Assembly: GCF_044324785.1 (NCBI RefSeq)
Contig: NZ_CP172127.1
Reading direction: 5' to 3' (one strand)
Source of the DNA: Escherichia coli
GTDB taxonomy: Bacteria; Pseudomonadota; Gammaproteobacteria; Enterobacterales; Enterobacteriaceae
Length of the DNA: 64,000 nt
The notes under the pieces: generated by a model
Seen by the model: only the letters and a program-made list of their open reading frames with translations
What the model was told of the DNA's origin: nothing
Database searches by the model: none
Program-made: the position numbers and the translations under genes
Shown here: in pieces, positions 1 through 64,000 of the stretch
Position numbering within the stretch: the first letter of the stretch is position 1
How the letters are laid out: every line of letters starts with the position of its first letter

Positions 1-78
1 CCGAAGAATGCTCCGGGATGTTTATCCACGCCCGGTCGTGCTACCTTTTATGTCCTCACAACAAAAAAGGATATTTTC

Positions 79-297
79 ATGTCAGAGATAGCCGAACTTA
101 AAGAAGAATTAGCTAAAGTTAGAGCTGAATTACATACCCACAAGGCATTGCTCTTAACCATTCTTCGTGATCTTCCTCCTCAAAAAGATAAATTTCTCTT
201 GAGAATTGGAGCGTCCGTTAACGATCTGAACCGCCCAGATATTCAGGAGTTAGGCACACTCATTCAATTTTTGCGGTTGCTAAATAACCGCAAATAG
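79..297 (+). CDS. Hypothetical small coiled-coil-like protein (72 aa)
   Basis: ORF with AAGGA ~9 nt upstream of the ATG. Its 3-prime end overlaps the convergent ORF 260-634 by 38 nt. No recognisable motif. Confidence 0.3.
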   Translation: MSEIAELKEELAKVRAELHTHKALLLTILRDLPPQKDKFLLRIGASVNDLNRPDIQELGTLIQFLRLLNNRK

Positions 298-634
298 CAT
301 CAACATTAAGCCGGGTGCCGTCATGTTTATTGGCGGCATCAGTAGCTATTTGTAATATTTTTCTGACGTCATCAATACTTGTTCCCCGGGTTGTTTCGCA
401 CAGACTTTTGTCAATTGCGCAGAAAACTTCAAAAACTCCCGTAGCCAATTTTTCCCGTTCATCTGCTTTCAGAGTGATGACCGGAGAATATAGCGTAGTA
501 AAGGCTTCTCTGATTTCCTGCGCCATAGCTACTGGTGATTTTGTTTCGCAAAGCTGGGTGCTGAACTGCATCCGGTCACTCAGTAGATGAGCGGCGATCA
601 CCTGAATTTGTTGCGGTAAAGATTTAAATTCCAT
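260..634 (-). CDS. Hypothetical acidic protein (124 aa), first gene downstream of the predicted leftward early promoter
   Basis: ATG at 634 preceded by GGAG (minus strand ...gtcaGGAGtaccaaacgATG). Lies ~100 nt downstream of the PL-like promoter at 737-765. No Arg-rich N-type motif seen. Confidence 0.55.
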   Translation of the reverse strand: MEFKSLPQQIQVIAAHLLSDRMQFSTQLCETKSPVAMAQEIREAFTTLYSPVITLKADEREKLATGVFEVFCAIDKSLCETTRGTSIDDVRKILQIATDAANKHDGTRLNVDAICGYLATAKIE

Positions 635-736
635 CGTTTGGTACTCCTGACACACTGGTCTGGGTTGCCCTTATCGCCGGGTAGCGGAACGTGTTTCTGA
701 ACAACTGCCGCTGGGTAAGCGTTGTTGATGAAAGCG

Positions 737-765
737 ACTTTACAATTTGTATTTGTAATGGTCAA
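737..765 (-). promoter_or_regulatory. PL-like leftward early promoter (TTGACC-17 nt-TAAAGT)
   Basis: Minus strand reads TTGACC (765-760), a 17-nt spacer, then TAAAGT (742-737). The spacer is filled by the operator-like inverted repeat at 740-758. Confidence 0.55.
740..758. promoter_or_regulatory. OL-like operator, TTACAA-N7-TTGTAA
   Basis: ttacaa tttgtat ttgtaa. Same 19-bp inverted-repeat architecture as the two sites at 1333-1370. Confidence 0.55.
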
Positions 766-884
766 TGTATTTTTAAAAAATAATTTGTAGTTAGGGGCAA
801 AAAAATATTCACTGTGTAAAGGTGTTTTTGTGTTAGGGGGAAAGTTGCATGCCAGCAGCGGCTGGCCTGGAAATTTGAACTGAA

Positions 885-1298
885 CTATTTTGTCTGGTTT
901 TTGGCTTCAAGTAGTTCTTTTAGCAGTAGATCGAAGTGCTCTCTTTTTTCTTTTAGCTCATTGATTAGTTTATTTTTTTCGCTCTCAGGCAGTCCTCTGA
1001 ATAGTTGCAGTAGAGCCTGTTCTTGTGGGGTTAGTTCTTGATTGTAATTACCGGGGTGTAGCGTGGATTCATCCAAATATTCTCCTTCATTCATGAAGAA
1101 AAAATGAACAGGGTATCCGGTCACTTTTGCTAGCTTGTCTAATTTATCTTTTCTTGGCGTTACCCCATTACACCATGCCTGAACTGATTGAGCTGTAACC
1201 CCAATATGGCGAGCTAACTCAGATTGAGACCAGCCTAAGTCTTTTAGAATCCGTTGTAGTCGGCTAGCAAAAGCCATGTTTTTCGTTTTTGTGTTCAT
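885..1298 (-). CDS. Prophage repressor, XRE/HTH_3 family (CI-like), no S24 autopeptidase domain
   Basis: HTH segment WSQSELARHIGVTAQSVQAWCNG. Divergent from a cro-like gene across operator repeats. C-terminal heptad-like tail. The ORF opens at a TTG (1313); ATG 1298 (MNTKTKN) or 1277 (MAFAS) are more likely starts. Confidence 0.8.
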   Translation of the reverse strand: MNTKTKNMAFASRLQRILKDLGWSQSELARHIGVTAQSVQAWCNGVTPRKDKLDKLAKVTGYPVHFFFMNEGEYLDESTLHPGNYNQELTPQEQALLQLFRGLPESEKNKLINELKEKREHFDLLLKELLEAKNQTK

Positions 1299-1332
1299 AC
1301 CGTAAGGATACAAGGTTTAATTGTAGGGAGCA

Positions 1333-1370
1333 TTGCAAATATAATTTGTAATTACAGTTATGATTTGTAA
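1333..1370. promoter_or_regulatory. OR-like operator pair (two abutting TTRCAR-N7-TTGTAA sites) within the divergent repressor/cro promoter region
   Basis: 1333-1351 is ttgcaa atataat ttgtaa. 1352-1370 is ttacag ttatgat ttgtaa. Both lie in the 83-bp gap between the divergent HTH genes. Confidence 0.6.
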
Positions 1371-1396
1371 TGATGGCGCGGACACAAGGAGTCCAT

Positions 1397-1627
1397 ATGG
1401 ATAAACAACTGCAAGACAAAATTCTTTCCGTAATGAGTCAATCAGAGTTAGGTCGGCGATTAGGGAAAAAACCACAAACTGTGAGCCTCTGGTTCAAAGG
1501 ACGGGTTCCCGGTGAAGAGGTTTTGCGCACATCTGAAGCTCTTGAATGGCGCGTGACCCCTCATGATCTTAGACCGGATCTTTACCCAAACCCAGATGAC
1601 AGCTTGCCTAAAACGGAAGCAGCTTAA
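1397..1627 (+). CDS. Cro-like / YdaS-family HTH protein
   Basis: AAGGAG 7 nt upstream of ATG 1397. Motif SQSELGRRLGKKPQTVSLWFKGRVP resembles Rac YdaS/Cro-type proteins. Position is divergent from the repressor. Confidence 0.75.
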   Translation: MDKQLQDKILSVMSQSELGRRLGKKPQTVSLWFKGRVPGEEVLRTSEALEWRVTPHDLRPDLYPNPDDSLPKTEAA

Positions 1628-1685
1628 CTGTTGGTGAGCCCCAAATCTGATTAAGCGTAATCAATTTTTAGCGACAGGAGACGCT

Positions 1686-2162
1686 ATGGAAAACCCAGAG
1701 GAATTACAAAAAGAGATTTTGACCTGGGCGGCAAGGGCAGGGCAGGAACTCGTCACGATTGAAATCTGCCGGGCCTGGTTCAGTCAGGGACGCAATGATG
1801 AGTTGAGACTACATGAATTTGAGGACGCGGACGGCAACGTGGACTGGAGAGCCATCAACAACAATCGGCAGAAAATCTTTCGCTGGTTACGTGGCGAGAC
1901 AACGGCGGCGCGCCGAAAAACTCAGGTGCTGGCCAGTGTGATGAAAGCCGTGCTACCCGCAGAACGGCGTGCGCGTCTGGAGTCGCCGGGCGATCCTGTT
2001 TTGCTGGCAACGCTGGCGGCAAAAGAAGGGGTGGAAGCGATTAACGCTGTACATCTCCACTTCGCGCCAGAGATAACTATTCAGGAAATTGACGAAGCAA
2101 TAGCGGCGCTGGTAGCGACGCGAGGGGCAGTGATAAGCACTGCGCAAGGCCATCATGCATGA
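1686..2162 (+). CDS. YdaT-like protein (CII-position regulator)
   Basis: Segment NRQKIFRWLRGETTAARRKTQVLASVMKAVLPAERRARL parallels Rac YdaT (NIYHRWLKGETKTQREKIQKLIPAILAILPRELRHRL). Immediately follows the cro/ydaS-like gene. Confidence 0.7.
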   Translation: MENPEELQKEILTWAARAGQELVTIEICRAWFSQGRNDELRLHEFEDADGNVDWRAINNNRQKIFRWLRGETTAARRKTQVLASVMKAVLPAERRARLESPGDPVLLATLAAKEGVEAINAVHLHFAPEITIQEIDEAIAALVATRGAVISTAQGHHA

Positions 2163-2201
2163 GCGCCTGACCAGCGTTTAACTTATACCGAGGAAAGACC
2201 G

Positions 2202-2426
2202 ATGTTAAGACATATTGACCGCATTACCTGGCGTAACGGCTGGCACCTGAATGGACGCCCGGCACATGTTGCAGAGATCCGCCCCATATTCGATGGCCGC
2301 GTCGCAGCTGCACGTTCTGTATGGGAAAAGTACGAAGAAGAAAAAGCGAAACTGCGTGAGCAAAATCTCTCTGGCGCTGCCTATGAGGCTGGCTGTCGCG
2401 TTCTCTCAGAGGCTTTGGGCATATGA
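2202..2426 (+). CDS. Hypothetical phage protein (74 aa)
   Basis: ORF with GAGGAAAG RBS supplied by a conserved 40-bp junction sequence. Stop overlaps the next start (ATGA). Confidence 0.55.
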   Translation: MLRHIDRITWRNGWHLNGRPAHVAEIRPIFDGRVAAARSVWEKYEEEKAKLREQNLSGAAYEAGCRVLSEALGI

Positions 2427-3190
2427 ACATCCTCCCGTTACTTGATAGACCCATAGCCTTCCAGAGAAGTTTTATCCGTCTTGAAATTGGCGTGACTGCC
2501 GCATTGTTTCTGTCGCAGTTGACGTACTGGACAAACAGAACAACTGACGACGGCTGGGTGTATAAAACCCAGGATGAGTGGGAAGAGGAAACAGGGCTTT
2601 CACGATACGAGCAGGAGGGCGCCCGCAAAAAACTACGTGGTCTCGGCGTCTTGCTGGAACGTAAACAGGGCTTGCCTGCCAGGCTGTACTACAAAATCGA
2701 TAATGATGTGTTGTGCCAGCTACTTACGTCCGCATACAAGGATGCGGAAAAACCACATACAGGTGAGGGGAAAACCACCAGGCCTGTACGTGGAAAACCA
2801 ACAAACATTCTTACAGAGAATACAACAGAGATTACTACAGAGATTATTACTGATGGTGAATCGGCTGACGCCGACACCCAACAACCTGCCGACCAGAGAA
2901 TAAATTATCAGGTGATACTCGATACCTATCACGAGATTTTGCCAGAGATGCCACCAGTGAAAATCCTCACTGACGGCAGAAAAAAACACCTTCGCACTTT
3001 CTGGAAAAAATTCAATTTCAATGAGTCCCGTTGGCGGGCCTATCTGGAATTTATCGGTGGCAATTGTCGCTGGATGCTGGAGGACAGGCCAAATGGCAGG
3101 GGAGGATTCTGGCGGCGTAAAAATCTTGATTATCTGATTACCGAACGCTGCTACGTTTCGGTTAAGGAAGAACGCGCAAATGATAAATAA
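2423..3190 (+). CDS. Replication initiator, lambda O-like position (N-terminal winged-helix-like region, internal iterons)
   Basis: Sits directly upstream of, and overlaps, the DnaB-like helicase gene. Contains three 12-bp direct repeats mid-gene, as in ori-within-O arrangements. Family assignment by context only. Confidence 0.6.
   Translation: MNILPLLDRPIAFQRSFIRLEIGVTAALFLSQLTYWTNRTTDDGWVYKTQDEWEEETGLSRYEQEGARKKLRGLGVLLERKQGLPARLYYKIDNDVLCQLLTSAYKDAEKPHTGEGKTTRPVRGKPTNILTENTTEITTEIITDGESADADTQQPADQRINYQVILDTYHEILPEMPPVKILTDGRKKHLRTFWKKFNFNESRWRAYLEFIGGNCRWMLEDRPNGRGGFWRRKNLDYLITERCYVSVKEERANDK
2813..2848 (+). repeat. 3 x 12-bp direct repeats ACAGAGAWTAYW (candidate ori iterons)
   Basis: acagagaataca / acagagattact / acagagattatt at 2813, 2825 and 2837. 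They encode TENTTEITTEII. Confidence 0.45.
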
Positions 3191-4595
3191 CGCGATTGCA
3201 CTGTACAGCGTTGACGCAGAACAGGCTGTTCTGGGCTGTCTGATGCTGAATACCGACCACGACAGAACCAATGCGGTATTTGCGTTACTGAAACCGGAAA
3301 CGTTTTATATCAATGCGCATCAGGTTATCTACCGGGAGATCAAAGGATTATTTCAAGCTGATAAACCAACTGACCTGATAACACTGACCGAACTGATGGA
3401 ATCGAAGGGGCTGTATGAGCGCGTGGGGGGATTCGCATACCTGGCTGAAATGAGTAAGGCGGCGATACCGGCCTCAATGGTCAACTACGCGAAAATTGTA
3501 CGTGAAAAAGCCATTCTTCGTTACGCCGTGGAAAAGTTGAATTCTTGTCTGGAGATTATGACCCAGCCTGCAGATATGACTGCTACTGACAGGATCAGCA
3601 CCGTTCAGCAAGTGATTGGACAGGTAGCTGAACATGCCCGTACCGGGCATAAGGGCGGTTTGCGTCCGGCAAGTGAAGTCGTCGATGACTGGATAGATGA
3701 CCTTGATCGCCGTTTCAATGATCCAGCACATGCAGCCGGACTAACGCTCGGAATCGAAAGCCTTGATCGCTTAATGGCACCAAAGCAGGCGTTAAGAGGC
3801 TCATTGGTCGTTATTGGTGCCCGGCCAAAAATGGGCAAGACAGCCGCGTTTAATAAAATTGCGGTGCATTTTGCTCTGAATCATCGTTTGCCGACGCTGG
3901 TATTTAGCCTGGAAATGACTGACAGAAGTCTCATTGAACGCATGGTTGCGCAGGAAGCAAAGGTCAATTCGGAGATTTTTTATCTTGGCCCTAACGATGA
4001 ATCTGAATTGAGTCTCGCAATAGCAAAGGCGGGGGAGATTGCCGAATCCAACATGATGATTGACAGCACGGCAGGCGTAACCCTTGCGCATATTGTCGCT
4101 GAATGCCGAAAGGTTAAGCGGATGCATGGCTCGGTTGGCCTGGTGGCAATTGACTATTTGACGCTGATGAAAACCGAAGCGGCAGAACGTCGGGATATTG
4201 CGTATGGCGATATCACAACCGGTTTGAAGAACCTGGCAAAAGAGCTGGATTGTGTTGTGGTCCTGCTGACGCAACTCAACCGAAAACTTGAAGAACGAGC
4301 AGATAAGCGGCCTAACCCGAGCGACAGTAAAGATACCGGGCAGATCGAACAAGATTGCGATGTCTGGATTGGCCTCTATCGTGATGCTGTTTATAACGAA
4401 AATGCCGACCCAAATCTCATGGAAATGTTGCTACGTCTGAACCGCGAAGGACCATCGGGAACAGCCTACGCCCTGATGAAAAATGGCTCAGTTATTGATA
4501 TCAGCGATGAGGAGGTTTATCGCCGTACCAACTACCGCTCAGAAAAAAATAAACGTTATTCCCGTAGCGATAATTCTCGCACAAATGAATTTTAA
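3180..4595 (+). CDS. Replicative DNA helicase, DnaB family
   Basis: 471 aa. N-terminal AEQAVLGCLM motif, Walker A GARPKMGKT, and the IDYLTLM and LLTQLNR motifs typical of DnaB. Confidence 0.9.
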   Translation: MINNAIALYSVDAEQAVLGCLMLNTDHDRTNAVFALLKPETFYINAHQVIYREIKGLFQADKPTDLITLTELMESKGLYERVGGFAYLAEMSKAAIPASMVNYAKIVREKAILRYAVEKLNSCLEIMTQPADMTATDRISTVQQVIGQVAEHARTGHKGGLRPASEVVDDWIDDLDRRFNDPAHAAGLTLGIESLDRLMAPKQALRGSLVVIGARPKMGKTAAFNKIAVHFALNHRLPTLVFSLEMTDRSLIERMVAQEAKVNSEIFYLGPNDESELSLAIAKAGEIAESNMMIDSTAGVTLAHIVAECRKVKRMHGSVGLVAIDYLTLMKTEAAERRDIAYGDITTGLKNLAKELDCVVVLLTQLNRKLEERADKRPNPSDSKDTGQIEQDCDVWIGLYRDAVYNENADPNLMEMLLRLNREGPSGTAYALMKNGSVIDISDEEVYRRTNYRSEKNKRYSRSDNSRTNEF

Positions 4596-4633
4596 CCACG
4601 CCTGACCAGCGTGAAATAACCGAGGAAAGACCA

Positions 4634-5044
4634 ATGACCACCACTCCAGGCAAATTAGAGTACCCGTCGGACAAAGGACACATAGACGACGGTAAAAACT
4701 ATCTCGACGTCATTTTGTGGAATATGAACGTCGGGCCACGTGCGCGCACTCGCGCGGTTTTTGTGCCAAGACCTAAAGCAGGCAATTTTTCAACCCCTGC
4801 TAAGCCTGCCCGTCAGGCATCCGTAGCCGCAGCGCCAGCAGTGAAACGTAAGGGCAAAACGCACACCGGGATCGCGATTCGCAGAAATGGTGAGCGGCAA
4901 GTAAAACTCCACGAAACAGCGACAACCTGGTGTGCTTCACCGCATGAAACTTACGACAAGATAACCGGGCAGCGCATTGGTGCGCCTGGTCGCTGTCGCC
5001 TGCTGTTGAGTTCCATCACTCCGATAGCAAAGAAAGGGGCGTGA
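4634..5044 (+). CDS. Hypothetical phage protein (136 aa, basic)
   Basis: ORF preceded by the second copy of the conserved junction/RBS sequence. Confidence 0.5.
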   Translation: MTTTPGKLEYPSDKGHIDDGKNYLDVILWNMNVGPRARTRAVFVPRPKAGNFSTPAKPARQASVAAAPAVKRKGKTHTGIAIRRNGERQVKLHETATTWCASPHETYDKITGQRIGAPGRCRLLLSSITPIAKKGA

Positions 5045-5045
5045 T

Positions 5046-5282
5046 ATGGCCGGGCAATCAGATTACCTGCCGCCCGGCTTACCACACAACCGCGCCAAAT
5101 GGCCCCAGGAATACCAGCTTAAAGAGCACTACGACATGCGAGCGGCGACGCTGATCCGCCAACTCTTTGAGAAACGTATTCCGAGGGGAAGCGTGATTGA
5201 GCAAATCGGAATGACGCCGGATACGTACCGGGAATTTTTCAGAGAGCGTCTGAACTACTGGAGAGGGGTGATGGAGCAATGA
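5046..5282 (+). CDS. Hypothetical phage protein (78 aa)
   Basis: ORF packed 1 nt after the previous stop; its stop overlaps the next start. Confidence 0.5.
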   Translation: MAGQSDYLPPGLPHNRAKWPQEYQLKEHYDMRAATLIRQLFEKRIPRGSVIEQIGMTPDTYREFFRERLNYWRGVMEQ

Positions 5283-5590
5283 AATACAAACGGTGGGTGC
5301 GTGCGGAAGTCGTAATCATCAAACAATGTGCGGGCAGCATGACAGTTGAACGTATAGGGCAGCTTATTGGAAGAACCGGTGCAGCGGTACGCACAAAAGC
5401 GCGCGAGCTGAAAATCTGTATGTATCTGCGGGGTAATTATCACCAGTCAGCAAAATACTGCCAGGAGGATATCGAGCTGGCAAGGGAATTACATCAGTCG
5501 GGTATTAATCGCCAGGATATCGCAGAAAAACTCGAAATGCCGATCGGAGCGGTGAATCAGTTTGTTTATTTTGAGCGGAGGATTTCATGA
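5279..5590 (+). CDS. Putative DNA-binding protein with two HTH-like repeats (103 aa)
   Basis: Two helix-turn-helix-like segments (TVERIGQLIGRTGAAVRTKAREL and NRQDIAEKLEMPIGAVNQFVY). Translationally coupled on both sides. Confidence 0.5.
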   Translation: MKYKRWVRAEVVIIKQCAGSMTVERIGQLIGRTGAAVRTKARELKICMYLRGNYHQSAKYCQEDIELARELHQSGINRQDIAEKLEMPIGAVNQFVYFERRIS

Positions 5591-5811
5591 AAGAACTTTT
5601 TCTGGCATTTGTGCCCCGGTTTATTAATGACCAGATCGCACTGACTGATAATGGTGAACAATATGAAATTGCCTGCAGCATGGTGGATGTGAATCCGGGC
5701 GAACGGTATGACGCGATGTGTGACCTGAAAATATTCACCTGGCTGGGTTGGGCCATTCCGTGTGGAGAACCAACAAATATTCGCCCGTTTGAGGGCAGGG
5801 AGGCTGTATGA
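5587..5811 (+). CDS. Hypothetical phage protein (74 aa)
   Basis: ORF with ATGA overlaps at both ends. Confidence 0.45.
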   Translation: MKELFLAFVPRFINDQIALTDNGEQYEIACSMVDVNPGERYDAMCDLKIFTWLGWAIPCGEPTNIRPFEGREAV

Positions 5812-5924
5812 GTGAATTGAAAATACGTCGCAAGGCAATAGCACGCGTTAAAAATCCATTACCAGTGCCCGCCGAATGCCATTTTTGTGGTGGGAATGTA
5901 CGGATTGGTACGTATGTATGGTGA
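5808..5924 (+). pseudogene. 38-codon ORF with a single CxxC (possible truncated zinc-ribbon gene)
   Basis: ATGA-coupled start. MSELKIRRKAIARVKNPLPVPAECHFCGGNVRIGTYVW then a stop; only half of a Cys4 ribbon is present. Confidence 0.3.
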
Positions 5925-5998
5925 TTGCGGAGTGACGTAAAACGAATCGTTGTGGGTGTAATATCGTCAATATCATTGGTTTCCCGGAGGGAAAGGAC

Positions 5999-6220
5999 AT
6001 GTTTGGCGATAAACTGGAGTTACCACGGAACGGGCGGATAGTGCTCTATATTTCAGATTACAAAGTAACCAGGGCTGAGGTGTTGGAACCGGAAAAACAT
6101 CTGGTCACGTTACCGGACATTATTGAGTTGTATAAGCGGGTCGGATATGTGGACTTGCATCGCGATGATGTTCCCGTTGAGTGTATGGAATGTGAACACC
6201 GGAGGTTTGAAGTTGATTGA
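5999..6220 (+). CDS. Hypothetical phage protein (73 aa)
   Basis: ORF with GGAGGGAAAGG upstream of the ATG. Confidence 0.5.
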   Translation: MFGDKLELPRNGRIVLYISDYKVTRAEVLEPEKHLVTLPDIIELYKRVGYVDLHRDDVPVECMECEHRRFEVD

Positions 6221-6310
6221 ATTGACTTAGAAAAAGCCCGGGGCTATAGTTTCCGCGCAGCCGCAAAATCGGTTGCCGGGATTGGCGTCCCGGATATCTA
6301 AGTGACGCAT

Positions 6311-6331
6311 AGCCGCGTTAGCGGTTTTTTT
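6311..6331 (+). terminator. Weak intrinsic terminator-like hairpin with a T7 run
   Basis: agccgc-gtta-gcggtt followed by ttttttt. Confidence 0.35.
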
Positions 6332-6430
6332 ATGTGTTAGGCACGGCCACATTCGCATTATGGTGGGCTGTGTGGGGGCTTCTGCGGAAGCGCCGGGTTC
6401 ACTTAGCCGGTTACGCCAACCCTGCACAGT

Positions 6431-6463
6431 TCACCACCAGATGATTGGCGTCGCTGGTGGTGA
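6431..6463 (+). promoter_or_regulatory. 10-bp perfect stem-loop abutting the start codon of the Ant-like gene
   Basis: tcaccaccag (6431-6440) pairs with ctggtggtga (6454-6463), with a 13-nt loop. The right arm carries the only SD-like GGTGG and ends at ATG 6463. Confidence 0.5.
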
Positions 6464-7137
6464 TGAAAAAAACACTAAGTGAGGCCACTGCGATGACAAT
6501 CCAAATATCTGCGGAATCCCTTTCTCCGCTACATCATAACCAACTTCCCGTCATCACTACTGAATTGCTTGCCAGTTTGTATGGCACGGAAGTAAATGGT
6601 ATCCAGCAAAACTTCAAGCGCAACATCGCCAGATTTGTCGTAGGAAAGCATTTTTTTAAGCTGGAAGGTAATGAATTACGCGACTTCAAAAACAGACTGA
6701 CAGATAGTCAGTCAGTTGCTAAACATACCCGATCCCTCATTCTCTGGACAGAACGCGGCGCAGCTCGCCATGCCAAAATGCTGGAAACAGAACAGGCCTG
6801 GGAAGTTTTCGAAAAGCTGGAAGATTGTTATTTTAGCCAGCGTCCAGAGAGGCGGAGTACAACTACCGATGACCGTACTCCCTTACGTGATGCCGTTAAT
6901 ATGCTGGTCGGTAAGAAAGGCATGATGTATCCCGATGCCTACACCATGATTCATCAACGCTTCGCCGTCTCTCACATAGAACAACTGTCACAGACGCAAA
7001 TGTTAGAGGCGATTGAATACATCCACTGCCTGCTACTCGATGAAAATCAACCAACCATTCCAGATCACCACTATCAAAAATGGAAAAGTGACCAGAATGC
7101 GCCATGTTGCCAAAGGCGAACATCTGATGACCTTTGA
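6463..7137 (+). CDS. Antirepressor-like protein with N-terminal ORF6N domain
   Basis: LPVITTELLASLYGTEVNGIQQNFKRNIARFVVGKHFFKLEGNELRDFKN matches the ORF6N pattern. Start is uncertain (6445 TTG, 6463 or 6493 ATG). The last ~30 codons overlap another frame. Confidence 0.7.
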   Translation: MKKTLSEATAMTIQISAESLSPLHHNQLPVITTELLASLYGTEVNGIQQNFKRNIARFVVGKHFFKLEGNELRDFKNRLTDSQSVAKHTRSLILWTERGAARHAKMLETEQAWEVFEKLEDCYFSQRPERRSTTTDDRTPLRDAVNMLVGKKGMMYPDAYTMIHQRFAVSHIEQLSQTQMLEAIEYIHCLLLDENQPTIPDHHYQKWKSDQNAPCCQRRTSDDL

Positions 7138-7270
7138 CGCTTTCAAAGAGATCGCTGAGCGGGCAGGGTATCTGGTGATCCACAGCGACAATCTGCGAAG
7201 TATGACACTGGATAAATTGATGGTAATGGGGAAAAAGTCTGCTGTATCCGTTGCTGATTCAGCATTTTGA
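7040..7270 (+). CDS. 76-aa ORF overlapping the Ant-like gene by 98 nt in another frame (separate gene or frameshifted C-terminus)
   Basis: MKINQPFQITTIKNGKVTRMRHVAKGEHLMTFDAFKEIAERAGYLVIHSDNL... looks protein-like. The overlapped tail of 6463-7137 (QKWKSDQNAPCCQRRTSDDL) looks like out-of-frame read-through. Confidence 0.4.
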   Translation: MKINQPFQITTIKNGKVTRMRHVAKGEHLMTFDAFKEIAERAGYLVIHSDNLRSMTLDKLMVMGKKSAVSVADSAF

Positions 7271-7298
7271 CAGGTTGAATGTTTGGCGCGGTTATACT

Positions 7299-7385
7299 CT
7301 ATTTGCGCTTAAAAAGGTATTTAGTCACAACCAGCACGAGGCCGAATACTCTGTCAAAGTACCGCCCATGTAAAACTGTAACGTA
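7299..7385 (-). pseudogene. Decayed 3-prime remnant (~28 codons) of a second copy of the two-TM gene found at 10899-11504
   Basis: ~90% identical to 10899-10986 (same orientation, offset ~3600 bp). It has a 1-nt deletion that breaks the frame. Similarity stops at 7385. Confidence 0.75.
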
Positions 7386-7447
7386 TGTACTTGATGACTA
7401 AGCTGGCACCAGGTTAACACCAGGCGCCAGCTTGAAGGAAACTTCAG

Positions 7448-8371
7448 TTATTGGTTTCTGAGGAAAGCGATTCTTGAAAGGGTCATTTGCGTCTGGCAGT
7501 CGACCATTTTCTTGACTTCAGCATCTGTTCCCTGCATTGAAACTTTACCGCACATAGCATCCTTAGTTTTGATCCACTGACGCTGAGAAGGCAGCAAATC
7601 TTTTTTCTTCGCCGGGGTTAACTTGCTCCAGACGGTACTCAAATCAGAGTCGGCATTCGCAAATGCCATTCGGGACTGATCAAGGCTGTCAGCTTTTTGT
7701 GGCTGAAGTTGTGCCTGTCTCTCTATTTGCTTCTCCGCCTCATACTTAGCCTGTTCCTGCGCCCTGAGTTGCACCTGTTGTTCCGCTTCAATTTGGCTCT
7801 GTTGGGCATCCTTAGCCTGCTGGATTTTCTGCTGCTCAACGATCGGGTTGATAATAGAAAGTGATGTCAGTAAAGCGGCGCCCACTGATATCGGATTATC
7901 AGAAGAGGTTTTTACAAAAACGTTTTTCTGATCGTCGGTCGCCTGCACGGTGTAGGTGATACGTTTGGAAAAGGCGTTTGCGTTGTTCTCCAAAAACAGG
8001 CTTTCCATTTGCTTGTCGAGATTACGATTAAAATTCTTTCTGTAATCATCAGAAAGCTGGACGTATTCGTTCGCAGGTAGAGTCATCGTCACGGTCCCTT
8101 CACAAGTTTTCATTGTGCTGCCCGTGTCACTTGATGTTGTGGAGATTTCAGAGATGGCTAGTTTGATCTTGTCCAATGTGCTTCGTTTGGTCTGATTAGT
8201 GACATCAGGGTATTTATCGACCTGTTCAGAGAGTCCTTCATAAGCAGATTTTTTTAATAAATCCATAAGCGCTGACTGGGTTATTTCCGAAGAACAACCG
8301 ATCACATCTTTTTTGTTATCACAGCCTGTAAGGGCAATGGCGAGTAAGAGTACTGAGTATTTTAATCTCAT
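7448..8371 (-). CDS. Lipoprotein with Q-rich coiled-coil and C-terminal DUF1311/LprI-like domain
   Basis: Signal peptide plus lipobox LLLAIALTGC. Central EQQKIQQAKDAQQSQIEAEQQVQLRAQEQAKYEAEKQIERQAQ. C-terminal QRQWIKTKDAMCG...VDCQTQMTLSRIAFL resembles DUF1311. Opposite strand to the phage early genes. Confidence 0.75.
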   Translation of the reverse strand: MRLKYSVLLLAIALTGCDNKKDVIGCSSEITQSALMDLLKKSAYEGLSEQVDKYPDVTNQTKRSTLDKIKLAISEISTTSSDTGSTMKTCEGTVTMTLPANEYVQLSDDYRKNFNRNLDKQMESLFLENNANAFSKRITYTVQATDDQKNVFVKTSSDNPISVGAALLTSLSIINPIVEQQKIQQAKDAQQSQIEAEQQVQLRAQEQAKYEAEKQIERQAQLQPQKADSLDQSRMAFANADSDLSTVWSKLTPAKKKDLLPSQRQWIKTKDAMCGKVSMQGTDAEVKKMVDCQTQMTLSRIAFLRNQ

Positions 8372-8996
8372 GAATTCCCTTTAGAGTAAGGATTGGTTTT
8401 TAAGACGCGGTCTGTAATCAGTTCCGAGAGCTACAGTAAACAACGCTGAGCACTGAACGCATCACAGGCAAGGTAAAGGCGATATCGGCAAAGGCTGTGA
8501 AACCTTTAATTCAACAGATGGAAACGGTATGCGCAGGATCCTGTAACGACGCTCCCAAAACCGGAAACCTGTAAGGCATGTTTTCGCTGCTGAACTTAAT
8601 ATACGAACCTGCACTATCATGAACATATTTTATATCGTTATACCCCGAGTGATTGTGCCCGGCAATGGATAGTGTCCTGGAGGAACTATTTCTACTGTAA
8701 AAGGTAGACATTTAATTTCAGTGTGGAATTATTCCCTGCTGTTAATAACCATGGCTCTATATGGCACCGAGCGGACTAGTTAACTTGCCTGAAAGCCGCT
8801 ATGAGTGAGGAGCGAATATTGGCACGAGAGGATACCTGAACCATTTTTTGGACATGCGCTAAAAGCGAATGATTAGTTTTATCGGAATATTTACAGTATA
8901 CTTACAAGGCAAGCTTGGCGTGCCGTCTTGGGCGAGATTGCTTAAATTATTTTGTGGATATATCATTCAAACAAAAGATAATAAAATGAGGTTGTT

Positions 8997-9194
8997 ATGT
9001 CATATATTCGCGTAGAGAAAGATGGCCTTCAGTATGAAGCAGAATACTTCCGTAAAGAGGATATGGTCACAGTCTTTGGGGTTAGAGGAGGGCATTCCAG
9101 CGTGGTTCTAAATGGAATGACAGAAGTCGCGGCTGCTCGTACTGCGTTACGAAATCTTATTAGAGAAAATCAGGTTGATCCTCTAACTGATTAA
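8997..9194 (+). CDS. Hypothetical small protein (65 aa)
   Basis: ORF in AT-rich DNA with GAGG 7 nt upstream of the ATG. Confidence 0.45.
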   Translation: MSYIRVEKDGLQYEAEYFRKEDMVTVFGVRGGHSSVVLNGMTEVAAARTALRNLIRENQVDPLTD

Positions 9195-9398
9195 AAATAA
9201 GCCATCTTAACTGAGAGCATATTTTGATATAATTTAGATTAAATCTATTTTGAAGGTTAGTTTGGGATGAGAAGATTACATCAAAACCGTTATTACTAGC
9301 AATAAGTTGTGTAAATCAAATAATACATAATCATGTGGTAACATATACTAAGCGTAGTAAAGTTTTTATATATTCCTGTAACTTTGTGAGAAACTTCC

Positions 9399-10064
9399 AT
9401 GAAAGCCGACAACTTAAGAATTATAGAGAATGGCAAATATGTTTTCGATATGTTCTTGGATACTGGTGAATTTTACTATACAAGTCATGCCTTTGACACG
9501 AGAGAAGATGCAAAAAGCTGGATGGAAGAATGGCAGATTTGGGCAAATAATGTATCGAGTGGGAAAGTAAGTAGTATTTATTATATTTTACAAGTGCCTG
9601 ATACTTGGGCCGGTTCTTCAGATAAAAATAACCCTTACTCGGGACTTTATGTGAAAATAGGGCGTTCCAATAATGTGCTAAAAAGGTTGTCTAACCTGCA
9701 GACAGGTGCATTTGGTCAATTAATATTACACGCTTTGGAACCTGGTGGTTCAGAAAAAGAAAACTATCTTCATGAAAAATTTAGCAACGAAAGACGTCAA
9801 GGTGAATGGTTTGTTTGTACTAAGGAACTTACCAAGCATATATTTACAACATGGTTTAAAAACAAAATGCTCCCACCAGAACATCAAATAAAAATAATGC
9901 AGCTCGCAGAAAGAATAGGTATTTATTCGCATGTTCATACACTAATGGGGGGGAAGCCAGACTTAGTAAACCCATCTATTAGTGAACCTTGGGAATGCGA
10001 AAAATATGTTTTGGTTGATATGATTTATAGCTCTTTAGCAAAGCAAGTTAATCATAAAAAATAA
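9399..10064 (+). CDS. T5orf172 (GIY-YIG-superfamily) domain protein with YegP/DUF1508-like N-terminus
   Basis: Core YVKIGRSNNVLKRLSNLQTGAFGQLILHALEP...ENYLHEKFSNERRQGEWF fits the T5orf172 pattern (KIG.S.N...RL..LQTG...E..LH..F...R..GEWF). The N-terminal YVFDMFLDTGEFYYTSHAFDTREDAKSWMEEW resembles YegP repeats. Confidence 0.75.
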   Translation: MKADNLRIIENGKYVFDMFLDTGEFYYTSHAFDTREDAKSWMEEWQIWANNVSSGKVSSIYYILQVPDTWAGSSDKNNPYSGLYVKIGRSNNVLKRLSNLQTGAFGQLILHALEPGGSEKENYLHEKFSNERRQGEWFVCTKELTKHIFTTWFKNKMLPPEHQIKIMQLAERIGIYSHVHTLMGGKPDLVNPSISEPWECEKYVLVDMIYSSLAKQVNHKK

Positions 10065-10384
10065 AGTGTTACATTTTAACCATACAATTATTGATTCACT
10101 AATGAAGAGGTGATTTAAACGTATGAAGTTTTAATAAGCTCCAAGAATATTTTGTCATACATGGGTTAAAGAGTTATATAATAATATCTGCTTCTGGAAT
10201 ACAGCAGACAAGCACCTGCAGATAAAGGTCTGCTGAGAGCGAGAAGCGGATCATACGTTGGAAGTTGTTTAGGCAAATACGTTATAAACGTATTTGATTA
10301 AATTTACTTGGATCATAGTCTTCAATAACGCTTTATTATATTGTTTTTCATGCAGCAAACAGGTTTACAGGTAGGTAATAAGCT

Positions 10385-10789
10385 ATGAGTGGATGGAAAG
10401 AGTCTTTTACATTAGCAGAACAGATACAATTAGCATTAAATTTAGGTTATGAGGCTGTACCAGATGAAGAGGCATATACTGGGGCATACTTCATTAAAGG
10501 TGGTAAGAAGTGGATCTTTAACATCATCGGTCTCAAAAAGACATTGAATATATCTTCAGATGATGAACTAAGAGGGCAGGATTATGATGTTGATATGTAT
10601 TTCGAAATTCGCCAAAATTGGGCACAATACCAAGATATGATCTTTGGAAGCGAAGATATCACTCCTTCACCTAAAAATGAACTTACTTCAATTTACCATG
10701 ACCTGCAGGTAACGGATGAACCCAGGGAAATGGTGTATCTTTCTGATGGGATGTGGCTGGATCCCAACGGACGAATTGTACAACGATAG
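10385..10789 (+). CDS. Hypothetical acidic protein (134 aa)
   Basis: ORF with AGGTAGG upstream. D/E-rich. No recognisable motif. Confidence 0.5.
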   Translation: MSGWKESFTLAEQIQLALNLGYEAVPDEEAYTGAYFIKGGKKWIFNIIGLKKTLNISSDDELRGQDYDVDMYFEIRQNWAQYQDMIFGSEDITPSPKNELTSIYHDLQVTDEPREMVYLSDGMWLDPNGRIVQR

Positions 10790-10898
10790 CACTCGAACAC
10801 ACTCAGTAATCGTCTATAAGGCCAGCACTTGTTACTTGGTCATTTGGGGTTGCTGGTCTTCTCCATTAAATCGACTAAAGTCTGTTCCATAGAGAGAG

Positions 10899-11504
10899 TT
10901 ACTTGCGTTTAAAAAGGTATTTTGTCACGACCAGCACGAGGCCGAATACCTCTGTCAAAGTACCGCCCATGTACAACTGGAGCGTTAAGTCTTTAAATAC
11001 AAGCCATTCAGCACCAGTGGCAAAAAATACACCATTCATTATCAAAAGCTGGCAAGCAAGGATAATAAGGAACCATTTGCCATAGCGTTTTTTTAGATCG
11101 ATTTCAGCTTCAAAATCTTTGTTGTTGAGTTGTTTGCGCTCATGCTCAGTATCAAGTGAATTCACCTGTTTCACAGATGTGAACTCGGTCAAGATTTTAC
11201 TCTCAGTACGGGTGACTTGTTGAGAGGGGGTAGGAATTGGAATTCTTTTGATTGACGCAGCTACAGCCATTTTGCGAGCTTCGGCAGCTCTTTTTCTGGC
11301 TATTCCGTGAATACGGGCAGACGGTTTTTTTGGAGCATGCGAAACCTTTGTCTGAGGTGAAGTTTCGTCAGGAGACTGAACCGGAGTTTCATCCTCCTCC
11401 GGCTCAACCTCTTCTGCTAACTGACGGTGTAGGTTGAGGGAATCCTTCAGTCGGCGTGCAACTTCCTGTTTGAAACGGCTGTTAAAATCGTCATCCGATG
11501 GCAT
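10899..11504 (-). CDS. Orphan membrane protein: ~140-aa charged/Pro-rich N-terminal region plus two C-terminal TM helices
   Basis: Start is 9 nt after the ImmA-like stop. Hydrophobic segments WFLIILACQLLIMNGVFFATGA and LTEVFGLVLVVTKYLF. The N-terminal part is low-complexity with a K/R patch (KKPSARIHGIARKRAAEARK). Confidence 0.7.
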   Translation of the reverse strand: MPSDDDFNSRFKQEVARRLKDSLNLHRQLAEEVEPEEDETPVQSPDETSPQTKVSHAPKKPSARIHGIARKRAAEARKMAVAASIKRIPIPTPSQQVTRTESKILTEFTSVKQVNSLDTEHERKQLNNKDFEAEIDLKKRYGKWFLIILACQLLIMNGVFFATGAEWLVFKDLTLQLYMGGTLTEVFGLVLVVTKYLFKRK

Positions 11505-11513
11505 TCTAAAGCG

Positions 11514-12002
11514 TTACCCCAACCTCAAGTTCTTTAAACGATAAGTCATCGCATCGTCAGATACGCCAAAATGATGCGCCATTATATAACTTGGTTGGCC
11601 GTCAGCGTGCAGTTTTCTGACCTCATCTACCGGCATCAGAAGTTCTGCTGCGAACTTGTTCGCAAAAATTTCATCAGGATGCGTTCCGGCGCTTGCGGTT
11701 TCGCCACGTAAATCAACGTACTCATATTCATCGCTATGCGATGCTTGCCGGGCGATGTAATGCCCCAACTCATGCCCACATGAAAAACGTTGACGAACTT
11801 TGTTGTCATCACTGTTTAGAAAGATCGCTGGATCTTGATCTTTTTGTTTAATCAGTGCGCCAGAAACTTTCCCAGGAAGATCGGTAATAAAAACATCTAA
11901 TCCCATGTCGTGAGCAATTTTCGCTGGATCAACAGGGAAACCACGCCCGCACCAGAACGTGTCCAGCACTCGCCGGGCGTGCTCTCTTGGGTTGGTAGCC
12001 AT
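11514..12002 (-). CDS. ImmA/IrrE-family (M78, DUF955) zinc metallopeptidase
   Basis: HEXXH as SCGHELGHYI, plus the downstream family motif DEIFANKFAAELLMP. GGAGG 7 nt upstream of the ATG. Confidence 0.85.
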   Translation of the reverse strand: MATNPREHARRVLDTFWCGRGFPVDPAKIAHDMGLDVFITDLPGKVSGALIKQKDQDPAIFLNSDDNKVRQRFSCGHELGHYIARQASHSDEYEYVDLRGETASAGTHPDEIFANKFAAELLMPVDEVRKLHADGQPSYIMAHHFGVSDDAMTYRLKNLRLG

Positions 12003-12074
12003 AGCTCCTCCAGTTACTGCATTACGATTATTGGTCGAAATATAGACAACATGTTCCGTACCACATTCCTGTAA

Positions 12075-12093
12075 AAGTGCAAATTCTGCACTT
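12075..12093. promoter_or_regulatory. Perfect inverted repeat AAGTGCA-aattc-TGCACTT upstream of the ImmA-like operon
   Basis: 7-bp arms with a 5-bp spacer, ~75 bp upstream of the ImmA-like start. A related site lies at 12929-12947. Confidence 0.45.
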
Positions 12094-12435
12094 CTGGTAC
12101 GATATTAACTGTTAGTAGTAAAGTCTTCCAGATAAATCACTTTAAAATCGTGTGAATTGCTTGCTTTTTACGCTGCATTGTGGATGGCTCAATGTTTCCA
12201 GTAAAAACATACATGATAATCATGACATTAGTGGTTTTTTAGGCGTCCATCTGTTTCTTAAAAAAATGGATGCCACAAGCGCCCGGATGAGAACAGGAAG
12301 GGAAGGCTATTACATGTGTGATTTATTACATCTGTAAAAAAATACAGATCTAACCTGATCTTTTCATTGAAGTTTTTCTTGGTCCTGGATAGGATCTGGA
12401 GGTTGCGAAGATTTTAGAGTCGCATCAAAGGGAAA

Positions 12436-12461
12436 GCCCTGACAGCGCCAACTGTCAGGGC
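12436..12461 (-). terminator. 10-bp GC-rich hairpin, terminator-like on the minus strand
   Basis: gccctgacag-cgccaa-ctgtcagggc. On the minus strand it is followed by tttcccttt. Confidence 0.4.
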
Positions 12462-12537
12462 CATACAAAAACATCGGTTAATGCTTTCGTTGAGATCTCG
12501 GTTTGGGAGATTACCTCAACCGGGATCCCGTGTAAAG

Positions 12538-12572
12538 CATTCATTGCCGAAAATGATATAGGTCAATGAATG
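12538..12572 (+). promoter_or_regulatory. 9-bp inverted repeat whose right arm contains the start codon of the 92-aa gene
   Basis: cattcattg (12538-12546) and caatgaatg (12564-12572) with a 17-nt spacer. The ATG is at 12570. Confidence 0.4.
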
Positions 12573-12848
12573 AAACACATCTGTAAAAAGTCACATCGTC
12601 ACGACAGTATGTTTGATGTTCTTTCCGCAAATCAGGGGAACGTTGGGCGGCACAAATGTTGTGGATGTGCCTATGATAAAGGTATGTGGCACGCATTAAT
12701 TGGCGTTCCACGTGCGGTTGATGACTCTGTTTTAGGTGATTTGCCCGAAAGCCAGGCCGGGCATGTACGTCATAAAGATGCTTTTGAAGCATATAACATG
12801 GGATATGACCATGGGATGCATAAAAAAGCCTACGGCATGGCCTCATAA
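12570..12848 (+). CDS. Cys/His-rich small protein (92 aa), putative metal-binding
   Basis: ORF followed by a strong intrinsic terminator. Sequence contains GRHKCCGCAYDKG and many His. No family recognised. Confidence 0.6.
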   Translation: MKHICKKSHRHDSMFDVLSANQGNVGRHKCCGCAYDKGMWHALIGVPRAVDDSVLGDLPESQAGHVRHKDAFEAYNMGYDHGMHKKAYGMAS

Positions 12849-12868
12849 CCAGGTGTAACTTATTAACT

Positions 12869-12896
12869 AACCCGCTTCGGCGGGTTTTCTTTTTTA
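12869..12896 (+). terminator. Intrinsic terminator
   Basis: aacccgc-ttcg-gcgggtt followed by ttctttttt. Confidence 0.8.
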
Positions 12897-12928
12897 TAGA
12901 ACCCTGCGATGTGAAAACGAATAATAAA

Positions 12929-12947
12929 TTGTGCAAATAGTGCAGTT
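12929..12947. promoter_or_regulatory. Imperfect inverted repeat TTGTGCA-aatag-TGCAGTT, related to the 12075-12093 site
   Basis: Shares GTGCAAAT..TGCA.TT with site 12075-12093 (15 of 19 positions). ~20 bp upstream of ATG 12967. Confidence 0.4.
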
Positions 12948-12966
12948 TTTATTATTCGAGGTAATT

Positions 12967-13608
12967 ATGAAAACCTTCTATGAGGGCTGGCCTGAAACTT
13001 TCGTTAGCCGGTTAGATATGTTACGGGCGTTGGATGATCGCGGTTCGACCCGGAGGCTCTATCTTGAGCGGACCGGAGCAATATTTGGCGCTCTGGCAGA
13101 AGAGATACGTACAGCCGTTGCCGGGCATCCTGAAACTGACGCGAGTGAACTTGATATCGGGCCGCTATATCGCTATTACAAACGTGGAGAAAAGGGGGAT
13201 CCGCTGGCTGACTTACTTATTAAATTGGCTCCACCAACCTGTGAACGGGTTCGTATATCTCCTGAAGTGTACACAATCCCGTATCTGTTTTTTGCACTGT
13301 TGATAGCGCAAGGCGCTGACAACGATGCCCGAGATTTTTTCAATATGATGATGCGACCGTTGATCATCGCCTACCGCTTCAAACAACTGGCGCGCTACCT
13401 TGGCACGAAGGGCGGAGGACGACCACAGCACAGATTAAAAAGTGAAGCCATTGAACTGGCTGATCGTTTTTTTACTGAAAACCCGACTGCGCCATTATCG
13501 CGTGGTGTGCAATACATATCCGGTATTTTTGTGGCGAAATACTCCGATCCACCTGCAGCCTCGACGATTAGAAAATGGTTAATTTCAATTTACAGGAGTG
13601 ATAAATAA
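12967..13608 (+). CDS. Hypothetical protein (213 aa)
   Basis: ORF with GAGG upstream of ATG 12967 (the track ORF opens at GTG 12931). No recognisable motif. Confidence 0.55.
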   Translation: MKTFYEGWPETFVSRLDMLRALDDRGSTRRLYLERTGAIFGALAEEIRTAVAGHPETDASELDIGPLYRYYKRGEKGDPLADLLIKLAPPTCERVRISPEVYTIPYLFFALLIAQGADNDARDFFNMMMRPLIIAYRFKQLARYLGTKGGGRPQHRLKSEAIELADRFFTENPTAPLSRGVQYISGIFVAKYSDPPAASTIRKWLISIYRSDK

Positions 13609-13719
13609 TGACCATAAACGGTTTAATCCCCTATAAAACCGTTTAATAAAATTCACGACGTGAATATAATTGTTCATTATTCCCTCATTGTATCTGGCGT
13701 TATGACAAATGCCATAAAA

Positions 13720-13739
13720 TACTGTATAAATGTACAGGC
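13720..13739. promoter_or_regulatory. LexA (SOS) box
   Basis: TACTGTATAAATGTACAGGC versus consensus TACTGT(AT)4ACAGTA, with CTGT-N8-ACAG intact. Overlaps a candidate -10 TATAAA (13725-13730) placed 17 nt after ATGACA (13702-13707). Confidence 0.75.
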
Positions 13740-13759
13740 GGTGGCGTTAGGGGGAAGAC

Positions 13760-13939
13760 ATGAATATTCAAGAATCTATAGGCGAACTACCGGAAACATG
13801 CCGGGCTGTTATCAAGCGTAAGGACGGACACATCGTTGGTGTGCGTGTTCTGACTGATGATGAACGGATTGCCAGCCTGATGGCGTTTCTCGAGTTGGCA
13901 GAAATAGCTGGATATACTATTACACCCCCTGACGCGTAA
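13760..13939 (+). CDS. Small protein (59 aa) under the LexA box; candidate SOS-controlled antirepressor
   Basis: ATG 13760 preceded by GGGGGAAG. MNIQESIGELPETCRAVIKRKDGHIVGVRVLTDDERIASLMAFLELAEIAGYTITPPDA. Below the 60-aa cutoff of the ORF track. Confidence 0.6.
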   Translation: MNIQESIGELPETCRAVIKRKDGHIVGVRVLTDDERIASLMAFLELAEIAGYTITPPDA

Positions 13940-14016
13940 AACACGGTATAATATCGGTGCTGGATTGAACACCCGGCACCATTTTCTGAACACTGCCGCG
14001 CCACCTGGAGTTAACC

Positions 14017-14613
14017 ATGGCGCAGCATTCATTTATCAGGGTATCCGGCGGTTCGCTAATACCCGCGACACCAGACACGCAACGCTGGTTGACTGAACGA
14101 GTCAAACCAGGTGCTGTTGTGTATGCAGATTTCAAACAGGCGCGTAATCCCGCGTTTCATCGTAAATTTTTCTCACTTCTCAACCTGGGCTTTGATTACT
14201 GGCATCTCTCCGGAGGGGCTATTTCTCCTGCAGAGCGCGAACTGGTTCACGGCTACGTTAAGTTACTGGCTTATTACGGTGGGCATGGTGATGTCATGGC
14301 TGAGCTGGCTGATCAGTATCTTCTCGATGAGTCGGAAAAGCGCGCGGGGAATATCAGTGCGGTTAAGTCGTTCGAGGCGTTTCGCGCCTGGGCGACTATG
14401 GAAGCTGGATTTTATGACGTTCATCAGATGCCAGACGGCAGTGTGATGCGCGTACCTCGTTCAATCTCGTTTGCTGCGATGGACGATCTTGAGTTCGGTC
14501 AACTGTATTCAGCCGTTTTAGATGTGCTGTGGAATTATATTTTGTTCCGCACGTTTGCCTCTCAGGAGGCCGCTGAAAATGCCGCCGCGCAGCTGCTGGA
14601 TTACACATCATGA
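14017..14613 (+). CDS. DUF1367-like nin-region protein
   Basis: Pattern FKQARNPAFHRKFFSLLNLGFDYW and its position just before a YbcO-like gene, as in lambdoid nin regions. Confidence 0.6.
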   Translation: MAQHSFIRVSGGSLIPATPDTQRWLTERVKPGAVVYADFKQARNPAFHRKFFSLLNLGFDYWHLSGGAISPAERELVHGYVKLLAYYGGHGDVMAELADQYLLDESEKRAGNISAVKSFEAFRAWATMEAGFYDVHQMPDGSVMRVPRSISFAAMDDLEFGQLYSAVLDVLWNYILFRTFASQEAAENAAAQLLDYTS

Positions 14614-14903
14614 AAAAAATCGACCTGAGAAAAGCTGCACGCGGTCGCGCTTGTACTGTGCGTATCCCCGGTGTGTGCAATCACAATCCTGAAACCAGTG
14701 TACTGGCTCACTACCACCTCGCCGGAACATGCGGAACAGCAATCAAACCACACGATATGCAGGGCGCTATCGCCTGCAGTGCGTGTCACGATGCTATCGA
14801 CGGACGTACAAAAACAGATTACGAGCGTGATTCCTTATTACTGATGCACACAGAGGGCGTTTTAAGGACGTTGGCCATCTGGCGTAACGAGGGATTCATC
14901 TGA
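14610..14903 (+). CDS. YbcO-like protein (DUF1364, putative nuclease)
   Basis: DLRKAARGRACTVRIPGVCNHNPETSVLAH...ACSACHDAIDGR closely parallels DLP12 YbcO. Confidence 0.8.
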   Translation: MKKIDLRKAARGRACTVRIPGVCNHNPETSVLAHYHLAGTCGTAIKPHDMQGAIACSACHDAIDGRTKTDYERDSLLLMHTEGVLRTLAIWRNEGFI

Positions 14904-15574
14904 TGAGTAACGAGTATTTGTTGGAATATACCCGCATAAAACTGCGCGCTGCATTGCGGGATTTGTCTGGTGGTTCTAAGGGGCAGCTGGAAGCATTGTG
15001 TGAGCACCCGCCGGCAGACAAAAACGCATATCCACGCAAACATATTCATCGTGTGCAACTGGAGGACCGGACCGTTGATGCTCTGGTTACGCCAGTTTAC
15101 GCCCTGGAAAGTTTCAGCAGACGTCGTCCCGCGCCGCCGATGAATGATTTTGAATTCGCTGATTCATCGTGGCGCCGCGCCGTGAATTCGCTCGACGTTA
15201 GCCAGCAGGCGTGGTTGCGCTATTGCTACGGTGGTCACCTGGCGTTCAAACACCAAACAGCTATTTGTGAGGCTGTCTGGAGTCGCTATAAAGGACACAT
15301 CCCCGCGTCAACTCAGAGAAAAGTAGCTAAGCGCCTGCTTTCGTTGGTGTGGTTGTCCGTGCAGGCGGTTGCAGCAGCAAATAAACGCGAGGATTTTAAG
15401 GAGATGGCTGGATCTGCGCTAGCTGGAATGTTGTCTGTTTCTCGTTCCACCTGGTGCGAAACATACTCCCCGCACTGGGTAGGAATGAAAGAGGCGGTGA
15501 GAGCACTTGATGAAATGGCACTTCTTGCAACTTTGCATCATTATCAAAACCATTTAGACGACGTTTGCGTATAA
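14903..15574 (+). CDS. Late-gene antiterminator Q (phage 21/933W type)
   Basis: Motifs DLSGGSKGQLEA, SSWRRAVNSL..QAWLRYCYG, LVWLSVQAV and W.ETYSPHW. Followed by a promoter/terminator leader and then lysis genes. Confidence 0.85.
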   Translation: MSNEYLLEYTRIKLRAALRDLSGGSKGQLEALCEHPPADKNAYPRKHIHRVQLEDRTVDALVTPVYALESFSRRRPAPPMNDFEFADSSWRRAVNSLDVSQQAWLRYCYGGHLAFKHQTAICEAVWSRYKGHIPASTQRKVAKRLLSLVWLSVQAVAAANKREDFKEMAGSALAGMLSVSRSTWCETYSPHWVGMKEAVRALDEMALLATLHHYQNHLDDVCV

Positions 15575-15610
15575 TGCTTGCAAAACCGAACAAAACAGGC
15601 CATATTAAAC
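15565..15610 (+). promoter_or_regulatory. Candidate late promoter (PR-prime) region
   Basis: TTGCAA (15578-15583), 17 nt, CATATT (15601-15606). A perfect TATAAT also occurs at 15570-15575. The exact start site is not resolvable by eye. Confidence 0.4.
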
Positions 15611-15642
15611 GCTAATTTGGTATGTTGCCAAATTTCTAAGAA

Positions 15643-15669
15643 CCTCGCCACGGCGGGGTTTTGTCGTTT
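15643..15669 (+). terminator. tR-prime-like intrinsic terminator between the late promoter and the lysis genes
   Basis: cctcgcc-ac-ggcgggg followed by ttttgtcgttt. Confidence 0.7.
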
Positions 15670-15686
15670 CTGAATCAGGAAAAATC

Positions 15687-15844
15687 ATGTCTGAACCTCT
15701 AACCGCTGGCGTTGCTGCTGGCTCGGCGGGGGTGACGTTTGCTGCGTTATTTCCTGAGGCAACACCTGCAGTGATGATCTGTGCGCTGGCAGGCGCAGCT
15801 CTCTATGTGTTGTCGTCCGGGCAGCATCGATTCTGGAAGCAGGT
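15687..15844 (+). pseudogene. Holin-like gene, 5-prime part (52 codons), interrupted by IS2
   Basis: [52 protein letters not shown] then IS2. The frame continues at 17181 once IS2 and one copy of CAGGT are removed. Confidence 0.8.
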
Positions 15845-15935
15845 TAGACTGGCCCCCTGAATCTCCAGACAACCAATATCACTTAAATAAGTGATAGTCT
15901 TAATACTAGTTTTTAGACTAGTCATTGGAGAGCAG

Positions 15936-16301
15936 ATGATTGATGTCTTAGGACCGGAGAAACGCAGACGGCGTACTACACAGGAAAAGATCGCTATTGT
16001 TCAGCAGAGTTTTGAACCGGGAATGACGGTCTCCCTTGTTGCCCGGCAACACGGTGTGGCAGCCAGCCAGTTATTTCTCTGGCGCAAGCAATACCAGGAG
16101 GGAAGTCTTACTGCTGTGGCCGCAGGAGAGCAGGTCGTTCCTGCCTCTGAACTTGCTGCTGCCATGAAGCAGATTAAAGAACTCCAGCGCCTGCTCGGCA
16201 AAAAAACGATGGAAAATGAACTCCTTAAAGAAGCCGTTGAATACGGGCGTGCAAAAAAGTGGATAGCGCACGCGCCCTTATTGCCCGGGGATGGGGAGTA
16301 A
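15936..16301 (+). CDS. insC: IS2 transposase OrfA (InsC)
   Basis: [56 protein letters not shown]..., recognised as IS2 InsC. Confidence 0.95.
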
Positions 16302-17164
16302 GCTTAGTCAGCCGTTGTCTCCGGGTGTCGCGTGCGCAGTTGCACGTAATTCTCAGACGAACCGATGACTGGAAAGATGGTCGCCGCAGCCGTCACTCAG
16401 ATGATACGGATGTGCTTCTCCGTATACACCATGTTATCGGAGAGCTGCCCACGTATGGTTATCGTCGGGTATGGGCGCTGCTTCGCAGACAGGCCGAACT
16501 TGATGGTATGCCTGCGATCAATGCCAAACGTGTTTACCGGATCATGCGCCAGAATGCGCTGTTGCTTGAGCGAAAAACCGCTGTACCGCCATCGAAACGG
16601 GCACATACTGGCAAAGTGGCCGTGAAAGAAAGCAATCAACGATGGTGCTCTGACGGGTTCGAGTTCCGCTGTGATAACGGAGAAAAACTGCGAGTCACGT
16701 TCGCGCTGGACTGCTGTGACCGTGAGGCACTGCACTGGGCAGTCACTACGGGCGGCTTCGACAGTGAAACAGTACAGGACGTAATGCTGGGAGCGGTGGA
16801 ACGCCGCTTCGGCAACGAGCTTCCGGCGTCTCCAGTAGAGTGGCTGACGGATAATGGTTCATGCTACCGGGCTAATGAAACACGGCAGTTTGCCCGGATG
16901 TTGGGGCTTGAACCGAAGAACACGGCGGTGCGGAGTCCGGAGAGTAACGGCATAGCAGAGAGCTTCGTGAAAACGATAAAGCGTGACTACATCAGTATCA
17001 TGCCTAAACCAGACGGGTTAACGGCAGCAAAGAACCTTGCAGAGGCGTTCGAGCATTATAACGAATGGCATCCGCATAGTGCACTGGGTTATCGCTCGCC
17101 ACGGGAATATCTGCGGCAGCAGGCCAGTAATGGGTTAAGTGATAACAGGTGTCTGGAAATATAG
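16259..17164 (+). CDS. insD: IS2 transposase OrfB (InsD; made as an InsCD fusion by -1 frameshift)
   Basis: 301-aa [33 protein letters not shown]... with a DDE region. Overlaps insC in the -1 frame at AAAAAAG. Confidence 0.95.
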
Positions 17165-17180
17165 GGGCAAATCCACAGGT

Positions 17181-17406
17181 TATTTTCGCACTCATTTCGT
17201 TTGTTGGCGGTGTGTATTGCGCTGAGACAGCATCAGCCATCATTACCGGTATTCTGAACGCGGTGCTGAGTCACCTGAACCCTCCCGTAACAGTAAAAGT
17301 CTCTCCCGCCATTGGTGCACTGGTTGCATCAGTAATCAGCGTTACATCACTGTTGCGGATCATGTCACAAGCTCGTTTATGGAAATCAGATAAGGGGATG
17401 AAATAA
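17181..17406 (+). pseudogene. Holin-like gene, 3-prime part (74 codons)
   Basis: ...VIFALISFVGGVYCAETASAIITGILNAVLSHLNPPVTVKVSPAIGALVASVISVTSLLRIMSQARLWKSDKGMK. Hydrophobic helices and a charged C-terminus. The reconstructed gene would be 127 aa. Confidence 0.75.
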
Positions 17407-17678
17407 TGACCCTGCACTCTGTCCTCATTAATGCCAATGCAATTATCTGTCTGATGCTGGCACTGCGGTTGATGTTTTTTCAAAAAACAGGCCGCTATCG
17501 TTTTTTCATCTCACTAACTGCTTACCTGGCGATTCTGTCTGCTGCGTGGATAGCCCTACGAATTTTTTATGGGAAATATACGCAGGTTGATCCCGCAGAG
17601 TTCTTTCTCAACCTCACCATCTGTATTGCTGTCTGGCGGGCACGAGGGAATATTTCAAAAATAACAGGAGACAGGTAA
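17406..17678 (+). CDS. Three-TM small membrane protein (holin/antiholin-like)
   Basis: 90 aa with three hydrophobic segments. ATGA-type coupling between the holin-like gene and the endolysin gene. Confidence 0.6.
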   Translation: MTLHSVLINANAIICLMLALRLMFFQKTGRYRFFISLTAYLAILSAAWIALRIFYGKYTQVDPAEFFLNLTICIAVWRARGNISKITGDR

Positions 17679-18160
17679 TGACGGATCCTAAATGGCTAAT
17701 TGAGGCTCGAAAAAACCTCGGCATTCGGGAAATGAAAGGGAAGCAACATGCTGCAGAAATTGTGCAGTACTGGAAAGATATCAAACGCGGCGGCATTAAG
17801 GATGACGAAACACCGTGGTGCTCCGCCTTCACAGGAGCAATGCTGGAACGTGCAGGTATTCGCTCAACGCGTTTTGAGTCTGCGAATTCTTATCTCGATT
17901 GGGGTAATGAACTGAAGGAACCCGCCTATGGATGCATTGCTATTCTGTCTCGGTCTGGCGGTGGTCACGTCGGCTTTGTTGTCGGGAAAAATGCCGCCGG
18001 GGATTTAATGATTTTGGGGGGCAACCAGGCAGATGAAGTAAATATCAAAGCTTTTCCGAGCTCACGAGTTACCGGCTATCGCTGGCCTGTTGATGTGCTG
18101 GATGTGCCGTCAACCTTGCCGCTGCTGATGGGAGGTGAATTATCAACTTCGGAGCAGTAA
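17678..18160 (+). CDS. Endolysin, NlpC/P60-CHAP-like cysteine peptidase (TIGR02594-type)
   Basis: PKWLIEARKNLGIREMKG...DDETPWCSAF...GGHVGFVVG...ILGGNQADEVN...GYRWP follows the TIGR02594 phage peptidase pattern. Lysis-cassette position. Confidence 0.8.
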   Translation: MTDPKWLIEARKNLGIREMKGKQHAAEIVQYWKDIKRGGIKDDETPWCSAFTGAMLERAGIRSTRFESANSYLDWGNELKEPAYGCIAILSRSGGGHVGFVVGKNAAGDLMILGGNQADEVNIKAFPSSRVTGYRWPVDVLDVPSTLPLLMGGELSTSEQ

Positions 18161-18162
18161 CC

Positions 18163-18354
18163 ATGAAAAAGTTCTTTCTACTGGCAGCGTTGGTGCTTGC
18201 GGGTTGCTCAAACACGACGTACACGGAAGCAACGCATCCCAACGGCACGACCGTAAAGCACATTTCTATCGCACCGGGTACGAAGATCACAACCGCAAGT
18301 GGTGGCTGTATCGACTCTGCCGGGGCTGCGGCTTCATGCCCATTGGATCAATGA
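18163..18354 (+). CDS. Small lipoprotein (63 aa), possible o-spanin
   Basis: MKKFFLLAALVLAGC lipobox, immediately after the endolysin gene. No i-spanin partner ORF recognised. Confidence 0.5.
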   Translation: MKKFFLLAALVLAGCSNTTYTEATHPNGTTVKHISIAPGTKITTASGGCIDSAGAAASCPLDQ

Positions 18355-18553
18355 GGGTAATTGGCATAGGCAATTTAACCGTATAAGTGCGCCTTCACCG
18401 GCTTCCTGCAAATAAGTGCATTTCGTAATTTATAAAGTTCTAAGAAGCAAGTCCATAAGCTTAACATTACAGCACAAACGATCTGTTTTTAGTTCTATGG
18501 GTGTTCTCTTTTTTCGGGAATATATTTTAGTAACCAGAATTAAATTCTAAAAG

Positions 18554-18577
18554 GCCTCGCAACTGCGGGGCTTTTTT
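18554..18577 (+). terminator. Intrinsic terminator after the lysis cassette
   Basis: gcctcgc-aact-gcggggc followed by tttttt. Confidence 0.8.
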
Positions 18578-18730
18578 ATATCCGTATTTCGCTGCGCACC
18601 GCATGCGCATATCAACCACCGAACCAAACCCTTTGGAATGAGCCGTTGAGGATGTCAGTTAGTGCTGGCGAGCCTCGGTGGGCTGACTTCCTATGCGGCA
18701 ACGGTTCATCTCAAAGAGTAGGTACACGCT

Positions 18731-19228
18731 ATGAAATCATTAACCCTCTTCAATCAACCAATCCGCGTCGGGGATGATGGCATGATCTGCCTCACCGACA
18801 TGTGGAAAGCCAGCGGCAAAAGTGACGCTGAATCGCCGTACCACTATCTGCGAAACAAGCAGACCAAAGAGTTCCTTGTCGAGCTGGAGAAAAACCACGA
18901 ATCTGTGGTTTTCACTGCCCGCGGCGTACACGGCGGAACCTATGGCGGGAAGTTTGTTGCTTACGATTATGCGGCTTGGTTAAACCCAGGGTTCAAGTAT
19001 GCAGCCTATAAAGTACTCGATGACTACTTCACCGGAGAGCTTCGGCATCGTAATAGCTTAAGTGCGCAGCTCAACATGAAGTGTTATGAGTTTGACCAGA
19101 AGAAAGACATGGCGAGCTTCTGTGGGCAAGGACTCGCGGCATGGCGTTATACAAAGCCTGTGCTGATCGCTGAGATGAACACCTTGGCAAACCAACTGCA
19201 GATTACGCTCCCTGGACTTCCTGGATGA
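18731..19228 (+). CDS. KilA-N domain protein
   Basis: ICLTDMWKASGK...KQTKEFLVELEK...GGTYGGKFVAYDYAAWLNPGF fits the KilA-N pattern. Confidence 0.75.
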   Translation: MKSLTLFNQPIRVGDDGMICLTDMWKASGKSDAESPYHYLRNKQTKEFLVELEKNHESVVFTARGVHGGTYGGKFVAYDYAAWLNPGFKYAAYKVLDDYFTGELRHRNSLSAQLNMKCYEFDQKKDMASFCGQGLAAWRYTKPVLIAEMNTLANQLQITLPGLPG

Positions 19229-19467
19229 GTAATCGCGTCATCGAATGCGCCTCCAGAGCGGGGCGTGACTTCTCAGAGTTCATGAAAGGCGAGAAGGGTA
19301 TGGAGGACGCGCTGTCCTCGGTGAATCAGTTTGGCGAGCAGATTCGACTCAACGGCTGCGTCAATCATCACTTTGTCAGTTACATGATGCGTAACGCGAT
19401 CATGCAGGCATTCATGGACATGGCAAGCACTGAGAAAAAAGAAGAGCGCCGACGTAAACGAGCGTAA
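19225..19467 (+). CDS. Hypothetical protein (80 aa)
   Basis: ORF overlapping the KilA-N stop (ATGA); basic C-terminal tail. Confidence 0.5.
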   Translation: MSNRVIECASRAGRDFSEFMKGEKGMEDALSSVNQFGEQIRLNGCVNHHFVSYMMRNAIMQAFMDMASTEKKEERRRKRA

Positions 19468-19617
19468 GCAAAAGCTGAGTAGTCATTCCAAAGCTCATCC
19501 CCGGGCGGGCTTGATAATGGATAGTCATCACAGATTTAAAATGTGGCAATGAAGTCTCTTTAATAAGCCAATTCTTAGCATTATTCTGACCTCTCCAATT
19601 GAAAAGGAGGTTGAGTA

Positions 19618-19809
19618 ATGTCAGATGAAATCCGTCGCTGTAAAATCGTCAGTATGTATGAACAACCCGAGGGAACGTTCATTAAGTTCGCTCCAGTGAA
19701 ATTCTATGACGAAGGCAACAACCCTCATGTCGGCGAGCAAGCAATCGTAGAGATGGATAACGGCAAAGTGATTACCGTAAACCCGGGTGAGATTCACTTT
19801 ATTAAATAG
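19618..19809 (+). CDS. Hypothetical small protein (63 aa)
   Basis: Strong RBS AAGGAGG and its own terminator. Confidence 0.6.
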   Translation: MSDEIRRCKIVSMYEQPEGTFIKFAPVKFYDEGNNPHVGEQAIVEMDNGKVITVNPGEIHFIK

Positions 19810-19830
19810 TGACAAAACTGATTGTGATGA

Positions 19831-19852
19831 AACCCACTGCGGTGGGTTTTTT
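19831..19852 (+). terminator. Intrinsic terminator
   Basis: aacccac-tgcg-gtgggtt followed by ttttt. Confidence 0.8.
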
Positions 19853-19883
19853 ATTGCCATCACCATGGGCAGACCCATCGTAA

Positions 19884-19913
19884 TGGCAAAAGCAGGGCGA
19901 GGTTATCGCCCTG
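19884..19913 (-). terminator. Intrinsic terminator for the minus-strand two-gene unit
   Basis: Minus strand cagggcga-taacc-tcgccctg followed by cttttgcc. Confidence 0.6.
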
Positions 19914-19917
19914 TGTC

Positions 19918-20187
19918 TTAACCGCGTGCCTCACGACCCTCCTCGTCCTCAGGTACACGATATCGCCAGTATTTGTCCGGCCTAACCCAAACAACATCCC
20001 CGCCGCTATCAACTCTGAACTTATTTATGACTTTTGTTGAAAGTGCTTGGTTGCCGTCTGCATTTTCCTTCAAATGTTGCTCATTACCAACTTTGACCAA
20101 ATAATCAACGACGTCCTGCTGGTATAAGCATCCATCTTTTTGCAGTGCAGATAACATCCAATTTGATACATCTGCAACATCTAACAC
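19918..20187 (-). CDS. Hypothetical protein (89 aa), partner of the DUF2158 gene
   Basis: ORF 14 nt downstream of the DUF2158 gene on the minus strand, followed by a terminator. Confidence 0.55.
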   Translation of the reverse strand: MLDVADVSNWMLSALQKDGCLYQQDVVDYLVKVGNEQHLKENADGNQALSTKVINKFRVDSGGDVVWVRPDKYWRYRVPEDEEGREARG

Positions 20188-20201
20188 AGTGGTTGATTGG
20201 G

Positions 20202-20420
20202 TTATGGCTTTGGGATGAATTTATCTAACGACTCTTCTGGGAAATTACCACTGTCTAATTTCCTTCCTGCAAACCATTGGCAACGGTAGTTACCATTGAA
20301 GGTATCCGATAAGGTAGTAAGTGGTTTTTCAACAGTCATTGCTGGGCCACCTGATTTCAATACGACTAGCTCCCCTTTATTAAATTTTGCAACTGGAGTT
20401 TGTGAAGGTGCTTTAGCCAT
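20202..20420 (-). CDS. DUF2158 (YodC-like) small protein
   Basis: FNKGELVVLKSGGPAMTV...YRCQWFAG parallels host YodC (VTVKEGGPRMIV...VECRWYDG, 57562-57744). AAGGA RBS. Confidence 0.7.
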   Translation of the reverse strand: MAKAPSQTPVAKFNKGELVVLKSGGPAMTVEKPLTTLSDTFNGNYRCQWFAGRKLDSGNFPEESLDKFIPKP

Positions 20421-20527
20421 TTTATGTCCTTAAAAGTTAGTGATATGACAATGATTAGATGGCGACAATAGGTATAAATTTCAATAATAACAACTTGACT
20501 TAGCTCACAAAATTTAAAGGAAATCTT

Positions 20528-20653
20528 ATGGCAAAACCGGACTGGGGAGCACTGCAACACCAGTTCCTCGCCGTCCATGCCAAAACGGGTATATCACCGA
20601 AAGAATGGTGTGACGCGTAGGGACTGAGCTTCGCAACAGCCGCCGACGTATAA
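20528..20653 (+). pseudogene. N-terminal remnant of a small-terminase-like gene (in-frame stops)
   Basis: MAKPDWGALQHQFLAVHAKTGISPKEWCDA*GLSFATAADV* resembles the HTH N-terminus of some phage small terminase subunits. Broken after 30 codons; no downstream continuation. Confidence 0.4.
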
Positions 20654-20757
20654 AAAACAATTGCGCAATGTGCCAAAGAGCTGGTGCCTGATGTAAGAGA
20701 CGTTTTACTTAAACGAGAGGCCGCCTTTTTGTTTTAAGACGGCACACCTTCAACAGG

Positions 20758-21003
20758 TTAAGGTAACCGATTTGACCATTTAGTTGCGCGCCAGTTGTTC
20801 TGAATCATAATCTCCTCGAGTATCTCATCTGAAGGCTCTGCTTCGCCGCTTAACCATTCTCTTAAAGTTGGACAATGCAGGTAAGAGGAGTTCGCACGAT
20901 AAAAAGATACGATGGTTTCCTCTGATAACTTCTCAGGAAATTTTTTGGGGTCAGCTTCTTTTAATATTACGCTCATTAAGGCTTCGATTTTTTCTTTGTT
21001 CAT
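20758..21003 (-). CDS. Hypothetical protein (81 aa)
   Basis: Minus-strand ORF between the lysis and packaging modules. No motif recognised. Confidence 0.45.
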   Translation of the reverse strand: MNKEKIEALMSVILKEADPKKFPEKLSEETIVSFYRANSSYLHCPTLREWLSGEAEPSDEILEEIMIQNNWRATKWSNRLP

Positions 21004-21265
21004 TTTTTTGTGTGCTCATGGTTGTTGCTTTTCTGTAAGAATATCAATAATTTCAAGATATATACACATAGGGAAAACTTTGTTCGGTAGTCTATCGATA
21101 CAGCGCAAAAGGATGGCTCGCTGCCAAAGTGAAAGCTTACGCTGATAATGAGATACACAAAGCTGATGTATGCAAACAAGTACGCCGCGAGGCTACAGTC
21201 GAGTTTGATGAACCTGATGCGAGCCCCCGATTCCTGTCCTGAAAGGGATATAGCCCCCCTGGTCG

Positions 21266-21310
21266 CGGGTCCTTTCCGAAATTCAAAACACCGAGGGTCG
21301 GTAGACGCGC
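21266..21310. promoter_or_regulatory. cos-like region (candidate cosQ/cosN)
   Basis: CGGGTCCTTTCCG (21266-21278) is identical to the string 18 nt left of the lambda cosN nick. Lies ~100 bp upstream of the Nu1-like gene. The cohesive-end sequence itself is not conserved with lambda. Confidence 0.35.
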
Positions 21311-21374
21311 AAAAACTCACTCGTTTTTAGTATTTTTTCATTTTGGGTATTTCCGGTTCCGGTGAGGATTTTTA

Positions 21375-21941
21375 ATGGCAAGTCAGGCTGAGGTCGCAGC
21401 ACATTTACTGCTATCTGATCGTCGTCTGCGCGATCTTGCAAAACTTCCGGGAGCCCCAGTCCCCCAAGGACGTGGCGATTGGGAACTTGACGCATGGCGC
21501 CATTTTTATATTCGTTATCTCCGGAGCAATAGACGCGACACAACTAGTAATGACGAACCGGAAGCTGGGGACAATTCTCCCGAAAAAAATCGCGAGCAGT
21601 GGTTGAAAAATGAGGAACGGCAGGAGCGAATCCTGATGGCTCGCGTGAAACGCCGCATTCTTGCTAAACGCTACGCGCCAATTGAATTAATCAGCGTATC
21701 TGTATCTCGCGTCGCAGTTGAATTACGTACCCGTGTCGAATCGTGGCCACCACGGTTAAAAAAGGTGTGGCCGGAAATGCCGCAGGAGGCGAGCAGTGTA
21801 TTACGAGAGGAGCTGGCAATAGCCCTGAATGAACTGGCAGACATACGAATCGACTTCAGCGATTACGATGTCAGCGATATCGAACGCGATCTCGACAGGG
21901 TTGAATCCCTTGCGCGTGACGATACCGATGACGGGGGTTGA
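21375..21941 (+). CDS. Terminase small subunit, lambda Nu1-like
   Basis: N-terminal HTH-like SQAEVAAHLLLSDRRLRDLAKLPGAPV...DAWRHFYIRYL, acidic C-terminus. Precedes and overlaps the gpA-like gene. Confidence 0.75.
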   Translation: MASQAEVAAHLLLSDRRLRDLAKLPGAPVPQGRGDWELDAWRHFYIRYLRSNRRDTTSNDEPEAGDNSPEKNREQWLKNEERQERILMARVKRRILAKRYAPIELISVSVSRVAVELRTRVESWPPRLKKVWPEMPQEASSVLREELAIALNELADIRIDFSDYDVSDIERDLDRVESLARDDTDDGG

Positions 21942-23790
21942 GTGGGCTGATAAACATTTTTATCTTCCCGAAGGCTCAAGCCATATTGCTGGCCACTGGA
22001 CGACTCAGCCGGTCCAGGTAGTGATGTTAAATATGATGACTAACGACGCGATAAAAATCGTGTCTGTTCGCAAATCAGCTCGTCTCGGTTATACAAAAAT
22101 ACTCGTCGCGGCGCTGCTCTATTTCGCTGAGCACAAAAAACGTAGTGCCGTGGTCTATCAGCCTATCGATGACGAATCGGATGGATTTGTCGCCGACGAG
22201 GTTGACCCCGCTATCGCCGAAATGCCGGTGATTCAGAAAATTTTCCCAGACTGGGATAAAAGCAACGAGCGTAACAATCTCCAGCGCAAAGAGATGAGCG
22301 GCGCAATTATTGATTTTCGCGGCGCGAGTACGCCGGGGAATTTTCGTCGACTGACGAAACAGGTTGTCGAAGGTGACGAGGTCGACGGCTGGCCGCTGGA
22401 GGTCGCTAAAAAAGGTAAAGGCGAAGGCTCGCCAATTGAGCTGGCGCTCGTTCGAATTAAGGGCGCAGCATACCCGAAAGCGATTTTTGGTTCGACGCCG
22501 ACCGTTACTGGCAAAAGCCATATAGAAATGTTGGAAGACGCGGCTGATCTGACGTTTCGTTTTTACCTGAAGTGTCCGCATTGTGGCGAGGAGCAGGTCC
22601 TGGTATTTGGTTTCGACGGTATCGAATACGGTCTCAAGTGGGATGACAGCCTGCAGACCAACGAGTCGAAATCGTCGTCCGCGTATTACCAGTGCTGCCA
22701 CTGCCCGGAGCATTTTTACTATCGCGATCTCGAAAAAATGGAGCTCGGGGGGCGCTGGATAGCCGAGGACTGCACCTGGACCCGAGACGGAATCCATTTT
22801 TTTGATCATGACAGTGGCGTCGTTCGCGCGCCGAAACACGCGGCGATCGTGATAAACGCCCTGTATTCACTAAACCTTGATGGATGGGGCGAGATTGTCA
22901 GCGAGTGGCTGAAAGCGAAGGGCGACCCACTCAAAGAAAAAACGTTTCATAACACGACGCTCGGCGAGCTTTGGAGCGACGTGGCCAGCGAGCAGCTGGA
23001 GCACGATATTCTGGTTAATCGCCGGGAAAAATACGCCAGCCAGGTTCCTGACGGTGTTGTTTATATAACCGGCGGCATCGACTCTCAGACGTCCGGGCGC
23101 TACGAGTGTTACGTGTGGGGCTGGGGAGCTGAGGAAGAGTGCTGGCTGATTGATAAAACAATCGTCCTCGGTCGCTACGACGAAGAGGACACGCTGCAGC
23201 GTGTCGACGGAGTGATTCGCAAACAATACCGGCGCAGCGACGGGACCACAATCGGCGTCAGCCGCTGGGCGTGGGATACCGGCGGTATAGATGCGCAGGT
23301 TGTTTATAACCGCTCGCTGAAACTCGGTCCGCTGTGGGTCATTCCAATTAAAGGCGCAAGCTCATACGGCCAGCCAGTCGTAAATATGCCGCGTACACGT
23401 AACGCGAATAAAGTTTATTTGTCGTTAATCGGTACTGACACAGCAAAAGATTTGCTCGCGATGCGCCTGCCACTGGAACCAGACCCAAAATCAGCGACAC
23501 CGGGTGCAATTCATTTTCCAAACGACGACGAAAAATTCGGCACAACAGAGGCAAAACAGCTCGTCTCTGAAGTTCTGATCCCGAAACTCATTAACGGTCG
23601 CGTCGTTTACCGCTGGGACAACCAGGGGCGGCGAAATGAGGCGCTCGACTGCTGGGTATACGGGCTGGCAGCGCTGCGTATCAGTAAAATTCGTTTCCAG
23701 CTCAATCTCGAGACGCTCGCTGAGCAACGGAAAAAATCACAAAACAAACTGTCTCTCGAGGAGATGGCGAGAATGCTCGGAGGGAGCTAA
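21829..23790 (+). CDS. Terminase large subunit, lambda gpA family
   Basis: VEWADKHFYLPEGS..., KSARLGYTK, CPHCGEEQ, TTLGELW, DTGGID, IKGAS.YGQPV, GTDTAKD and RRNEALDC track lambda gpA along its length. Start uncertain (21829 or 21868). Confidence 0.9.
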   Translation: MNWQTYESTSAITMSAISNAISTGLNPLRVTIPMTGVEWADKHFYLPEGSSHIAGHWTTQPVQVVMLNMMTNDAIKIVSVRKSARLGYTKILVAALLYFAEHKKRSAVVYQPIDDESDGFVADEVDPAIAEMPVIQKIFPDWDKSNERNNLQRKEMSGAIIDFRGASTPGNFRRLTKQVVEGDEVDGWPLEVAKKGKGEGSPIELALVRIKGAAYPKAIFGSTPTVTGKSHIEMLEDAADLTFRFYLKCPHCGEEQVLVFGFDGIEYGLKWDDSLQTNESKSSSAYYQCCHCPEHFYYRDLEKMELGGRWIAEDCTWTRDGIHFFDHDSGVVRAPKHAAIVINALYSLNLDGWGEIVSEWLKAKGDPLKEKTFHNTTLGELWSDVASEQLEHDILVNRREKYASQVPDGVVYITGGIDSQTSGRYECYVWGWGAEEECWLIDKTIVLGRYDEEDTLQRVDGVIRKQYRRSDGTTIGVSRWAWDTGGIDAQVVYNRSLKLGPLWVIPIKGASSYGQPVVNMPRTRNANKVYLSLIGTDTAKDLLAMRLPLEPDPKSATPGAIHFPNDDEKFGTTEAKQLVSEVLIPKLINGRVVYRWDNQGRRNEALDCWVYGLAALRISKIRFQLNLETLAEQRKKSQNKLSLEEMARMLGGS

Positions 23791-24023
23791 TGACCGCGCG
23801 CGAGGTTTTAACAGAACGGCTGCTGGAAGCGGAAATCGCTCTGCACAAATTATTAACGGGTAAATCGACCGTGTCGCTGTCTCACGGCGATTCAGCGGGA
23901 AATAACCGGAGCTATCAGTACTCCCAGGCGAGTATTGAACAGCTCCGAACGTACATTATCGAGCTGAAATCACAGCTCGGTCTGAGTACGGGACGCCGCC
24001 GTCCCGTGGGAGTTCGATTATGA
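23790..24023 (+). CDS. Head-tail joining protein, lambda gpW-like
   Basis: 77 aa. LHKLLTGKS...IEQLRTYIIELKSQLG...RRRP parallels lambda W. Confidence 0.75.
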   Translation: MTAREVLTERLLEAEIALHKLLTGKSTVSLSHGDSAGNNRSYQYSQASIEQLRTYIIELKSQLGLSTGRRRPVGVRL

Positions 24024-25594
24024 CTGCTCCACAGCAGCTGCTCGGGCCTGACGGTAAAACGCCACTACGCCGTTTTGCGGGGTATAACGGCGGCGGTCCC
24101 GGTTTCGGTGGCCAGCTGATTGACTGGAATGCGCCACAGCAAAGCGCCGATGCGGCACTGCTGCCTAATTTTTATCGCGGTAACGCGCGAGCAGACGATC
24201 TCGTTCGCAATAACGGTGTCGCGTCGAACGCCGTGCAGCTGCACCAGGATCATATTGTCGGCAATCTGTTTAAATTGAGTTATCGCCCTAACTGGCGTTA
24301 CCTAGGGATATCTCGCGAGGACGCCAGGGCGCTGGCGCGTGACGTTGAGGTCGCGTGGACTGAATACGCTGAGGACCCTCACTGCACGATTGATATCGAG
24401 CGGAAACGGACGTTCACAATGATGATCCGCGAGGGTGTGGCCACTCACGCGTTTAACGGTGAAACCTGCGTACAACCGGTCTGGGAAAGCAGTACCGGTA
24501 GCGTTTTTCGGACGCGATTCAAAATGGTTTCGCCGAAACGGATTCGAAATCCGGGTTACGCAGCTGACACCCGATTTCGCCGCGCCGGTGTTGATATCGA
24601 TAAAAATGGAGCCGCAGTGGGCTACTGGATAGCCGAGGACACCTATCCACTCGGTGGAATCGGCAAGTGCCGGCGTATACCAGCGCAGCTCAGCAGCGGC
24701 AGACACGCATTCATTCACATATTCGAGCCGCTCGAGGACGGACAGACCCGCGGAGATAACATTTTCTACAGCGTCATGGAGCGCCTGAAAATGCTCGACA
24801 CACTGCAGCAAACACAGCTGCAGAGCGCGATTGTTAAGGCCATGTACGCCGCGACAATCGAATCAGAGCTCGATAGTCAGCAAGCGTTTGAATATATCGC
24901 CGGCGCGGGTACTGATATCGACTCGAACCCACTGAATTCGTTTATTCAGAGTTACGTGACGTACTACAACGGCGCAAATATCAAGCTCGGTGGTGTGAAA
25001 GTTCCTCATCTGCATCCCGGCGACAAACTCAGTTTACAGACCGCTCAGAATGCTGATGCTGGTTTTAGTTCACTGGAAAAATCACTCCTGCGTTACGTTG
25101 CAGCTGGCGTTGGCGCGTCATACGAAGAACTTAGCCGGGACTACAGCCAGGTCAGTTACTCCAGCGCCCGGGCCAGTGCTAACGTCAGCTGGCGATTTTT
25201 CATGGGGCGTCGACGTTTTATCGCCGCGCGACAGGCTTCGCTGATGTTCTGCTGCTGGTTTGAGGAGGCGCTGGCGCGCGGGATTATCACTCTGCCCCGC
25301 TCCGCGGTTCGGTCGTTTTACGAGGCGCGGAACTCCTGGACGAATGCCCTCTGGATCGGCGCTGGACGTATGGCCATCGATGGGCTGAAGGAGGTTCAGG
25401 AGAGCGCCATGAGAATCACGACCGGCCTCAGCACGTATCAGAACGAACTGGCGCTGCAGGGACAGGATTACGAGGAGGTTATGGAGCAACAGGAATACGA
25501 AATTCAGCGCCGGCGTGAAATGGGGCTGAGCGAACCGTCATGGTCTGTATCTCACTCCTCAAATACCAACGATAACGGCTGGGGAGGTAACTGA
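24020..25594 (+). CDS. Portal protein, lambda gpB family
   Basis: 524-aa ORF in the position and of the size of lambda B, between W-like and C-like genes. Confidence 0.85.
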   Translation: MTAPQQLLGPDGKTPLRRFAGYNGGGPGFGGQLIDWNAPQQSADAALLPNFYRGNARADDLVRNNGVASNAVQLHQDHIVGNLFKLSYRPNWRYLGISREDARALARDVEVAWTEYAEDPHCTIDIERKRTFTMMIREGVATHAFNGETCVQPVWESSTGSVFRTRFKMVSPKRIRNPGYAADTRFRRAGVDIDKNGAAVGYWIAEDTYPLGGIGKCRRIPAQLSSGRHAFIHIFEPLEDGQTRGDNIFYSVMERLKMLDTLQQTQLQSAIVKAMYAATIESELDSQQAFEYIAGAGTDIDSNPLNSFIQSYVTYYNGANIKLGGVKVPHLHPGDKLSLQTAQNADAGFSSLEKSLLRYVAAGVGASYEELSRDYSQVSYSSARASANVSWRFFMGRRRFIAARQASLMFCCWFEEALARGIITLPRSAVRSFYEARNSWTNALWIGAGRMAIDGLKEVQESAMRITTGLSTYQNELALQGQDYEEVMEQQEYEIQRRREMGLSEPSWSVSHSSNTNDNGWGGN

Positions 25595-26901
25595 TGCCGT
25601 GGAACAATTTTCCGCACCTCGCCGCCAGGGCGTTCAATCAACCGCTTTTGCTGGAGCCCGCCTACGCGCGGGTGTTTTTTTCAGCGCTGAGCGACCGGTT
25701 CGGTACCGGGCGACTGATTGATACAGCGTCCGGAGAGGTAATGAACAGCGACGAAATGAACGCGCTCGCGATGGGGTGGGACAGCAGCGAGCGAACACGC
25801 CAGAAATCGTATCGCGTGGAGCGTGGTATAGCCGTTCTGCCTGTTACCGGGACGCTGGTTCATAAATTGGGTTATATCAATCCGGTCAGCGGGATGAGCG
25901 GTTACGACGGAATCGCAAAACGTCTGCAGCAGGCGATTTCTGATCCCGATGTTAAGGGGGTCTTGCTGGATATTGACTCCCCTGGCGGTGAGGTCGCCGG
26001 CGCGTTTGATACCGCTGATCTAATCGCCCGGGCGCGAGAGCAAAAACCGGTGTGGGCGCTGGCCAGCGATACGGCCTGCAGCGCCGCCTATTTGCTGGCG
26101 TCAGCGTGCTCGCGCAGGCTGATAACGCAGACCGGCACGGTTGGTTCAATCGGTGTCCTGATGGCTCACCGCTGCGTCGAAAAAGCGCTGGAGATTGCTG
26201 GCGTTGACGTGACGCTGATTTACGCCGGTGCACGCAAGGTCGACGGAAATCCTTACTCACAGCTGCCCGACGACGTTCGCGACGAATTCCAGCTGAGTAT
26301 TAACAGCACGCGCGAGCAGTTCGCGCAAAAAGTCTCGGATTATACCGGGCTGAAAAAATCCAGGGTGCTGGCCACTGAGGCCGCAGTATTTATCGGCGCG
26401 GACGCGATTAAATCTGGTCTCGCTGATCAACTCGTTAATTACGCGGACGCTATTGCAGTGATGGCCGACGCACTGAAACCAAAAATGGAGCGATTTATGC
26501 CAGGTACAGAAACCACGGCGGAGACCACGACCACAGAACAAACCGCGGCCACGACTACGGTCGCGCAGATTGAGTTCAACGAGAAACAGATTCGCGCTGA
26601 CGCTGTGTCGAGCGAACTGGCGCGCGTGATGGCCATCATCAATTGTCCCGAGGCCGTCGGGCGCGAGGCGCAGGCAAAAGCGCTCGCCGGCGTCCCCGGG
26701 ATGACCGTCGAGCAGGCGCAGCTGGTCCTCGCGGCAGCACCGCAAACGGCGCAGGCGCGGACAGAAACGGCGCTCGATACACTAATGAGCACTGAATCAC
26801 CGGCGACTATTCAGGATGCCGGCAGCATTACGGCAACAGGAACAACCGCAAACGTCTCGATGCTTGTCGCGGCAGGGCGTTCAATTTTAGGGGATGAATG
26901 A
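25594..26901 (+). CDS. Head maturation protease / scaffold, lambda gpC-like (S49/ClpP family)
   Basis: VLLDIDSPGGEVAGAFD...SAAYLLASA...GSIGV serine-peptidase S49 motifs. C-terminal Ala/Thr-rich scaffold-like part. Confidence 0.85.
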   Translation: MPWNNFPHLAARAFNQPLLLEPAYARVFFSALSDRFGTGRLIDTASGEVMNSDEMNALAMGWDSSERTRQKSYRVERGIAVLPVTGTLVHKLGYINPVSGMSGYDGIAKRLQQAISDPDVKGVLLDIDSPGGEVAGAFDTADLIARAREQKPVWALASDTACSAAYLLASACSRRLITQTGTVGSIGVLMAHRCVEKALEIAGVDVTLIYAGARKVDGNPYSQLPDDVRDEFQLSINSTREQFAQKVSDYTGLKKSRVLATEAAVFIGADAIKSGLADQLVNYADAIAVMADALKPKMERFMPGTETTAETTTTEQTAATTTVAQIEFNEKQIRADAVSSELARVMAIINCPEAVGREAQAKALAGVPGMTVEQAQLVLAAAPQTAQARTETALDTLMSTESPATIQDAGSITATGTTANVSMLVAAGRSILGDE

Positions 26902-27230
26902 TGACCACAGAAACGTATAGCCCGGATGATTTTATTCTGGGACCTGATCTCGTTGTGACGACCGTCGGTCATTTTCAGGGTGGGATCAACGTACCCCGGC
27001 TGACACCGATTATGCTAGACGCTACCGCCGGCACGTTTAAAGTCTGGGACGGTTCAGTCGGTAAGGCCATTGGCCTCACAGCCACCGCAGTTAATACGGG
27101 TTCCAGTTCTGCAGACTGCTCGTACTACAAATCAGGCTCGTTCCGTTACACGGCGATCAATTGGGGTACGGTTACCGACGTAGCTAAACGCAAATCAGCG
27201 TTTGCTGGTACGCCAGTCAGCGTCGGCTGA
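26898..27230 (+). CDS. Head decoration protein, lambda gpD-like
   Basis: TPIMLDATAGTFKVWDG...YYKSGSFRY...KRKSAFAGTPVSV parallels lambda D. Confidence 0.85.
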   Translation: MMTTETYSPDDFILGPDLVVTTVGHFQGGINVPRLTPIMLDATAGTFKVWDGSVGKAIGLTATAVNTGSSSADCSYYKSGSFRYTAINWGTVTDVAKRKSAFAGTPVSVG

Positions 27231-27250
27231 TGGCAAAAAAACTCAAAACA

Positions 27251-27273
27251 AGCCGCCTCCGGGCGGTTTTTTT
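27251..27273 (+). terminator. Terminator-like hairpin with T7 run upstream of the capsid gene
   Basis: agccgcc-tccg-ggcggtt followed by ttttt. Confidence 0.5.
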
Positions 27274-27288
27274 ATACAGGATATCTAA

Positions 27289-28323
27289 ATGAGCGATTCG
27301 TTTACTACGTCAGAACTCATTACCGCGACACAGCAGGTATTTAAGTTCAATCCGTTATTTTTAAGACTTTTTTTTCGTGAGACATACACGTTTACGAGCG
27401 AAGAGGTTTTTCTGGATAAAATCCCGGGAAAAGTGAACATGGCCGTGTACTGCGCGCCGATGATCACCGGCAAAGTTGACCGCACTCGCGGCTATTCAAC
27501 GAACCATTTCAAACCGGGTTACACGAAGCCGAAACACACGATCAATCCGAATATGAGCATCAAGCGCGCCGCAGGTGAGCAGATTGGCCAGCCGGAAACG
27601 CCGGTCGAACGTCGTGCAAAAATTATCATGCAGAACCTGCTCGACGAGGAGCTCAGCATCAGTCAGCTCGAAGAGTTCCAGGCAGTGCAGGCGGTTCTGT
27701 ACGGTAAATACACCGTCTCTGGCAGCAATATCGAGACCTATGAGATCGATATGAGCCGCAGCGCGACGAATAACGTCACTCAGTCCGGTTCGACAGCTTG
27801 GTCGACTCAGGACGCAGAAACGTATGACCCGAGCGACGATATCGAATCCTATGCGGACCTCGCCTCCGGTGCTGTTAACGTGATAATTATGGACGGTAAA
27901 GCCTGGAAGCAGTTGAAGCGCTTTAAAAAATTCTGGACGACACTGGATACGCGCCGTGGCTCAAACAGCCAGCTCGAAGTCGCGCTGAAAAACCTGGGCG
28001 ATGTCGTTAGCTTTAAGGGCTATTACGGCGACACGGCGCTGTTCGTTTACAAGGGGCAATATATTGACCCTGTAACAGGCACTGAAACGCGTTATATGCC
28101 GGATAACACGATGATCCTGGGCAACACAAAAAATCGCGGACTCCGCACCTATGGCGCGATCCAGGACGAGGACGCGCTGAAAGAGGGTATCTGCGAGGCC
28201 ACGCGTTATCCAAAAGTCTGGACTACGACCGGCGATCCGGCAGTGACGCAGACAATGACCCAATCCGCGCCAGCGATGGTCCTCACCGACGCCGACGCGT
28301 TTGTCGTCGTAAAAATCGCGTAA
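27289..28323 (+). CDS. Major capsid protein, lambda gpE family
   Basis: FKFNPLFLRLFFRETYTFTSEEVFLDKIPGKVNMAVY...KPGYTKPKH is near-collinear with lambda E. Confidence 0.9.
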   Translation: MSDSFTTSELITATQQVFKFNPLFLRLFFRETYTFTSEEVFLDKIPGKVNMAVYCAPMITGKVDRTRGYSTNHFKPGYTKPKHTINPNMSIKRAAGEQIGQPETPVERRAKIIMQNLLDEELSISQLEEFQAVQAVLYGKYTVSGSNIETYEIDMSRSATNNVTQSGSTAWSTQDAETYDPSDDIESYADLASGAVNVIIMDGKAWKQLKRFKKFWTTLDTRRGSNSQLEVALKNLGDVVSFKGYYGDTALFVYKGQYIDPVTGTETRYMPDNTMILGNTKNRGLRTYGAIQDEDALKEGICEATRYPKVWTTTGDPAVTQTMTQSAPAMVLTDADAFVVVKIA

Positions 28324-28344
28324 GAGCCGAAAGGCTCTTTTTTT
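28323..28344 (+). terminator. Terminator-like hairpin with T7 run downstream of the capsid gene
   Basis: agagcc-gaaa-ggctct followed by ttttttt. Confidence 0.6.
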
Positions 28345-28355
28345 AGGGAATTAGC

Positions 28356-28769
28356 ATGAGCACAAAAACAGAATTGCTGGCGCGCATTGACGATTTGAGC
28401 GCCCAGCTCGGTCGCGAATTGCCGCGCAGCGGGACTATTGCTGAACTGGAATCAATCGTCGCTGGCGCTGAGTCAGAGCTCGATATTCTGAACGAGCAAT
28501 CCGGTGACGCGAGTGATGCCAACATTAATGCGAACGCATCAGATGAAACTGATGATGACAGCGCAGAACAACCGTCAATCGCGAGCACGACGTCACAACC
28601 AGAACTGTCTCCCGCTACGCGCCGCGTTAAGCTGCGTAACACGCTGGATGTATATCACTACGTGAACGGGCGTCGCGTTCGCGAGATTGTTGCCGCTGGC
28701 CGTGAAATTGTTGTTGATTCACCAGAGGTTGCAGACCTCATCGCAGCTGATCACGTTTACGCTCTATGA
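28356..28769 (+). CDS. DNA-packaging protein FI-like
   Basis: MSTKTELLARIDDLSAQLGRELPRSGTIAELE parallels lambda FI (MTKDELIARLRSLGEQLNRDVSLTGTKEELA). Acidic middle region. Confidence 0.65.
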   Translation: MSTKTELLARIDDLSAQLGRELPRSGTIAELESIVAGAESELDILNEQSGDASDANINANASDETDDDSAEQPSIASTTSQPELSPATRRVKLRNTLDVYHYVNGRRVREIVAAGREIVVDSPEVADLIAADHVYAL

Positions 28770-29146
28770 GCTACTACGATGACCTCCGGGCCGGCGATGA
28801 GGAGATGATTCTGGAGTGGGGACGGCCCGTTAAATTACGCGGTAAAACCGCCCCCATTATCGCTATTTTCAACGAGCCTTACGCGCGCGTTGACGTTCCT
28901 CACGCTGGTTTTATTACCGGTACAGTAACGAGCCTGACGGCGCTCTCAGACGACGTCGCTGGCATTGTTGCGCGTGACGTCGTCCAGGTTCCAAAGCAGC
29001 GCAGTATCGCTGATGACGGCTCAGTTACCTGGTCTTGTTGGACCGATTACGTTGTTAAAGAGCCTCAACCTGATGGCACAGGGCTCACGAATATTTTTTT
29101 AGAGCCTCACACGTCCAGCGAAAACAGCGAGTATTCAAAATACTAA
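28766..29146 (+). CDS. Head-tail connector, FII-like position
   Basis: 126-aa ORF following the FI-like gene; the last gene of the lambda-like head block. Assignment by position and size. Confidence 0.5.
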   Translation: MSYYDDLRAGDEEMILEWGRPVKLRGKTAPIIAIFNEPYARVDVPHAGFITGTVTSLTALSDDVAGIVARDVVQVPKQRSIADDGSVTWSCWTDYVVKEPQPDGTGLTNIFLEPHTSSENSEYSKY

Positions 29147-29167
29147 GTGGGACCGCGGTCCCACTTA
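29144..29167. repeat. 24-bp perfect palindrome at the head/tail module junction
   Basis: TAAGTGGGACCG|CGGTCCCACTTA. Includes the TAA stop of the FII-like gene. No T-run follows. Confidence 0.9.
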
Positions 29168-29177
29168 AGGGGGAACC

Positions 29178-29858
29178 GTGGCCGATTTACGTAGTAACGC
29201 GCAGATGTTCGATATCGATGTTTCGGCGCTGGAGCAGCTCAGAGTCGAAATCAGCGCGACGCAACATCAGATGCTGATGGCATACAACAGAGCGCTGAAC
29301 CGAACTGCAAAGCATATGCACCGAATTTCAGCAGGAATTATTTTGACTGCACTGGCAGCTAAAAATCATAAGGCCGTAAATAAACGAATCAAACCGTTCA
29401 TTAAGCGCCGCAATTTTACGAAAGAAGGGGCAGGAGATCTGAGTAGCGTAAAACTCTGGTACGGCCTGAACGATTTCCGTGTATCTGAGCTAAAGGGGCG
29501 ATTACAAAATCCCAGGAAGCAGAAGCAGCCTCGCAATCCAGAGACCGGTCAATTTTTGAAAACAAAAAAAGGCGCTCGAGGGGCAACTTTTACGCCCAAA
29601 AGTGCAGGGCTGGCGATGATTAGTTGGCCAGATTCATTCGTAGCGAAACGCTACGGTGCGAAAAGCGTCTGGATTCGACTGGCTCGCGGAGGAATCGAAG
29701 AGGCTCGCGTACCTGTGCACGACGCGCTTGAGGATGCTATCGATGATTATATTTTTGAAAACATTGGCCCTGTTTTCATGGACTTTTTTGAGAAAGATTT
29801 GCGCGGTCGAGTGAAAGGACGCGTTCACGTAGACCCTAAAACAGGTAAACGATTATGA
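29178..29858 (+). CDS. Hypothetical virion-assembly protein in the P2 gpR position (226 aa, GTG start)
   Basis: GGGGGA RBS plus GTG. First gene of the tail block. Function inferred from position only. Confidence 0.45.
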   Translation: MADLRSNAQMFDIDVSALEQLRVEISATQHQMLMAYNRALNRTAKHMHRISAGIILTALAAKNHKAVNKRIKPFIKRRNFTKEGAGDLSSVKLWYGLNDFRVSELKGRLQNPRKQKQPRNPETGQFLKTKKGARGATFTPKSAGLAMISWPDSFVAKRYGAKSVWIRLARGGIEEARVPVHDALEDAIDDYIFENIGPVFMDFFEKDLRGRVKGRVHVDPKTGKRL

Positions 29859-30391
29859 GCGGACTGGATGCATTTGACGAATATCTTGATCGCGTTAAAG
29901 GCGCGGTTTTACAAATACCGTTCATCAAAACATTCGGAATTTATCCAGAAATTCCGGCAGGATTTGAAACGCCAGCTCTGTTCCTGGAAATCAGCAACTG
30001 GTCACAGAGTGACGAATCGGTTCCAGGCTCAATTCAGTCAGTCGAGCTGTCGTGTAATTTGTATTTGCTGCGTGAGTTTGCTGCGGATCGGTACGGACTG
30101 AAATCGCAGAATGCAGCGCTCTATATGACGAGCTGGATTAATGGGCGAATGTTTGGTGCCGGAACTAAACCAGCAAAATTCAGCGACGCGGAACCGTGTG
30201 ACTGGATTAAAAACGGGCAGTCAGTCGGCTCGCATTCAGTTCAGTGCGTGTCGTTCACGCAGGTTGTCGGCGTTGGTCCCGATATTTTCGATTATCCCTC
30301 ACAGGGAACACTGAAAAATATATACGTCGGAATAGCGCCAGATATCGGCGCAGAACACGAGAGCGACTACTATGGCCCAATCGGACGATGA
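29855..30391 (+). CDS. Hypothetical tail-completion-position protein (P2 gpS position, 178 aa)
   Basis: ORF coupled to flanking genes, directly upstream of the gpV-like gene. Confidence 0.45.
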   Translation: MSGLDAFDEYLDRVKGAVLQIPFIKTFGIYPEIPAGFETPALFLEISNWSQSDESVPGSIQSVELSCNLYLLREFAADRYGLKSQNAALYMTSWINGRMFGAGTKPAKFSDAEPCDWIKNGQSVGSHSVQCVSFTQVVGVGPDIFDYPSQGTLKNIYVGIAPDIGAEHESDYYGPIGR

Positions 30392-31277
30392 TGAGTATGC
30401 GGCAGCGGAGAACGCGCGCCGGCTGCGTGACGCAGTTAAACGCGGCACTATAGCTGCAGTTAAAATGAATCCTCCTCGCTGCCGCGTCTCATTTGGCGGC
30501 GAGCACCAGTCAGGCTGGCTGCAGTGGTTCACGCACGCGACATCGGAACGAGTGGACTGGAGCGCTCCATCAGTGGGTGATCCCGTTACCGTTGTTTCTG
30601 AGGGCGGGGACACGCGAAATGGGGTTGTCATGCTCGGATTACATATTGACAACAAAGCACCGCCCAGCACTGACCCTCACGACCACGTCACCGCATACTG
30701 TGACGGCGCAACGCTAACCTATAACACAGAAAACCACACGCTCATCTGGCAAGGAGTACCGGACGGCGTAGTAAAAATACTCGGTGAGTCTGAAATAGAA
30801 ATATTCGGACGTGCAGACGTTACTATTAATAGCGAAAACGTTGTCAATATTCACGGTGGAAAATTAATTAACGCAGACGCTGACATTATTAATGTGACAG
30901 CAACAGACACAATTAACGCACATGCTGATTTAGTGAACGTTATAGCAACGAGTTCTGTTAGTGTTACTGCTGCGAACAGAATATCGCTGACAGCTCAAAC
31001 AATCAGTGCGTGGGCTCCGGGTGGGATAACACTAGCTGGTCCAACGCATATCACCGAGACATTAATTGTAGATAAATTAGCGACATTCCGTAACGATATT
31101 TCTGTCACTGGAGATAACGGTGGAACAGGTAATATCACAACTCGCGGTAGTGTGTTAGCAGGACAAGAGGTGCAGGATCGGCAAGGCACAATAACTGAAG
31201 TCCGCACAACGTATAACGGACACACTCATACATACCCGGACGGGGAAACACAACAACCGAACCAACCGATGGCGTAA
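30372..31277 (+). CDS. Baseplate assembly protein V (central spike)
   Basis: N-terminal RRLRDAVKRGTIAAV...RCRVSFGG..SGWLQW...GDPVTVVSEGGD..NGVVMLG fits the P2 gpV pattern. C-terminal beta-helix-like repeats. Confidence 0.8.
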   Translation: MAQSDDDEYAAAENARRLRDAVKRGTIAAVKMNPPRCRVSFGGEHQSGWLQWFTHATSERVDWSAPSVGDPVTVVSEGGDTRNGVVMLGLHIDNKAPPSTDPHDHVTAYCDGATLTYNTENHTLIWQGVPDGVVKILGESEIEIFGRADVTINSENVVNIHGGKLINADADIINVTATDTINAHADLVNVIATSSVSVTAANRISLTAQTISAWAPGGITLAGPTHITETLIVDKLATFRNDISVTGDNGGTGNITTRGSVLAGQEVQDRQGTITEVRTTYNGHTHTYPDGETQQPNQPMA

Positions 31278-31279
31278 AT

Positions 31280-31621
31280 ATGCTTGGAATGGACCGTAAC
31301 ACTGGTAAACCTTTATCCGGGGTTGACCATATTCGTCAGTCTATCGTTGATATTTTAACGACTCCGCTGGGAACACGTGTAATGCTGCCGGAATATGGAA
31401 GCAAATTATTTGACCTCGTTGATAATCCCACAGATCCATCGCTTGCTATGCGAATAATTATGGAAAGCGCTGGCGCAATAGCACGCTGGGAGCCACGCGT
31501 CAGAATTGACAGAATAAATGTGTTAGCAGTGGATATCGGGAAAATAACAATATTAATTATCGCAACAGATATCGAAACACAACAGCGATTAGAGTTTAAT
31601 AATATGGAGCTGATATTTTGA
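31280..31621 (+). CDS. Baseplate protein W (GPW/gp25 family)
   Basis: GVDHIRQSIVDILTTPLGTRVMLPEYGSKLFDLVD...ARWEPRV is the gp25/gpW signature. Confidence 0.85.
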   Translation: MLGMDRNTGKPLSGVDHIRQSIVDILTTPLGTRVMLPEYGSKLFDLVDNPTDPSLAMRIIMESAGAIARWEPRVRIDRINVLAVDIGKITILIIATDIETQQRLEFNNMELIF

Positions 31622-32538
31622 TAACATCAACAGTTCAGAATTCGATAGTGAAAACTATTGATATGAGTCTGCTGCCGCCGCCAGCATTCGTTAAAACCCC
31701 GTTATTTTCAGATGTTAAATCTAAGCTACTGTCAGATCTGCAGATATTATATCCACAATTTAACGCACTCCTGGAGTCAGACCCGGCAGTTAAACTGCTG
31801 GAAATAGTTGCATACAGAGAAATCATTATTACAGCTCGGGTAAATCAGGGGATGTTCGCGGTGTTACTCGCGTTTGCAAAAGGGAGTGACCTCGACCAGA
31901 TTGGCGCTAATTTTGACTGTCTGCGGCTGTTGATAACGCCAGCTAATCCTGACGCAATCCCCCCGACTGAGGCGGTTTACGAGAGTGACGACGAGTATCG
32001 TCATCGCATACAGCTATCATGGTATGCGCGGAATACTGCTGGCAGTACGAACGCGTATAACTATTTCGCGCTATCGAGTGATCCAGACGTTTTGTCTGCT
32101 CAGGCATACGGCCCCCCCGTGACCCAACCTGGATACGTCGATATGTATGTCCTGTCGCGAACCGGCGACGGCACTCCGCCTCAATCACTACTGAATACAG
32201 TTAATGCAGCGCTGTCTCCTGATGACACCCGACCGCTAACCGATTTCGTTACAGTAAAACCTGCGTCGAACCTGAATTACCGGGTTGAGGCCGTTATCGT
32301 AGCGGGGCTCGGTCCCGACCAGAACGTGTTGCTCGACGGTGCTCAGAGCGATTTAGCTATATACGTGGCTACACAACATAAAATCGGGGCGACGGCAGCT
32401 CTGTCGGGAATTTACGATGCGATACACCGTGACGGCACTGAGCGTGTGATTCTGATATCGCCAACAGAGGATGTGATCGCTGGCGTCGGACAGGCCCCGC
32501 ACTGCACAGAAATCAAACTCAGCGTGCAAATGGGGTAG
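31618..32538 (+). CDS. Baseplate protein J
   Basis: 306 aa following gpW. SDPAVKLLEIVAYRE and later motifs fit the baseplate J-like family. Confidence 0.8.
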   Translation: MITSTVQNSIVKTIDMSLLPPPAFVKTPLFSDVKSKLLSDLQILYPQFNALLESDPAVKLLEIVAYREIIITARVNQGMFAVLLAFAKGSDLDQIGANFDCLRLLITPANPDAIPPTEAVYESDDEYRHRIQLSWYARNTAGSTNAYNYFALSSDPDVLSAQAYGPPVTQPGYVDMYVLSRTGDGTPPQSLLNTVNAALSPDDTRPLTDFVTVKPASNLNYRVEAVIVAGLGPDQNVLLDGAQSDLAIYVATQHKIGATAALSGIYDAIHRDGTERVILISPTEDVIAGVGQAPHCTEIKLSVQMG

Positions 32539-32540
32539 CC

Positions 32541-33167
32541 ATGACAAGTCAAAGCGTACTGCCTCCGAACGCAATAACCCCCGAGAGAGCGCTGGAATCT
32601 GTTTTATCTCACGTTGGCGATCTGCCTGGCGATATTCGAATTATTAAAAATCCCGATTTGTGTCCTGCAAATCTGTTGCCGTGGCTGGCGTGGGAATACG
32701 CCGTCACCTACTGGAACCCCGACTGGAGCGAGCAGCAAAAACGCGAAATTATTAAAGCAGCTGCGTGGCAGAACAAGCACCGCGGAACGCGTGGAGCTGT
32801 TGAACGAGCGTTATTAACAGTTGGATTTGAGAGCAAAATGAGAGAGTGGTTTGAAGCCACGCCGAGGGACGACCCGTATACATTCGCAATTAAAATATAT
32901 CTGCTAAAAAGTATAGGGTTAGATTTAGAGCTATTGAATACATTTATAGCGCAAATATTTGATGCAAAAAATTGTCGTTCATTATTAAAGGAAATAAATT
33001 TCGAAACGGGTGTCGATGGTGAGTTTTTTATAGCCGGTACACCTTACGCGAAAATAGACGTAAACGTCCCAGCAGACGGCGACGGCGGTGTAAAAATTAA
33101 CGGCGGGCTATATATATCGGGCTCACCAATTGTTAGTTTAAATGTGGAGATAGGGCCAAATGGCTGA
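32541..33167 (+). CDS. Tail protein I
   Basis: LLPPNAT-type N-terminus (VLPPNAITPERALE), LLPWLAWEY...W...W.E..KR fits P2 gpI. Confidence 0.8.
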   Translation: MTSQSVLPPNAITPERALESVLSHVGDLPGDIRIIKNPDLCPANLLPWLAWEYAVTYWNPDWSEQQKREIIKAAAWQNKHRGTRGAVERALLTVGFESKMREWFEATPRDDPYTFAIKIYLLKSIGLDLELLNTFIAQIFDAKNCRSLLKEINFETGVDGEFFIAGTPYAKIDVNVPADGDGGVKINGGLYISGSPIVSLNVEIGPNG

Positions 33168-34284
33168 AAATAAAATTTACGCAGTACTGACAGACCGTGG
33201 CGCACAACTCGAGGCCGCTGCCCTGGCGTCAGGCGTTCCAGTGGTGCTGAACAAATTTGTTATCGGTGACGCGAACGGAAACGACGATGTAACACCAGAC
33301 CCTGCACGAACAGCATTAATTCACGAGACGTATCGCGGTGATATTAAATCGTCAGAAAATAGCGGTAATCAGGTTATTTTTACGCTATACGTACCACCGG
33401 AAACCGGCGGCTATACTATCCGCGAAGTGGGAATACTGACAGATAAAGGTGAACTGTACTCTGTAGCGCGTTCGCCGGATATTTTAAAACCCACGGACAG
33501 TAACGGCGCGCTGATTTCAATCACGTATAAATACACTCTCGCGGTGTCCAGCACCTCTACAGTTAATGTTGTAGTATATGACAACTACGTAACTCCCGAA
33601 GCAGCTGACAAAAAATATTTGCAGATAAGTAAAAACTTATCTGAAATTTCCGCAAATGGTGAAACTGCTCAGCAGGCTGCGCGGAAAAATATTGGTATAG
33701 ATGGGGATGTTGCATATAGAGATAAGAGTAATACATTTACAACTCAAAACACTTTCAAAGACGATGTTTTTTTTGAAGATATTTTGATTTCTAAAAAACA
33801 AATAAATATAAATAAACCAGATACCAACTTGACATTATTTTCGCTTGCGGGCTGGTCAGATGTGAGCGGTGATTATTTAGAAGTGTCGACGCGGGGGGGA
33901 AATAATCAAAACGTTTTTTATAGATTACGCGGAATTCACTATGACGGCCTGGTGTTACTGTGCGGCGGGCAGACGTATAAATATTGGAATGAGGGAAATC
34001 TTAAACCGGTTAAAACGATTAACGGGAAGTCCCCAGACGCTAACGGGAACGTCGCAATAACAGTAAGTAGCTCAGGGATACAGAACGTCCAGCTTGGCGC
34101 AGAGGTTGCTCACACACCGGCGAGTAATGAGGTTACGTGGGACTTTAAATGTCCGACCGGCTGTGTTCTTACTGGGATATATGTTCAGGAAACCGGCGAC
34201 AGCTCAGCTGATAATATCGGCGGTGTTTATTATAAACCGATCCAAAAATACATTAATAATGTATGGACTACGATTTCCGGATGA
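33160..34284 (+). CDS. Tail fibre protein (P2 gpH-like N-terminus)
   Basis: YAVLTDRGAQLEAAALASG..V.LNKFVIGDANG...IREVGILTDKGELYSV is the conserved gpH/tail-collar N-terminal domain. The C-terminal half is AT-rich and divergent. Confidence 0.8.
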   Translation: MAENKIYAVLTDRGAQLEAAALASGVPVVLNKFVIGDANGNDDVTPDPARTALIHETYRGDIKSSENSGNQVIFTLYVPPETGGYTIREVGILTDKGELYSVARSPDILKPTDSNGALISITYKYTLAVSSTSTVNVVVYDNYVTPEAADKKYLQISKNLSEISANGETAQQAARKNIGIDGDVAYRDKSNTFTTQNTFKDDVFFEDILISKKQININKPDTNLTLFSLAGWSDVSGDYLEVSTRGGNNQNVFYRLRGIHYDGLVLLCGGQTYKYWNEGNLKPVKTINGKSPDANGNVAITVSSSGIQNVQLGAEVAHTPASNEVTWDFKCPTGCVLTGIYVQETGDSSADNIGGVYYKPIQKYINNVWTTISG

Positions 34285-34287
34285 GTT

Positions 34288-34866
34288 ATGCAAAATTTAA
34301 AATCATTTAAGCTTGTAAAACCTAAAACGAAATTACTTAAACTTAGCGAGTCTGACGGACAAAATGTTTTGTATCTTCAGTCCGAAGACGGCCTGGATTG
34401 GTATGAATGCCAGTCACTGTATCGCGATGACACAGTAAAAATAATGTACGACAAAGAAAACATTATTCGATCAGTTGTTGATCGCCCGGTCCCGGAGCGA
34501 GGAAATACCTATTCTGTGAGCATGTTTTTCCCGATTGATATGAGTGTTACGGAGGTTGAGTTGAGCACATATCCTTCTGAGCTAACTCTCGACGGATCGT
34601 GGAAATTTGTTGACGGTGATGTATATCAAGATGAGCTCATTGTAAATGAGCGTATTTACAAAGAAAACTCCAAAAAAATTAATGAATTAGTCCGAGAGGC
34701 TCAGTCAGCAATTCTAAATTTACAAACGGCCATAGAGATTGATATTTCATCAGATGGTGATGAGGAAAAATTAATAGAATGGCGACGGTACCTGTGCGCG
34801 CTGAATAAAATAACAGCCACGGATCTGAGTCAGTCCCCACTTAACACGCCTTTACGACCAGCATAA
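34288..34866 (+). CDS. Tail fibre assembly chaperone (gpG/Tfa-like)
   Basis: 192-aa ORF directly after the fibre gene. C-terminal ...KLIEWRRYLCALNKI motif typical of Tfa proteins. Confidence 0.7.
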   Translation: MQNLKSFKLVKPKTKLLKLSESDGQNVLYLQSEDGLDWYECQSLYRDDTVKIMYDKENIIRSVVDRPVPERGNTYSVSMFFPIDMSVTEVELSTYPSELTLDGSWKFVDGDVYQDELIVNERIYKENSKKINELVREAQSAILNLQTAIEIDISSDGDEEKLIEWRRYLCALNKITATDLSQSPLNTPLRPA

Positions 34867-34878
34867 ATAGGGTACCTA

Positions 34879-36384
34879 ATGAGCACTAATTTTTTACACG
34901 GTATTCGCACGCTCGAATACGACGACGGCACAAAAGAGATTAGCACGGTAGATATTTCAGTTATCGGGATTGTTGGTACTGCACCGGATTCCGCGCAATC
35001 AACCAGTTCCGAGTTAATAACAGGGAGTGCTATTTTAAAAAACCGCCTGAAATTCACGGCGACGGGACAGGGGGTGAACGGCAATTCATGGAGCGTAGAG
35101 ATTCTCGAAACCGATCCGGACGGCTGCACGGCACTGTGGAGTGATATGCCCGACGGGAGTCGACGTTTATCAATATCAGTCGCACCGGCATCCGGCTCGC
35201 ACGGATACACCCCAGCAGAAATCGTGCAGGCAGTCACAATAGCAAACCCGCCTCCGGACCAATTATTTTTAACAATTACGGCAGTAGATGTCGAGGAGGA
35301 CGCGGGAAATGTGACTGCCTCACCGTTGCAATATTTAAGCGGCGGCAGTGATGAGGCGTTCCCAATTAATACCCCCGTACTTGTTGCCGGGAGTCCAAAA
35401 AAATCCGCTTTACTGGGTGAGCGCGGCACGTTGCCGAAAGATATTGCCGATATTTTCAATCAGGACAACGCCTTGCTTGTTGTTGTACGAGTAAAAGATG
35501 ACAAAGACACAACAAAACAACAGCAAAATATTATCGACGGTGTCAAGCAGCTGGAAAAATCGAAACAGTTAACCGAAGTCACACCGCGTATTATTATTGC
35601 ACCAGATTTTAGCGCAATTGATGCGATAGCCGCTCAGCTTGAGGTGGCCGCAAATAAACTCCGGGGGGTGTGTTATATAGACTCTCCGCGCGCTGCTACC
35701 CCTGCAGACGTTGTGAATCGCCGGCAAAAACTCGGCGGACGTGCTGAGTTGTTGCGTCCCCGTGTTTATTCAACTAGCGACGTCGGGGGGCAATCAAGAC
35801 CGTATTCTGCCATCGCTGCTGGTTTACGAGCCAGAATTGATAATGAAAAAGGGTTTTGGTGGAGTAAGTCGAATCAAAATATTTATGGAATAACAGGGCT
35901 TGAGCAGGTTGATGATTTCATTATTGGCGAGACAAACTGCACAGCGAACCTGCTGAACGCTAGTCAGGTCAGCACCATCATTCGCTATGACGGATTCCGA
36001 CATTGGGGTAACTATCTGTGCAGCCTGGATCCGCAATGGTCGTTTGAATGCGTTCGTCGAACAGCTGACGTAATTGAGGATTCTATAGCCCGGGCAATGA
36101 TGACCGATTTTATTGATCGCCCGATAGACCTGCATCTCGGAACAGACGTTGTCGAGTCGATAAACGCGTATCTGCATAAATTAGAGGAGCAGGGTGCGAT
36201 TAACGGAGGGCGTGCGTGGTTAGACGGTGAGCTGAATACAAAAGAAAGTCTGGCCGCTGGCAATCTTTATATTAATGTTGATTTTGGTCCGAAATCTCCG
36301 GCACAAACAATTACGTTAATGTACCGCATTAATAATGACTATACAGTTGAAGCACTAGCCTCACTTTTTAAAGAAACAGCCTGA
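34879..36384 (+). CDS. Contractile tail sheath protein (P2 FI-like)
   Basis: 501 aa, starting MSTNFLHGIRT.E....T..I......SVIGIVGTAP as in myovirus sheath proteins. Followed by a tube gene. Confidence 0.85.
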   Translation: MSTNFLHGIRTLEYDDGTKEISTVDISVIGIVGTAPDSAQSTSSELITGSAILKNRLKFTATGQGVNGNSWSVEILETDPDGCTALWSDMPDGSRRLSISVAPASGSHGYTPAEIVQAVTIANPPPDQLFLTITAVDVEEDAGNVTASPLQYLSGGSDEAFPINTPVLVAGSPKKSALLGERGTLPKDIADIFNQDNALLVVVRVKDDKDTTKQQQNIIDGVKQLEKSKQLTEVTPRIIIAPDFSAIDAIAAQLEVAANKLRGVCYIDSPRAATPADVVNRRQKLGGRAELLRPRVYSTSDVGGQSRPYSAIAAGLRARIDNEKGFWWSKSNQNIYGITGLEQVDDFIIGETNCTANLLNASQVSTIIRYDGFRHWGNYLCSLDPQWSFECVRRTADVIEDSIARAMMTDFIDRPIDLHLGTDVVESINAYLHKLEEQGAINGGRAWLDGELNTKESLAAGNLYINVDFGPKSPAQTITLMYRINNDYTVEALASLFKETA

Positions 36385-36401
36385 TAATTCGGAGAGTAAA
36401 T

Positions 36402-36914
36402 ATGTCAGACAGCAACGCTTACCGCGCGTTTGCGCTATTCGTGCAGGGCGAACGGGTTTTAAATTGTACTGAATATACTCCTGTCGATATGAAAATAATC
36501 GAGGACGAGTTTAAAACAGGCGCGATGGATACAGCTATCACATTAGATGGCGGTATGGAGAAAATGTCAGCCAGTTTTAAAGTTTCGGGTTCTGATTCTG
36601 GTGTTATGAGCTATTTCGGGTTAATACCGGGAGTCAAGACGCGGTTTGAAATTCGTAGTGCGTACACAGACTCCTATGGAATAAATTTTGAGCGTATTGA
36701 TACCTACGAGGGACTTATTACGGCAATCACTGATGACGCTCAGGGGACTGATTCAAAATCGTCAGTGGGGCAATCAGTAACGATTGCGCCGAGCTATTAT
36801 AAACGAGTTCAAAATGGACGAATTATTTACGAAATTCATCCTGCAAAAATGAAACGCGTTATCAACGGTGTTGATGTTCTTGCGGGCGTCGCTCGAATCC
36901 TTCATGTATATTAA
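36402..36914 (+). CDS. Tail tube protein (P2 FII-like)
   Basis: 170-aa ORF after the sheath gene. Size and order are as in P2. Confidence 0.8.
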   Translation: MSDSNAYRAFALFVQGERVLNCTEYTPVDMKIIEDEFKTGAMDTAITLDGGMEKMSASFKVSGSDSGVMSYFGLIPGVKTRFEIRSAYTDSYGINFERIDTYEGLITAITDDAQGTDSKSSVGQSVTIAPSYYKRVQNGRIIYEIHPAKMKRVINGVDVLAGVARILHVY

Positions 36915-36926
36915 AAGGTAAGTAAA

Positions 36927-37208
36927 ATGGAATCCTTATTAGACAGTATGACTATTACGCTCTCTCGACCGTTTATTATTAAGGGCGAGAGCTGCGATAC
37001 AATTACTATTCGCGAACCCAAATTACGCGACCGCATTATGTTCAGTAACGATAAAAGCAGTCTTGAAGAGCGGACAGCGACAATGCTGGCGCGCCTGGCA
37101 AATCTGGAAAGAGAGGATTTATATGCGCTCCCCGCGTGCGATTACGATCAACTGGAGGCCGCGTTTAACGAACTGGTAAAGCACCCGAAAGACCGACATC
37201 AGATATAG
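36927..37208 (+). CDS. Tail assembly chaperone (P2 gpE-like)
   Basis: 93-aa ORF between the tube and tape-measure genes, with an overlapping -1 frame extension. Confidence 0.75.
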   Translation: MESLLDSMTITLSRPFIIKGESCDTITIREPKLRDRIMFSNDKSSLEERTATMLARLANLEREDLYALPACDYDQLEAAFNELVKHPKDRHQI

Positions 37209-37339
37209 TTATTCTGATTCCGTTTATTGCGAAAAAACTTGCCATCCCGCCTGATACGCAAATGGACCTGCCGTATCGGGTTTTTAATTTCTATGTAGAC
37301 GAGGTCATGAAAACCGATGGCTATTTCTCAAAACTTTAA
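37169..37339 (+). CDS. -1 frame extension of the chaperone gene (gpE+E'-like frameshift product, C-terminal part)
   Basis: The -1 frame is open from 37169 to the TAA at 37337-37339. It encodes ...ILIPFIAKKLAIPPDTQMDLPYRVFNFYVDEVMKTDGYFSKL and runs into the tape-measure start. The slip site is not canonical by eye. Confidence 0.55.
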   Translation, partial: RTGKAPERPTSDIVILIPFIAKKLAIPPDTQMDLPYRVFNFYVDEVMKTDGYFSKL

Positions 37340-38957
37340 AACGCAGGTTGTATTCGGGGGGCGAATAGACCCGTCGTTTCGGCGCGGTACAACAGAACTC
37401 AACGACGCCATTCGGCAGACGTCGTCTACTGTCGGAAAATTAACGAAAAGCCAGGATAAATTAAAAGACAAAATCGCAGCAATGAAACTGGCAGGTAAAG
37501 ATGTCTCTGATTTATCTGCTCAATATCAAAAGCTGGACCGTCGGATAAAGGCGACAACGCAGGACCAGGAGGCGCTGAATACCCAGCTTGCTAAAAAACA
37601 GCGGCTGGAGAAGTGGACGGGGCGCGCAAAAGGTGCTGCAAAATGGGGCGGACGAGCCGCCGCAGGTGCGGTGAGGGCCACGGGACGGGGTATCAAATGG
37701 GGGACGCTGGGGGCCGTGGGTCTGCTCGGCGGCGCGGCTGCTGGCGCGCTGGCAATGAATGCAGAGACGTCAGAAAAACTCGGTCTGGCGAAGTCCTACG
37801 GTGTTGGCATCGAAAAATACGCTGCGTGGGAAAATATTGGTAAAGCTGCGGGCCTGAACGGCGAAAATGTTGGTGACCTGTCAGAAGAACTTACAAATAA
37901 AATCGGCGAAATCGGAAACGAAAAAAACCTGAACCCCATGTTGTTTCAAATTGGCTTGACAAAAAAACGGATGGCTAAATGGGATCGAGAAAAACAGTTC
38001 AATGAAGTTATGCGGCGTATCTCTGAAATGAAGGATGATCAACAGGCGGCGAGTCTGGCTGATCAGCTAATGGGGGGAGAGGCTAATAAAATAATGACCT
38101 ATATGCGGGCGACTGGTAAAAGCTGGGAGCAGACTATGTCGGACGCTCAAAAATCAAACCTGCTAACGAAAGAAGGGGCTGAGGGTGCAGCGCGCGCGCA
38201 CGTATCCGTCACGAATCTGTGGGGGGCAATCACATCGGGGCTGGCAGATACTCTCGGCAAAATCGGAGGGGAACTCGCGCCGACGTTTGACGCTATGCGA
38301 GACGGGCTGGCATCCTGGTTTAAAGAGAATCAAGGGGGGGTTGTTGATAGTATTAAAGAATGGGTTAAGCCAGAAAATATGAAAAAACTTTGGGAGGGGA
38401 TAGTCAGTTTTGGCGAGGCGTGCGTTAAATTCGGAAAAATAATTTGGGCAGTCGTAAAAAAACTGGAGTGGTTAATCCCGGACGAGAAAACAGACGAGGA
38501 ACAGCGCGTATATAACGAAGAATATAATAAAGCGTATCAGGAATTCATGGATAGTGGTGGTAAATATTCACCGAACCCAGGACTGGCAGCAGATAATGTA
38601 GCAAAAGCAAAAGCCGACGAAGCCGTGGATAATATGCGACACCCTGAACGTCTTGCTCGTGCAAAATCACAGGCTGAATCAATGCTCTCGTTTGCTAACC
38701 CGTTTACTGGATTAATAAATAAAGACTCAACGCCTGAATCACAAAACTCAGCAACGTTGAATATTGACGCGCTGAGACAGGCAGTCGCAACTCCAGCGCC
38801 AGAGCAAAACAATAAAATTGAAATCAATATTATCGGAGCAGCAGATCCACAATCAACACAGCAGGCTGCCGCATCGGGTGTGCTCGACGGGCTGAGACAG
38901 GTTGCGAGTTCGTACAATCGTGGTGCAATGTTTGATAAACCAGCGGCGGCGGGGTGA
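37317..38957 (+). CDS. Tail tape measure protein
   Basis: 546 aa, helical, with a Gly/Ala-rich hydrophobic stretch (GAVGLLGGAAAGALAM). Position after the chaperones. Confidence 0.85.
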   Translation: MAISQNFKTQVVFGGRIDPSFRRGTTELNDAIRQTSSTVGKLTKSQDKLKDKIAAMKLAGKDVSDLSAQYQKLDRRIKATTQDQEALNTQLAKKQRLEKWTGRAKGAAKWGGRAAAGAVRATGRGIKWGTLGAVGLLGGAAAGALAMNAETSEKLGLAKSYGVGIEKYAAWENIGKAAGLNGENVGDLSEELTNKIGEIGNEKNLNPMLFQIGLTKKRMAKWDREKQFNEVMRRISEMKDDQQAASLADQLMGGEANKIMTYMRATGKSWEQTMSDAQKSNLLTKEGAEGAARAHVSVTNLWGAITSGLADTLGKIGGELAPTFDAMRDGLASWFKENQGGVVDSIKEWVKPENMKKLWEGIVSFGEACVKFGKIIWAVVKKLEWLIPDEKTDEEQRVYNEEYNKAYQEFMDSGGKYSPNPGLAADNVAKAKADEAVDNMRHPERLARAKSQAESMLSFANPFTGLINKDSTPESQNSATLNIDALRQAVATPAPEQNNKIEINIIGAADPQSTQQAAASGVLDGLRQVASSYNRGAMFDKPAAAG

Positions 38958-39382
38958 CAATGAGTGATGCAATAAACGGTGCTGAGGATATCATGCTCGG
39001 TTTGGGTGATTTCATTTTTGCTATATCAACAGTAGCGTACAACAAACTGCAACGTAGTGACGCCTGGCGCTGGGCTCAGCAAACACGATTCGGGAAAAAC
39101 GACGCATTGCAGATAACCGGACGACCGAACCCCACAATCACGATCGATGGGAAAATAAACGCGTTATTCCTTGATGGGTGCGGCATTGGCTTGTTAACAG
39201 ATTTGCGGGCACTGGGGAACTCGGGAGAACCCCAGCAACTGGTGCTGGGGACCGGGGAGGTGAAGGGGTACTGGGTTATCAGGGAGTTAACAGAAACGCA
39301 AAACAGTTTTCTGAAAGGAGGGACCCCAAAATCGCAGGACTTTTCACTCACGCTCGAATATTATGGAGCTTCGCTAGATTAA
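38954..39382 (+). CDS. Tail protein U
   Basis: 142 aa. MLGLGDFIF...Y..L.R...WRW..Q.R fits P2 gpU. Confidence 0.8.
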   Translation: MTMSDAINGAEDIMLGLGDFIFAISTVAYNKLQRSDAWRWAQQTRFGKNDALQITGRPNPTITIDGKINALFLDGCGIGLLTDLRALGNSGEPQQLVLGTGEVKGYWVIRELTETQNSFLKGGTPKSQDFSLTLEYYGASLD

Positions 39383-39544
39383 TACAAAATCAAGCGCTAC
39401 CAGAGCACTTAACAAGTATAAAAATAATAAAAAAAACTACGAGCATAAATGTAAAACAACCTGATGGTATTTTTTTTTGACGCCGAAATACTAATACCTC
39501 TCCGACTACTAAAATTAATTCTCATTATGAAATCCTTTTAATTA

Positions 39545-39769
39545 ATGGGGCCCCAAATGATTACATACACTACACGGGACGGTGACCGTCTCGATCAGAT
39601 CTGCCTTGCTGTCTACGGGAGAACAGCAAAAACGACAGAAACCGTGTTATATCAGGTTTTAAATTACGGCGTAACGGATATGTGTGCCGTGTTTCGTGCA
39701 GGAGAAAAAATTGTTTTACCAGAAATCGACCCCGAACCGGCTAAAAAAGAAACGCAATTATGGGATTGA
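39545..39769 (+). CDS. Tail protein X
   Basis: TRDGDRLDQICLAVYG......VLYQVLN.N......VFRAGEKIVLPEI fits the gpX (LysM-like) pattern. The start may be 39557. Confidence 0.75.
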   Translation: MGPQMITYTTRDGDRLDQICLAVYGRTAKTTETVLYQVLNYGVTDMCAVFRAGEKIVLPEIDPEPAKKETQLWD

Positions 39770-39772
39770 TGA

Positions 39773-40816
39773 ATGAGTGATTACGTAAATACTGGCGTGG
39801 AAGCATGGAAGCCCAATTTTTATATATCTGCTGATAATGAAAACATCACGGATAAAATAAGAAAAGGTTTGATCAATATCACGCTCACAGATTATGGTGG
39901 TTCGAGTAAACAGACAGACGAATTACGCGTAGCAATCGTTTCTGAAACTCTGAAAATTCCGGCCCGCGGAGTAAAAATCAGTATTGGGCTCGGTTTCGGT
40001 AATCAGATAATTGATAAGGGTGTATACATCGTTGATGGTGCGAGCAGTGGCGGTGAACCCCGGGTAGTTGATTTCACAGCAAAAGCAGCTCCGATGAACG
40101 CATCAAAAGGCTCTCCGACAGTTCAGAGCAAAAAAACTCGCTCCTGGAGCGACGTCACTGTCAGCAATATCGTTGCAACAATAGCGAGCGATAACGGGCT
40201 AAAACCTCGCGTATCAAAGCGGTTTGCAGACAACATTATCACGCAGCTCGATCAAGTCGGCGAGTCAGATATGCACCTGATGTCGCGGCTCGCAACGAGA
40301 TTCGATGCGGTGAGTAAACCCGCGGGCGGGTACTGGATATTCCTGCCGCGCGGCGCGGGCGAATCTGTTAGCGGAGCACCGCTTCAGCACTACACGCTCA
40401 CGCGTCGTGATAACTCAAGCTGGGGTTATTCGAGAAATGGACAAAACGGTGATAGTGGCGGAGGTGGCGAAAATGCGGAGCCAACGTATTTGATCAAATA
40501 TCACGATACAGCAACGGGGCAGATCAAAGAATTGCGTACGGGCAGTGGCGGCGATCCTGTAATCGAGTGGCCGGCAGTGGAGCCGTCGCTTGATGCAGCG
40601 AAAGAAGCTGCGCCAGGACTCAAGGGCGGTGCAGCTAAAAAAGAGTTCTCCATGACTTACACGACGCCCGCGACGCTCGATTTAGTATCGCTGACTGCAG
40701 AATGCAAAGTCACAACACAAGGATTCGGGACAGAGGAGGACCGAGACTGGACAATCAATACGTTGACGCTGACGCTGGCTGAAAACGGATTCTCTGCGCG
40801 ACTGTCGCTGGAGTAA
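39773..40816 (+). CDS. Tail/late control protein D
   Basis: 347 aa. PNFYISADNENIT..I...L.NITLTD..G...D.L and its position after X/U fit P2 gpD. Confidence 0.8.
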   Translation: MSDYVNTGVEAWKPNFYISADNENITDKIRKGLINITLTDYGGSSKQTDELRVAIVSETLKIPARGVKISIGLGFGNQIIDKGVYIVDGASSGGEPRVVDFTAKAAPMNASKGSPTVQSKKTRSWSDVTVSNIVATIASDNGLKPRVSKRFADNIITQLDQVGESDMHLMSRLATRFDAVSKPAGGYWIFLPRGAGESVSGAPLQHYTLTRRDNSSWGYSRNGQNGDSGGGGENAEPTYLIKYHDTATGQIKELRTGSGGDPVIEWPAVEPSLDAAKEAAPGLKGGAAKKEFSMTYTTPATLDLVSLTAECKVTTQGFGTEEDRDWTINTLTLTLAENGFSARLSLE

Positions 40817-40821
40817 ATGAA

Positions 40822-42648
40822 ATGGCAATAATATCGGGTGTATACGCAAATGGGGTCGGCGAGCCCGTTGTCGGCGTTCAGTTAGTATTAACAGCACGGG
40901 TCACGAGTTCACGCGTAGTAATGACCACTGTTGTAGAGCAAGAAACAGGCGCGGCGGGTGAGTACAAATTTGATATGAAGCCCGGAGTTTACGTTGTCAC
41001 TGCTAGTGCGGCATATCTCGGCGTGATTAACGTTAACCCGGACAGTGTTGACGGCACGTTAAACGACTATTTGACTAATTTTAGCGCAGACGAACTGACG
41101 CCAGCTGCGTTGGCGGAGATCCAGGAACTCGTTGCCACAGCACAAGCCGCTGCCAGTGTTGCCAGCGCCGCCGCAACGGAGGCCAGGCAGAATGCCGCCG
41201 CCGCCGCTGCTGCTGCGCAGATTTCGACGGCAGCGGCAGGGAGCGCCAGATTTGAGAATTTTGACGAAATTATCAATGTCAATACAACAGCAATGCTGGA
41301 GCTGGAAAAACCGGAGGTGTTAGATCCGGATATTGCAATAACTATCACAGAGACGATTAATTATAACTATATTGGCCCGGTAAACGGATTTTGCGACGTT
41401 ACTAGCCCGCTTGAATATAAAATTCAAATGTACGCCTACACAACAGGCGAATATTTTAACGGCGAAACAAATTTAACAGCGGACGGGAAGTTTTCTTTTA
41501 AACGTTCCTGGGCTGGTGCAAAACAATTCAGATTGGTGCGCGTAGCAGATAGTAAATGGATCACTACGCTGGAATACCCGCTGTGTATTCGCAGTTACTG
41601 GATGCCCGCTGACGCCGATCCCGAGGTAGTCAGCGTCATGAAAGACCGTTGCTACACATATGATCAGGCGTGCGCGGCGCTGGCTCTCATGGCGCAGAAT
41701 CACGAGGCGGTAGAGCGTTATGTTACGGGTCTGTGCGCCCTGGTGGGTGAAAACGGCGGCATTAAATTTTTTGTTAACCGGCTGTCCGCACAGTCCTCCC
41801 GCGAATATTACCGCACGGGTAACGCGGCGTGGGTGTTGTACGCCCTGGCATTCTATCTGAGCAAATACCCTACCGGCAGTAACGCTGAGTTAGCGCGCGC
41901 GAAATTAAACGCCGGGCTAACCTGGCTGGACGGTCTGAAGGTTGACGCCAGCGGCGACCCGCGCCACGGCTTATACATGGGCGGCAACGGTAAATATCTG
42001 GAGGACGGATCATTTGATCCGAATTATGTTGCGACCTGGTGCGCGCTCGAGCACAACGTTGATATTTATTTTTTATTCGAACTCGTTGGACGGTTAACCG
42101 ATTTTACCGGATACGAACTGCGAGCCACCACGCTGGCTGCAAATATCGTGGAAAAATTCTGGATTGAGAGCGAGGGGCGATTCCGGCAGGGCGTGCACAT
42201 TGACGGCCCGGACAACGCCGCAGCGCTGGATCAATCGAGTTGGGGCGGGATATTCGCAGTAAAAGCCGCGCCGGAGTTGGCGGAAAAATGCCGCCGTTAT
42301 ATGGAAAGATTCCGGTTCGGCACACTGGAGAGCACCGGTTATACACCGTATCACCCGGACTACGGATACAGCGGCCATAGCCGTGGCGTGTGGACCGAGG
42401 GTACAGCGGGTGTAGCACTATTCGAACGTGCGCTAGGGAACGAGCAGAGAGCTACCGATCTGATCGCGGGATTAAAACCACTGCGTAATGAATACGGCTA
42501 TCGCGACTCATGCGACGATAAAAAATACGACACACTGCCGGACTGGCCGTCGACTACAAACACCGCTTGGGTTATTTTAACATGCAAGCCGGCGGGGTTT
42601 TGGTGCGTAGATTTCCCGGTATTGGACGTTGGTATCGTCAGGTACTGA
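40822..42648 (+). CDS. Second fibre/tailspike-like protein: Stf-type N-terminal domain, Ala-rich coiled linker, C-terminal (alpha/alpha)6-glycosidase-like domain
   Basis: MAIISGVYANGVGEPVVGVQLVLTARVTSSRVV...GEYKFDMKPGVYVV...GTLNDYL parallels the lambda Stf N-terminal domain. The C-terminal 350 aa has repeated aromatic helix motifs (GNAAWVLYALAFY, WCALEHNVDIYFLF, SSWGGIF, WTEGTAGVALF). Confidence 0.65.
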   Translation: MAIISGVYANGVGEPVVGVQLVLTARVTSSRVVMTTVVEQETGAAGEYKFDMKPGVYVVTASAAYLGVINVNPDSVDGTLNDYLTNFSADELTPAALAEIQELVATAQAAASVASAAATEARQNAAAAAAAAQISTAAAGSARFENFDEIINVNTTAMLELEKPEVLDPDIAITITETINYNYIGPVNGFCDVTSPLEYKIQMYAYTTGEYFNGETNLTADGKFSFKRSWAGAKQFRLVRVADSKWITTLEYPLCIRSYWMPADADPEVVSVMKDRCYTYDQACAALALMAQNHEAVERYVTGLCALVGENGGIKFFVNRLSAQSSREYYRTGNAAWVLYALAFYLSKYPTGSNAELARAKLNAGLTWLDGLKVDASGDPRHGLYMGGNGKYLEDGSFDPNYVATWCALEHNVDIYFLFELVGRLTDFTGYELRATTLAANIVEKFWIESEGRFRQGVHIDGPDNAAALDQSSWGGIFAVKAAPELAEKCRRYMERFRFGTLESTGYTPYHPDYGYSGHSRGVWTEGTAGVALFERALGNEQRATDLIAGLKPLRNEYGYRDSCDDKKYDTLPDWPSTTNTAWVILTCKPAGFWCVDFPVLDVGIVRY

Positions 42649-42676
42649 CAATTATAATTTTTGGAGTTTTTTATAC

Positions 42677-43096
42677 ATGGTCGTTAAAAATATTCTTGCC
42701 TTTGGGATTATGTGTGCGCTTGCTGGTTGTGCAACCAAGCCAGTCTCAAACGAGCAGGCTACTCCCGTTCCAGAAAAACAGGTAATCAATAGCGCAATAC
42801 TCGAAAAAAGAGATGGGACAGGAGAGGTGATCATCAAGCGTGATTCGGGTTTCTTTGGGAGCGCGTGCTTTTCCCGTGTTTATGTTGATGGTAAAGAGGT
42901 GGCAGATTTAGGTACAGCTCAGAAAGTCGTTGTATACCCAACGATTGGTGATCATGTCTTCAGCGCGTGGCCAAAAGGAGTATGTGGTGGTGGCATGAGT
43001 GAGCAGGCGGGCAAGGTGACAACAGATCGTACTTTGATGTATCGCATAGGTTACGGTTCAAACGGTGAATATGGCATTCACCCAACTGCGTTTTAA
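42677..43096 (+). CDS. Lipoprotein (139 aa), DUF2846-like
   Basis: MVVKNILAFGIMCALAGC lipobox. GEVIIKRDSGFFGSACFSRVYVDGKEVADLGTAQKVVVYPTIGDHVF resembles the DUF2846 pattern. Last gene before attR. Confidence 0.65.
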   Translation: MVVKNILAFGIMCALAGCATKPVSNEQATPVPEKQVINSAILEKRDGTGEVIIKRDSGFFGSACFSRVYVDGKEVADLGTAQKVVVYPTIGDHVFSAWPKGVCGGGMSEQAGKVTTDRTLMYRIGYGSNGEYGIHPTAF

Positions 43097-43253
43097 CTGT
43101 GTTGGGTATGCGATTTTATTCGCATACCCCTTAGGGCAATTGACGATACTTCCAAATGACCATTATTTTACGTGTGGCCTCGATGTTGCGCACATGAGAG
43201 TTCTATATTCTTTCAAACAGGATTATCCCATTGATTTAATTATACTTTCGTAT

Positions 43254-43314
43254 GGTCTCGAAAACCGGAGTAGGGGCAACTCTACCGGGGGTTCAAATCC
43301 CCCTCTCTCCGCCA
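43254..43314 (+). other. attR: displaced 3-prime 61 nt of a tRNA-Ser(CGA) (serU-type) gene
   Basis: GGTCTCGAAAACCGGAGTAGGGGCAACTCTACCGGGGGTTCAAATCCCCCTCTCTCCGCCA is anticodon loop, long variable arm, T-arm and acceptor end with CCA. The 5-prime half of the tRNA is absent (preceded by unrelated ...ctttcgtat). Confidence 0.85.
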
Positions 43315-43861
43315 CTTTATCAATGACTTATCTCCCGACTTCCCGCCTTGCTTTTCCTAAACAGAACAATCGTAGAATATTCTTGAAGGGTTAGATCGTC
43401 ACTGTTTTCTGTTCGATACTGTGACATTCAGCACTTGATTCGCTATGGATCTGACAGGAAGGTTTCGAGCGAAAATCTGCAGTTATTCAGTCGTTTTCTT
43501 ATCGCTCACCATTATTCTTTTAGACATTCATCCTATGAAACTGCCGCAAAGTTGGTGGTGGGAACTGAAGTTGCGTAGAGAAGGGGGCAATAATTGAGCC
43601 AAAAAAGGAACGCGGCCGTCAGATTAAAGCCGCGGGACAAAGTCCATAATTTCCAAGAGTTGTTGAATTTCCCAGCTTTTTTGAAAGCCTTTGTATCATA
43701 CTAACAAGTAAAAAAGGTTTAAATACCAAAATTAACCTATATTTCTGGTTAGCTTTACCATGACAGATGACTTGCTTCTGGAGACATTGGCGCTGCCAGT
43801 CTGTATTGGTGAGTTGTGTATTTATTGTTCGCCGCTTTCTCGGTTTTTTTCTACAGACATA

Positions 43862-43894
43862 ATAAAAAAGACACGTCTCAAGCATGAGCGTGTC
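43862..43894 (-). terminator. zinT intrinsic terminator
   Basis: Minus strand agacacg...cgtgtct hairpin (43868-43894) followed by ttttttat. Confidence 0.7.
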
Positions 43895-43983
43895 TGAGTT
43901 TGTTTTATTTATTTGTCTTGGTAAATTATTGTCGTTACTACCAGGCACTGTTCTGTTAAATAATTGAAGTCAGCGCAAAAAAA

Positions 43984-44634
43984 TCAATGAGACATCATCT
44001 CCTCGACCACTTCTTCGCTACTCAACTGATAGGGATAATACGTTGGCCAGTTTTCCATTTCATTTAATAAAGATTGCTGTGAATCATTACCCATAAAAAT
44101 GTGAAAATGAGATGATTTTCGTGGTGCAATTATATGATCGCTAAATTGAATATATTTAGGGGCTTTGCTTTCAGGATCTTTACATTCGAATAAGTAACGA
44201 ACGCCTTTCTTGCCTGATTTATAGGTGAGTATTTTGTATCCATCATAATCATATTTACAGGATGTTGTTTCATTATTTCTATGGAATTCAACAATGCCGT
44301 CCTCAATGCCAATCATCTCGATATCTGTCACATAACCTTTGCGATAATAATCTTTAATTTCAGCAAATGTTTTAGTTTTATCTGCATCCGCTTTCTTCTG
44401 AAAGACGGGGTCAAGTTTGCCACTTTGCAGTAAAGGATAAACGGATTGCCAGACTCCATCCCAGTCACTGAGCGTTCGGTTTTGTACATTGGCATCATCA
44501 AAAACACCATTAGCAGCTTTTTGTTCGACCTCTGTTAAGGGTTTGCCGTGTGAGTGATGACCATGCGAAAAGGCAGGAGCGCTAACAATAAAGACACCTA
44601 AAGCAACAGCCAGTTTATGAAGACGAATCGCCAA
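43984..44634 (-). CDS. zinT: Periplasmic metal-binding protein ZinT (YodA)
   Basis: 216 aa, [43 protein letters not shown]..., recognised as ZinT. Confidence 0.95.
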
Positions 44635-44666
44635 AACAGTTTCCTCCAGAGTTAATGTATATGATG

Positions 44667-44689
44667 TGTAATGTTATATTGTAACATAT
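44667..44689. promoter_or_regulatory. Zur box in the zinT promoter
   Basis: tgtAATGTTATATTGTAACATat palindrome, ~35 bp upstream of the zinT start. Matches the Zur consensus core. Confidence 0.8.
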
Positions 44690-44821
44690 AACAAAATGCA
44701 ACAACTCTTAGGAGACAAGAGAATAGTTATCTCAGGTGTGCTTATCTATCTTATTGAAATAAAATAAATTATGTCGATGATTTGAGGTTGATGACAAACG
44801 AAACATAACTTGATGTGATCT

Positions 44822-44860
44822 GCGTAGGCCGGATAGGGCGCTCGCGCCGCATCCGGCAGG
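44822..44860. repeat. REP (repetitive extragenic palindromic) element
   Basis: gcgtaggccggatagggcgctcgcgccgcatccggcagg between zinT and msrQ. Confidence 0.8.
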
Positions 44861-44890
44861 GATAACGCGTACTTTGTCGGCAATATGAAG

Positions 44891-45526
44891 TTATACAGAT
44901 AATTTGTTGTGAACCTGCTTGCGTAACCGGTTAAAAAGGGAACGCAACTTCTTATACCGTAAGGCTAAAAGCAGTACAGCCAGCCCAGCGTAGATGAGTG
45001 GCTGCGGTGAAATAATCTTCACTGACCACAGATAATGTACTGGGGCAAGGATCGCGACAAGATAGACGAAGTTATGCAACTGTTGCCAGTTTTTGCCGAG
45101 TTTTCGCTGCATCGCCTGGGTTGAAGTGAACGCTAAAGCAAGCAAAATTATCCAGCTGATAATACCTAACGTTAAATAAGGCCGGGTAATTAACTCCTTG
45201 CCTAATAACGCCAGATTATTCACGCCCAGCTCCAGTAATGCGTAACTGGTTAAATGCAGTGTCGCCCAGGCAAAGCACCATAAGCCTAACAGGCGGCGAG
45301 TGCGTATCAATAACGGCTGTTTTGCGTAGCGTGCCAGAGGTGTGATTAACAAGGTCGCCAGCAAAAATTTCAGTGCAGTGCGACCAGTAAAATGCTGAAT
45401 ATCTTTCACCGGATCGGCACCCAATCCACCGTGATTAATCGCCCAGACCAGCCAGAGAAACGGCAACAATCCGGCAAGATGCAGGCAAACTTTCAGCCAT
45501 GTCACCTGTTTTGCTGTCAGACGCAT
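44891..45526 (-). CDS. msrQ: Methionine sulfoxide reductase heme-binding subunit MsrQ (YedZ)
   Basis: 211 aa, [35 protein letters not shown]..., recognised. Confidence 0.95.
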
Positions 45527-46537
<1,011 letters not shown>

Positions 46538-46639
46538 TCACACTTTTTTGTCTTTAGCCAGCAAGAGCCGTTTACTGTTAATCTGTCAGGGAGTCACCTC
46601 CCTAACAGTAGCAGAGATCTGCTTTTACATATTTATGCA

Positions 46640-47053
46640 TTAACTGCCACGATAGGTTGAATACCCATATTGGCTAAGTAATAAAGGCACATGATAATGC
46701 TCGTTCACTTTATTAATATGAAATTCAACGGGGATCTCAGGGAAGAAACTTTCAAGATTTTGTTTCTTGAAATAGTCCCCGGTTTTAAATACGACACGGT
46801 AATCGCCCGTAGTTGCAGTTTGCTCGGGCCACAGTGCCTTAATTCGTCCATCCTTATCTGTTTTGGCGGTATTAAGTTGTAACCAGCCGTTATCCGCTTT
46901 CTTTTCAAGAGTGACTGTCACGTCGGCAGCGGGTTTTCCTGTTTGCTGGTTCAAAATGTGCACGCTAAGAATGTTTTGTTGTGCAGCATAGACCAAAGAA
47001 GGTAATGAAAATGCAGCCGTTACTACGGAGAGTACTAAATAACGCTTTAACAT
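46640..47053 (-). CDS. hiuH: 5-hydroxyisourate hydrolase (transthyretin-like) HiuH (YedX)
   Basis: 137 aa ending ...[19 protein letters not shown]; recognised. Confidence 0.95.
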
Positions 47054-47122
47054 GTTTATATCCTTGTCATGTGAATGAGTTTTGAGGATAGCGAAAAAGC
47101 GTCCAGGGTAACCTTACAGAAG

Positions 47123-47140
47123 CATTACAATTTTGTAATG
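47123..47140. promoter_or_regulatory. HprR/CusR-type box in the hiuH-hprR intergenic region
   Basis: CATTACAATTTTGTAATG, a perfect palindrome between the divergent hiuH and hprR genes. Confidence 0.7.
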
Positions 47141-47185
47141 AACCAGGCTGTTTCTATAACATATGATTTATGGCATATTATTTTC

Positions 47186-47857
47186 ATGAAGATTCTACTT
47201 ATTGAAGATAATCAAAGGACCCAGGAATGGGTAACGCAGGGGCTTTCCGAAGCGGGTTATGTCATTGATGCCGTTACTGATGGCAGAGATGGGCTTTATC
47301 TTGCGCTGAAGGATGATTATGCATTGATCATTCTGGATATTATGCTTCCGGGTATGGATGGCTGGCAGATCTTACAAACGTTAAGAACGGCAAAGCAAAC
47401 TCCTGTTATTTGCCTTACTGCAAGAGATTCTGTCGATGACAGAGTCAGAGGGCTGGACAGTGGGGCAAATGATTATCTGGTAAAACCTTTTTCATTTTCT
47501 GAGTTGCTGGCAAGGGTTCGGGCACAATTAAGGCAACATCACGCTTTGAATTCAACATTAGAAATCAGCGGCTTAAGAATGGACTCTGTTAGTCAAAGTG
47601 TGAGCAGGGACAATATCAGTATTACACTGACGCGCAAGGAGTTTCAGTTACTTTGGCTACTGGCCTCCAGAGCTGGCGAAATTATACCCAGAACGGTTAT
47701 TGCGAGTGAAATTTGGGGAATCAACTTTGATAGTGATACCAATACGGTGGATGTCGCCATTCGCAGGCTCCGCGCAAAAGTTGATGATCCTTTTCCTGAA
47801 AAGCTAATCGCCACAATCCGGGGGATGGGCTATTCATTCGTAGCGGTAAAAAAATAA
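47186..47857 (+). CDS. hprR: OmpR-family response regulator HprR (YedW)
   Basis: MKILLIEDNQRTQEWVTQGLSEAGYVIDAV... 223 aa. The ORF track extends upstream, but ATG 47186 matches the known start. Confidence 0.95.
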   Translation: MKILLIEDNQRTQEWVTQGLSEAGYVIDAVTDGRDGLYLALKDDYALIILDIMLPGMDGWQILQTLRTAKQTPVICLTARDSVDDRVRGLDSGANDYLVKPFSFSELLARVRAQLRQHHALNSTLEISGLRMDSVSQSVSRDNISITLTRKEFQLLWLLASRAGEIIPRTVIASEIWGINFDSDTNTVDVAIRRLRAKVDDPFPEKLIATIRGMGYSFVAVKK

Positions 47858-49215
47858 TGAAAAGATTATCTATAACCGTCCGTTTAACCTTGCTTTTTAT
47901 ATTGCTGCTGTCTGTTGCTGGCGCTGGAATTGTCTGGACTCTCTATAATGGCCTGGCAAGTGAGTTGAAATGGCGCGATGATACAACACTCATTAACCGG
48001 ACAGCGCAGATCAAGCAGTTGTTAATTGATGGGGTAAATCCAGATACGTTACCTGTGTACTTTAACCGGATGATGGATGTTAGTCAGGATATCTTGATCA
48101 TTCATGGTGATGGCATCAATAAAATTGTTAACCGGACGAATGTCAGTGATGACATGTTAAATAACATACCTGCTACTGAGACAATCAGCGCAGCTGGCAT
48201 TTACAGAAGCATTATTAATGACACTGAGATAGATGCTTTACGAATTAATATTGATGAAGTTTCGCCATCATTAACGGTTACTGTGGCTAAATTGGCTTCA
48301 GCCAGACATAACATGCTTGAACAGTATAAAATTAATAGCATTATAATTTGCATTGTCGCCATTATACTGTGCTCAGTATTAAGTCCGTTGTTAATCAGAA
48401 CGGGGTTACGAGAGATCAAAAAGTTGAGTGGTGTAACGGAAGCGCTGAATTATAACGATAGCCGAGAGCCTGTTGAGGTTAGCGCATTACCGAGAGAACT
48501 AAAACCTCTTGGGCAGGCGTTGAATAAAATGCACCAAGCCTTAGTCAAAGATTTTGAACGCCTAAGTCAATTTGCTGACGATCTCGCTCATGAACTTAGA
48601 ACGCCAATTAATGCATTACTGGGTCAGAATCAGGTTACGCTCAGTCAAACCAGAAGTATCGCTGAATATCAAAAAACAATTGCCGGAAACATTGAAGAGC
48701 TGGAAAATATTTCGCGGTTAACAGAGAACATACTGTTTCTTGCCAGGGCAGATAAAAACAATGTTTTGGTGAAACTGGATTCGCTTTCTCTCAATAAGGA
48801 AGTCGAAAATTTGTTGGACTATCTTGAATACCTTTCAGACGAGAAAGAGATTTGCTTTAAGGTCGAGTGCAATCAGCAAATCTTTGCGGATAAAATTTTA
48901 CTGCAACGAATGTTATCGAATCTTATTGTTAACGCTATTCGATATTCACCAGAAAAATCGCGCATTCAGATAACCAGTTTTCTTGATGCCAACGGCTCTC
49001 TTAATATTGATATCGCCAGCCCTGGAACGATAATTAATGAGCCTGAAAAACTCTTCCGTAGATTTTGGCGGGGAGATAATTCGCGTCATTCCGTAGGTCA
49101 GGGACTTGGTCTTTCTTTAGTCAAAGCGATTGCCGAATTGCATGGGGGAAGTGCTACGTATCACTATCTCAATAAGCATAACGTGTTCCGAATTACGTTA
49201 CCGCAAAGAAATTAA
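47857..49215 (+). CDS. hprS: Sensor histidine kinase HprS (YedV)
   Basis: 452 aa, with H-box LSQFADDLAHELRTPIN and a C-terminal ATPase domain; recognised. Confidence 0.95.
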   Translation: MKRLSITVRLTLLFILLLSVAGAGIVWTLYNGLASELKWRDDTTLINRTAQIKQLLIDGVNPDTLPVYFNRMMDVSQDILIIHGDGINKIVNRTNVSDDMLNNIPATETISAAGIYRSIINDTEIDALRINIDEVSPSLTVTVAKLASARHNMLEQYKINSIIICIVAIILCSVLSPLLIRTGLREIKKLSGVTEALNYNDSREPVEVSALPRELKPLGQALNKMHQALVKDFERLSQFADDLAHELRTPINALLGQNQVTLSQTRSIAEYQKTIAGNIEELENISRLTENILFLARADKNNVLVKLDSLSLNKEVENLLDYLEYLSDEKEICFKVECNQQIFADKILLQRMLSNLIVNAIRYSPEKSRIQITSFLDANGSLNIDIASPGTIINEPEKLFRRFWRGDNSRHSVGQGLGLSLVKAIAELHGGSATYHYLNKHNVFRITLPQRN

Positions 49216-49322
49216 TATATGTCTTCAGTACGCCTTAAATTAACCATGAAAAAACGCAGCTACGTCGTGAGTATTAACGTGGCTGCGATTGATTATGCGC
49301 TTACATTACAATGTAACAGGGA

Positions 49323-50174
49323 TTAACTCGAGTAAGCGGCCAGCATTTCCTGCGCCGCCAGTTTACCCAACGCATTCGCTGCGAAAGGACTGTCGCCGGT
49401 GAGAACTTTACGGTCCTTATGTACTCGTCCGGTGATGTCGTCATTAATGATGTTCATGCCCATTTTCTTCAGCTCTTCGCCGAAGTACCAGGTGAGATGA
49501 CCCGGCATATAGCCTATCTCTGGCGTTTGTTTGTCTGCGGCGTCTGGGAATGCGCAAATGGAATAACCATTCAGTGGGTTATCGCCGTGGCGAAGCGCCA
49601 GAAAAGCCGCCGGGCCGTGGCAAAGGGAGATAACAAAACGGTCATTTTTGATTGCCCACTGTAAAGCGGCAGCTACGTCCTGGCTTTCAGGTAAACCAAT
49701 AAGTGCGCCATGACCACCAGGAACAAAGATTGCTGCATATTCGCTGTCAGCGTTGAGGCTGGCGACAACATCCGCGAGTTTCTTCGGATTGCGGAACAAC
49801 GATTTATGCTGCTCAAAGAATGGCATTACTTTTTCATCTTTGTGCGGCATAGCCCAGTATTCAAACTTGGTCATCAGACCGGAAATGGTCGCCACTTCGA
49901 ATTCGAAACCTGCAGCATGGAGATGATACAACGGCAGCAACGTTTCAATCGGATGGTTACCGGTCGAGAACAGTTTTCCGTTATCGGTCGGCAAATAACG
50001 TTCGTCCGCGGCGATCACCAGAATTTTATGTTTACCGCGATACGGTTTTGGATAGTCCACGCCATCAAGATCAGAGACAGGACTGGTATATTGGCTAAGC
50101 GAATATTCTGAAGGGAAGAATGCATTATCTTCAGCAATATCGACCTGCGGATTTTTACTTGTTTGAACAGTCAT
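49323..50174 (-). CDS. hchA: Hsp31 glyoxalase/chaperone HchA
   Basis: 283 aa, MTVQTSKNPQVDIAEDNAFFPSEYSLSQYTSPVSDLDG..., recognised. Confidence 0.95.
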   Translation of the reverse strand: MTVQTSKNPQVDIAEDNAFFPSEYSLSQYTSPVSDLDGVDYPKPYRGKHKILVIAADERYLPTDNGKLFSTGNHPIETLLPLYHLHAAGFEFEVATISGLMTKFEYWAMPHKDEKVMPFFEQHKSLFRNPKKLADVVASLNADSEYAAIFVPGGHGALIGLPESQDVAAALQWAIKNDRFVISLCHGPAAFLALRHGDNPLNGYSICAFPDAADKQTPEIGYMPGHLTWYFGEELKKMGMNIINDDITGRVHKDRKVLTGDSPFAANALGKLAAQEMLAAYSS

Positions 50175-50765
50175 AGTGTATTCCTTATTGTTGCTTAGTT
50201 AGGGTAGTCACTATATTTGCGACTGAGCTGGTCGCTATTTTTAACCAGGCTGGAAAATTGAGTCAATATATCGAAAGCGGTAGTCGGCGGGTGTAAGTAT
50301 GTAATGATGATGCTGCACTGGTGTTGAATATTATTCACGCCAAATTTTCCTTATTGAGCTACGTCGTCGCAAGTGGCCTCAATGATTTTAGACCATTATC
50401 AAAGGTACGGGGCGGCGGGGAGAGATTTAGTTATGTGGAATATTATGGTACTGATGAATATTTATATCCCGGATTGGCAGAGAAAAAGCTTTTTTCATGC
50501 ACTATTTTTGCAAATATTTCTATATGGGAGGCGGTTTTGTTGCGGATTAATTCATAAAGAAATGCATTTGGGTGTTGGCTGGAAGAGACGCTAGTAGATT
50601 TTATTGAGCCAGGAGGGGCGGGGTAATGTGCTGTATCGATATGCTTTGGCAATTGCGTGTGCCGCAGATGGAGATGAAATGCCAATAAAAAAGCCTGAGT
50701 TCGATGAGGGACGAACTCAGGCTATTGTTATGTTTTACAGTAACACGCCGCAGCGCGTTGGCTGA

Positions 50766-51881
50766 TTAGAACTGGTAGACGATACCAACTGCAAACTGGT
50801 CATCAGCTGCTGCGCCAGTAATGGCGGCGTCATCTTTATCCAGCATGTTGAATTTGTATGCAGTATAAACGTTCATGTTCTTATTGAAGTAGTACCAGGT
50901 ACCAACTTCAATGTAGTTCACACGGTCAGCGTCAACATATCTATGTCCAGGTACACCTTTGATATCTTTACCTTTAGAATACACATAACCTAAGGACGGA
51001 CGCAGACCAAAGTCGAATTGATACTGAACAACCGCTTCAAAGTTCTGGGTTTCATTGATAAGTTGATCACGCATTATTGTATTGCCTTCTCGATCGGCAA
51101 CACCTGTATCAATAGAACCCGGAGTCATATTACGAGTTTCACCGTACATTACAGCTGCGTAGACATTGTTCGCGTCATACTTTGCAGCCAATGACCACAG
51201 TTCAGCATTTGAACCGTTTCCATCGGCAACTTGATCGTTGGTGCGATCAGATTTGCTATATGCACCAACGATACCAAAACCATTGATGTTATAGTCTACA
51301 GACAACGCATAGCCGTCACCATTTTGTTTCTTAGTGCTACGGTTGCTGTTTTTGCCTTGGTACTGAATCGCAAAATCAAGACCATCAACCAGGCCAAAGA
51401 AATCATAGTTACGGTAGGTTGCAACACCGTTGGTACGACCATTCATGAAGTTGTCAGCGGAAGCCCAGGAATCGCCACCCCATTCAACTAACATATCGGT
51501 ATAAGCTGCGGCATCATAAGCAACACCGTAGTTACGGCCATAGTCAAATGATCCTAACTCGTTATATTTCAAACCGGCGAAGGTTAAACGGGTTTTTTCC
51601 TGGTTTTCACCTTCAGGTTTGCTGGCGTCGAGGTTGTATTCAAACTGACCGAAACCAGTCAGTTCGCTGGTGATTTGGGTTTCACCTTTAACACCGAAAC
51701 GAGCATAGGAGGTATCTTCGTTTTCGCTGTTATTATCATCAGTATTTGACCAGATGCGTTCGCCAACCATCTTGCCGTAGAAATCAACTTTATTGCCATC
51801 TTTATTATAAATTTCAGCCGCATTTGCTGCGCCAGCAACTAATAACGCCGGGACCAGCATTGCCAGAACTTTTCTTTTCAT
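50766..51881 (-). CDS. yedS: OmpC/OmpF-family general porin, intact YedS-type
   Basis: Signal peptide [32 protein letters not shown]-terminal ...VGIVYQF. Occupies the yedS position between hchA and yedR. Confidence 0.8.
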
Positions 51882-52447
51882 TATGTATTCCCTTGTGATT
51901 ATAATCTTCATGAATATATCAATAAGTGCCGTTATCCAAAAAAAAGCACATTTGGATACTATTCTATGAAGTTCATTTTATTTTAAGGATTACATGTAAC
52001 AAATGTATTTAAAAGATTTCAAAATGTTTCTAATCTATTTAATATAATTCAGAATTATGAATTCTAGATATAAATATTCATGATAATTATGAATATATAT
52101 CAATATGTTATGAGTTGATTGGAAAGATAGGAAGTATCAATGATTGCGGCGCTAAACGGCTGATGTGATCACGCGCACATTAATGAAGGCATAAAAAAAA
52201 GCCGGCATCATGCCGGCCCAAAAAATATAAACAAGACGATAAAAGGCTAATAACGGGGTTATCATGACACAGAAATCAAAAAAGGTATAATTGAATTCGC
52301 TGCTAATATATTGTTTAGGTGAATTAATAAAACCATTACCATAGATAATAATAAATCTTCATTGCTGTTTTTCCGGTAATTATTGCCGTTGCGCAAAAAT
52401 TATCTATTTGTTCAAAAAATGATTGAGTCTTGACTGGCTCATCCAAT

Positions 52448-52813
52448 GTGGAAAAATGTGACTTTTATCACATAATAGTACTAAGTCTGAATTTTCCGGG
52501 TTATCTCAAAATGGAATACGGTTCGACAAAGATGGAAGAGAGACTCTCTCGCAGCCCTGGCGGCAAATTGGCTTTGTGGGCTTTCTATACATGGTGTGGC
52601 TATTTTGTCTGGGCAATGGCGCGTTACATCTGGGTGATGAGCCGGATCCCCGAAGCCCCCGTGTCGGGATTTGAAAGCGATTTAGGCTCTACCGCGGGAA
52701 AGTGGTTAGGGGCACTGGTCGGCTTTTTATTTATGGCACTGGTCGGGGCATTGTTAGGCAGCATTGCCTGGTACACCCGACCTCGTCCCGCACGTAGCAG
52801 ACGCTATGAATAA
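52448..52813 (+). CDS. yedR: Inner membrane protein YedR
   Basis: Two TM segments. A GTG start at 52448 gives the 121-aa K-12 length; ATG 52511 is an alternative. Confidence 0.8.
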   Translation: MEKCDFYHIIVLSLNFPGYLKMEYGSTKMEERLSRSPGGKLALWAFYTWCGYFVWAMARYIWVMSRIPEAPVSGFESDLGSTAGKWLGALVGFLFMALVGALLGSIAWYTRPRPARSRRYE

Positions 52814-52852
52814 AAACTGCTAAGGTTGCGACTCTTTGGCAACGGAGCGCGT

Positions 52853-53548
52853 ATGGACGTACAACACTGGCAGGCACAGTTCGAAAACTGGTTGAAAAAC
52901 CATCATCAGCACCAGGACGCGGCCCATGACGTATGTCATTTTCGCCGTGTCTGGGCTACGGCACAGAAGCTGGCGGCAGATGACGATGTCGATATGCTGG
53001 TGATTTTAACCGCCTGTTATTTTCACGATATTGTGATCCTGGCGAAAAATCATCCACAACGGCAGCGTTCTTCAATCCTGGCGGCAGAAGAAACGCGTCG
53101 CCTGCTCCGTGAAGAGTTCGTGCAATTTCCGGCGGAGAAAATTGAGGCCGTTTGTCATGCCATTGCCGCGCACAGTTTCAGCGCGCAAATCGCCCCCTTA
53201 ACAACGGAAGCTAAAATCGTCCAGGATGCGGATCGGCTGGAAGCCCTGGGGGCGATTGGCCTGGCGCGCGTGTTTGCCGTTTCAGGGGCATTGGGCGTGG
53301 CGCTGTTTGATGGCGAAGATCCGTTCGCACAGCATCGCCCGCTGGATGATAAACGCTACGCGCTGGATCATTTCCAGACTAAGTTGCTGAAGCTACCGCA
53401 AACCATGCAAACCGCAAGAGGCAAGCAGCTGGCGCAGCACAACGCGCAATTTTTAGTCGAGTTTATGGCGAAGCTCAGTGCCGAACTGGCGGGGGAGAAT
53501 GAAGGTGTCGATCACAAGGTGATAGATACGTTTTCACCCGTGGGCTGA
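52853..53548 (+). CDS. yedJ: HD-domain phosphohydrolase YedJ
   Basis: [33 protein letters not shown]...YFHDIV...; 231 aa; recognised. Confidence 0.9.
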
Positions 53549-53614
53549 GCGCGTGGCCCTAAATGGCTGTAATTATGTTAACCTGTCGGCCATCTCAGAT
53601 GGCCGGTTAAATCT

Positions 53615-55033
53615 ATGCAGGAAAATATATCAGTAACCGATTCATACAGCACCGGGAATGCCGCACAGGCAATGCTGGAGAAACTGCTGCAAATTTATGA
53701 TGTTAAAACGCTGGTGGCGCAGCTTAATGGTGTGGGTGAGAATCACTGGAGCGCGGCAATTTTAAAACGTGCGCTGGCGAATGACTCGGCATGGCACCGT
53801 TTAAGTGAGAAAGAGTTCGCCCATCTGCAAACGTTGTTACCCAAACCACCGGCACATCATCCGCATTATGCGTTTCGCTTTATCGATCTATTTGCCGGAA
53901 TTGGCGGCATCCGTCGCGGTTTTGAATCGATTGGCGGACAGTGCGTCTTTACCAGCGAATGGAACAAACATGCGGTTCGCACTTATAAAGCCAACCATTA
54001 TTGCGATCCGGCGACGCATCATTTTAATGAAGATATCCGCGACATCACCCTCAGCCATAAAGACGGCGTGAGTGATGAGTCGGCGGCAGAACATATTCGT
54101 CAACACATTCCTGAACACGATGTATTACTGGCCGGTTTTCCTTGTCAGCCATTTTCGCTGGCTGGCGTATCGAAAAAGAACTCGCTCGGGCGGGCGCACG
54201 GTTTTGCCTGCGATACCCAGGGCACGCTGTTCTTTGATGTGGTGCGCATTATCGACGCGCGTCGTCCGGCGATGTTTGTGCTCGAAAACGTCAAAAACCT
54301 GAAAAGTCACGATAAAGGAAAAACGTTCCGCATCATCATGCAGACGCTGGACGAACTGGGCTATGACGTGGCTGATGCAGAAGATAACGGGCCAGACGAT
54401 CCGAAAATCATCGACGGCAAACATTTTCTGCCGCAGCACCGTGAACGCATCGTGCTGGTGGGTTTTCGTCGCGATCTGAATCTGAAAGCCGATTTTACCC
54501 TGCGTGATATCAGCGAATGTTTTCCTGCGCAGCGAGTGACGCTGGCCCAGCTGCTGGACCCGATGGTCGAGGCGAAATATATCCTGACGCCGGTGCTGTG
54601 GAAGTACCTCTATCGATATGCGAAAAAACATCAGGCGCGCGGTAACGGCTTCGGTTATGGAATGGTTTATCCGAACAATCCGCAAAGCGTCACGCGTACG
54701 TTGTCTGCGCGTTATTACAAAGATGGCGCAGAAATTTTAATCGATCGCGGCTGGGATATGGCAACGGGTGAGAAAGACTTTGACGATCCGCTGAATCAGC
54801 AACATCGCCCACGTCGGTTAACGCCTCGGGAATGCGCGCGTTTAATGGGGTTTGAAGCGCCGGGAGAAGCGAAATTCCGCATTCCGGTTTCGGACACTCA
54901 GGCCTATCGCCAGTTCGGTAACTCGGTGGTCGTACCGGTCTTTGCCGCGGTGGCAAAACTGCTTGAGCCAAAAATCAAACAGGCGGTGGCGTTGCGTCAG
55001 CAAGAGGCACAACATGGCCGACGTTCACGATAA
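53615..55033 (+). CDS. dcm: DNA-cytosine C5 methyltransferase Dcm
   Basis: 472 aa with [17 protein letters not shown] and QFGNSV motifs; recognised. Confidence 0.95.
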
Positions 55034-55484
55034 GGCCACACGCAGCAAAAATATGCGCGCGATTGCCACGCGTGATACGGCGATTGAGAAGCGCCTCGCC
55101 AGTTTGTTAACCGGGCAGGGACTGGCGTTTCGCGTTCAGGACGCGGATCTCCCCGGACGCCCGGATTTTGTCGTTGATGAATATCGCTGCGTGATATTTA
55201 CCCACGGCTGCTTCTGGCACCATCATCACTGCTATCTGTTTAAAGTGCCTGCGACTCGAACCGGGTTCTGGCTGGAGAAGATAGGTAAAAATGTTGAGCG
55301 CGATCGCCGCGATATCAGTCGCTTGCAGGAACTCGGCTGGCGCGTATTGATTGTCTGGGAGTGTGCGTTACGTGGGCGCGAGAAGCTGACGGATGAAGCG
55401 CTTAGCGAGCGTCTGGAAGAGTGGATCTGCGGCGAAGGAGCCAGCGCGCAGATCGACACGCAGGGGATTCATTTACTCGCTTGA
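55014..55484 (+). CDS. vsr: Very-short-patch repair endonuclease Vsr
   Basis: [32 protein letters not shown]... 156 aa. Start overlaps the dcm 3-prime end by 20 nt in another frame, as known for dcm-vsr. Confidence 0.95.
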
Positions 55485-56393
55485 TGCGTCCTGAATAACG
55501 GGCGCAACTACGGGTTTGGCCGGGAAGAGATATTTTCCCAACGTGACCAGTACCACCGCGAAGACAATCACGCCGAGCGCCAGCCATTCAATCTTCGACA
55601 GCGTCTCTCCGCCCAGTCCCGTACCCAGCAAGACCGCGACCACAGGGTTAACGTAGGCGTAGCTGGTGGCGAGAGCCGGACTGACGTTGCGGATTAAATA
55701 CATATAAGCGTTAATGGCGATAATCGAACCAAACAGCGCCAGATAGCCGACCGCAAGGAAGCCTGAAAGGGAAGGGAGCGCCGTCAGTTTTTCACCCGCA
55801 ATCATCGACGCGATCATTAACACCACGCCTGCCGCAAGCATCTCAATCGCACCCGCCATCATCCCTACAGGTAAGGTAATGCGCGAGCCATAAACTGAGC
55901 CAAACGCCCAGCTAATCGAGCCGATTAAAATCAGAATCGCGCCCCACGGATTGCCGCTTAAATTTCCACCGCTATTGAGCATGATGATTCCGGCAAGTCC
56001 AATGGCGATACCCACCCATTCCAGTTTGCGCGTTTTAATGCCAAACAGGCGGCTGAAGCACAGGGTAAAGAGGGGCACGGTTGCAACCACTACGGCGGCG
56101 ATGCCGGAAGGAACATTTTGATGTTCGGCAACCGTTACCATGCCATTACCGACAGCCAGCAATAACAGGCCAATCAGCGCGGCATTGAGCAGCGGACGTA
56201 GCGGGGGGAGCTTGTGTCCGCGCAGTAGCAAAAATGCCAGCAATAAAATACCGGCTGCCAGGAATCGCACGCCCGCCATCATTAACGGCGGCCAGCTTTC
56301 CACGCCAATCCGAATGACAAAATAGGTTGAGCCCCAAATGATATACAACGCAAACAGCGCGCCAAAAAGCGGTAACAACTGGCGGAAACGCAT
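55473..56393 (-). CDS. yedA: EamA-family transporter YedA
   Basis: 306 aa, multi-TM, MRFRQLLPLFGALFALYIIWGSTYFVIR...; recognised. Confidence 0.95.
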   Translation of the reverse strand: MRFRQLLPLFGALFALYIIWGSTYFVIRIGVESWPPLMMAGVRFLAAGILLLAFLLLRGHKLPPLRPLLNAALIGLLLLAVGNGMVTVAEHQNVPSGIAAVVVATVPLFTLCFSRLFGIKTRKLEWVGIAIGLAGIIMLNSGGNLSGNPWGAILILIGSISWAFGSVYGSRITLPVGMMAGAIEMLAAGVVLMIASMIAGEKLTALPSLSGFLAVGYLALFGSIIAINAYMYLIRNVSPALATSYAYVNPVVAVLLGTGLGGETLSKIEWLALGVIVFAVVLVTLGKYLFPAKPVVAPVIQDASSE

Positions 56394-56565
56394 AATCCCT
56401 CACGGTGGAAATAAAAAGGTGGTTCATAGTAAACGTGAAAATCATTCTGCTGGCGAGAGATATAATTGCACTTGATTGTTAAAAAAATGTTGACCTGTGA
56501 AGCAAGTATCAGAGCTGCCGTTTTTGCTTCATACTTACACCCTTCAACAATAAAAATGAGAGGGA

Positions 56566-57483
56566 ATGCTTTTGGCCGGGAGTAGTTTACTGACGTTGCT
56601 CGATGATATCGCCACACTGCTGGACGATATTTCCGTGATGGGCAAACTGGCGGCGAAGAAAACCGCCGGTGTATTAGGGGATGACTTATCGCTCAATGCG
56701 CAACAAGTTTCAGGCGTGCGGGCCAACCGGGAACTTCCCGTGGTCTGGGGCGTGGCGAAAGGATCGCTGATCAATAAAGTGATTCTGGTGCCGCTGGCGC
56801 TGATCATCAGTGCGTTTATCCCGTGGGCGATTACGCCACTGTTGATGATTGGCGGCGCGTTTCTCTGCTTTGAAGGGGTAGAGAAAGTGCTGCATATGCT
56901 GGAGGCGCGTAAACATAAAGAAGATCCGGCGCAGAGTCAGCAGCGTCTGGAGAAGCTGGCGGCGCAGGATCCGCTGAAGTTTGAAAAGGACAAAATAAAA
57001 GGGGCGATTCGTACCGATTTTATATTGTCTGCGGAAATCGTCGCCATCACGCTGGGGATTGTGGCAGAAGCGCCGTTGCTTAATCAGGTGCTGGTGCTTT
57101 CAGGCATCGCGCTGGTAGTGACCGTGGGCGTCTACGGTCTGGTAGGGGTTATCGTTAAGATTGATGACCTGGGGTATTGGTTGGCGGAAAAATCCAGCGC
57201 GCTGATGCAGGCATTAGGTAAAGGGTTATTGATTATCGCGCCCTGGTTGATGAAAGCGTTATCGATTGTCGGCACGCTGGCGATGTTCCTCGTCGGCGGC
57301 GGGATTGTGGTACATGGTATTGCGCCGCTGCATCACGCCATTGAACATTTCGCCGGGCAGCAAAGTGCAGTGGTGGCGATGATATTACCGACTGTTTTAA
57401 ATCTGATTCTTGGATTTATCATCGGCGGCATCGTGGTGCTGGGAGTGAAAGCAGTAGCGAAAATGCGCGGTCAGGCACATTAA
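56566..57483 (+). CDS. yedI: DUF808 inner membrane protein YedI
   Basis: 305 aa, [27 protein letters not shown]...; recognised. Confidence 0.95.
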
Positions 57484-57561
57484 TACTCGCACTGGCTATT
57501 ATGCAAAATTCGCCATCTTCAACTAAGGTGAACAAGTTTCACTCGAAAAAAGGAGGCGAGT

Positions 57562-57744
57562 ATGAGCTTTATGGTTAGTGAGGAAGTTACGGTTAAAGAG
57601 GGCGGCCCGCGGATGATTGTCACCGGATACTCCAGCGGTATGGTTGAGTGTCGTTGGTATGACGGTTACGGGGTCAAGCGGGAAGCTTTTCATGAAACCG
57701 AGCTTGTTCCAGGGGAGGGGAGTCGTCCTGCGGAAGAAGTTTGA
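57562..57744 (+). CDS. yodC: DUF2158 small protein YodC
   Basis: MSFMVSEEVTVKEGGPRMIVTGYSSGMVECRWYDGYGVKREAFHETELVPGEGSRPAEEV; recognised. Confidence 0.9.
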   Translation: MSFMVSEEVTVKEGGPRMIVTGYSSGMVECRWYDGYGVKREAFHETELVPGEGSRPAEEV

Positions 57745-57914
57745 AAGGGTATCATTAACACCAGGCCGGATCACATCCGGCCTGGTGTGCCAATGCCTGC
57801 AATGAATGATAGTCGCGTCTTATCATGCCACCATTATAAAATTATCGCTGTTTTGCGGTACGTTATCGCCGGGTTATGCCAGAATCATAAAAAAGCAGGT
57901 TGGGAGTCGTCAGG

Positions 57915-60439
<2,525 letters not shown>

Positions 60440-60618
60440 TTACCAGGATGATTCTCAAAACAGCACAAATTATCAAAGATGATTTTTTCGGGAGCGATCC
60501 CGTTGACGCCAGAGCCACCAAGGGGTGACGCGCGTCACATTTCTATTCATAAGTAGCGTTAATCATTCATATCACGAATATTTTCTTGTCAGCGAAAAAA
60601 ATTGCGGATAAGGTGATG

Positions 60619-60706
60619 AACACATCAGATTTCCTGGTGTAACGAATTTTTTAAGTGCTTCTTGCTTAAGCAAGTTTCATCCCGACCCCCTCAGGGTCGG
60701 GATTTT
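60619..60706 (+). ncRNA. dsrA: DsrA small regulatory RNA
   Basis: AACACATCAGATTTCCTGGTGTAACGAATTTTTTAAGTGCTTCTTGCTTAAGCAAGTTTCATCCCGACCCCCTCAGGGTCGGGATTT matches DsrA, including its terminator hairpin. Confidence 0.95.
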
Positions 60707-60718
60707 TTTATTGTGCAT

Positions 60719-60946
60719 TCAACGATTCACTTCAGAGACGCTGAAGTCATGAATATCCAGTTCGAAGGCATCCGCCAATTCACGCCATGTATGATATTCA
60801 CGTCCATCGACGCTAACGTGTTCAGAATCGTTCTGGCTGCGATGAACTTCGCTTTCGCTAATTTCATTGATCGCCGCCAGCAGGGCATCGACATCGACGC
60901 TGACCTCACGTTTTGCGGTATCGCTGTACTCTTTTGCGGTTTTCAT
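60719..60946 (-). CDS. yodD: Stress-induced small protein YodD
   Basis: MKTAKEYSDTAKREVSVDVDALLAAINEISESEV... 75 aa; recognised. Confidence 0.9.
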   Translation of the reverse strand: MKTAKEYSDTAKREVSVDVDALLAAINEISESEVHRSQNDSEHVSVDGREYHTWRELADAFELDIHDFSVSEVNR

Positions 60947-61018
60947 CATCTTTCCTCGCAACCGTTACTCTGTTGTTGCCGCCAGTCGTTAAGTCCGCCT
61001 GGCATCTCTTAAGTATAG

Positions 61019-61297
<279 letters not shown>

Positions 61298-61340
61298 TCT
61301 AATTCAGCCTGACTGGTGGGAAACCACCAGTCAGAATGTG

Positions 61341-61964
61341 TTAGCGCATGTTGACAAAAATACCATTAGTCACATTATCCGTCAGTCGGACGACATGGTA
61401 GATAACCTGTTTATTATGCGTTTTGATCTTACGTTTAATATTACCTTTATGCGATGAAACGGTCTTGGCTTTGATATTCATTTGGTCGGAGATTTGAATG
61501 GTACCCTGACCTGCCATCCACATTCGCAACATACTCGATTCGGTTCGGCTCAATGATAACGTCGGCATATTTAAAAACGAGGTTATCGTTGTCTCTTTTT
61601 TCAGAATATCGCCAAGGATATCGTCGAGAGATTCCGGTTTAATCGATTTAGAACTGATCAATAAATTTTTTCTGACCAATAGATATTCATCAAAATGAAC
61701 ATTGGCTATTGCCATAAAAACGATAAATAACGTATTGGGATGTTGATTAATGATGAGCTTGATACGCTGACTGTTAGAAGCATCGTGGATGAAACAGTCC
61801 TCATTAATAAACACCACTGAAGGGCGCTGTGAATCACAAGCTATGGCAAGGTCATCAACGGTTTCAATGTCGTTGATTTCTCTTTTTTTAACCCCTCTAC
61901 TCAACAGATACCCGGTTAAACCTAGTCGGGTGTAACTACATAAATCCATAATAATCGTTGACAT
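61341..61964 (-). CDS. rcsA: Capsule synthesis co-activator RcsA (LuxR-type HTH)
   Basis: 207 aa, [34 protein letters not shown]...; recognised. Confidence 0.95.
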
Positions 61965-62253
61965 GGCATACCCTCACTCAATGCGTAACGATAATTCCCC
62001 TTACCTGAATATTTCATCATGACTAAACGGAACAACATGGGTCACCTAATGCGCCACTCTCGCGATTTTTCAGGCGGACTTACTATCCCGTAAAGTGTTG
62101 TATAATTTGCCTGGAATTGTCTTAAAGTAAAGTAAATGTTGCGATATGTGAGTGAGCTTAAAACAAATATTTCGCCGCAGGAGTATCCTGGAAGATGTTC
62201 GTAGGTATTATTTTTCGGATAATCCTTAGGATAACATGATAAACGTTACGGAA

Positions 62254-63039
62254 TTATATTAATGGCAATTCACTAATAATATCAGCCAGCAAATTAAACA
62301 TCTCACTGAATAAATGTTCGCAAAAAGGCGCAATTAACGGCATTAATGCCGCCATTAAAGAGATACCGACAGTCAGAGTTAATGGAAATCCAATAACAAA
62401 AATGGATAATTGCGGAGCCATACGATTAAGTAAACCTAATGCCAGATTCAGGGTCAGCAGCAGAGTAATGAGCGGTAACGCCAGCATCAGCCCGTTAAGG
62501 AAAATCAAACTCCCTGCTTTGGTGAGTGCCAGAAACGCATTGCTGTTCAACGGTTCGCCACCAATTGGCAGGGTGTGAAAGGTATCGACCAGCAGTGAAA
62601 TCAACCATAAATGACCGTTAAATGTCAGGAACAGCAGTAACGCCAGCATATCCATGATACGCGCTAAAACGGGCATATTGAGATGGCTGGCCGGATCGAC
62701 AAACGTCGCAAATGACAGCCCCATTTGCAGACCGATAATTTCACCAGCGGTTCGCACAGCGGCAAAGGCAAATTGCATGGTAAAACCAAGCGCAATGCCG
62801 ATCAGGATCTGCTGCACGGCCAGCCACAGAGCAAAGAACGAAAAAACAGGAACATCGTTGGCAGGTAATGATGGGGCAATAGCGAACGTGATCATCATTG
62901 CCAGACCCAGTTTTACCCGTTTCGGCACGCTGCGTTCGCTCAGAATTGGCGCGGTAGAAATGAGCGCCAGCACGCGCAGTAACGGCCAGAAGTACAGACT
63001 TAGCCAGGAAAGCCATTGATCGCTTGTCACCTGCAACAT
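62254..63039 (-). CDS. fliR: Flagellar export apparatus protein FliR
   Basis: 261 aa, multi-[35 protein letters not shown]...; recognised. Confidence 0.95.
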
Positions 63040-63047
63040 TGTACGGG

Positions 63048-63317
63048 CTACCCGATGATATACGGCAGGTTAGTGAACAAGGTGCGGACGTAATCCAGCA
63101 ACAGATTGAGCATCCACGGTCCGGCAATAATAATGGCGATAAATACGGCGATGATTTTCGGAATAAACGACAGCGTCATTTCGTTGATCTGCGTGGCGGC
63201 CTGCAAAATACTGATGATAAGGCCCGTGACCAGCGCCACCAGCAACAGTGGGGCAGCCAGTGCCAGCGCGACTTTCATCGCTTCAGTCCCCATCATCATG
63301 ACCGATTCAGGTGTCAT
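63048..63317 (-). CDS. fliQ: Flagellar export apparatus protein FliQ
   Basis: 89 aa, [33 protein letters not shown]...; recognised. Confidence 0.95.
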
Positions 63318-63326
63318 TTTGCCTCT

Positions 63327-64000
63327 CTAGCTGTAAAAGCTCTGCGCCAGCGAACCGACCAGCAATTGCCAGCCATCCACCAGTACAAACAGCATCAGTT
63401 TAAAGGGCAGAGCAATGGTGGCTGGGGGAACCATCATCATCCCCAATGCCATCAACACGCTGGCAATCACCAGGTCGATAATCAAAAACGGAATGAAGAT
63501 CGTGAAGCCTATCTGAAATGCGGTTTTCAACTCGCTGGTCACGTAGGCTGGGAGCAAAATGCGCATCGGCACGGCTTCAGGTCCCTGCAACGGGCCGGTA
63601 TTCGCTAGTCTGGCAAACAACCCTAAATCCGCCTCACGGGTCTGACGCAGCATAAACTCACGTAGCGGCTGCGCCCCTTTTTCCAGCGCCTCCTGCATTG
63701 AGATTTTCTCTTCGCTGAATGGCTGGTACGCATCGACATAAATTTTGTCGATCACCGGTGACATAATAAAAAAGGTCAAAAACAGTGCCAGCCCCAGCAA
63801 TACCTGGTTAGGTGGCGCGGAGGGCGTTCCCAGCGCGTTACGCAATAAACCAAAAACAATGATGATGCGGGTGAAACTGGTCATCATCAGTAAAATTGCC
63901 GGAATAAACGTCAACGAGGTGATGAACACCAGCGTCTGCACCGGGAGCGACCAGCTTTGTCCACCGCCAGGCAGCGGCTGGCTGGTGATACCCGGCAGTT
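63327..64000 (-). CDS. fliP: Flagellar export apparatus protein FliP (5-prime end beyond the window)
   Basis: The frame stays open to the window edge (...[42 protein letters not shown]...). The N-terminal ~20 codons are missing. Confidence 0.95.

Follow-up and report, generated by a model that had tools for sequence, protein, structure and literature searches.

Organization of the prophage locus

We analysed a 64,000-nucleotide stretch of Escherichia coli DNA (the window, to which all coordinates refer). The window is a lambdoid-type Escherichia prophage, and its stretch from the replication/antirepressor genes to nin/Q is an accessory-gene hotspot; the features discussed here are collected in Table 1. 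On the left, the ORF6N-domain (Ant-like) gene is disrupted by an 11-bp deletion after position 7063 (alignment with four relatives); the isrK, c4-a1b1 and C4 elements upstream of it provide a P1 immI-like antirepressor control region as context. On the right, the intact two-TM gene encodes a protein with an acidic or charged N-terminal half and two hydrophobic C-terminal helices, and has homologues in Klebsiella, Enterobacter, Salmonella and Serratia. Its upstream partner is an ImmA/IrrE metalloprotease gene; this pairing is conserved, and the shared two-TM/ImmA block (block B) spans 10877-12264 by comparison of block boundaries. Between the two sides lie an AT-rich cargo and a lipoprotein gene, which the preliminary description of this DNA had placed on the minus strand and which proved to belong to the LprI family.

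Table 1. Features of the prophage locus and their coordinates in the window.
Feature	Position	Strand	Basis
isrK / c4-a1b1 / C4 antisense RNA elements	6244-6441	+	Rfam gathering-score matches RF01394, RF03163, RF01695
ORF6N-domain (Ant-like) gene, disrupted	6493-7270	+	Pfam ORF6N E = 8e-22 on intact 22KM0354 homologue
Left repeat copy, two-TM gene relic (last 28 codons), frameshifted	7300-7384	-	
LprI moron-like unit	7385-8771	-	Hairpin, lipoprotein gene, 400-nt upstream region
Predicted terminator hairpin	7402-7431	predicted on both strands	Fold
LprI-family lipoprotein gene	7448-8371	-	Pfam LprI E = 4e-7; phrog_5094 E = 6e-186
AT-rich variable cargo, GC 0.364	8772-10876	+	
65-aa ORF in AT-rich cargo	8997-9194	+	
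GIY-YIG/T5orf172-family protein	9399-10064	+	Pfam
134-aa ORF in AT-rich cargo	10385-10789	+	
Intact two-TM gene, 201 aa, phrog_5346	10899-11504	-	ORF and PHROG match
Right repeat copy, functional 3' end (TM2 and stop) of intact two-TM gene	10900-10985	-	
ImmA/IrrE (Peptidase_M78, CapP-like) metalloprotease gene	11514-12002	-	Pfam E = 1.4e-17; PADLOC capP E = 1.6e-25

A pair of diverged direct repeats

Direct repeats of ~85 bp with ~90% identity and an offset of ~3600 bp had been described here, and blastn within the window confirmed them: the two copies align in direct orientation at a spacing of 3600/3601, with 78 of 86 columns identical (seven mismatches and one 1-nt gap, E = 6.3e-29; 46/50 for 7300-7349 vs. 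10900-10949, and 33/36 for 7349-7384 vs. 10950-10985). There is no third copy, as no other blastn hit with E < 1 was found across the 64-kb window. Left and right copies differ by about 7-13%, the same divergence as between different two-TM alleles. Between the repeats (7385-10898), neither an integrase nor a transposase or recombinase gene turned up in scans with Pfam, PADLOC and PHROG.

The right copy consists, as previously stated, of the last 28 codons and stop of the two-TM gene (TAA at 10899-10901; the protein ends ...TLQLYMGGTLTEVFGLVLVVTKYLFKRK), and these codons encode the second of the two hydrophobic helices. For the left copy, the retained TAG stop (at 7299-7301) and the end of homology at 7384/7385 (codon ~173 in the frame of the two-TM gene) both stood as described; the frame-breaking 1-nt deletion (one C missing after GAATA) is likewise real but confined to a single haplotype, that of the window, E24377A and E. 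whittamii Sa2BVA5, the relic being in frame in 22KM0354, SK1144 and LCP30S3_I5. In Sa2BVA5, the native 3' flank is still joined to the relic: together they match the tail of the intact SK1144 two-TM gene and its downstream region over 355 nt at 96% identity. Of this native flank, about 110 nt, hairpin included, can also be aligned in E. coli LCP30S3_I5. Comparison of these sequences supports the reading of the left copy as the relic of a once-intact two-TM gene, and it upholds the earlier proposal that recombination inside such a gene truncated an older copy. Between the window and 22KM0354/SK1144, divergence is ~11% in the relic region (7266-7465), as opposed to 0-3% in the surrounding DNA, which shows an additional patch exchange or conversion there, of unexplained cause.

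Two separable blocks between the repeats

The preliminary description had treated the enclosed DNA as one AT-rich cassette of 3.5 kb carrying three plus-strand orphans. The low GC content holds for the right-hand 2.1 kb but not for the LprI unit (GC 0.445 vs. 0.44-0.48 in the flanks), one of the three orphans is the GIY-YIG/T5orf172-family gene, and the single cassette resolves into an LprI unit, present in 438 of 5426 E. coli genomes, and an independently swapped AT-rich block, present in 17 of the 5426 and always in the same context. The breakpoints of the AT-rich block (8771/8772 and 10876/10877) are distinct from the repeat boundaries, and the former, the right end of the LprI unit, is a recurrent mosaic breakpoint. 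Among its 17 carriers the block is 99.2-99.5% identical, with flanks at about 93-98%, and it is probably a separate, later arrival than the relic/LprI junction.

Between otherwise adjacent genes, the LprI unit may be present or absent: YZMc3-1 and GPEC172 lack it, and the other relatives have it. Its 438 genomes are consistent with the unit always travelling with the relic, since they match the repeat query, which hit two places in 431 E. coli genomes and reached 438 with seven further records identical to the left copy of the window (E24377A and SE11 among them; of the seven, architecture was read for E24377A only). Class counts of this kind rest on BLAST place numbers, about ten loci having been read by eye.

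Morons are defined as independent promoter-gene-terminator units added to a phage genome (Cumby et al., 2012, PMC3594210), and the LprI unit, with its own predicted hairpin terminator and conserved upstream region, looks like one. The predicted hairpin is a 30-nt stem-loop of 12 pairs with one interior mismatch, 16 nt past the LprI stop; it is without a clear U-tract, and a simple terminator scan did not list it. The conserved upstream region comprises 400 nt (8372-8771), with only a weak sigma-70-like match nearby. As in morons, a single opposite-strand gene, here encoding a lipoprotein, sits between phage modules with its own predicted terminator. The AT-rich cargo shares the deviant GC content of morons; the LprI unit lies only slightly below its flanks.

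A common junction and alternative cargos in related prophages

At the 7384/7385 joint, 17 nt from the LprI terminator hairpin, homology is lost abruptly, and we found no repeat or recognition motif there. The joint is identical in seven loci (the window, 22KM0354, SK1144, FCI23, E24377A, Sa2BVA5 and LCP30S3_I5), which show four different left or right contexts. Because the inner junction is the same in every relative examined, the truncation of the gene at this point most likely occurred once. One parental type, the native flank with an intact two-TM gene, is represented by SK1144 and YZMc3-1. None of 5426 E. coli genomes had an LprI unit with DNA other than the relic beyond its terminator, so the second parent of an illegitimate junction is unobserved.

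Comparison of related prophages also bore out the proposal of a hotspot for cargo exchange, as otherwise collinear prophages hold at least six different cargos in the interval from the replication genes to the ImmA/two-TM pair or the nin genes. Among these cargos are matches to the defence systems PD-T4-3 (E = 6e-138) and PDC-M25A/B (E = 9e-157 and 4e-96), and also an NsnA-like DUF262 protein (E = 5e-41). In E24377A, the relic and LprI occur without a two-TM/ImmA pair in 7 kb of downstream flank, and YZMc3-1 has an intact two-TM/ImmA pair, no LprI and only 12-13 nt of the relic; each repeat copy can thus exist without the other.

An older module directly after the Ant-like gene, as had been proposed, is unproven, given that the relics of Sa2BVA5 and LCP30S3_I5 are not preceded by that gene and have other left neighbours, and that the adjacency in GPEC172 is a secondary deletion (see below). 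The only hint of an old ORF6N/two-TM adjacency is the remnant in YZMc3-1, where the ORF6N spacer and the first 12-13 nt of the relic are followed by unrelated cargo. The native flank may have come first and ORF6N may have joined later; alternatively, ORF6N and two-TM may already have been adjacent at the outset, and the native flank would then have been regained by unequal crossover with a right copy.

A repeat-mediated deletion in GPEC172

GPEC172 is the sole genome in which ORF6N is directly followed by two-TM and ImmA, that is, an apparent 'empty site'. Its two sides match SK1144 at 99.94% and 99.87% identity, and in its single copy the diagnostic sites are all left-type up to one point and all right-type beyond it. 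This crossover lies in a 29-nt identical core, removes 3,423 bp (LprI and cargo) and leaves a chimeric two-TM gene. GPEC172 is a recent repeat-mediated homologous deletion from an ST131-type prophage, and not the ancestral state. The repeats have no demonstrated function, yet they are long and similar enough to be a substrate for homologous recombination.

Origin of the repeats

We consider it probable (roughly 0.8) that the 85-nt direct repeats are a recombination scar, and not a functional or mobile-element feature. The repeat, the common junction, the block boundaries, the alternative cargos and the deletion derivative are direct observations; how the events followed one another, and that the founding crossover was illegitimate, we infer as follows. 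Where the left copy now lies, an intact ImmA/two-TM pair would once have stood, together with its own 3' flank. One illegitimate (non-homologous) crossover, between two phage genomes that were collinear but out of register, would have fused codon ~173 of this two-TM gene to a site 17 nt outside the LprI terminator hairpin of a partner in which the LprI unit was located upstream of another ImmA/two-TM pair, yielding the order 28-codon relic, LprI unit, cargo, and intact two-TM/ImmA pair. Homologous or homeologous recombination (by RecA or phage recombinases) within conserved blocks would then have re-assorted both sides: on the left, the ORF6N/C4 antirepressor module would have joined at the stop-codon end of the relic, and on the right, the LprI-to-two-TM block would have been swapped repeatedly, the AT-rich GIY-YIG cargo being one, probably recent, variant.

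An unlikely alternative dispenses with a second diverged allele and supposes a tandem duplication of LprI, cargo and two-TM tail within one phage lineage, by unequal crossover or replication slippage, followed by decay or replacement of most of one copy. The left copy of Sa2BVA5, with its right-type stop-proximal end and its native flank, is what unequal crossover between a right and a left copy predicts, and the reciprocal deletion product is seen in GPEC172; however, the founding non-homologous junction at 7384/7385 is still required, the divergence between left and right copies fits two diverged parents equally well, and no tandemly duplicated intermediate was seen.

It is less probable again that the repeats are a selected 'recombination handle' for cargo loss, duplication or swap, or that the in-frame 23-aa micro-ORF of some haplotypes modulates ImmA/two-TM. 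Unequal crossover between left and right copies of co-resident or superinfecting relatives could occur at appreciable frequency, with GPEC172 as the deletion product and the Sa2BVA5-type flank possibly as the reciprocal one. We give still less credence to a left copy that is functional in itself, either as a micro-ORF (the candidate is 23 aa and TM2-like, MGGTLTEVFGLVLVVVKYLFKRK) or, in the space where ORF6N and LprI converge, as a terminator or RNA element. Such a function would accord with the retention of the relic in about 438 genomes and with an ATG in frame with it in the SK1144/22KM0354 haplotype and in that of LCP30S3_I5, which is more diverged (two haplotypes out of three), but the haplotype of the window, E24377A and Sa2BVA5 is frameshifted, no Shine-Dalgarno sequence was read before the ATG, the relic has no stable hairpin (the only strong one being the adjacent LprI terminator) and no Rfam family match, it is the most diverged stretch of its block, and it was lost without replacement in YZMc3-1.

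Two further readings are highly improbable. Were the enclosed DNA a 3.6-kb mobile element, inserted site-specifically at the two-TM 3' end with the repeats as attL/attR, one would expect what is indeed seen, direct repeats around lower-GC accessory DNA, a right copy that restores the intact gene, as in elements that integrate at 3' ends and complete their target gene, and one genome (GPEC172) precisely without the segment; unlike such attachment sites, though, the repeats are diverged by 8-13%, are not gained and lost together (left only in E24377A, right only in YZMc3-1), differ in their boundaries from the variable DNA and have no integrase, recombinase or transposase in or beside the segment, and the sole 'empty' site is a simple homologous crossover, so that this reading is largely refuted. 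The GIY-YIG protein as a free-standing homing endonuclease, whose cutting and repair in the LprI-to-two-TM interval of cargo-less phages spread the cargo and created the duplication, would draw on the GIY-YIG/T5orf172 domain and on a cargo more uniform among its carriers than the flanks, but no cargo-less cognate target site was identified, and the repeats and junction occur in hundreds of genomes free of the AT-rich cargo, which therefore did not create them. T5orf172/MUG113 proteins are not established homing nucleases.

Comparison with known phage systems

The recombination scar is a known kind of event, an illegitimate-recombination scar at a moron/mosaic joint, and adds nothing conceptually new to mosaicism theory; the accepted explanation for mosaicism in lambdoid phages is illegitimate recombination with homeologous recombination after it (Martinsohn et al., 2008, PMC2327257; De Paepe et al., 2014, PMC3945230). 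As at other lambdoid mosaic joints (the Hendrix/Juhala model and the same two studies), homology breaks within a gene and without a signal, a truncated relic stands beside an intact paralogous allele, and blocks of 90-99% identity are re-assorted among prophages. Unlike typical joints, the scar here takes the form of an 85-nt direct repeat around accessory genes, and GPEC172 provides a natural derivative deleted through the repeats; the donor parent was not found. The locus offers a clean, datable case of lambdoid accessory-region assembly, from a putative non-homologous joint through a relic and homologous exchange to a deletion substrate.

Hotspots for anti-phage systems are known from P2 and P4 prophages (Rousset et al., 2022, PMC9122126). 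The present hotspot resembles them in its fixed position in collinear prophages and in its alternative cargos (PD-T4-3, PDC-M25A/B and NsnA-like among them); it differs in belonging to a lambdoid-type group, in its site between replication/antirepressor and nin genes, and in that the cargo of the window (LprI, GIY-YIG, two orphans and ImmA/two-TM) is without validated defence function. This prophage family occurs in about 8% of complete E. coli genomes, many of them ST131 isolates, and its uncharacterised cargo, such as the LprI lipoprotein, the GIY-YIG block and the CapP-like ImmA/two-TM pair, could be mined for function.

The repeat pair derives from the tail of a two-TM gene

The window holds a lambdoid-type Escherichia prophage whose genes run, in order, from a DnaB helicase gene and small ORFs through an isrK/C4 antisense RNA region, an Ant-like ORF6N gene and the left repeat copy to an LprI-family lipoprotein gene, an AT-rich block and a two-TM gene with an ImmA/IrrE (CapP-like) protease gene, followed by ninB-like DUF1367, DUF1364, Q and lysis genes. 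The two repeat copies, spaced 3600/3601 bp apart, align as ungapped pieces with 46/50 and 33/36 identities split by one 1-nt gap. When the left region was compared with the whole 64-kb window by blastn, the right copy was the sole non-self match (86 columns, 7 mismatches, 1 gap, E = 6.3e-29), and no third copy was found in the window, all remaining matches having E > 1. The right copy comprises the stop and final 28 codons of the two-TM gene, which encode the second of its two hydrophobic helices. The left copy keeps a TAG but lacks one C, which breaks the reading frame, and similarity stops at 7384/7385. The preliminary description had proposed just this: a same-orientation repeat of ~85 bp at an offset of ~3600 bp, one copy being the last ~28 codons and stop of the two-TM gene and the other carrying TAG, a 1-nt deletion and an abrupt end of homology at ~7385.

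Coordinates of features in the window
Feature	Position	Strand	Remarks
Block A	5000-8771		ORF6N, relic, LprI and 400 nt upstream; common to ST131-type (97%) and E24377A-type (91%) prophages
isrK/C4 antisense RNA region	6244-6441		directly upstream of ORF6N gene
ORF6N gene	6493-7270		11-bp deletion at 7063/7064
Left copy (relic)	7300-7384		TAG at 7299-7301
LprI unit	7385-8771	- (lipoprotein gene)	GC 0.445
LprI unit's own stem-loop	7402-7431		17 nt from relic junction
Protospacer at LprI start	8340-8371		32 nt; preceded by ATG
Variable block (AT-rich cargo)	8772-10876		GC 0.364
GIY-YIG/T5orf172 gene	9399-10064	+	221 aa
Block B	10877-12264		two-TM, ImmA and upstream region
Two-TM/ImmA pair	10899-12002	-
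Two-TM gene	10899-11504	-	201 aa; stop TAA at 10899-10901
Right copy	10900-10985		tail of two-TM gene
Protospacer in right copy	10917-10948		32 nt; preceded by canonical AAG PAM
Second variable patch	12265-12868
Block C	12869 onward
rseX	52194-52283		chromosomal sRNA gene
dsrA	60619-60705		chromosomal sRNA gene

That the left copy is a decayed two-TM gene tail, as had also been supposed, is borne out by its flank: in E. whittamii Sa2BVA5 it is still joined to the DNA that follows the intact two-TM genes of SK1144 and YZMc3-1, in a match of 355 nt at 96%. LCP30S3_I5 has ~110 nt of this native flank, including its hairpin (AAGGCCCT-N6-AGGGCCTT). The left copy is therefore a relic, the end of a two-TM gene that was formerly intact. 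All carriers examined have the same relic/LprI junction, despite differing neighbours on both sides, so the two-TM gene was most likely truncated in a single event.

Among 5426 complete E. coli genomes, the LprI unit was present in 438; the repeat query matched in two places in 431, and 7 more records were identical to the window's left copy, giving the same sum of 438, so that by these counts LprI unit and relic always co-occur. E24377A and SE11 are among those 7 records, and the architecture was read in E24377A only. The repeat search required blastn mode, as megablast with the 95-nt left copy recovered only 21 genomes because copies lack a common 28-nt exact word. The LprI unit resembles a classical moron (PMC3594210).

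The enclosed DNA is composite

Pairwise blastn delimited the blocks listed in the table, and six architectures were read. The window's own arrangement recurs, for example, in 22KM0354, and the ST131 type (SK1144, FCI23) has an unchanged frame with another, 1.9-kb cargo bearing a 232-aa gene. E24377A has ORF6N, relic and LprI followed by HNH, PD-T4-3 and other genes, the two-TM/ImmA pair being absent within the 7 kb of downstream flank examined. YZMc3-1 has ORF6N, its spacer and just the first 12-13 nt of the relic, lacks LprI, and continues with different cargo over 5.4 kb (methyltransferase, SMEK protein), the native flank and intact two-TM/ImmA genes; past the shared 12-13 nt, a search for a diverged two-TM relic yielded neither an ORF nor any tblastn similarity to 48 members of the family. 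Sa2BVA5 carries the PDC-M25A/B defence pair, native two-TM flank, relic, LprI, window-type cargo and two-TM/ImmA, and LCP30S3_I5, in which ORF6N is absent, carries a 258-bp gene, native flank, relic, LprI and DUF262/NsnA-like cargo.

The AT-rich block occurs in only 17 E. coli genomes, always in the same context and 99.2-99.5% identical; the two-TM block beside it is ~93-97% identical. Its distribution and edges mark it as a separate exchange unit with its own breakpoints, which probably arrived later. The preliminary description had treated the 3.5 kb as one AT-rich accessory cassette, a view that these breakpoints and the 17 genomes versus 438 for LprI do not sustain; its AT-richness holds for the variable block and fails for the LprI part, with flanks at GC 0.44-0.48. 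Likewise, one of the three plus-strand genes that it called orphans is identified as a GIY-YIG/T5orf172 protein. Of the 434 positions of profile phrog_8130, only 99-333 are covered by this protein, which may thus be a shortened form of a larger phage protein. One carrier, Z0117EC0036, has an IS1 insertion within the AT-rich block.

PADLOC gave no convincing matches in the window's own cargo apart from ImmA to capP. The same-site cargos of relatives are known or candidate defence systems: PD-T4-3 in E24377A (locus L003, 10537-11343, E = 6e-138), PDC-M25A/B in Sa2BVA5 (locus L006, 10637-12579) and an NsnA-like DUF262 protein in LCP30S3_I5 (locus L018, 8354-9412).

An apparent empty site is a deletion between the repeats

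Of 5426 genomes, one, GPEC172, gave an unbroken match to a chimeric query that ran from the ORF6N 3' end and spacer straight into the right copy and two-TM gene. GPEC172 shares 99.94% identity with the ST131-type SK1144 prophage on the left side and 99.87% on the right. Its single copy is left-type at all diagnostic sites up to GAGACC and right-type from CATGTAC onward; since this single switch falls within the 29-nt identical core CGAATACCTCTGTCAAAGTACCGCCCAT, GPEC172 has lost 3,423 bp through homologous recombination between the repeats, which gave a chimeric two-TM protein and shows the repeats to be recombinationally competent. GPEC172 was also considered as the ancestral arrangement and rejected, because the diagnostic sites mark it as a deletion derivative. 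This removes the sole apparent direct support for a two-TM module straight after the Ant-like gene, and the earlier suggestion that an old ImmA/two-TM module once sat there is not borne out.

History of the locus

The locus was most likely shaped by an illegitimate crossover and then by homologous or homeologous shuffling. One crossover between two collinear, misaligned prophage genomes would have linked codon ~173 of a two-TM gene resident in one of them to the other, which carried LprI, cargo, two-TM and ImmA, immediately beyond its LprI terminator. The product would have held the relic, the LprI unit, cargo and both genes of the two-TM/ImmA pair intact. The left neighbours (native flank versus ORF6N module) and the cargo would later have been shuffled as blocks A, B and C and the relic itself underwent homologous or homeologous exchange. 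The standard model explains lambdoid mosaicism by such a succession (PMC2327257, PMC3945230). The native-flank versions of the relic argue that ORF6N joined later; in YZMc3-1, the mini-relic of 12-13 nt that follows the ORF6N spacer speaks for an old adjacency of ORF6N and two-TM tail.

An in-lineage tandem duplication, a variant of this crossover model, is possible. A functional relic, acting as a terminator, an RNA or a 23-aa micro-ORF, is unlikely. Within block A, the relic region has diverged most (22 differences per 200 nt between the window and 22KM0354/SK1144, nearby 0-3 per 100 nt), and it is identical between the window and E24377A; the patch therefore circulates as an in-frame and a frameshifted haplotype, which argues against a conserved coding function. 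The relic moreover has no Shine-Dalgarno sequence, Rfam match, terminator-like site or hairpin, its fold z-score of only -1.7 to -2.5 is driven by the adjoining LprI hairpin, and it is lost in YZMc3-1. An att-type integrative or mobile element flanked by the repeats is excluded, since no recombinase or transposase lies between them and the copies occur independently (left only in E24377A; right intact without a full relic in YZMc3-1); the boundaries of variable DNA and repeats are also discordant. GIY-YIG homing cannot account for the repeats, since these are present in hundreds of genomes that lack the GIY-YIG gene.

The repeat feature is real and well explained, an ordinary case of a known process with no new mechanism. 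Its modest value lies in being a documented scar that demonstrably mediated a natural deletion, in marking a defence/accessory hotspot of a prophage family that is very common in E. coli, and in pointing to a portable ImmA(CapP-like)/two-TM pair.

The two-TM/ImmA pair and the prophage family

The best PADLOC match of the ImmA protease is the CBASS regulator CapP (E = 1.6e-25); here, however, it is partnered by the two-TM protein, and no HTH gene adjoining ImmA was seen in the loci examined (the window and L007-L014). The pair of 162-aa ImmA and two-TM protein is conserved as a module of two genes in Klebsiella and other E. coli strains, where it lies next to integrases at the ends of prophages. 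In the two-TM protein, the C-terminal half with both TMs is ~64-80% identical across genera, and the N-terminal half is variable. The pair may act as a membrane effector that responds to damage or infection.

The same prophage family occurs in ~450-560 of the 5426 genomes, many of them ST131 isolates. Species-representative genomes scanned for the two-TM protein gave one locus only, in E. whittamii Sa2BVA5, the closest such genome (protein 100% identical; DNA 97.5% identical from 7300 rightwards). The cassette was essentially absent from 50,697 phage records (megablast with 6400-12200; two-TM tblastn), which gave no two-TM match and one ImmA match, at the end of a record. The chromosomal genes rseX and dsrA lie near the window's right end, so that the prophage sits close to the dsrA region in the Escherichia chromosome.

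Just ahead of the ORF6N gene, Rfam identified isrK, the c4-a1b1 targets and C4 antisense RNA, a region like the P1 immI / Gifsy-1 IsrK-AnrP antisense-controlled antirepressor module (cf. PMC4825925). The 11 bp deleted from ORF6N in the window (ATTTTTCTTTT) are present in four relatives; as the deletion frameshifts the gene, this antirepressor-like gene is probably inactive in the window prophage.

Two type I-E CRISPR spacers match the region at 100%. One, from E. coli 23CRST031 (NZ_AP045800.1; locus L017), corresponds to a piece of the two-TM gene tail in the right copy and differs from the left relic at 2 positions. The other (locus L016) spans the LprI start codon, and the same short match recurs in ~120 complete E. 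coli genomes; one array was read (NZ_CP028578.2) and ten sampled matches are annotated CRISPR, indicating that old spacers in E. coli arrays target the accessory region of this prophage.

Follow-up and report, generated by a model that had tools for sequence, protein, structure and literature searches.

Judged from its sequence, the 221-aa protein encoded in an AT-rich cargo slot of an Escherichia coli prophage is a GIY-YIG enzyme of the T5orf172 clade, with all of its active-site residues conserved and with predicted nuclease activity. The contexts in which its gene is found suggest a single-protein anti-phage or anti-mobile-element nuclease that is carried for the host, a reading to which we give about even odds (roughly 0.5). 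A more specific proposal, which we advance only tentatively, is that the protein represents an undescribed single-gene anti-phage system, in which a domain with the YegP/UPF0339 fold acts as sensor or gate on a T5orf172 nuclease; this would be a bacterial use of T5orf172 enzymes. The locus lies in a window of 64,000 nucleotides, the whole stretch of E. coli DNA that was analyzed, and its features are collected in Table 1. The two open reading frames described in an earlier note on this DNA, encoding proteins of 65 and 221 aa, are both real.

Table 1. Features of the cassette and of the surrounding slot (positions in the window)
Feature	Position	Strand	Description
Variable cargo slot of the prophage lineage	8772–10876		Between an LprI-like gene and a 201-aa gene
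Discrete mobile cassette	8901–10250	+	Promoter-like region, 65-aa gene, AT-rich spacer, 221-aa gene, conserved 3' tail
65-aa conserved small protein	8997–9194	+	Four strands and a helix (predicted)
AT-rich spacer/leader	9195–9398	+	204 bp, 27.5% GC; contains the recombination breakpoint that separates the 65-aa and nuclease modules
221-aa protein ORF	9399–10064	+	ORF at these coordinates
N-terminal domain	9399–9569	+	Residues 1–57; three strands and a helix, predicted YegP/UPF0339-like fold, acidic
T5orf172/MUG113 GIY-YIG nuclease core	9570–9821	+	Residues 58–141
R96 codon	9684–9686	+	
E121 codon	9759–9761	+	
C-terminal extension	9822–10064	+	Residues 142–221 and stop codon; two helices followed by an extended segment, NPS...W...D
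Conserved 3' non-coding tail	10065–10250	+	Ends in a long imperfect hairpin (~10186–10251); conserved across cassette copies
134-aa ORF	10385–10789	+	In the variable slot, outside the shared 8901–10250 block

The T5orf172 domain proposed in the earlier note is borne out by HMM searches. In Pfam, MUG113 (PF13455) matches residues 85–147 (E = 6.4e-10, 39.9 bits against a cut-off of 22.3) and T5orf172 (PF10544) matches residues 74–152 (E = 4.4e-7, 30.8 bits against a cut-off of 20). These two domains, which have been treated as one family (PMC10448857), are both present as precomputed annotations in all full-length homologues. The predicted structure agrees: fold searches of the PDB and BFVD return the GIY-YIG alpha/beta fold, with a three-stranded sheet and flanking helices, although no solved structure matches the protein by sequence with an E-value better than 0.45. 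In the AF2 model, the fold already begins at about residue 58, with a strand at residues 59–66 (IYYILQV), and not at residue ~85, where the domain had originally been placed. The core motif, S-I-Y-Y-I ... V-K-I-G (IYYI...VKIG), is typical of T5orf172 proteins.

Residues Y61, Y62, K86, R96, E121, and H125 are invariant in an alignment of 26 members from several phyla, as is the sequence GEWF at residues 135–138. E121 is part of an E..LH..F helix of the nuclease core, and R96 and E121 align with R148 and E180 of Odn from phage ICP1, an alignment of low hhalign probability (5.6%) that agrees with the Pfam match. The E180A variant of Odn is inactive both in vivo and in vitro (PMC8263062), and it is E121, rather than the Glu of GEWF, that aligns with this catalytic residue. 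The nuclease gene has a dN/dS of 0.12–0.19, and the E. coli protein shares 42–57% identity with relatives in cyanobacteria and Planctomycetes; such tight conservation across phyla implies a conserved target.

The conservation of these positions bears on the idea that the protein is a domesticated T5orf172 protein that no longer cleaves but binds DNA or a ligand and regulates expression, as CapR of PLE does. CapR is related to T5orf172 and acts in PLE antagonism of ICP1 (PMC8096241; PMC10448857), and PMC8096241 describes a phage satellite that tunes phage gene expression with a "domesticated endonuclease." T5orf172 was itself first annotated as a DNA-binding domain, a name that BFVD entries keep. 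However, the expected catalytic residues, including the Glu that is essential in Odn, are all invariant across phyla, whereas a regulator would be expected to relax them. No DNA-binding module is recognizable with Pfam, and a lone integron cassette makes little sense for a regulator without a fixed target locus. We consider a regulatory role very unlikely.

Odn (Gp88, origin-directed) is also a small stand-alone T5orf172 protein, of 226 aa compared with 221 aa; it is used in mobile-element conflict and has an N-terminal non-catalytic domain that gives specificity (PMC8263062). The similarity in sequence is limited to ~45 core residues. The N-terminal domain of Odn is RepA_N-like, binds iterons, and derives from the target PLE, whereas that of the 221-aa protein has a YegP/UPF0339-like fold, and the conserved C-terminal extension of the 221-aa protein is additional to what is found in Odn. 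Odn is encoded by a lytic phage, whereas the 221-aa family occurs in prophages, islands, and integrons and is absent from phage isolates.

The N-terminal region had been likened to a single YegP/DUF1508 repeat, a resemblance that the predicted fold bears out and Pfam does not. In the predicted structure, the N-terminal domain adopts the three-strand-plus-helix fold of UPF0339 proteins in the PDB, and hhalign, in a weak alignment, places residues 6–43 of the N-domain alignment in register on residues 7–44 of E. coli YegP, its first repeat (E = 0.0023 for this single comparison, probability 12.7%). PF07411 gives no match in the 221-aa protein at E ≤ 1 or in 20 N-domains of the family at E ≤ 10, and an N-domain profile searched against PDB sequences finds only 2k7i, at E = 1.2. 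Compared with YegP/DUF1508/UPF0339 proteins (E. coli YegP; PDB 2k49, 3bid, 6q2z, and 2k7i), the 221-aa protein carries a single copy fused to a nuclease rather than the tandem pair of YegP, and its helix has a W45/W48 signature that is specific to the 221-aa family. DUF1508 has been proposed as the N-terminal sensor domain of Menshen NsnA (PMC12065111) and is also the N-terminal module of bacterial ubiquitin-like proteins in immunity-related operons (PMC12065111; bioRxiv 10.1101/2024.11.21.623966). Single-domain UPF0339 members are reported to dimerize (6Q2Z; bioRxiv 10.1101/2024.11.21.623966).

The C-terminal part of the protein, which had been left unassigned over ~70 residues, remains so: its last ~80 aa match no Pfam family and no known fold. 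In the AF2 model, this extension contains helices at residues 142–155, 160–183, and 212–219, and residues H147, L158, P159, H162, N191, P192, W198, and D207 are invariant. A search of 1.84 billion proteins indicates that the segment is essentially confined to the 221-aa family. An independent C-terminal domain was considered and rejected; the one other protein with the segment, P0084, has it without the rest of the architecture, and the N-terminal part of P0084 is mobile-element-like, which, judged by eye from the sequence, points to a gene interrupted by a mobile element.

The 65-aa gene upstream is not the orphan it had been taken for. Its homologues form 32 clusters in Enterobacterales, its dN/dS is 0.11–0.23, and its fold is predicted by AF2 with a pLDDT of 95. 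One alternative is that the two genes constitute a toxin-antitoxin or immunity pair, in which the small protein would neutralize the nuclease. In five enterobacterial contexts, a single conserved cassette carries both genes, and both are under purifying selection. However, co-occurrence is not obligate: some loci have the 65-aa gene ahead of unrelated cargo and lack the nuclease, whereas Enterobacter cloacae, the Vibrio cassettes, and other phyla have the nuclease but not the 65-aa gene. The 65-aa protein and the N-domain of the nuclease share no sequence similarity and have different predicted folds. Such a pairing is the least probable of the alternatives considered here. The 65-aa gene also precedes other cargo genes, one of which, downstream of it at the same junction, matches the PADLOC candidate PDC-S15 (6e-33); the 65-aa gene is therefore not dedicated to the nuclease but marks a cargo junction. 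When the neighbors at 20 loci were clustered all against all in search of a conserved partner, only the 65-aa gene recurred, and it did so beside four enterobacterial copies alone; a partner conserved across the family was thus rejected. The 221-aa gene is autonomous and travels alone.

The description of the locus as an exchangeable cassette proved correct. A discrete unit of 1.35 kb, with 35.3% GC compared with 48.3% for the prophage, is found in five different mobile-element contexts, that of the E. coli prophage included. It is 84–86% identical to copies in a Citrobacter island (L012/L036), a CP4-57-like island of Enterobacter (L049), a Morganella prophage end (L050/L051), and an Enterobacter chromosomal islet (L013); among themselves, these other copies form a unit of ~1.49 kb with 94–97% identity. 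The right end of the cassette is sharp and common to all loci, which diverge directly after ...AGCGGA into flanks that are unrelated from one locus to the next. A further possibility is that this unit of 1.35–1.5 kb, with its own ends and a terminal hairpin, moves among prophages, integrase islands, and chromosomal islets.

The AT-rich leader of ~200 bp that had been described upstream of the nuclease gene corresponds to the spacer listed in Table 1. Loci that carry the 65-aa gene alone lose homology to the cassette inside this spacer, at 9206–9258. The spacer contains conserved blocks, has a 46-bp deletion relative to the other cassette copies, and includes a promoter-like site at 9224–9251, of a kind not enriched over shuffled sequences. 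Scans for promoters and terminators gave no enrichment over shuffles, and an Rfam scan of positions 8400–10500 gave no match. The 3' hairpin, with a dG of -28.8 kcal/mol in the window, is not kept in the Morganella copy; given this and the null scans, we make no claim for an RNA in the cassette.

In its full-length form, the 221-aa architecture is rare, with about five clusters at 50% identity among 1.84 billion representatives, but these span several phyla. No place covering at least 80% of the protein was found in 50,697 phage records or in 72,556 plasmid records. Prophage homologues are found in E. coli, in Morganella, and in a Colwellia inovirus, with a further copy in the CP4-57-like island. 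In Vibrio vulnificus, Vibrio pacinii, and Vibrio penaeicida, the homologues are integron cassettes within arrays of attC-type repeats. At the V. vulnificus locus (L003), an 81-nt repeat occurs 17 times, and the gene (8001–8702) is flanked by the copies that lie at 7906 and 9303. In V. pacinii (L027), repeats at 9913–9982 and 10710–10779 flank the gene (10001–10639), which, at 639 bp, fills the 797-bp attC-to-attC cassette by itself; the V. penaeicida locus (L016) has a similar attC-type arrangement.

Placement in a mobile, conflict-related setting, which had been proposed for the E. coli gene, is a property of the homologues as well. In Citrobacter, Shango SngABC lies upstream, and a MkoC-like (Mokosh-like) helicase and an integrase lie downstream. 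The E. cloacae homologue adjoins PARIS AriA/AriB in a chromosomal islet, and that of Vibrio sp. Of7-15 adjoins a restriction-modification pair, the Eco29kI endonuclease and a C5-methylase. The Trichormus homologue has a toxin-antitoxin pair upstream and an AriA/HEC-01-like ATPase downstream, and a SIR2 gene adjoins the homologue from Dehalococcoidia. The neighborhoods in Moritella, Pseudoalteromonas, and Oculatellaceae were uninformative, and the neighbors of the gene in the window are absent from the nine Thiohalophilus, V. vulnificus, and E. cloacae loci that were tested. At the Dehalococcoidia locus (L022), a 548-aa ORF overlaps the homologue; its 320-aa upstream part, without a Pfam match, may be an artefact of ORF calling.

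This distribution argues against a selfish homing-type endonuclease, which would cut nuclease-free alleles and so drive its own cassette without benefit to the host. T5orf172 homing endonucleases of ICP1, T5-like, and other phages belong to the same catalytic family, and T5orf172 genes are abundant homing-endonuclease candidates that mark recombination boundaries between phages (PMC10448857). Exchange boundaries are likewise a feature of the 221-aa gene: the cassette ends are sharp and reproducible in unrelated contexts, and both nuclease-plus and nuclease-minus alleles of the prophage slot exist. However, the nuclease-minus allele is not empty but holds 1.9 kb of unrelated cargo, and the flanks differ completely between contexts, which makes homology-driven homing between them impossible. 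Homing endonucleases carry CapR/DUF723/DUF4397 Zn-finger repeats (PMC10448857), none of which is detected in the 221-aa protein by Pfam; the protein contains only two Cys residues and no CxxC motif. The genes for these enzymes are located between conserved genes of lytic phages, whereas the 221-aa family has no full-length relative among the phage records and, in Vibrio, is moved by the integron integrase as an attC cassette. Homing is therefore an unlikely explanation.

The same data bear on a role on the side of the phage, in which the protein would act during lytic growth as a weapon or counter-defense against host DNA, competing prophages, or satellites, as ICP1 Odn acts against PLE. Three of the contexts are prophages, and the prophage gene, located between Q and the replication genes, has the orientation of the early rightward genes; Odn, whose specificity domain is borrowed, shows that a T5orf172 nuclease can be used by a phage against a satellite. 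Yet the family is also found in integron cassettes, in islets adjoining PARIS, and in integrase islands adjoining Shango, where there is no lytic programme, and it is absent from sequenced phage isolates. We regard a phage-side weapon as quite improbable. Counter-defense, more generally, is less likely than defense, since the gene is not confined to phages but is also found in chromosomal islets and as an integron cassette of its own.

For a defense nuclease of this type, CMoRE/PD-T4-3, a single-protein GIY-YIG type IV restriction enzyme, offers the best precedent for a lone nuclease that is safe for its host, as it senses modified phage DNA (PMC12923530). Both CMoRE and the 221-aa protein combine one GIY-YIG domain with a non-catalytic part, without a methylase or an immunity gene. 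The order of the parts is different: in CMoRE the nuclease is N-terminal and the sensor C-terminal, whereas the nuclease of the 221-aa protein is central and follows the N-terminal domain. The motifs differ as well, GIYxY-YIG in CMoRE compared with the S-I-Y-Y-I ... V-K-I-G given above. In the model favored here, the resident element would carry the 221-aa nuclease for its host at the AT-rich cargo slot, and the non-catalytic domains would ensure that only foreign nucleic acid is cut, such as DNA with modifications or an unusual structure. Alternatively, these domains would dimerize the enzyme. Either restricted cleavage or dimerization would explain why no immunity partner is needed.

Several observations sit less comfortably with a host-defense nuclease. 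The N-domain is acidic and the protein as a whole, with a pI of ~7, is not basic, which would be unexpected for a DNA-binding specificity module. Co-orientation of the prophage gene with early lytic genes means that it could act in lytic growth rather than in the lysogen, and an association with defense islands is also compatible with selfish or addiction genes. PADLOC gives nothing for the 221-aa protein beyond weak matches to PDC-S57 and REase_II. The PDC-S57 match, the sole PADLOC similarity over the T5orf172 core (residues 83–157; E = 0.0037, 14.9 bits), is not a family match, and no established PADLOC defense model thus covers the protein. The DefenseFinder model FS_GIY_YIG, named in two genome surveys, comes from satellite-borne systems. 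In the searchable literature on T5orf172, MUG113, DUF1508/YegP, GIY-YIG proteins in integrons and PICIs, FS_GIY_YIG, and PDC-S57, the 221-aa family is not described, and two preprints on integron defense mention neither GIY nor T5orf172. The earlier note's view that the combination of domains is not a recognized one is consistent with these searches.

If the gene is protective, it would constitute a very small single-component nuclease system, with a gene of ~0.65 kb and a sensor fold that so far has no defined function. It would provide the first functional role for the widespread and enigmatic YegP fold, and it would widen the biology of T5orf172 from phage homing endonucleases and an anti-satellite weapon to host-side immunity. 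A GIY-YIG enzyme specific for a modification or a structure could also serve as a reagent, as has been proposed for CMoRE. If there is no phenotype, the gene would be one more moron annotated as a "GIY-YIG nuclease family protein." The locus also offers an example of a small conserved gene, that of the 65-aa protein, which marks cargo junctions in integrase islands.

The locus itself shows clearly how one cargo slot of a widespread prophage of E. coli can be polymorphic. The slot is AT-rich and lies in the prophage early region, bounded by the replication genes and the Q antiterminator. Homology to the common E. coli allele (L066/L067) ends at 8771 and restarts at 10877, and in that allele the unrelated 1.9 kb, with 34.6% GC, includes a gene for a 232-aa protein. 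The region is matched in 570 E. coli genomes, 17 of which match at least 80% of its length, and the cassette is likewise present in 17. Homologues of the 134-aa ORF, which has no match in Pfam, PHROG, PADLOC, or NCBIfam, are not adjacent to the nuclease gene in the nine Thiohalophilus, V. vulnificus, and E. cloacae loci; this ORF lies in the slot without belonging to the mobile cassette.

The 221-aa protein, a predicted T5orf172 nuclease, carries at its centre the domain that the earlier note had assigned to it: Pfam MUG113 (residues 85-147, E=6.4e-10) and Pfam T5orf172 (residues 74-152, E=4.4e-7) both match above their gathering scores. An AlphaFold model built from 26 homologues (pLDDT 90.4, pTM 0.85) divides the protein into three parts (see table). 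A Foldseek search of viral structures returned T5orf172, MUG113, and GIY-YIG proteins that cover the core only, with query-normalised TM-scores of at most 0.36. The full protein belongs to phrog_8130 (E=3.6e-78), to which PHROGs assigns no function, and its sole PADLOC match is a weak one to the core only (candidate PDC-S57, E=0.0037).

Features of the prophage region and parts of the 221-aa protein
Feature	Position	Strand	Description or basis
LprI-like gene, 307-aa lipoprotein-like protein	7448-8371	-	C-terminal LprI domain, Pfam E=4.3e-7; phrog_5094, E=6e-186
65-aa ORF	8997-9194	+	ORF reading
Spacer between 65-aa and 221-aa ORFs	9195-9398		204 bp, 27.5% GC
221-aa ORF	9399-10064	+	ORF reading; co-oriented with 65-aa ORF
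Two-gene unit: ImmA/IrrE metallopeptidase, then 201-aa protein	10899-12002	-	Pfam, PADLOC, PHROGs
221-aa protein, N-domain	residues 1-57		Three strands and a long helix (AlphaFold)
221-aa protein, nuclease core	residues 58-141		GIY-YIG-type alpha/beta (AlphaFold)
221-aa protein, C-terminal extension	residues 142-221		Two helices and an extended segment (AlphaFold)

The N-terminal resemblance to YegP/DUF1508 proposed previously holds for the fold but not for membership of the Pfam family, as PF07411 was not found in the 221-aa protein by Pfam search and matches none of 20 family N-domains at E<=10. The sequence relationship to YegP is marginal: a profile of the N-domain reaches 2k7i at E=1.2 among PDB sequences, and hhalign places residues 6-43 in register on residues 7-44 of E. 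coli YegP (E=0.0023 in a single comparison). Throughout the family the YegP-fold N-domain is acidic, with a mean net charge of -3.1.

An alignment of 26 full-length homologues contains 37 invariant positions, including Y61, Y62, K86-I87-G88, R96, E121, H125, and G135-E136-W137-F138. In Odn (Gp88), the T5orf172 nuclease of phage ICP1, the E180A substitution abolishes activity both in vivo and in vitro (PMC8263062). A profile alignment of low probability, which agrees with the Pfam match, pairs Odn R148 with R96 and Odn E180 with E121; the relevant glutamate would therefore be E121 rather than that of the GEWF motif. Because the catalytic residues are invariant and R96 and E121 pair with these Odn residues, the active site looks intact, and the conserved T5orf172 core is, judged from its sequence, apparently catalytically competent. 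The same invariance makes it very unlikely that the protein is a domesticated regulator. Between cassette copies, dN/dS of the gene is 0.12-0.19.

By word-indexed search, 34 relatives were identified, with identity down to 45%; a few entries are truncated, and most of the others measure 211-242 aa. Exhaustive HMMER searching of 1.84 billion 50%-identity representatives gave 29,644 T5orf172-type matches, 12 of them at E<=1e-30, of which about five are full-length; the remainder cover core positions 81-155 only. Because all other matches are restricted to this core, the acidic YegP-fold N-domain and the conserved C-terminal extension are specific to the family. When one genome per species was scanned, full-length members turned up in Escherichia, Citrobacter, Enterobacter, Thiohalophilus, Moritella, Vibrio, Pseudoalteromonas, Photobacterium, and Colwellia and, at 42-57% identity, in cyanobacteria (Cylindrospermum, Trichormus, Oculatellaceae), Dehalococcoidia, Pyrinomonadaceae, and Pirellulales. 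Nowhere in 50,697 phage records or 72,556 plasmid records was >=80% of the protein covered.

The suggestion that the gene sits in an exchangeable cassette is borne out by BLASTN: 8901-10250 (35.3% GC vs 48.3% for the prophage) recurs at 84-86% identity in elements of Citrobacter, Enterobacter, and Morganella. The right-hand end is identical in every cassette locus, and the sequences part directly beyond it. Among themselves, these copies share ~1.49 kb at 94-97% identity despite the different genera and elements. The AT-rich leader of about 200 bp noted before the nuclease gene was measured as the spacer in the table. Several spacer blocks and a 186-bp 3' tail with a terminal hairpin are conserved across cassette copies, although the Morganella copy does not preserve the hairpin; the spacer in the window lacks 46 bp present in all four others (L049 and L013, an Enterobacter island and chromosomal islet; L050, a Morganella prophage end; L012, a Citrobacter island).

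The 65-aa gene had been called an orphan, a description that does not stand: its product has 32 homologue clusters, all from Enterobacterales where the source organism is named, its dN/dS is 0.11-0.23, and its AF2 model has pLDDT 95, with an uninformative fold. Where the nuclease is missing, the gene precedes an FRG-domain protein (match to PADLOC candidate PDC-S15, 6e-33) or a 441-aa protein, or it converges on a 253-aa gene. These nuclease-free copies occupy integrase islands; islands bearing the 65-aa family (L053-L063) are of the P4-type-integrase and CP4-57-like kinds in Enterobacterales. The adjoining genes encode Pfam domains CTD1/CTD2/CTD6, MC2, and MComp1, components of proposed conflict systems. 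Since the gene is found without the nuclease before other cargo, and homology with those loci breaks within the AT-rich spacer (at 9206-9258), it is best read as a junction marker for exchangeable cargo, neither a dedicated partner nor an antitoxin. A toxin-antitoxin pair formed with the 65-aa protein is highly improbable, as each gene occurs independently of the other.

The nuclease gene travels alone. By tblastn, none of the window neighbours is encoded at nine Thiohalophilus, Vibrio vulnificus, and Enterobacter cloacae loci, and clustering of neighbours at 20 loci left the 65-aa ORF as the sole recurrent gene, limited to four enterobacterial copies. Arrays of attC-type repeats surround the gene in three Vibrio species, and the V. 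pacinii unit, 797 bp from repeat to repeat, holds nothing but the 639-bp nuclease gene. The attC-bounded V. vulnificus cassette has an extra 150-aa ORF after the nuclease gene (L003 8846-9298; L004 891-1343), absent from V. pacinii and without Pfam or PADLOC match.

Neighbourhoods of homologues, the check proposed earlier, yielded mobile elements and known defence systems. A Citrobacter integrase island has Shango upstream (SngA 9e-104, SngB 1e-186, SngC 8e-279) and an MkoC-like helicase and integrase downstream; PARIS AriA/AriB adjoins the gene in an E. cloacae chromosomal islet, and a SIR2 protein does so in a Dehalococcoidia genome. Vibrio sp. Of7-15 has an Eco29kI endonuclease and C5-methylase, and Trichormus a UPF0175/PIN pair upstream and an AriA/HEC-01-like ATPase downstream. 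The Colwellia copy directly follows Zot in a filamentous prophage, that of Morganella is at the integrase-proximal end of a lambdoid prophage, and an Enterobacter copy is in a CP4-57-like island with AlpA, DUF932, an anti-restriction gene, RadC, and CbtA/CbeA. A few contexts were uninformative. The gene is autonomous, and its carriers are temperate and integrative elements, where it occupies cargo and defence hotspots. A selfish homing-type endonuclease is unlikely, given unrelated flanks between contexts, attC-mediated mobility in Vibrio, the absence of a Zn-finger DNA-binding domain, and the absence of the family from phage isolates. Occurrence in non-phage contexts also makes a lytic-phase phage weapon quite unlikely.

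In the Enterobacter island (L049 6176-7892, minus strand), a second, unrelated T5orf172/MUG113 protein of 268 aa and a 302-aa partner, both without PADLOC match, are encoded by a divergent pair adjoining the cassette. In Cylindrospermum (L020 5962-10582) the homologue lies ~2.4 kb from a gene for nitrogenase component 1, a 459-aa ORF separating the two; this stretch may belong to the DNA elements by which nif genes of heterocyst-forming cyanobacteria are interrupted.

We put at roughly one in two the probability that the 221-aa protein is a defence or exclusion nuclease, a reading resting on context and structure prediction. It would act as a single component on invading nucleic acid, and its non-catalytic domains may restrict activity to foreign substrates or govern assembly state. 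CMoRE/PD-T4-3 is likewise a lone GIY-YIG enzyme, safe for the host because hmC or glucosyl-hmC DNA is sensed (PMC12923530). In Odn the N-domain supplies specificity (PMC8263062), a precedent for the role of the non-catalytic domains here. In Menshen NsnA, DUF1508 is a proposed sensor domain with PC4/Whirly-like pairing (PMC12065111), and single-domain UPF0339 proteins form dimers (bioRxiv 10.1101/2024.11.21.623966). What is already known comprises a generic annotation, a PHROG without assigned function, and single-protein GIY-YIG nucleases in mobile-element conflict. Both the family and its combination of domains appear to be new: in line with the earlier note, the architecture is described in no paper found and matches no PADLOC system.

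The 1.6-kb region 8800-10400, spanning the cassette, is present at >=99% identity in 17 of 5,426 complete E. coli genomes, where the annotation of the 221-aa product reads "GIY-YIG nuclease family protein" and that of the neighbouring products "hypothetical protein." In strain RM10042 the prophage is integrated beside tRNA-Ser and mtfA, and the region lies between replication genes (DnaB-type helicase) and the Q antiterminator. Other insert-like genes there are an ORF6N anti-repressor-like gene and, on the opposite strand, the LprI-like lipoprotein gene and the ImmA/IrrE peptidase with its 201-aa membrane protein.

Within this E. coli prophage lineage the variable cargo slot (8772-10876) is polymorphic throughout its length: it is matched in 570 genomes, with >=80% of its length covered in only 17. 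Among records sampled down the ranking, the alternative is mostly 1.9 kb of unrelated 34.6%-GC DNA (2837-4762 in L066, an allele without the cassette), coding for a 232-aa protein (WP_000536231.1, in some cases labelled "lysogenic protein"; no Pfam or PADLOC match) behind ~1.2 kb of apparently non-coding DNA.

The LprI (lysozyme inhibitor)-domain gene is an opposite-strand insert in the prophage early region. An 86-bp direct repeat (7300-7384 and 10900-10985, 90.7% identity) encloses it together with the cassette and a 134-aa ORF. Its right-hand copy forms the 3' terminus of the 201-aa gene; the left-hand one is what remains of a comparable gene end. The ImmA/IrrE metallopeptidase (Peptidase_M78, E=1.4e-17; PADLOC CapP-like, E=1.6e-25) has no adjoining HTH partner, and the 201-aa protein (phrog_5346) has a hydrophobic C-terminus; together they might form a membrane effector under protease control. 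Among natural type I-E CRISPR spacers of E. coli, some match this prophage: a 32-nt spacer of strain JX21CE8 is identical to 11762-11793, within the ImmA/IrrE gene, and a spacer common to at least eight strains among those listed, strain 222 for example, corresponds to 8340-8371, where the LprI-like gene begins.

Follow-up and report, generated by a model that had tools for sequence, protein, structure and literature searches.

Organization of the locus

The window analysed here (the whole 64-kb stretch, 64,000 nt, of Escherichia coli contig NZ_CP172127.1) carries a lambdoid prophage in which two minus-strand genes are flanked on one side by replication genes and on the other by the DUF1367/DUF1364/Q genes, both groups being on the plus strand; the two thus run against their neighbours, as the earlier note on this DNA had described. 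The first encodes a 162-residue peptidase and the second a 201-residue membrane protein, whose reading frame does begin 9 nt after the peptidase stop (Table 1). The sole Shine-Dalgarno sequence is weak and distant, which makes coupled translation of the two genes plausible. Spacing in relatives is 1–11 nt, or a 4-nt overlap (ATGA) as in the Gordonia phage Kita (see below). We found no helix–turn–helix (HTH) gene adjoining the pair in the 64-kb window, in related loci or in a 98%-identical locus as annotated in RefSeq, in line with the claim that the peptidase has no HTH partner.

The prophage holin and endolysin genes are located downstream of Q, on the strand opposite to the cassette. A holin function for the membrane protein was rejected, since the cassette is not beside an endolysin in a lysis cassette and is also found outside prophages. 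Elsewhere in the window, the prophage repressor (885–1313, ∼ 10 kb from the cassette) is DicA-like and lacks an S24 domain, and a candidate antirepressor of the ORF6N/KilA type is encoded at 6445–7137.

Table 1. Features of the cassette and its surroundings (positions in the window).
Feature	Position	Strand	Remarks
M78 peptidase gene	11514-12002	-	162 aa; same ORF as in the earlier note
Membrane-protein gene (candidate RmrT(D5)-like toxin)	10899-11504	-	201 aa
Intergenic spacer	11505-11513	-	9 nt, from peptidase stop TAA to membrane-protein ATG
N-terminal helix, codons 4-32	11409-11495	-	Alignment A1; block-mean pLDDT 62-78
Linker, codons 33-118	11151-11408	-	Disordered, acidic then K/R/P-rich; mostly pLDDT <50
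Conserved core, codons 119-199	10908-11150	-	Invariant columns in A1, hydropathy, AlphaFold2 helices
Decayed 3' end of toxin gene, codons ~174-201	7300-7384	-	1-nt deletion breaks frame
Non-coding region	12003-12434	-	40% G+C; contains the inverted repeat
Inverted repeat	12075-12093		Arms AAGTGCA/TGCACTT (7 nt each, perfect), 5-nt spacer
Terminator-like hairpin	12435-12462	-	12-bp stem; upstream, same strand; consensus match only

The local promoter must lie in the non-coding region that precedes the peptidase gene; a consensus scan for a sigma-70-like promoter upstream of this gene gave no match. The terminator-like hairpin just beyond this region would shield the cassette from read-through, and the pair may be expressed in the lysogen, as had been proposed. 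The 'perfect palindrome' of the earlier note turned out to be two separate arms around a spacer, and it is absent from the DNA that precedes the cassette elsewhere, the ribosome-binding site being the one element in common. The upstream DNA is not conserved, and the mobile unit comprises nothing beyond the two ORFs.

A stand-alone M78 peptidase

The 162-residue protein belongs to peptidase family M78 (ImmA/IrrE), as its sequence signature had indicated: it matches Pfam PF06114 with 64 bits (cut-off 22, E = 1.4e-17) over profile positions 3–123 of 123, and the zinc-site residues H77, E78, H81 and E111 (HELGH...DEIFANKFAAELLMP) are invariant among 25 homologues, E111 being the downstream Glu ligand in the motif E..AN.FA..LLMP. 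C75 is likewise invariant in this set. PADLOC profiles for capP (E = 1.6e-25) and RmrA (E = 3e-12) align with the M78 core only. The peptidase covers positions 3–151 of 242 of the former and is aligned at about positions 166–266 of 363 of the latter; NF052239 scores 26 bits against a cut-off of 335. Profile searches detected no HTH domain in the protein, and these together with the solved relatives (291–393 residues, the nearest being CapP, 7t5t) gave no C-terminal regulatory domain and no sensor domain.

A membrane protein with a conserved hairpin core

The 201-residue protein matches phrog_5346 (E = 6e-129) and no Pfam, NCBIfam or PADLOC family. Its own family comprises 757 cluster representatives at 50% identity (E ≤ 1e-3). 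As described previously, residues 1 to ∼ 140 are of low complexity (acidic, then K/R/P-rich) and are followed by two hydrophobic helices, with Kyte-Doolittle 19-residue peaks at about residues 154 (2.17) and 184 (1.56). The AlphaFold2 monomer, whose pLDDT of 58 is low and which we read for secondary structure only, has helices at 4–32, 119–167 and 173–199 and disorder at 33–118.

Three blocks can be distinguished. The N-terminal helix (V/L..LK.TLNQHRQLAEE) is conserved within Enterobacterales only and not in distant family members. The linker is hypervariable in length, about 10–110 residues among relatives, and many family members of 100–120 residues nearly lack the N-terminal region. The core, in contrast, is retained in Gamma-, Beta- and Deltaproteobacteria and in Actinobacteria and consists of a juxtamembrane helix (D..E..LKK.Y) and two membrane helices, TM1 (QL..MN..F) and TM2 (GTL.EVFG.V.V.TKYLF), joined by a short loop. 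It includes the polar residues N157 and E185 inside the predicted membrane helices. Preservation of such a core across phyla fits an effector and not a passive membrane anchor, a reading that we rejected because mere anchoring would call for much less conservation of the core.

Homology to the Kita RosmerTA pair

The 162-residue peptidase is 43% identical over its full length to gp32 of Gordonia phage Kita (E = 7e-41), and gp32 scores 160 bits against the family HMM. The membrane core aligns with Kita gp33 in hhalign with a profile–profile probability of 95.7% (97.0% with the Gordonia group), and gp33 gives a pairwise E = 1e-7 over both TM helices (HMM, 38 bits). This homology is distant: identity to gp33 is 32%, across 57 residues that all belong to the membrane core; tblastn of the 201-residue protein against INPHARED phages gave no match, and the link surfaced only with an actinobacterial family member (L011) as query.

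By accession, gp32 and gp33 are the published RmrA(D25) (YP_009301393.1, 'Peptidase_M78') and RmrT(D5) (YP_009301394.1, 'Transmembrane') (SI, PMC10440598). Ernits et al. (2023) showed that the Kita toxin alone depolarises and permeabilises E. coli membranes, that the co-expressed protease neutralises it partly, and that the pair, which works when carried by a plasmid in E. coli with no phage repressor present, defends narrowly, against two of the BASEL phages, Bas54 and Bas59 (PMC10440598). AlphaFold did not predict a Kita protease–toxin complex (pDockQ 0.05; PMC10440598).

On the strength of these alignments, the cassette is an unannotated enterobacterial relative of Kita RosmerTA, a real module whose architecture is not new, contrary to the earlier note, which knew of no described system of this kind: gp32/gp33 have the same architecture and both proteins are homologous. 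The peptidase is accordingly a candidate stand-alone RmrA(D25)-like antitoxin. PADLOC treats the two systems alike, returning capP and then RmrA for the Kita protease and nothing for its toxin, and the PADLOC RmrT models do not match the window toxin. Since the validated Kita pair gives this same result, the PADLOC models do not cover the RmrA(D25)/RmrT(D5) subtype. The E. coli accessions WP_021560854/5 are not among the entries in the available parts of the NetFlax supplements, and the consulted portions of Vassallo 2022, Rousset 2021 and DefensePredictor describe no system of an M78 peptidase plus a membrane protein.

Conservation and mobility of the pair

Loci were scanned with sub-alignments, the broad alignment A4 being too diverse for this purpose. 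The cassette is present in 430 of 5426 complete E. coli genomes (about 8%). Whether the pair is conserved as a unit was a check proposed in the earlier note. Across Gamma-, Beta- and Deltaproteobacteria and an actinobacterial MAG, the peptidase gene lies directly upstream of the membrane-protein gene at 45 of 47 informative loci (10/10 genome loci, 14/14 viral loci from IMG/VR, namely 13/13 plus L073, and 21/23 metagenome loci). This recurrent adjacency is more than chance, and the pair is a conserved mobile cassette. In the two exceptions, the upstream partner is a dCTP-deaminase-like protein or a 102-residue protein of unknown function; the membrane protein is thus not strictly a client of the protease. 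Viewed from the peptidase clade (392 matching stretches in IMG/VR), 50 of 79 loci carry the family of the 201-residue toxin and 24 more carry other small proteins with hydrophobic segments, mostly two or three.

The surroundings vary: the cassette occurs beside integrases, after Q, in AlpA/primase islands and tRNA-linked islets, in chromosomal islets outside prophages (beside sucD or toxin–antitoxin genes) and, in Microbulbifer, beside a large uncharacterised ORF (1165 residues). These contexts support the view that the two ORFs form an autonomous syntenic unit at prophage accessory-gene positions. They also bear on the proposal that the cassette is an induction switch, in which the protease would cleave the DicA-like repressor in trans and the membrane protein would be its sensor or anchor. 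ImmA-type proteases classically cleave XRE repressors, and a repressor without an S24 domain needs an external inducer. However, the repressor is far from the cassette, a candidate antirepressor is already at hand, the membrane core is more conserved than an anchor requires, the cassette occurs beside unrelated regulatory modules and outside prophages, and the Kita pair functions on a plasmid in E. coli with no need of a repressor. We consider this proposal, the second model of the earlier note, highly improbable.

Both genes are under purifying selection (dN/dS 0.09–0.25), with 0.36–0.55 for the linker against the sister allele, and a recombination break lies inside the membrane-protein gene. 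The decayed second copy reported earlier is real. It is 92% identical to 10900–10985 with one 1-nt indel and sits just downstream of an LprI-family lipoprotein gene (7448–8371); a matching remnant adjoins the same LprI gene in IMG/VR loci L040–L046, and L038/L039 have a second type of truncation junction, giving at least two different junctions. Together with the recombination break, the junctions support recurrent exchange of module alleles, as had been suspected.

We also considered whether the cassette plays no part against phages and is purely an addiction module, stabilising its prophage or island through post-segregational killing. Its toxin–antitoxin architecture, its occurrence among other TA genes in chromosomal islets and the narrow Kita defence (two BASEL phages) would suit such a role, but Rosmer systems are repeatedly scored as defence systems, and the cassette is placed recurrently at prophage defence/accessory hot spots with its alleles swapped by recombination. 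We regard pure addiction as very unlikely. The prophage accessory positions, which are typical of superinfection-exclusion genes, would equally suit non-abortive exclusion, where the membrane protein is never a toxin and instead localises or regulates a protease that destroys an incoming phage protein; the occasional pairing of the membrane family with a dCTP-deaminase-like protein would fit such an adaptor or sensor. Set against this are the direct toxicity and pore-like permeabilisation of the Kita homologue and the invariant polar residues within the TM helices, which hint at a unit that conducts or oligomerises. Non-abortive exclusion is in our view unlikely.

Proposed function of the cassette

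With its anatomy, its conserved pairing, its intact catalytic residues and its homology to Kita, the window cassette is best read as a toxin–antitoxin/abortive-infection system of RosmerTA type, subtype RmrA(D25)/RmrT(D5), which the lambdoid prophage carries as accessory cargo; we put the probability of this at roughly two in three. The 201-residue protein is most likely a membrane-disrupting effector acting by abortive-infection or toxin–antitoxin logic, and we infer that the window allele behaves as the Kita pair does. The toxin would sit in the inner membrane as a helical hairpin with both termini in the cytoplasm (N-in/C-in) and, if unrestrained, would oligomerise through its polar-studded helices and depolarise or permeabilise the membrane. 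The M78 protease, presumably co-translated, would hold it harmless. Because the protease lacks an HTH and the cassette lacks a conserved operator, neutralisation would have to be post-translational; the likeliest route is that the protease binds and/or cuts the cytoplasmic part of the toxin, either the disordered tail or the juxtamembrane helix. In view of the partial neutralisation in Kita and the lack of a predicted complex, direct protease–toxin contact is a tentative idea. The balance would shift to intact toxin when certain phages infect or when the cassette is lost, and the cell would be arrested before the phage cycle ends. Several points speak against the RosmerTA reading: the toxin homology is distant and covers the membrane core alone, the enterobacterial N-terminal region is much longer, the PADLOC RmrT models miss the toxin while the RmrA models match just the M78 core, two family members have other upstream partners, and the XRE HTH of canonical RmrA is absent (as it is from the 178-residue Kita RmrA).

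In one of its two models, the earlier note had the protease unleash a membrane-disrupting effector. The effector and its abortive logic are supported as most likely, whereas the direction of control is not: by homology to Kita, the protease restrains the toxin. The M78 antitoxin of other Rosmer systems becomes essential solely in the presence of the toxin, and a dependence on clpX/clpP is reported for other Rosmer systems. A protease-activated, gasdermin-like effector would be inert until a phage-triggered M78 protease removes its N-terminal region and frees a pore-forming hairpin. The strictly conserved catalytic residues, the substrate-like disordered cytoplasmic tail adjoining a conserved juxtamembrane segment, and the precedent of CapP, IrrE and ImmA as signal-activated site-specific proteases (PMC10440598) are in its favour. 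Yet the Kita toxin is toxic and depolarising without its protease, which lowers toxicity; moreover, the N-terminal region, which many members of 100–120 residues nearly lack, holds no conserved inhibitory domain, and the protease has no sensor domain. Such activation is quite unlikely.

Within the RosmerTA reading, we speculate that in this HTH-less subtype the protease is not a passive antitoxin but a catalytic, phage-sensing gate on a pore protein, a tentative suggestion that we hold to be possible though not probable. An enzymatic antitoxin may clip the toxin tail or juxtamembrane helix continuously until a phage factor blocks the protease, or the protease may, as the earlier note proposed, cut the toxin upon infection and so open the pore. 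If true, a gate of this kind would be the first case in which a Rosmer-family protease has a known target and mode of action, and would have an M78 enzyme act on a membrane protein instead of a repressor. How Rosmer M78 antitoxins neutralise their toxins was described as an open question in December 2025 (PMC12795458), and the HTH-less subtype offers a clean system for it. The cassette is common in E. coli, yet its toxin is annotated 'hypothetical'; the link to Kita RosmerTA gives these genes a testable function in tractable E. coli and lambdoid prophages.

Comparison with known systems

Canonical RosmerTA (Xre-COG2856; Millman et al., 2022; RipAB, PMC12795458) likewise combines an M78-domain antitoxin with toxins that vary between systems. 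Cells that contain the toxin cannot do without the antitoxin, and the systems have a role in defence or stress; in pneumococcal RipAB (spr1630/spr1629), RipA targets DnaN (PMC12795458). Canonical RmrA/RipB proteins are, however, about 360–400 residues long and have an XRE HTH at the N-terminus and additional sequence at the C-terminus, compared with the M78 core only in the present peptidase, and their toxins are unrelated to the 201-residue protein. ImmA/ImmR, IrrE/DdrO and CapP/CapH share the M78 catalytic fold and motif (CapP being the nearest structure and the best PADLOC profile), but there the protease has an adjacent HTH substrate gene, whereas here its partner is a membrane protein; the GAF-like C-terminal domain of IrrE and CapP is absent from the 162-residue peptidase.

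Panacea (PanA)/PanT(D11) (Kurata 2022; Ernits 2023) resembles the cassette in its small membrane-depolarising toxin, hub antitoxin domain and partner swapping, and in PanT(D11)-type toxins, as in the 201-residue protein, the N-terminus is unstructured and a helix precedes the TM region. This likeness is one of description, and the antitoxin domain is DUF4065 there and M78 here. In bacterial gasdermin systems a protease gene also adjoins the gene of a pore-forming effector, but there the protease activates the effector through removal of an inhibitory peptide, and the gasdermin fold contrasts with a helical hairpin; we rejected the gasdermin-like reading, the effector being a simple hairpin and the Kita homologue active without protease.

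Compared with Kita RosmerTA, the toxin is longer (201 versus 119 residues) and includes a hypervariable long linker as well as an N-terminal helix specific to Enterobacterales, and the host is an Enterobacterales lambdoid prophage instead of an actinophage, at a different genomic position. Both cassettes are phage-borne and have the same gene order, with a stand-alone M78 protease (about 160–180 residues) encoded first and a small membrane protein second, by a gene that follows closely or overlaps; both proteins are homologous, and the toxins are alike in being acidic at the N-terminus and in ending with a membrane region of two helices.

Genomic location of the cassette

The window is a lambdoid prophage; it has a 100% match in an Escherichia whittamii contig, and its matches among E. 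coli prophages are at ∼ 98%. The DicA-like repressor of its immunity region (NF007257, E = 3e-20) lacks a self-cleavage domain. The two genes studied here, a peptidase gene and a membrane-protein (putative toxin) gene that together form the cassette, lie within an accessory-gene block and are opposed in direction to both the early and the late genes; the orientation against the early direction had been stated in the earlier note. There is no same-strand gene upstream of the cassette in the window, and a terminator-like hairpin would, judging from its sequence, insulate it. The nearby inverted repeat, previously described as a perfect palindrome, in fact has 7-nt arms and a 5-nt spacer. A consensus-promoter scan upstream of the cassette gave no match. 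The otherwise collinear prophage of E. coli Z0117EC0036 carries an IS1A element (L001:13077-13774), without counterpart in the window, that separates a GIY-YIG nuclease gene from the gene running convergently towards the toxin gene.

Features of the prophage and the cassette
Feature	Position	Strand	Remarks
DicA-like repressor, Cro-like and YdaT-like genes	885-2162		immunity region; followed by replication genes
Candidate antirepressor	6445-7137		ORF6N domain
Accessory-gene block	∼7000-13700		42% G+C; followed by DUF1367, DUF1364, Q, then lysis and head genes
Toxin-gene remnant	7300-7384		86 nt, last ∼28 codons; just downstream of the LprI-family gene
Lipoprotein LprI-family gene	7448-8371	-	
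Membrane protein, 201 aa	10899-11504	-	phrog_5346; ORF starts 9 nt past the peptidase TAA
Stand-alone M78 (ImmA/IrrE) metallopeptidase, 162 aa	11514-12002	-	ORF, stop TAA; Pfam PF06114
Inverted repeat	12075-12093		
Terminator-like hairpin	12435-12462		upstream of the cassette

The M78 peptidase

The M78 signature noticed earlier is borne out by the Pfam match (64 bits versus a cut-off of 22) and by H77, E78, H81 and E111, the catalytic residues, which are invariant among 25 aligned homologues with identities down to 44%. Cys75 (codon 75, 11778-11780; FSCGHELGH), two residues ahead of the HExxH motif, is also invariant in all 25. The peptidase has no HTH, and the C-terminal domain of its nearest characterized relatives is also absent. 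Its best PADLOC profile is capP (positions 3-151 of 242 covered); the nearest solved structures are those of CapP (7t5t), an HTH-M78 protein (9vzy) and IrrE.

The membrane protein and its family

The ORF check and hydropathy analysis agree with the earlier description of the 201-aa protein, which ends in two membrane helices. Over its full length it belongs to phrog_5346, a family of unknown function, and it matches no family in Pfam, NCBIfam or PADLOC. The AlphaFold2 model (pLDDT 58) has a helix at residues 4-32, a disordered stretch (33-118), one long helix comprising the juxtamembrane segment and TM1 (119-167), and TM2 (173-199). Both membrane helices are flanked on the same side by basic residues, which fits an N-in/C-in hairpin whose long N-terminal part would be cytoplasmic and within reach of the peptidase.

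When 1.84 billion representatives were searched with a profile, 757 family members (E ≤ 1e-3) were recovered, typically of 100-170 aa. Conservation is confined to the last ∼ 85 residues, that is, the juxtamembrane helix (D..E..LKK.Y), TM1 (QL..MN..F) and, past a short variable loop, TM2 (GTL.EVFG.V.V.TKYLF); within the membrane helices, the polar residues Asn and Glu are kept across phyla. A passive anchor would account for such conservation less well than a unit that oligomerizes or conducts. Charged and disordered, the N-terminal part is of hypervariable length, and conservation of its helix (residues 4-32) is limited to the Enterobacterales.

Conservation of the pair

A search of 185 579 species genomes yielded 10 loci related to the membrane protein (in Buttiauxella, Leclercia, Thalassotalea, Microbulbifer, Gallibacterium, Desulfuromonas and a Rhodococcus MAG, among others), all with a peptidase gene directly upstream on the same strand. 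The same holds for 13 of 13 full-length IMG/VR loci, the distant low-G+C locus L073 and 21 of the 23 metagenome loci with enough upstream sequence. Homologues looked up in E. coli, Klebsiella and Serratia showed the same pairing, and reverse look-ups from the peptidase found a family member downstream in 3/3 cases. The pairing is thus real, far beyond chance, and the two genes are syntenic as a unit. Of the IMG/VR loci from the peptidase clade (L074-L153), 79 were informative; 50 of them carry this toxin family, and in 24 the peptidase is followed by a different small protein, unrecognized by the toxin-family HMM, that has an acidic N-terminus and (mostly 2-3) hydrophobic segments. These 24 are highly divergent family members or else alternative membrane toxins. 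The 201-aa allele occurs as a unit in 430 of 5426 complete E. coli genomes; a 155-aa allele is found in six.

A mobile unit, the cassette is found in prophages (in the nin-like region, as here, at the prophage end beside the integrase, or downstream of Q), in AlpA/primase islands and in chromosomal islets beside sucD or other TA genes. No HTH partner recurs across the contexts examined, as had been noted for the window. Since the upstream DNA shared between contexts is limited to the ribosome-binding site, the cassette consists of the two ORFs alone.

In a Serratia marcescens phage (L016:3264-5444) the cassette directly follows a Q-type antiterminator gene on the late-gene strand. This is the position of the Shiga-toxin genes in Stx phages, so that induction may also turn on expression of this cassette. 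Two metagenome loci have other upstream partners: a dCTP-deaminase-like protein (PF22769, E = 9e-25), whose gene overlaps the two-TM gene by 4 nt, replaces the M78 peptidase in L062:691-1748 (Ga0209345_10082811), and an unknown 102-aa protein, beside a protein with helicase-associated domains, precedes the two-TM member in L070. Such swapping of partners is a hint that the membrane protein serves as a general effector module.

Exchange of the cassette

An earlier cassette copy has apparently given way to the LprI-family gene, with only the last codons of its toxin gene spared. Many prophages, IMG/VR loci L040-L046 among them, have inherited this junction, and L038 and L039 have a second one that differs from it. 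Relative to the sister allele common in E. coli (L026, L027, L030), the cassette has a dS of 0.02-0.03 for the peptidase gene; for the toxin gene, dS is 0.08-0.12 over codons 1-118 and 0.39 over codons 119-201. This steep gradient across the operon indicates that the toxin gene contains a recombination break; dN/dS values of 0.09-0.55 throughout point to purifying selection on both genes. Recombination between prophage accessory modules seems to use the toxin gene's 3' end as a recurrent joint, in line with the decayed gene copy and recurrent exchange proposed in the earlier note.

Relation to RosmerTA and proposed mechanism

A tblastn search with the actinobacterial member L011 led to Gordonia phage Kita (gene 33) and to 16 related phage records. 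The product of Kita gene 33 has 119 aa (YP_009301394.1); the overlapping gene 32 encodes a metallo-protease of 178 aa (YP_009301393.1). The window peptidase is 43% identical to Kita gp32 over its full length (E = 7e-41), and the alignment of the 201-aa protein with gp33 spans both TM helices (E = 1e-7). Kita gp33 scores 38 bits against the toxin-family HMM. Profile-profile comparison gave 95.7% for the toxin family versus gp33 and 97.0% for the enterobacterial alignment versus the Gordonia group, the latter test being not fully independent because that group contains L011. By accession, the Kita proteins are the antitoxin RmrA(D25) and the toxin RmrT(D5) (Ernits et al., 2023; PMC10440598). Alone in E. 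coli, RmrT(D5) stops growth, abolishes macromolecular synthesis, and depolarizes and permeabilizes membranes; the protease neutralizes it incompletely, AlphaFold predicts no complex, and the pair protects E. coli from phages Bas54 and Bas59 (PMC10440598).

By homology, the cassette is most likely a toxin-antitoxin or abortive-infection module, in which a membrane-depolarizing toxin would be restrained by the co-expressed M78 protease. The earlier proposal that the protease cleaves the tethered membrane protein to unleash an effector had the parts and the kind of outcome right (membrane effector, abortive logic). Its direction is contradicted by the Kita homologue, whose toxin is already active without protease, and the variable, often very short N-terminal region is unlike a conserved inhibitory domain. 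Cleavage of the prophage repressor in trans, also put forward then, is unsupported because non-prophage loci and loci with unrelated regulators carry the cassette too, and the Kita pair functions alone in E. coli.

With neither an HTH nor a conserved operator, control of the toxin must be post-translational. The strictly conserved catalytic site suggests proteolysis of its cytoplasmic part, but binding by the protease alone might also neutralize it. The rmrA genes of Pectobacteriaceae are essential. Pneumococcal RipAB also needs ClpX, which may present the toxin to the protease (PMC12795458).

In PADLOC the Kita and window pairs behave alike, the protease matching capP and RmrA and the toxin nothing; current models thus miss the D25/D5 subtype. 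On sequence grounds the cassette is a RosmerTA system of this subtype, a known and experimentally validated kind. What is new is an unannotated enterobacterial member, whose remaining interest lies in the neutralization mechanism and its high prevalence in E. coli prophages.

Follow-up and report, generated by a model that had tools for sequence, protein, structure and literature searches.

Why would a prophage keep some 570 bp of DNA in which no protein seems to be encoded? The window analyzed here, the whole 64,000-nucleotide stretch of Escherichia coli DNA, holds such a spacer between a minus-strand operon that includes an ImmA peptidase gene and the plus-strand gene of a 92-amino-acid (aa) protein. 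A sequence-only reading of the window had reported no convincing open reading frame (ORF) at 12003-12569, and we agree: the interval holds only mechanical ORFs of 61 aa or less, none of them conserved. The same reading had treated the spacer as part of one functional locus. Judged by how its parts are distributed among relatives, the "empty" spacer is instead the junction between two unrelated, independently mobile prophage modules, and it is not one regulatory unit.

The left module (12003-12264, minus strand) is the 5' flank of the operon for ImmA and a 201-aa protein, and it moves with that operon, not with the right-hand genes. The spacer is matched in 431 E. coli genomes, in about 410 of them only at query positions 1-262, at 95% identity; these ∼410 genomes have 12003-12264 and the ImmA operon in common, and a different gene replaces the 92-aa cassette. 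In EC958, the alignment stops at ∼12258 and resumes at ∼12886. The right ∼245 bp (12325-12569), to go by its distribution, is a self-contained, portable control cassette for whichever gene comes next. It is kept 5' of homologs of the 92-aa gene in more than 50 prophage loci of Enterobacterales and Gilliamella, and its identity upstream of homologs (70-77% in more than 30 loci) equals or exceeds the conservation of the coding region. It opens with a block at 12325-12366 (plus strand) that is kept in more than 30 loci and survives as a remnant in EC958; this block consists of an A-tract box followed by a GATC at 12357, the position of which is constant across lineages. A terminator scan places an intrinsic terminator at 12869-12895 (plus strand), which closes the cassette. 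Two other repeats were considered as conserved elements and rejected as specific to the window and not kept in relatives: a 7-bp palindrome, ATCTGTA-aaaaaa-TACAGAT, which had been described at ∼12326-12345 and in fact begins at 12330, and a 13-nt direct repeat (12328-12340 and 12577-12589).

Could a common factor tie the two modules together? The sequence-only reading had proposed that a single DNA-binding factor, acting at two GTGCA-N5-TGCA sites, A and B, controls the ImmA operon together with the downstream genes, which would make 10899-13608 one locus. Both sites are there and each lies upstream of genes. Site A (12075-12093) lies 73-91 nt 5' of the ImmA start and is indeed a perfect palindrome (7+5+7), AAGTGCA-aattc-TGCACTT, and site B (12929-12947) reads TTGTGCA-aatag-TGCAGTT. 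They were said to share 15 of 19 positions, and by our count they share 14. Within 2 kb, a rare 0.85% of shuffles produce a match to site A of 15/19 or better, but the real match reaches only 14/19, and the window holds one further 14/19 match elsewhere. The core TGCA-N5-TGCA occurs four times in the window against 0.94 expected, with A and B as two of the four; a scan for the 15-nt motif GTGCA-N5-TGCAC with at most one mismatch finds 4 against 2.7 expected, which is not an enrichment. Site A on its own is unremarkable, because at least one perfect 7-bp inverted repeat with a 3- to 8-nt spacer arises in 20% of shuffles of the spacer. Such repeats occur at 1.19 per kb window-wide, perfect 7-N5-7 palindromes number 10 in the window, and the three independent 7-bp inverted repeats found within 567 nt are a mild excess over the ∼0.7 expected.

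The relatives speak against a shared operator. Site A occurs without B in the L162/L178 contig, and B occurs without A in five loci (L169, L170, L174, L176, and L177). Site A is found only in near-identical copies; it is absent 5' of ImmA homologs at 81-89% identity, where the upstream DNA is unrelated. The half-sites of B differ among otherwise near-identical relatives (TTTTGCA..TGCAG, ..TGCAA, ..TGCTG), and B sits within a longer AT-rich imperfect palindrome of different symmetry (41 bp, 12918-12958; an inverted repeat with 18-nt arms and 83% complementarity) just 5' of the ribosome site of the 213-aa gene. Because this palindrome moves with the 213-aa gene, with or without ImmA, it is, on comparative grounds, part of that gene's module. 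A DNA-binding gene was looked for in the locus and none was found. The operators of the prophage repressor follow a different motif, TTRCAAAT-N3-ATTTGYAA (at 740, 1333, and 1352), and neither A nor B appears in the set of its matches with up to three mismatches. Reading A and B as relatives of the repressor half-site TGCAAAT was also tried and given up, since the likeness is confined to one half-site. With sites that come apart in relatives and a region that is itself a mosaic, we consider a single factor acting at both sites highly improbable, and A and B give no ground for treating the ImmA operon as one system with the downstream genes. As for the operon itself, the peptidase (Peptidase_M78, 1.4e-17; capP, 1.6e-25) invites comparison with ImmR/ImmA and CapH/CapP pairs. 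We rejected that assignment, which calls for an adjoining helix-turn-helix repressor: no helix-turn-helix gene lies beside the peptidase gene, and its partner is the 201-aa protein, which has no Pfam match.

What, then, does the right-hand cassette contain? Two promoters of the sigma-70 type face each other ∼100 bp apart. P(+), the predicted promoter of the mRNA for the 92-aa gene (12367-12395, plus strand), has a -35 TTGAAG at 12367-12372, just 3' of the conserved GATC, a 17-nt spacer, and a -10 TAGGAT at 12390-12395, and would start transcription at ∼12402. Its pattern, TTGAnn-16/17-TAnnAT, recurs in ∼30 of 33 loci, including those of Gilliamella, Providencia, and the L105 group, and the sequence of the spacer varies. 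P(-), the predicted promoter of an antisense RNA (12508-12536, minus strand), has a -35 TTTACA at 12536-12531, again a 17-nt spacer, and a -10 TAATCT at 12513-12508; its start would fall at ∼12500, on the palindrome GAGATCTC. Here the pattern TTTAC(A/T), exactly 17 nt, TAnnnT is kept in 32 of 33 loci from four lineages, as TTTACT-17-TAGAAT in Gilliamella, TTTACA-17-TACGAT in the L105 group, and TTTACA-17-TAGACT in Providencia. In the window, the P(-) -10 and both P(+) hexamers are only moderate matches, and a generic promoter scan called neither promoter. As far as sequence can tell, P(-) lies on the opposite strand inside the target transcript, as expected of an antisense RNA gene.

The RNA that P(-) would make is a cis-antisense small RNA of ∼75 nt (12426-12501, minus strand), with a single-stranded 5' end (GAGAUCUCAA...), a first stem-loop at 12465-12490, a terminator hairpin at ∼12435-12462, and the tail UUUCCCUUU. 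The sequence-only reading had noted a 10-bp GC hairpin at 12436-12461 and had raised the possibility of a short minus-strand RNA ending there. The hairpin is present and scores as a minus-strand terminator, with a U-tail that is short and interrupted (UUUCCCUUU), and the comparison of relatives strongly supports such an RNA by covariation, strand-specific G.U pairs, and a conserved promoter. A covariance model of the predicted RNA, R1, has one match in the window (68 bits) and also matches 58 related loci, in the corresponding position and on the same strand, including Gilliamella, Providencia, and one further group outside the seed. Pairing in the model-based alignment is 90.7%, compared to 76.8% in shuffles, a count that leans toward structure in that the alignment was fitted to the covariance model. 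The covariation analysis that had been suggested for the spacer gives a score of 0.418, compared to 0.168 in shuffles, none of 500 of which attains the real score, and 0.10 or less with the pairing partners slid, although many of the compared loci are closely related prophages and their sequences are not independent. Seven of the 10 terminator pairs change on both sides, and it is on the minus strand that the structure is conserved. In plain MAFFT alignments, stems of unequal length were misaligned, so that RNAalifold overlooked the terminator or put it in the wrong place; separate folding of each sequence and the model-based alignment were used instead. Each of the 23 distinct variants of the terminator hairpin folds, and G.U pairs number 31 on the minus strand versus 3 on the plus strand; a further count gives 75 and 18. 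The predicted RNA folds with a z score of -4.84.

The mRNA leader has a structure of its own. A 9-bp inverted repeat with the ATG in its right arm had been pointed out at 12538-12546/12564-12572, and we read it as an mRNA hairpin (12539-12571, plus strand; from the folding of variants) that would cover the ribosome-binding site (AGG, 12560-12562) and the AUG at 12570. It folds in 25 of 25 distinct variants, with a summed energy of -263 kcal/mol on the plus strand versus -185 kcal/mol on the minus strand and with 33 G.U pairs on the plus strand versus 7 on the minus strand, and its arms co-vary between lineages. Because this bias is opposite to that of the terminator, a general compositional effect is ruled out. 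It is tempting to go further and to take all 245 bp as an mRNA leader and nothing else (an attenuator, a thermometer, or a ligand- or protein-binding leader), with 12436-12461 as leader structure and no terminator on the minus strand. The leader does fold far better than shuffles (z = -5.05), its ribosome-site hairpin is a plus-strand structure, and the 12436-12461 hairpin can form in the mRNA too. However, the pairing of that hairpin leans on the minus-strand G.U pairs counted above, RNAalifold puts it on the minus strand only, and no U-tract follows it on the plus strand. Rfam gives no leader or riboswitch match. Moreover, the minus promoter keeps its exact 17-nt spacing in four lineages, and the plus-strand hairpin in that place (TTGAGATCTC..GAGATTACCTCAA), which we tried and rejected as the main explanation, is missing in Gilliamella, where the promoter stays. 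We regard a leader without an antisense RNA as decidedly unlikely. Since the G.U bias of the terminator hairpin points to the minus strand and that of the hairpin over the ribosome site and AUG points to the plus strand, both strands are probably transcribed, giving an mRNA whose leader is ∼165 nt long and a cis-antisense RNA of ∼75 nt. The comparison itself brings out the conserved cassette, both promoters, the covarying pairing, and the opposite strand bias of the two hairpins; the existence of the two RNAs is what we infer from it.

Searches for a known equivalent indicate that the antisense RNA and leader pair is previously undescribed. No Rfam family reaches its threshold at 11900-13100, with either gathering or permissive settings, the best matches being sar (RF00262; 19.6 of 43 bits) and ctRNA_pGA1 (15.9 of 45 bits), and our literature search found no description of the element. 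A search for trans targets of the RNA 5' end within the window found none beyond chance, and a scan of viral contigs with a 14-base pattern was unspecific, returning mostly chance matches.

We think it likely that facing promoters, a ∼75-nt antisense RNA within the leader, and an occluding hairpin together make up a control cassette for the cargo gene. An mRNA would start from P(+) at ∼12402, and the hairpin at the end of its leader would hide both the ribosome-binding site and the AUG of the 92-aa gene. P(-) would start the short RNA at ∼12500, running leftward through the small stem-loop and stopping at the 12435-12462 terminator, and this RNA would be fully complementary to about +25 to +100 of the mRNA leader. 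Their pairing may lead to cleavage or may close off a site where ribosomes load, and the two promoters, facing each other, may interfere as well. In the lysogen, the antisense RNA and the occluding hairpin would hold the cargo gene silent.

Conservation in this region may also reflect the DNA itself. GATC sites occur at 14.7 per kb in the leaders compared to 2.6 per kb elsewhere in these loci, and their positions are conserved; in the cassette of the window they include 12357, 12393, 12494, and 12524. Those conserved at both promoters suggest, speculatively, that Dam methylation is a further input to the cassette, and the palindrome kept at the RNA start (GAGATCTC, GTGATCAC, or GAGCTC) could equally, with the GATC cluster, be a set of marks on the DNA for protein binding. 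At the extreme, control would lie entirely at the DNA level, with the GATC palindromes and cluster bound or methylated by Dam, SeqA, or a dedicated regulator, possibly the 92-aa protein (below), and with the antisense transcript as a by-product. The 5.7-fold enrichment of GATC beside both promoters fits this idea, as does a start motif that stays palindromic though its sequence differs between lineages, and in other phyla homologs of the 92-aa protein are either encoded within DpnII-type restriction-modification loci specific for GATC or joined in one polypeptide with a DndB-like DNA-binding protein. However, control of this kind accounts neither for compensatory changes in a hairpin that would otherwise be free to vary nor for the strand-specific G.U pairs, and the L105 group has GAGCTC, not GATC, at the RNA start. 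As the sole explanation we find it unlikely. DNA-level control is compatible with the antisense model as an added layer.

A bolder combination of the two, which we rate as improbable, is a methylation-gated, antisense-locked switch, in which the ratio of mRNA to antisense RNA would be set by Dam sites at both promoters, the cargo would fire only on un- or hemimethylated DNA, and the 92-aa protein would read or act on GATC. If that were true, firing might occur, for example, when an induced prophage replicates or when the DNA enters a new cell, and the protein would be a new kind of restriction-modification controller or an anti-restriction factor borrowed by phages.

For the antisense-controlled cassette, the closest known system is the sar RNA with the antirepressor gene ant in the immI region of phage P22, where an accessory gene of a temperate phage is kept off by a cis-antisense RNA that is short (∼70 nt), whose promoter faces that of the gene and whose end is a terminator hairpin. 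It is by analogy with such systems that we infer repression of the cargo by the antisense RNA here. The likeness extends to a Bro-N protein as the cargo in ten related loci and to sar as the best sub-threshold Rfam match to the terminator, a match that covers only the hairpin, falls well short of model membership, and involves no sequence likeness. The sar RNA overlaps the ant ribosome site. The RNA here, in contrast, would pair 70-140 nt upstream of the AUG, with a separate mRNA hairpin over the ribosome site, and Arc- or Mnt-like repressor genes are absent. Type I toxin-antitoxin loci (hok/sok, ldr/rdl, tisB/istR-1, zorO/orzO) likewise sit in mobile elements and combine a small gene, a long structured leader in which the ribosome site is hidden, and a short antisense RNA whose pairing region in the leader is far 5' of the start codon. 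As in those loci, the antisense gene overlaps the mRNA, with the predicted RNA (∼12500-12426) inside the leader that begins at ∼12402. However, type I toxins are short, usually hydrophobic membrane peptides, and the predicted cargo here is a protein of 92 aa, hydrophilic to judge by its sequence, or a Bro-N protein of 233 aa; it is also interchangeable, while the regulatory part stays constant.

IS10 offers a third parallel, with facing promoters (the Dam-sensitive pIN and that of RNA-OUT), a stable ∼70-nt stem-loop antisense RNA directed at the mRNA 5' end (RNA-IN), and promoter GATC sites that could tie expression to the methylation state. RNA-OUT lies over the ribosome site of the transposase gene, and its overlap with the mRNA is just ∼36 nt. 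The predicted overlap here is ∼75 nt within the leader, the element is not a transposon, and Dam dependence is only suggested by GATC conservation. The cassette and its cargo also have the makings of a phage moron, namely, a promoter of their own (P(+)), a single gene, a terminator of their own (12869-12895), and varied prophage contexts. An embedded antisense RNA gene and a regulatory part common to different cargos, however, do not belong to the definition of a classical moron.

What might the cassette control? The 92-aa gene (12570-12848, plus strand), whose homologs keep the start at 12570, belongs to the phrog_3941 family (2.6e-42) and has no Pfam or PADLOC match. Its product carries C5, H9, C30, and C33 and an SQAGxVRHKD motif and is probably a small zinc-binding protein. 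A structure model predicts with confidence (pLDDT 85) a helical, soluble protein, with no fold match in the PDB. In ten other loci, the same cassette precedes the gene of the 233-aa Bro-N protein, and homology ends at the start codon. Bro-N is a domain common in antirepressors. Most relatives, the P22-like phage BIS08P22 and many prophages among them, have the cassette directly after cI; here, it lies between the replication genes and Q. The seat after cI is where lysogen-expressed or tightly gated genes occur, and because most relatives have the cassette there, it may control a function specific to lysogens (for instance, exclusion, anti-repression, or anti-restriction). For a family without an assigned function, the link to GATC-specific restriction-modification loci and a GATC-rich control region provide a concrete hypothesis. 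An apparently empty spacer has in this way become a defined regulatory element, found in prophages of Escherichia, Salmonella, Pantoea, Yersinia, Providencia, and Gilliamella with at least two different cargo genes.

A CRISPR protospacer at 12306-12337 (plus strand), with an AAG motif just before it (12303-12305), is a 33-nt, 100% match to a type I-E spacer in the iap-side CRISPR array of E. coli AF39, where the spacer sits between GAGTTCCCCGCGTCAGCGGGGATAAACCG repeats.

The locus lies in a lambdoid prophage on a segment of Escherichia chromosome with rseX and dsrA as neighbors. It sits in an accessory zone with replication genes on one side and the Q antiterminator gene (14903-15574) on the other, as judged from how an E. 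coli prophage of 97.6% identity is annotated. No conserved ORF occupies 12003-12569, as had been read from the sequence, and this spacer is matched by 431 E. coli genomes, about 410 of which align only over the first 262 bases, those adjoining the minus-strand ImmA operon (10899-12002). In prophages of this type (e.g., that of the ST131 strain EC958), an unrelated 77-aa minus-strand gene replaces the cassette that holds the 92-aa gene (12570-12848), and the 213-aa gene (12967-13608) and the palindrome before it, site B, are still kept. In the P22-like Salmonella phage BIS08P22, a sequence 69% identical to 12325-12895 lies immediately downstream of the cI repressor gene. Together, these matches indicate that 12003-12264 belongs to the ImmA module, that 12325-12895 is a separate cassette, and that site B is part of the 213-aa gene module. 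Among sequences matching the cassette, that of Escherichia whittamii Sa2BVA5 is the closest.

Two further observations concern the edge of the cassette. Cassette-less ST131-type prophages retain ∼40 bp of the cassette's 5' end as a remnant, comprising a GATC plus the -35 region of P(+), the promoter of the 92-aa gene mRNA (window 12338-12378; 5259-5297 in the related locus L002), which suggests that the cassette was replaced by recombination within the promoter. In addition, the type I-E CRISPR array on the iap side of E. coli isolate AF39 (L003 1501-1533) has a 32-nt spacer identical to 12306-12337; AAG stands before the protospacer (window 12303-12337), so the prophage junction has been a target of CRISPR adaptation.

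The sequence-only reading had proposed that one DNA-binding factor acts at two GTGCA-N5-TGCA-type palindromes, site A and site B. Both are present, site A as a perfect 7+5+7 palindrome (12075-12093) Site A by itself is statistically ordinary: the window contains 10 perfect 7-N5-7 palindromes, and a perfect 7-bp inverted repeat with a 3- to 8-nt spacer is present in 20% of spacer shuffles. Scanning for GTGCA-N5-TGCAC with one mismatch gave background (4 matches versus 2.7 expected), and there is one further 14/19 match to site A elsewhere in the window. A match of at least 15/19 to site A within 2 kb occurs in 0.85% of shuffles, and the A-B resemblance is marginal.

The distribution of the two sites does not support a shared factor. 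Upstream of ImmA homologs with 81 to 89% protein identity, the DNA is unrelated and lacks site A, a single viral contig has site A and a 213-aa homolog without site B, and five loci have site B with site A absent in the 2.5 kb upstream. Substitutions in near-identical relatives hit the half-sites of B (TTTTGCA-aataa-TGCAG, ..TGCAA, ..TGCTG), and the operators of the prophage repressor (TTRCAAAT-N3-ATTTGYAA at 740, 1333, and 1352) have a motif unlike A or B. The operator-like sites at 1333-1370 lie in the repressor/cro intergenic region, with the third copy (740-758) ∼600 bp to the left. The headline interpretation is therefore not supported; a side remark of the same reading, that a short minus-strand RNA might end at a GC hairpin in the spacer, led to a real feature.

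The non-coding 230 to 245 bp upstream of 92-aa homologs is 70 to 77% identical across more than 30 loci from Escherichia, Salmonella, Pantoea, Yersinia, Rahnella, Citrobacter, and Enterobacter. The alignment places P(+) on the plus strand at 12367-12372 and 12390-12395 (TTGAnn-16/17-TAnnAT). On the minus strand, the 10-bp GC hairpin at 12436-12461, a perfect inverted repeat, scores as terminator-like. Its sequence is free to vary across loci, with pairing preserved (23 of 23 distinct variants fold), and the variants have 31 G.U pairs on the minus strand versus 3 on the plus strand and a summed energy of -476 versus -426 kcal/mol. A covariance model of the minus-strand element, comprising a small stem-loop and the terminator, finds a single copy in the window, at 12420-12501 with 68 bits, and matches 58 homolog loci in identical relative position and strand, including Gilliamella, Providencia, and a further group, all outside the model seed. 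In the model-based alignment, 90.7% of cells pair versus 76.8% in shuffles, and the covariation score is 0.418 versus 0.168 shuffled (0 of 500 reach it), with slid partners at 0.10 or below. Seven of the 10 terminator pairs have changed on both sides, and G.U pairs number 75 on the modeled minus strand versus 18 if read on the plus strand. Pairing, covariation, and G.U strand bias thus back a predicted minus-strand RNA ending at this hairpin.

A candidate promoter for this RNA, P(-), faces P(+), with its -35 at 12536 to 12531 and its -10 at 12513 to 12508 on the minus strand. Its form, TTTAC(A/T), a spacing of exactly 17 nt, and TAnnnT, is found in 32 of 33 loci, as in Gilliamella (TTTACT-17-TAGAAT) and the group of related locus L105 (TTTACA-17-TACGAT). 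After 5 to 8 variable bases comes a conserved palindromic motif, mostly GAGATCTC, GTGATCAC in Providencia, and GAGCTC in the L105 group. The hexamer positions would put the RNA start near 12500. A plus-strand hairpin over the same bases can be drawn in Enterobacterales and is absent in Gilliamella, so we prefer the promoter reading of this stretch. Folding of the predicted RNA (∼12500 to 12426; z = -4.84) leaves its 5' end unpaired, followed by stem-loop 1 (12465-12490) and the terminator (12435-12462).

Two other features noticed earlier are also real: a palindrome at 12330 and an inverted repeat of 9 bp that contains the ATG. The latter is a hairpin (12539-12571) spanning the ribosome site and AUG, kept in 25 distinct variants while the arm sequences change. 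Its bias is to the plus strand (33 versus 7 G.U pairs; -263 versus -185 kcal/mol), and the leader overall folds with z = -5.05. The opposite strand bias of these neighboring hairpins argues for transcription of both strands and against a compositional origin of the bias.

Transcription from the facing promoters would give an mRNA whose leader is ∼165 nt long and an RNA of ∼75 nt that is fully complementary to the middle part of this leader, and the element would function as cis-antisense control modules do. By analogy with P22 sar/ant, IS10 RNA-OUT/RNA-IN, and leader-targeting type I antitoxin RNAs, we infer that the antisense RNA would hold the cargo gene off, possibly through duplex-dependent cleavage, a blocked ribosome loading site, or promoter interference, and the hairpin over the ribosome site would be a second lock. 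No Rfam family matches the element, the best sub-threshold hits being the terminator hairpins of sar and a plasmid countertranscript, and we found no description of it in the literature. The cassette fits the definition of a moron; its cargo is not the short hydrophobic peptide of a type I toxin-antitoxin system.

Scanning viral contigs with a specific pattern gave another 33 copies, each with a 92-aa homolog 29 to 56 nt downstream. Ten loci in the same scan have the RNA element (51 to 83 bits by the model) followed by a different cargo, a 233-aa Bro-N domain protein, and no 92-aa homolog (L307 2260-3285, L349 8230-9202, L321, L330, L352, L365, L386, L389, L390, and L399). Their alignment shows homology across the whole leader, ending at the start codon. 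Many loci have the cassette placed after a cI-type repressor that carries helix-turn-helix and S24 peptidase domains, and the Bro-N cassette of L307 likewise comes after a cI-type repressor.

The 92-aa putative zinc-binding protein belongs to a conserved family (phrog_3941, without a Pfam model) that keeps C5, H9, C30, C33, and an SQAGxVRHKD motif. RefSeq starts it at the equivalent of 12609 (79 aa) in near-identical E. coli prophages; the 12570 start is conserved, with the family beginning MKxICKKxHR, so the later start is probably wrong. Its structure model is confident (pLDDT 85), with no fold match among solved structures in the PDB. Outside Enterobacterales, the family occurs as part of GATC-specific DpnII-type restriction-modification loci: within 4 kb of homologs there is a Dam-like methyltransferase in 42 loci and a DpnII-family endonuclease in 32, usually ordered methyltransferase, small protein, endonuclease (loci L018 to L084; e.g., L020 3094-5125 and L018 2834-4255). 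In Bacteroidetes, the homolog is the C-terminus of a DndB-like (DndB/DGQHR) fusion protein. GATC is itself 5.7-fold enriched in the leaders of every lineage (14.7 versus 2.6 per kb), and its positions next to both promoters and where the antisense RNA would start are conserved; the window has five in 180 bp (12347, 12357, 12393, 12494, and 12524). Given the GATC-rich leaders and the DpnII-type loci, a methylation-linked role is a reasonable hypothesis. Separately, an exact 13-nt direct repeat, ACATCTGTAAAAA, occurs upstream of P(+) (12328-12340) and in codons 3 to 7 of the 92-aa gene (12577-12589), and is unconserved as a repeat in other lineages.

Several neighboring genes merit mention. The ImmA/IrrE-type metallopeptidase of 10899-12002 best matches capP in the defense library, with RmrA next, and has no adjoining helix-turn-helix partner. 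Its gene is co-transcribed with that of a 201-aa protein, which belongs to no known family and whose C-terminus appears hydrophobic, and the two may form an unusual two-gene module. At 6244-6441, upstream of a 230-aa ORF, Rfam matches to C4 antisense RNA, its a1/b1 targets, and isrK indicate a P1/P7-type antisense immunity module within the same prophage. Just downstream of Q, between it and the lysis genes, is an ORF (15891-16301) that we take, by eye, to be an IS2-like (IS3-family) transposase OrfA. The same accessory zone encodes a 221-aa protein with a GIY-YIG-like T5orf172/MUG113 domain (9399-10064), and in the related locus L001 an IS1 element is inserted beside this gene.
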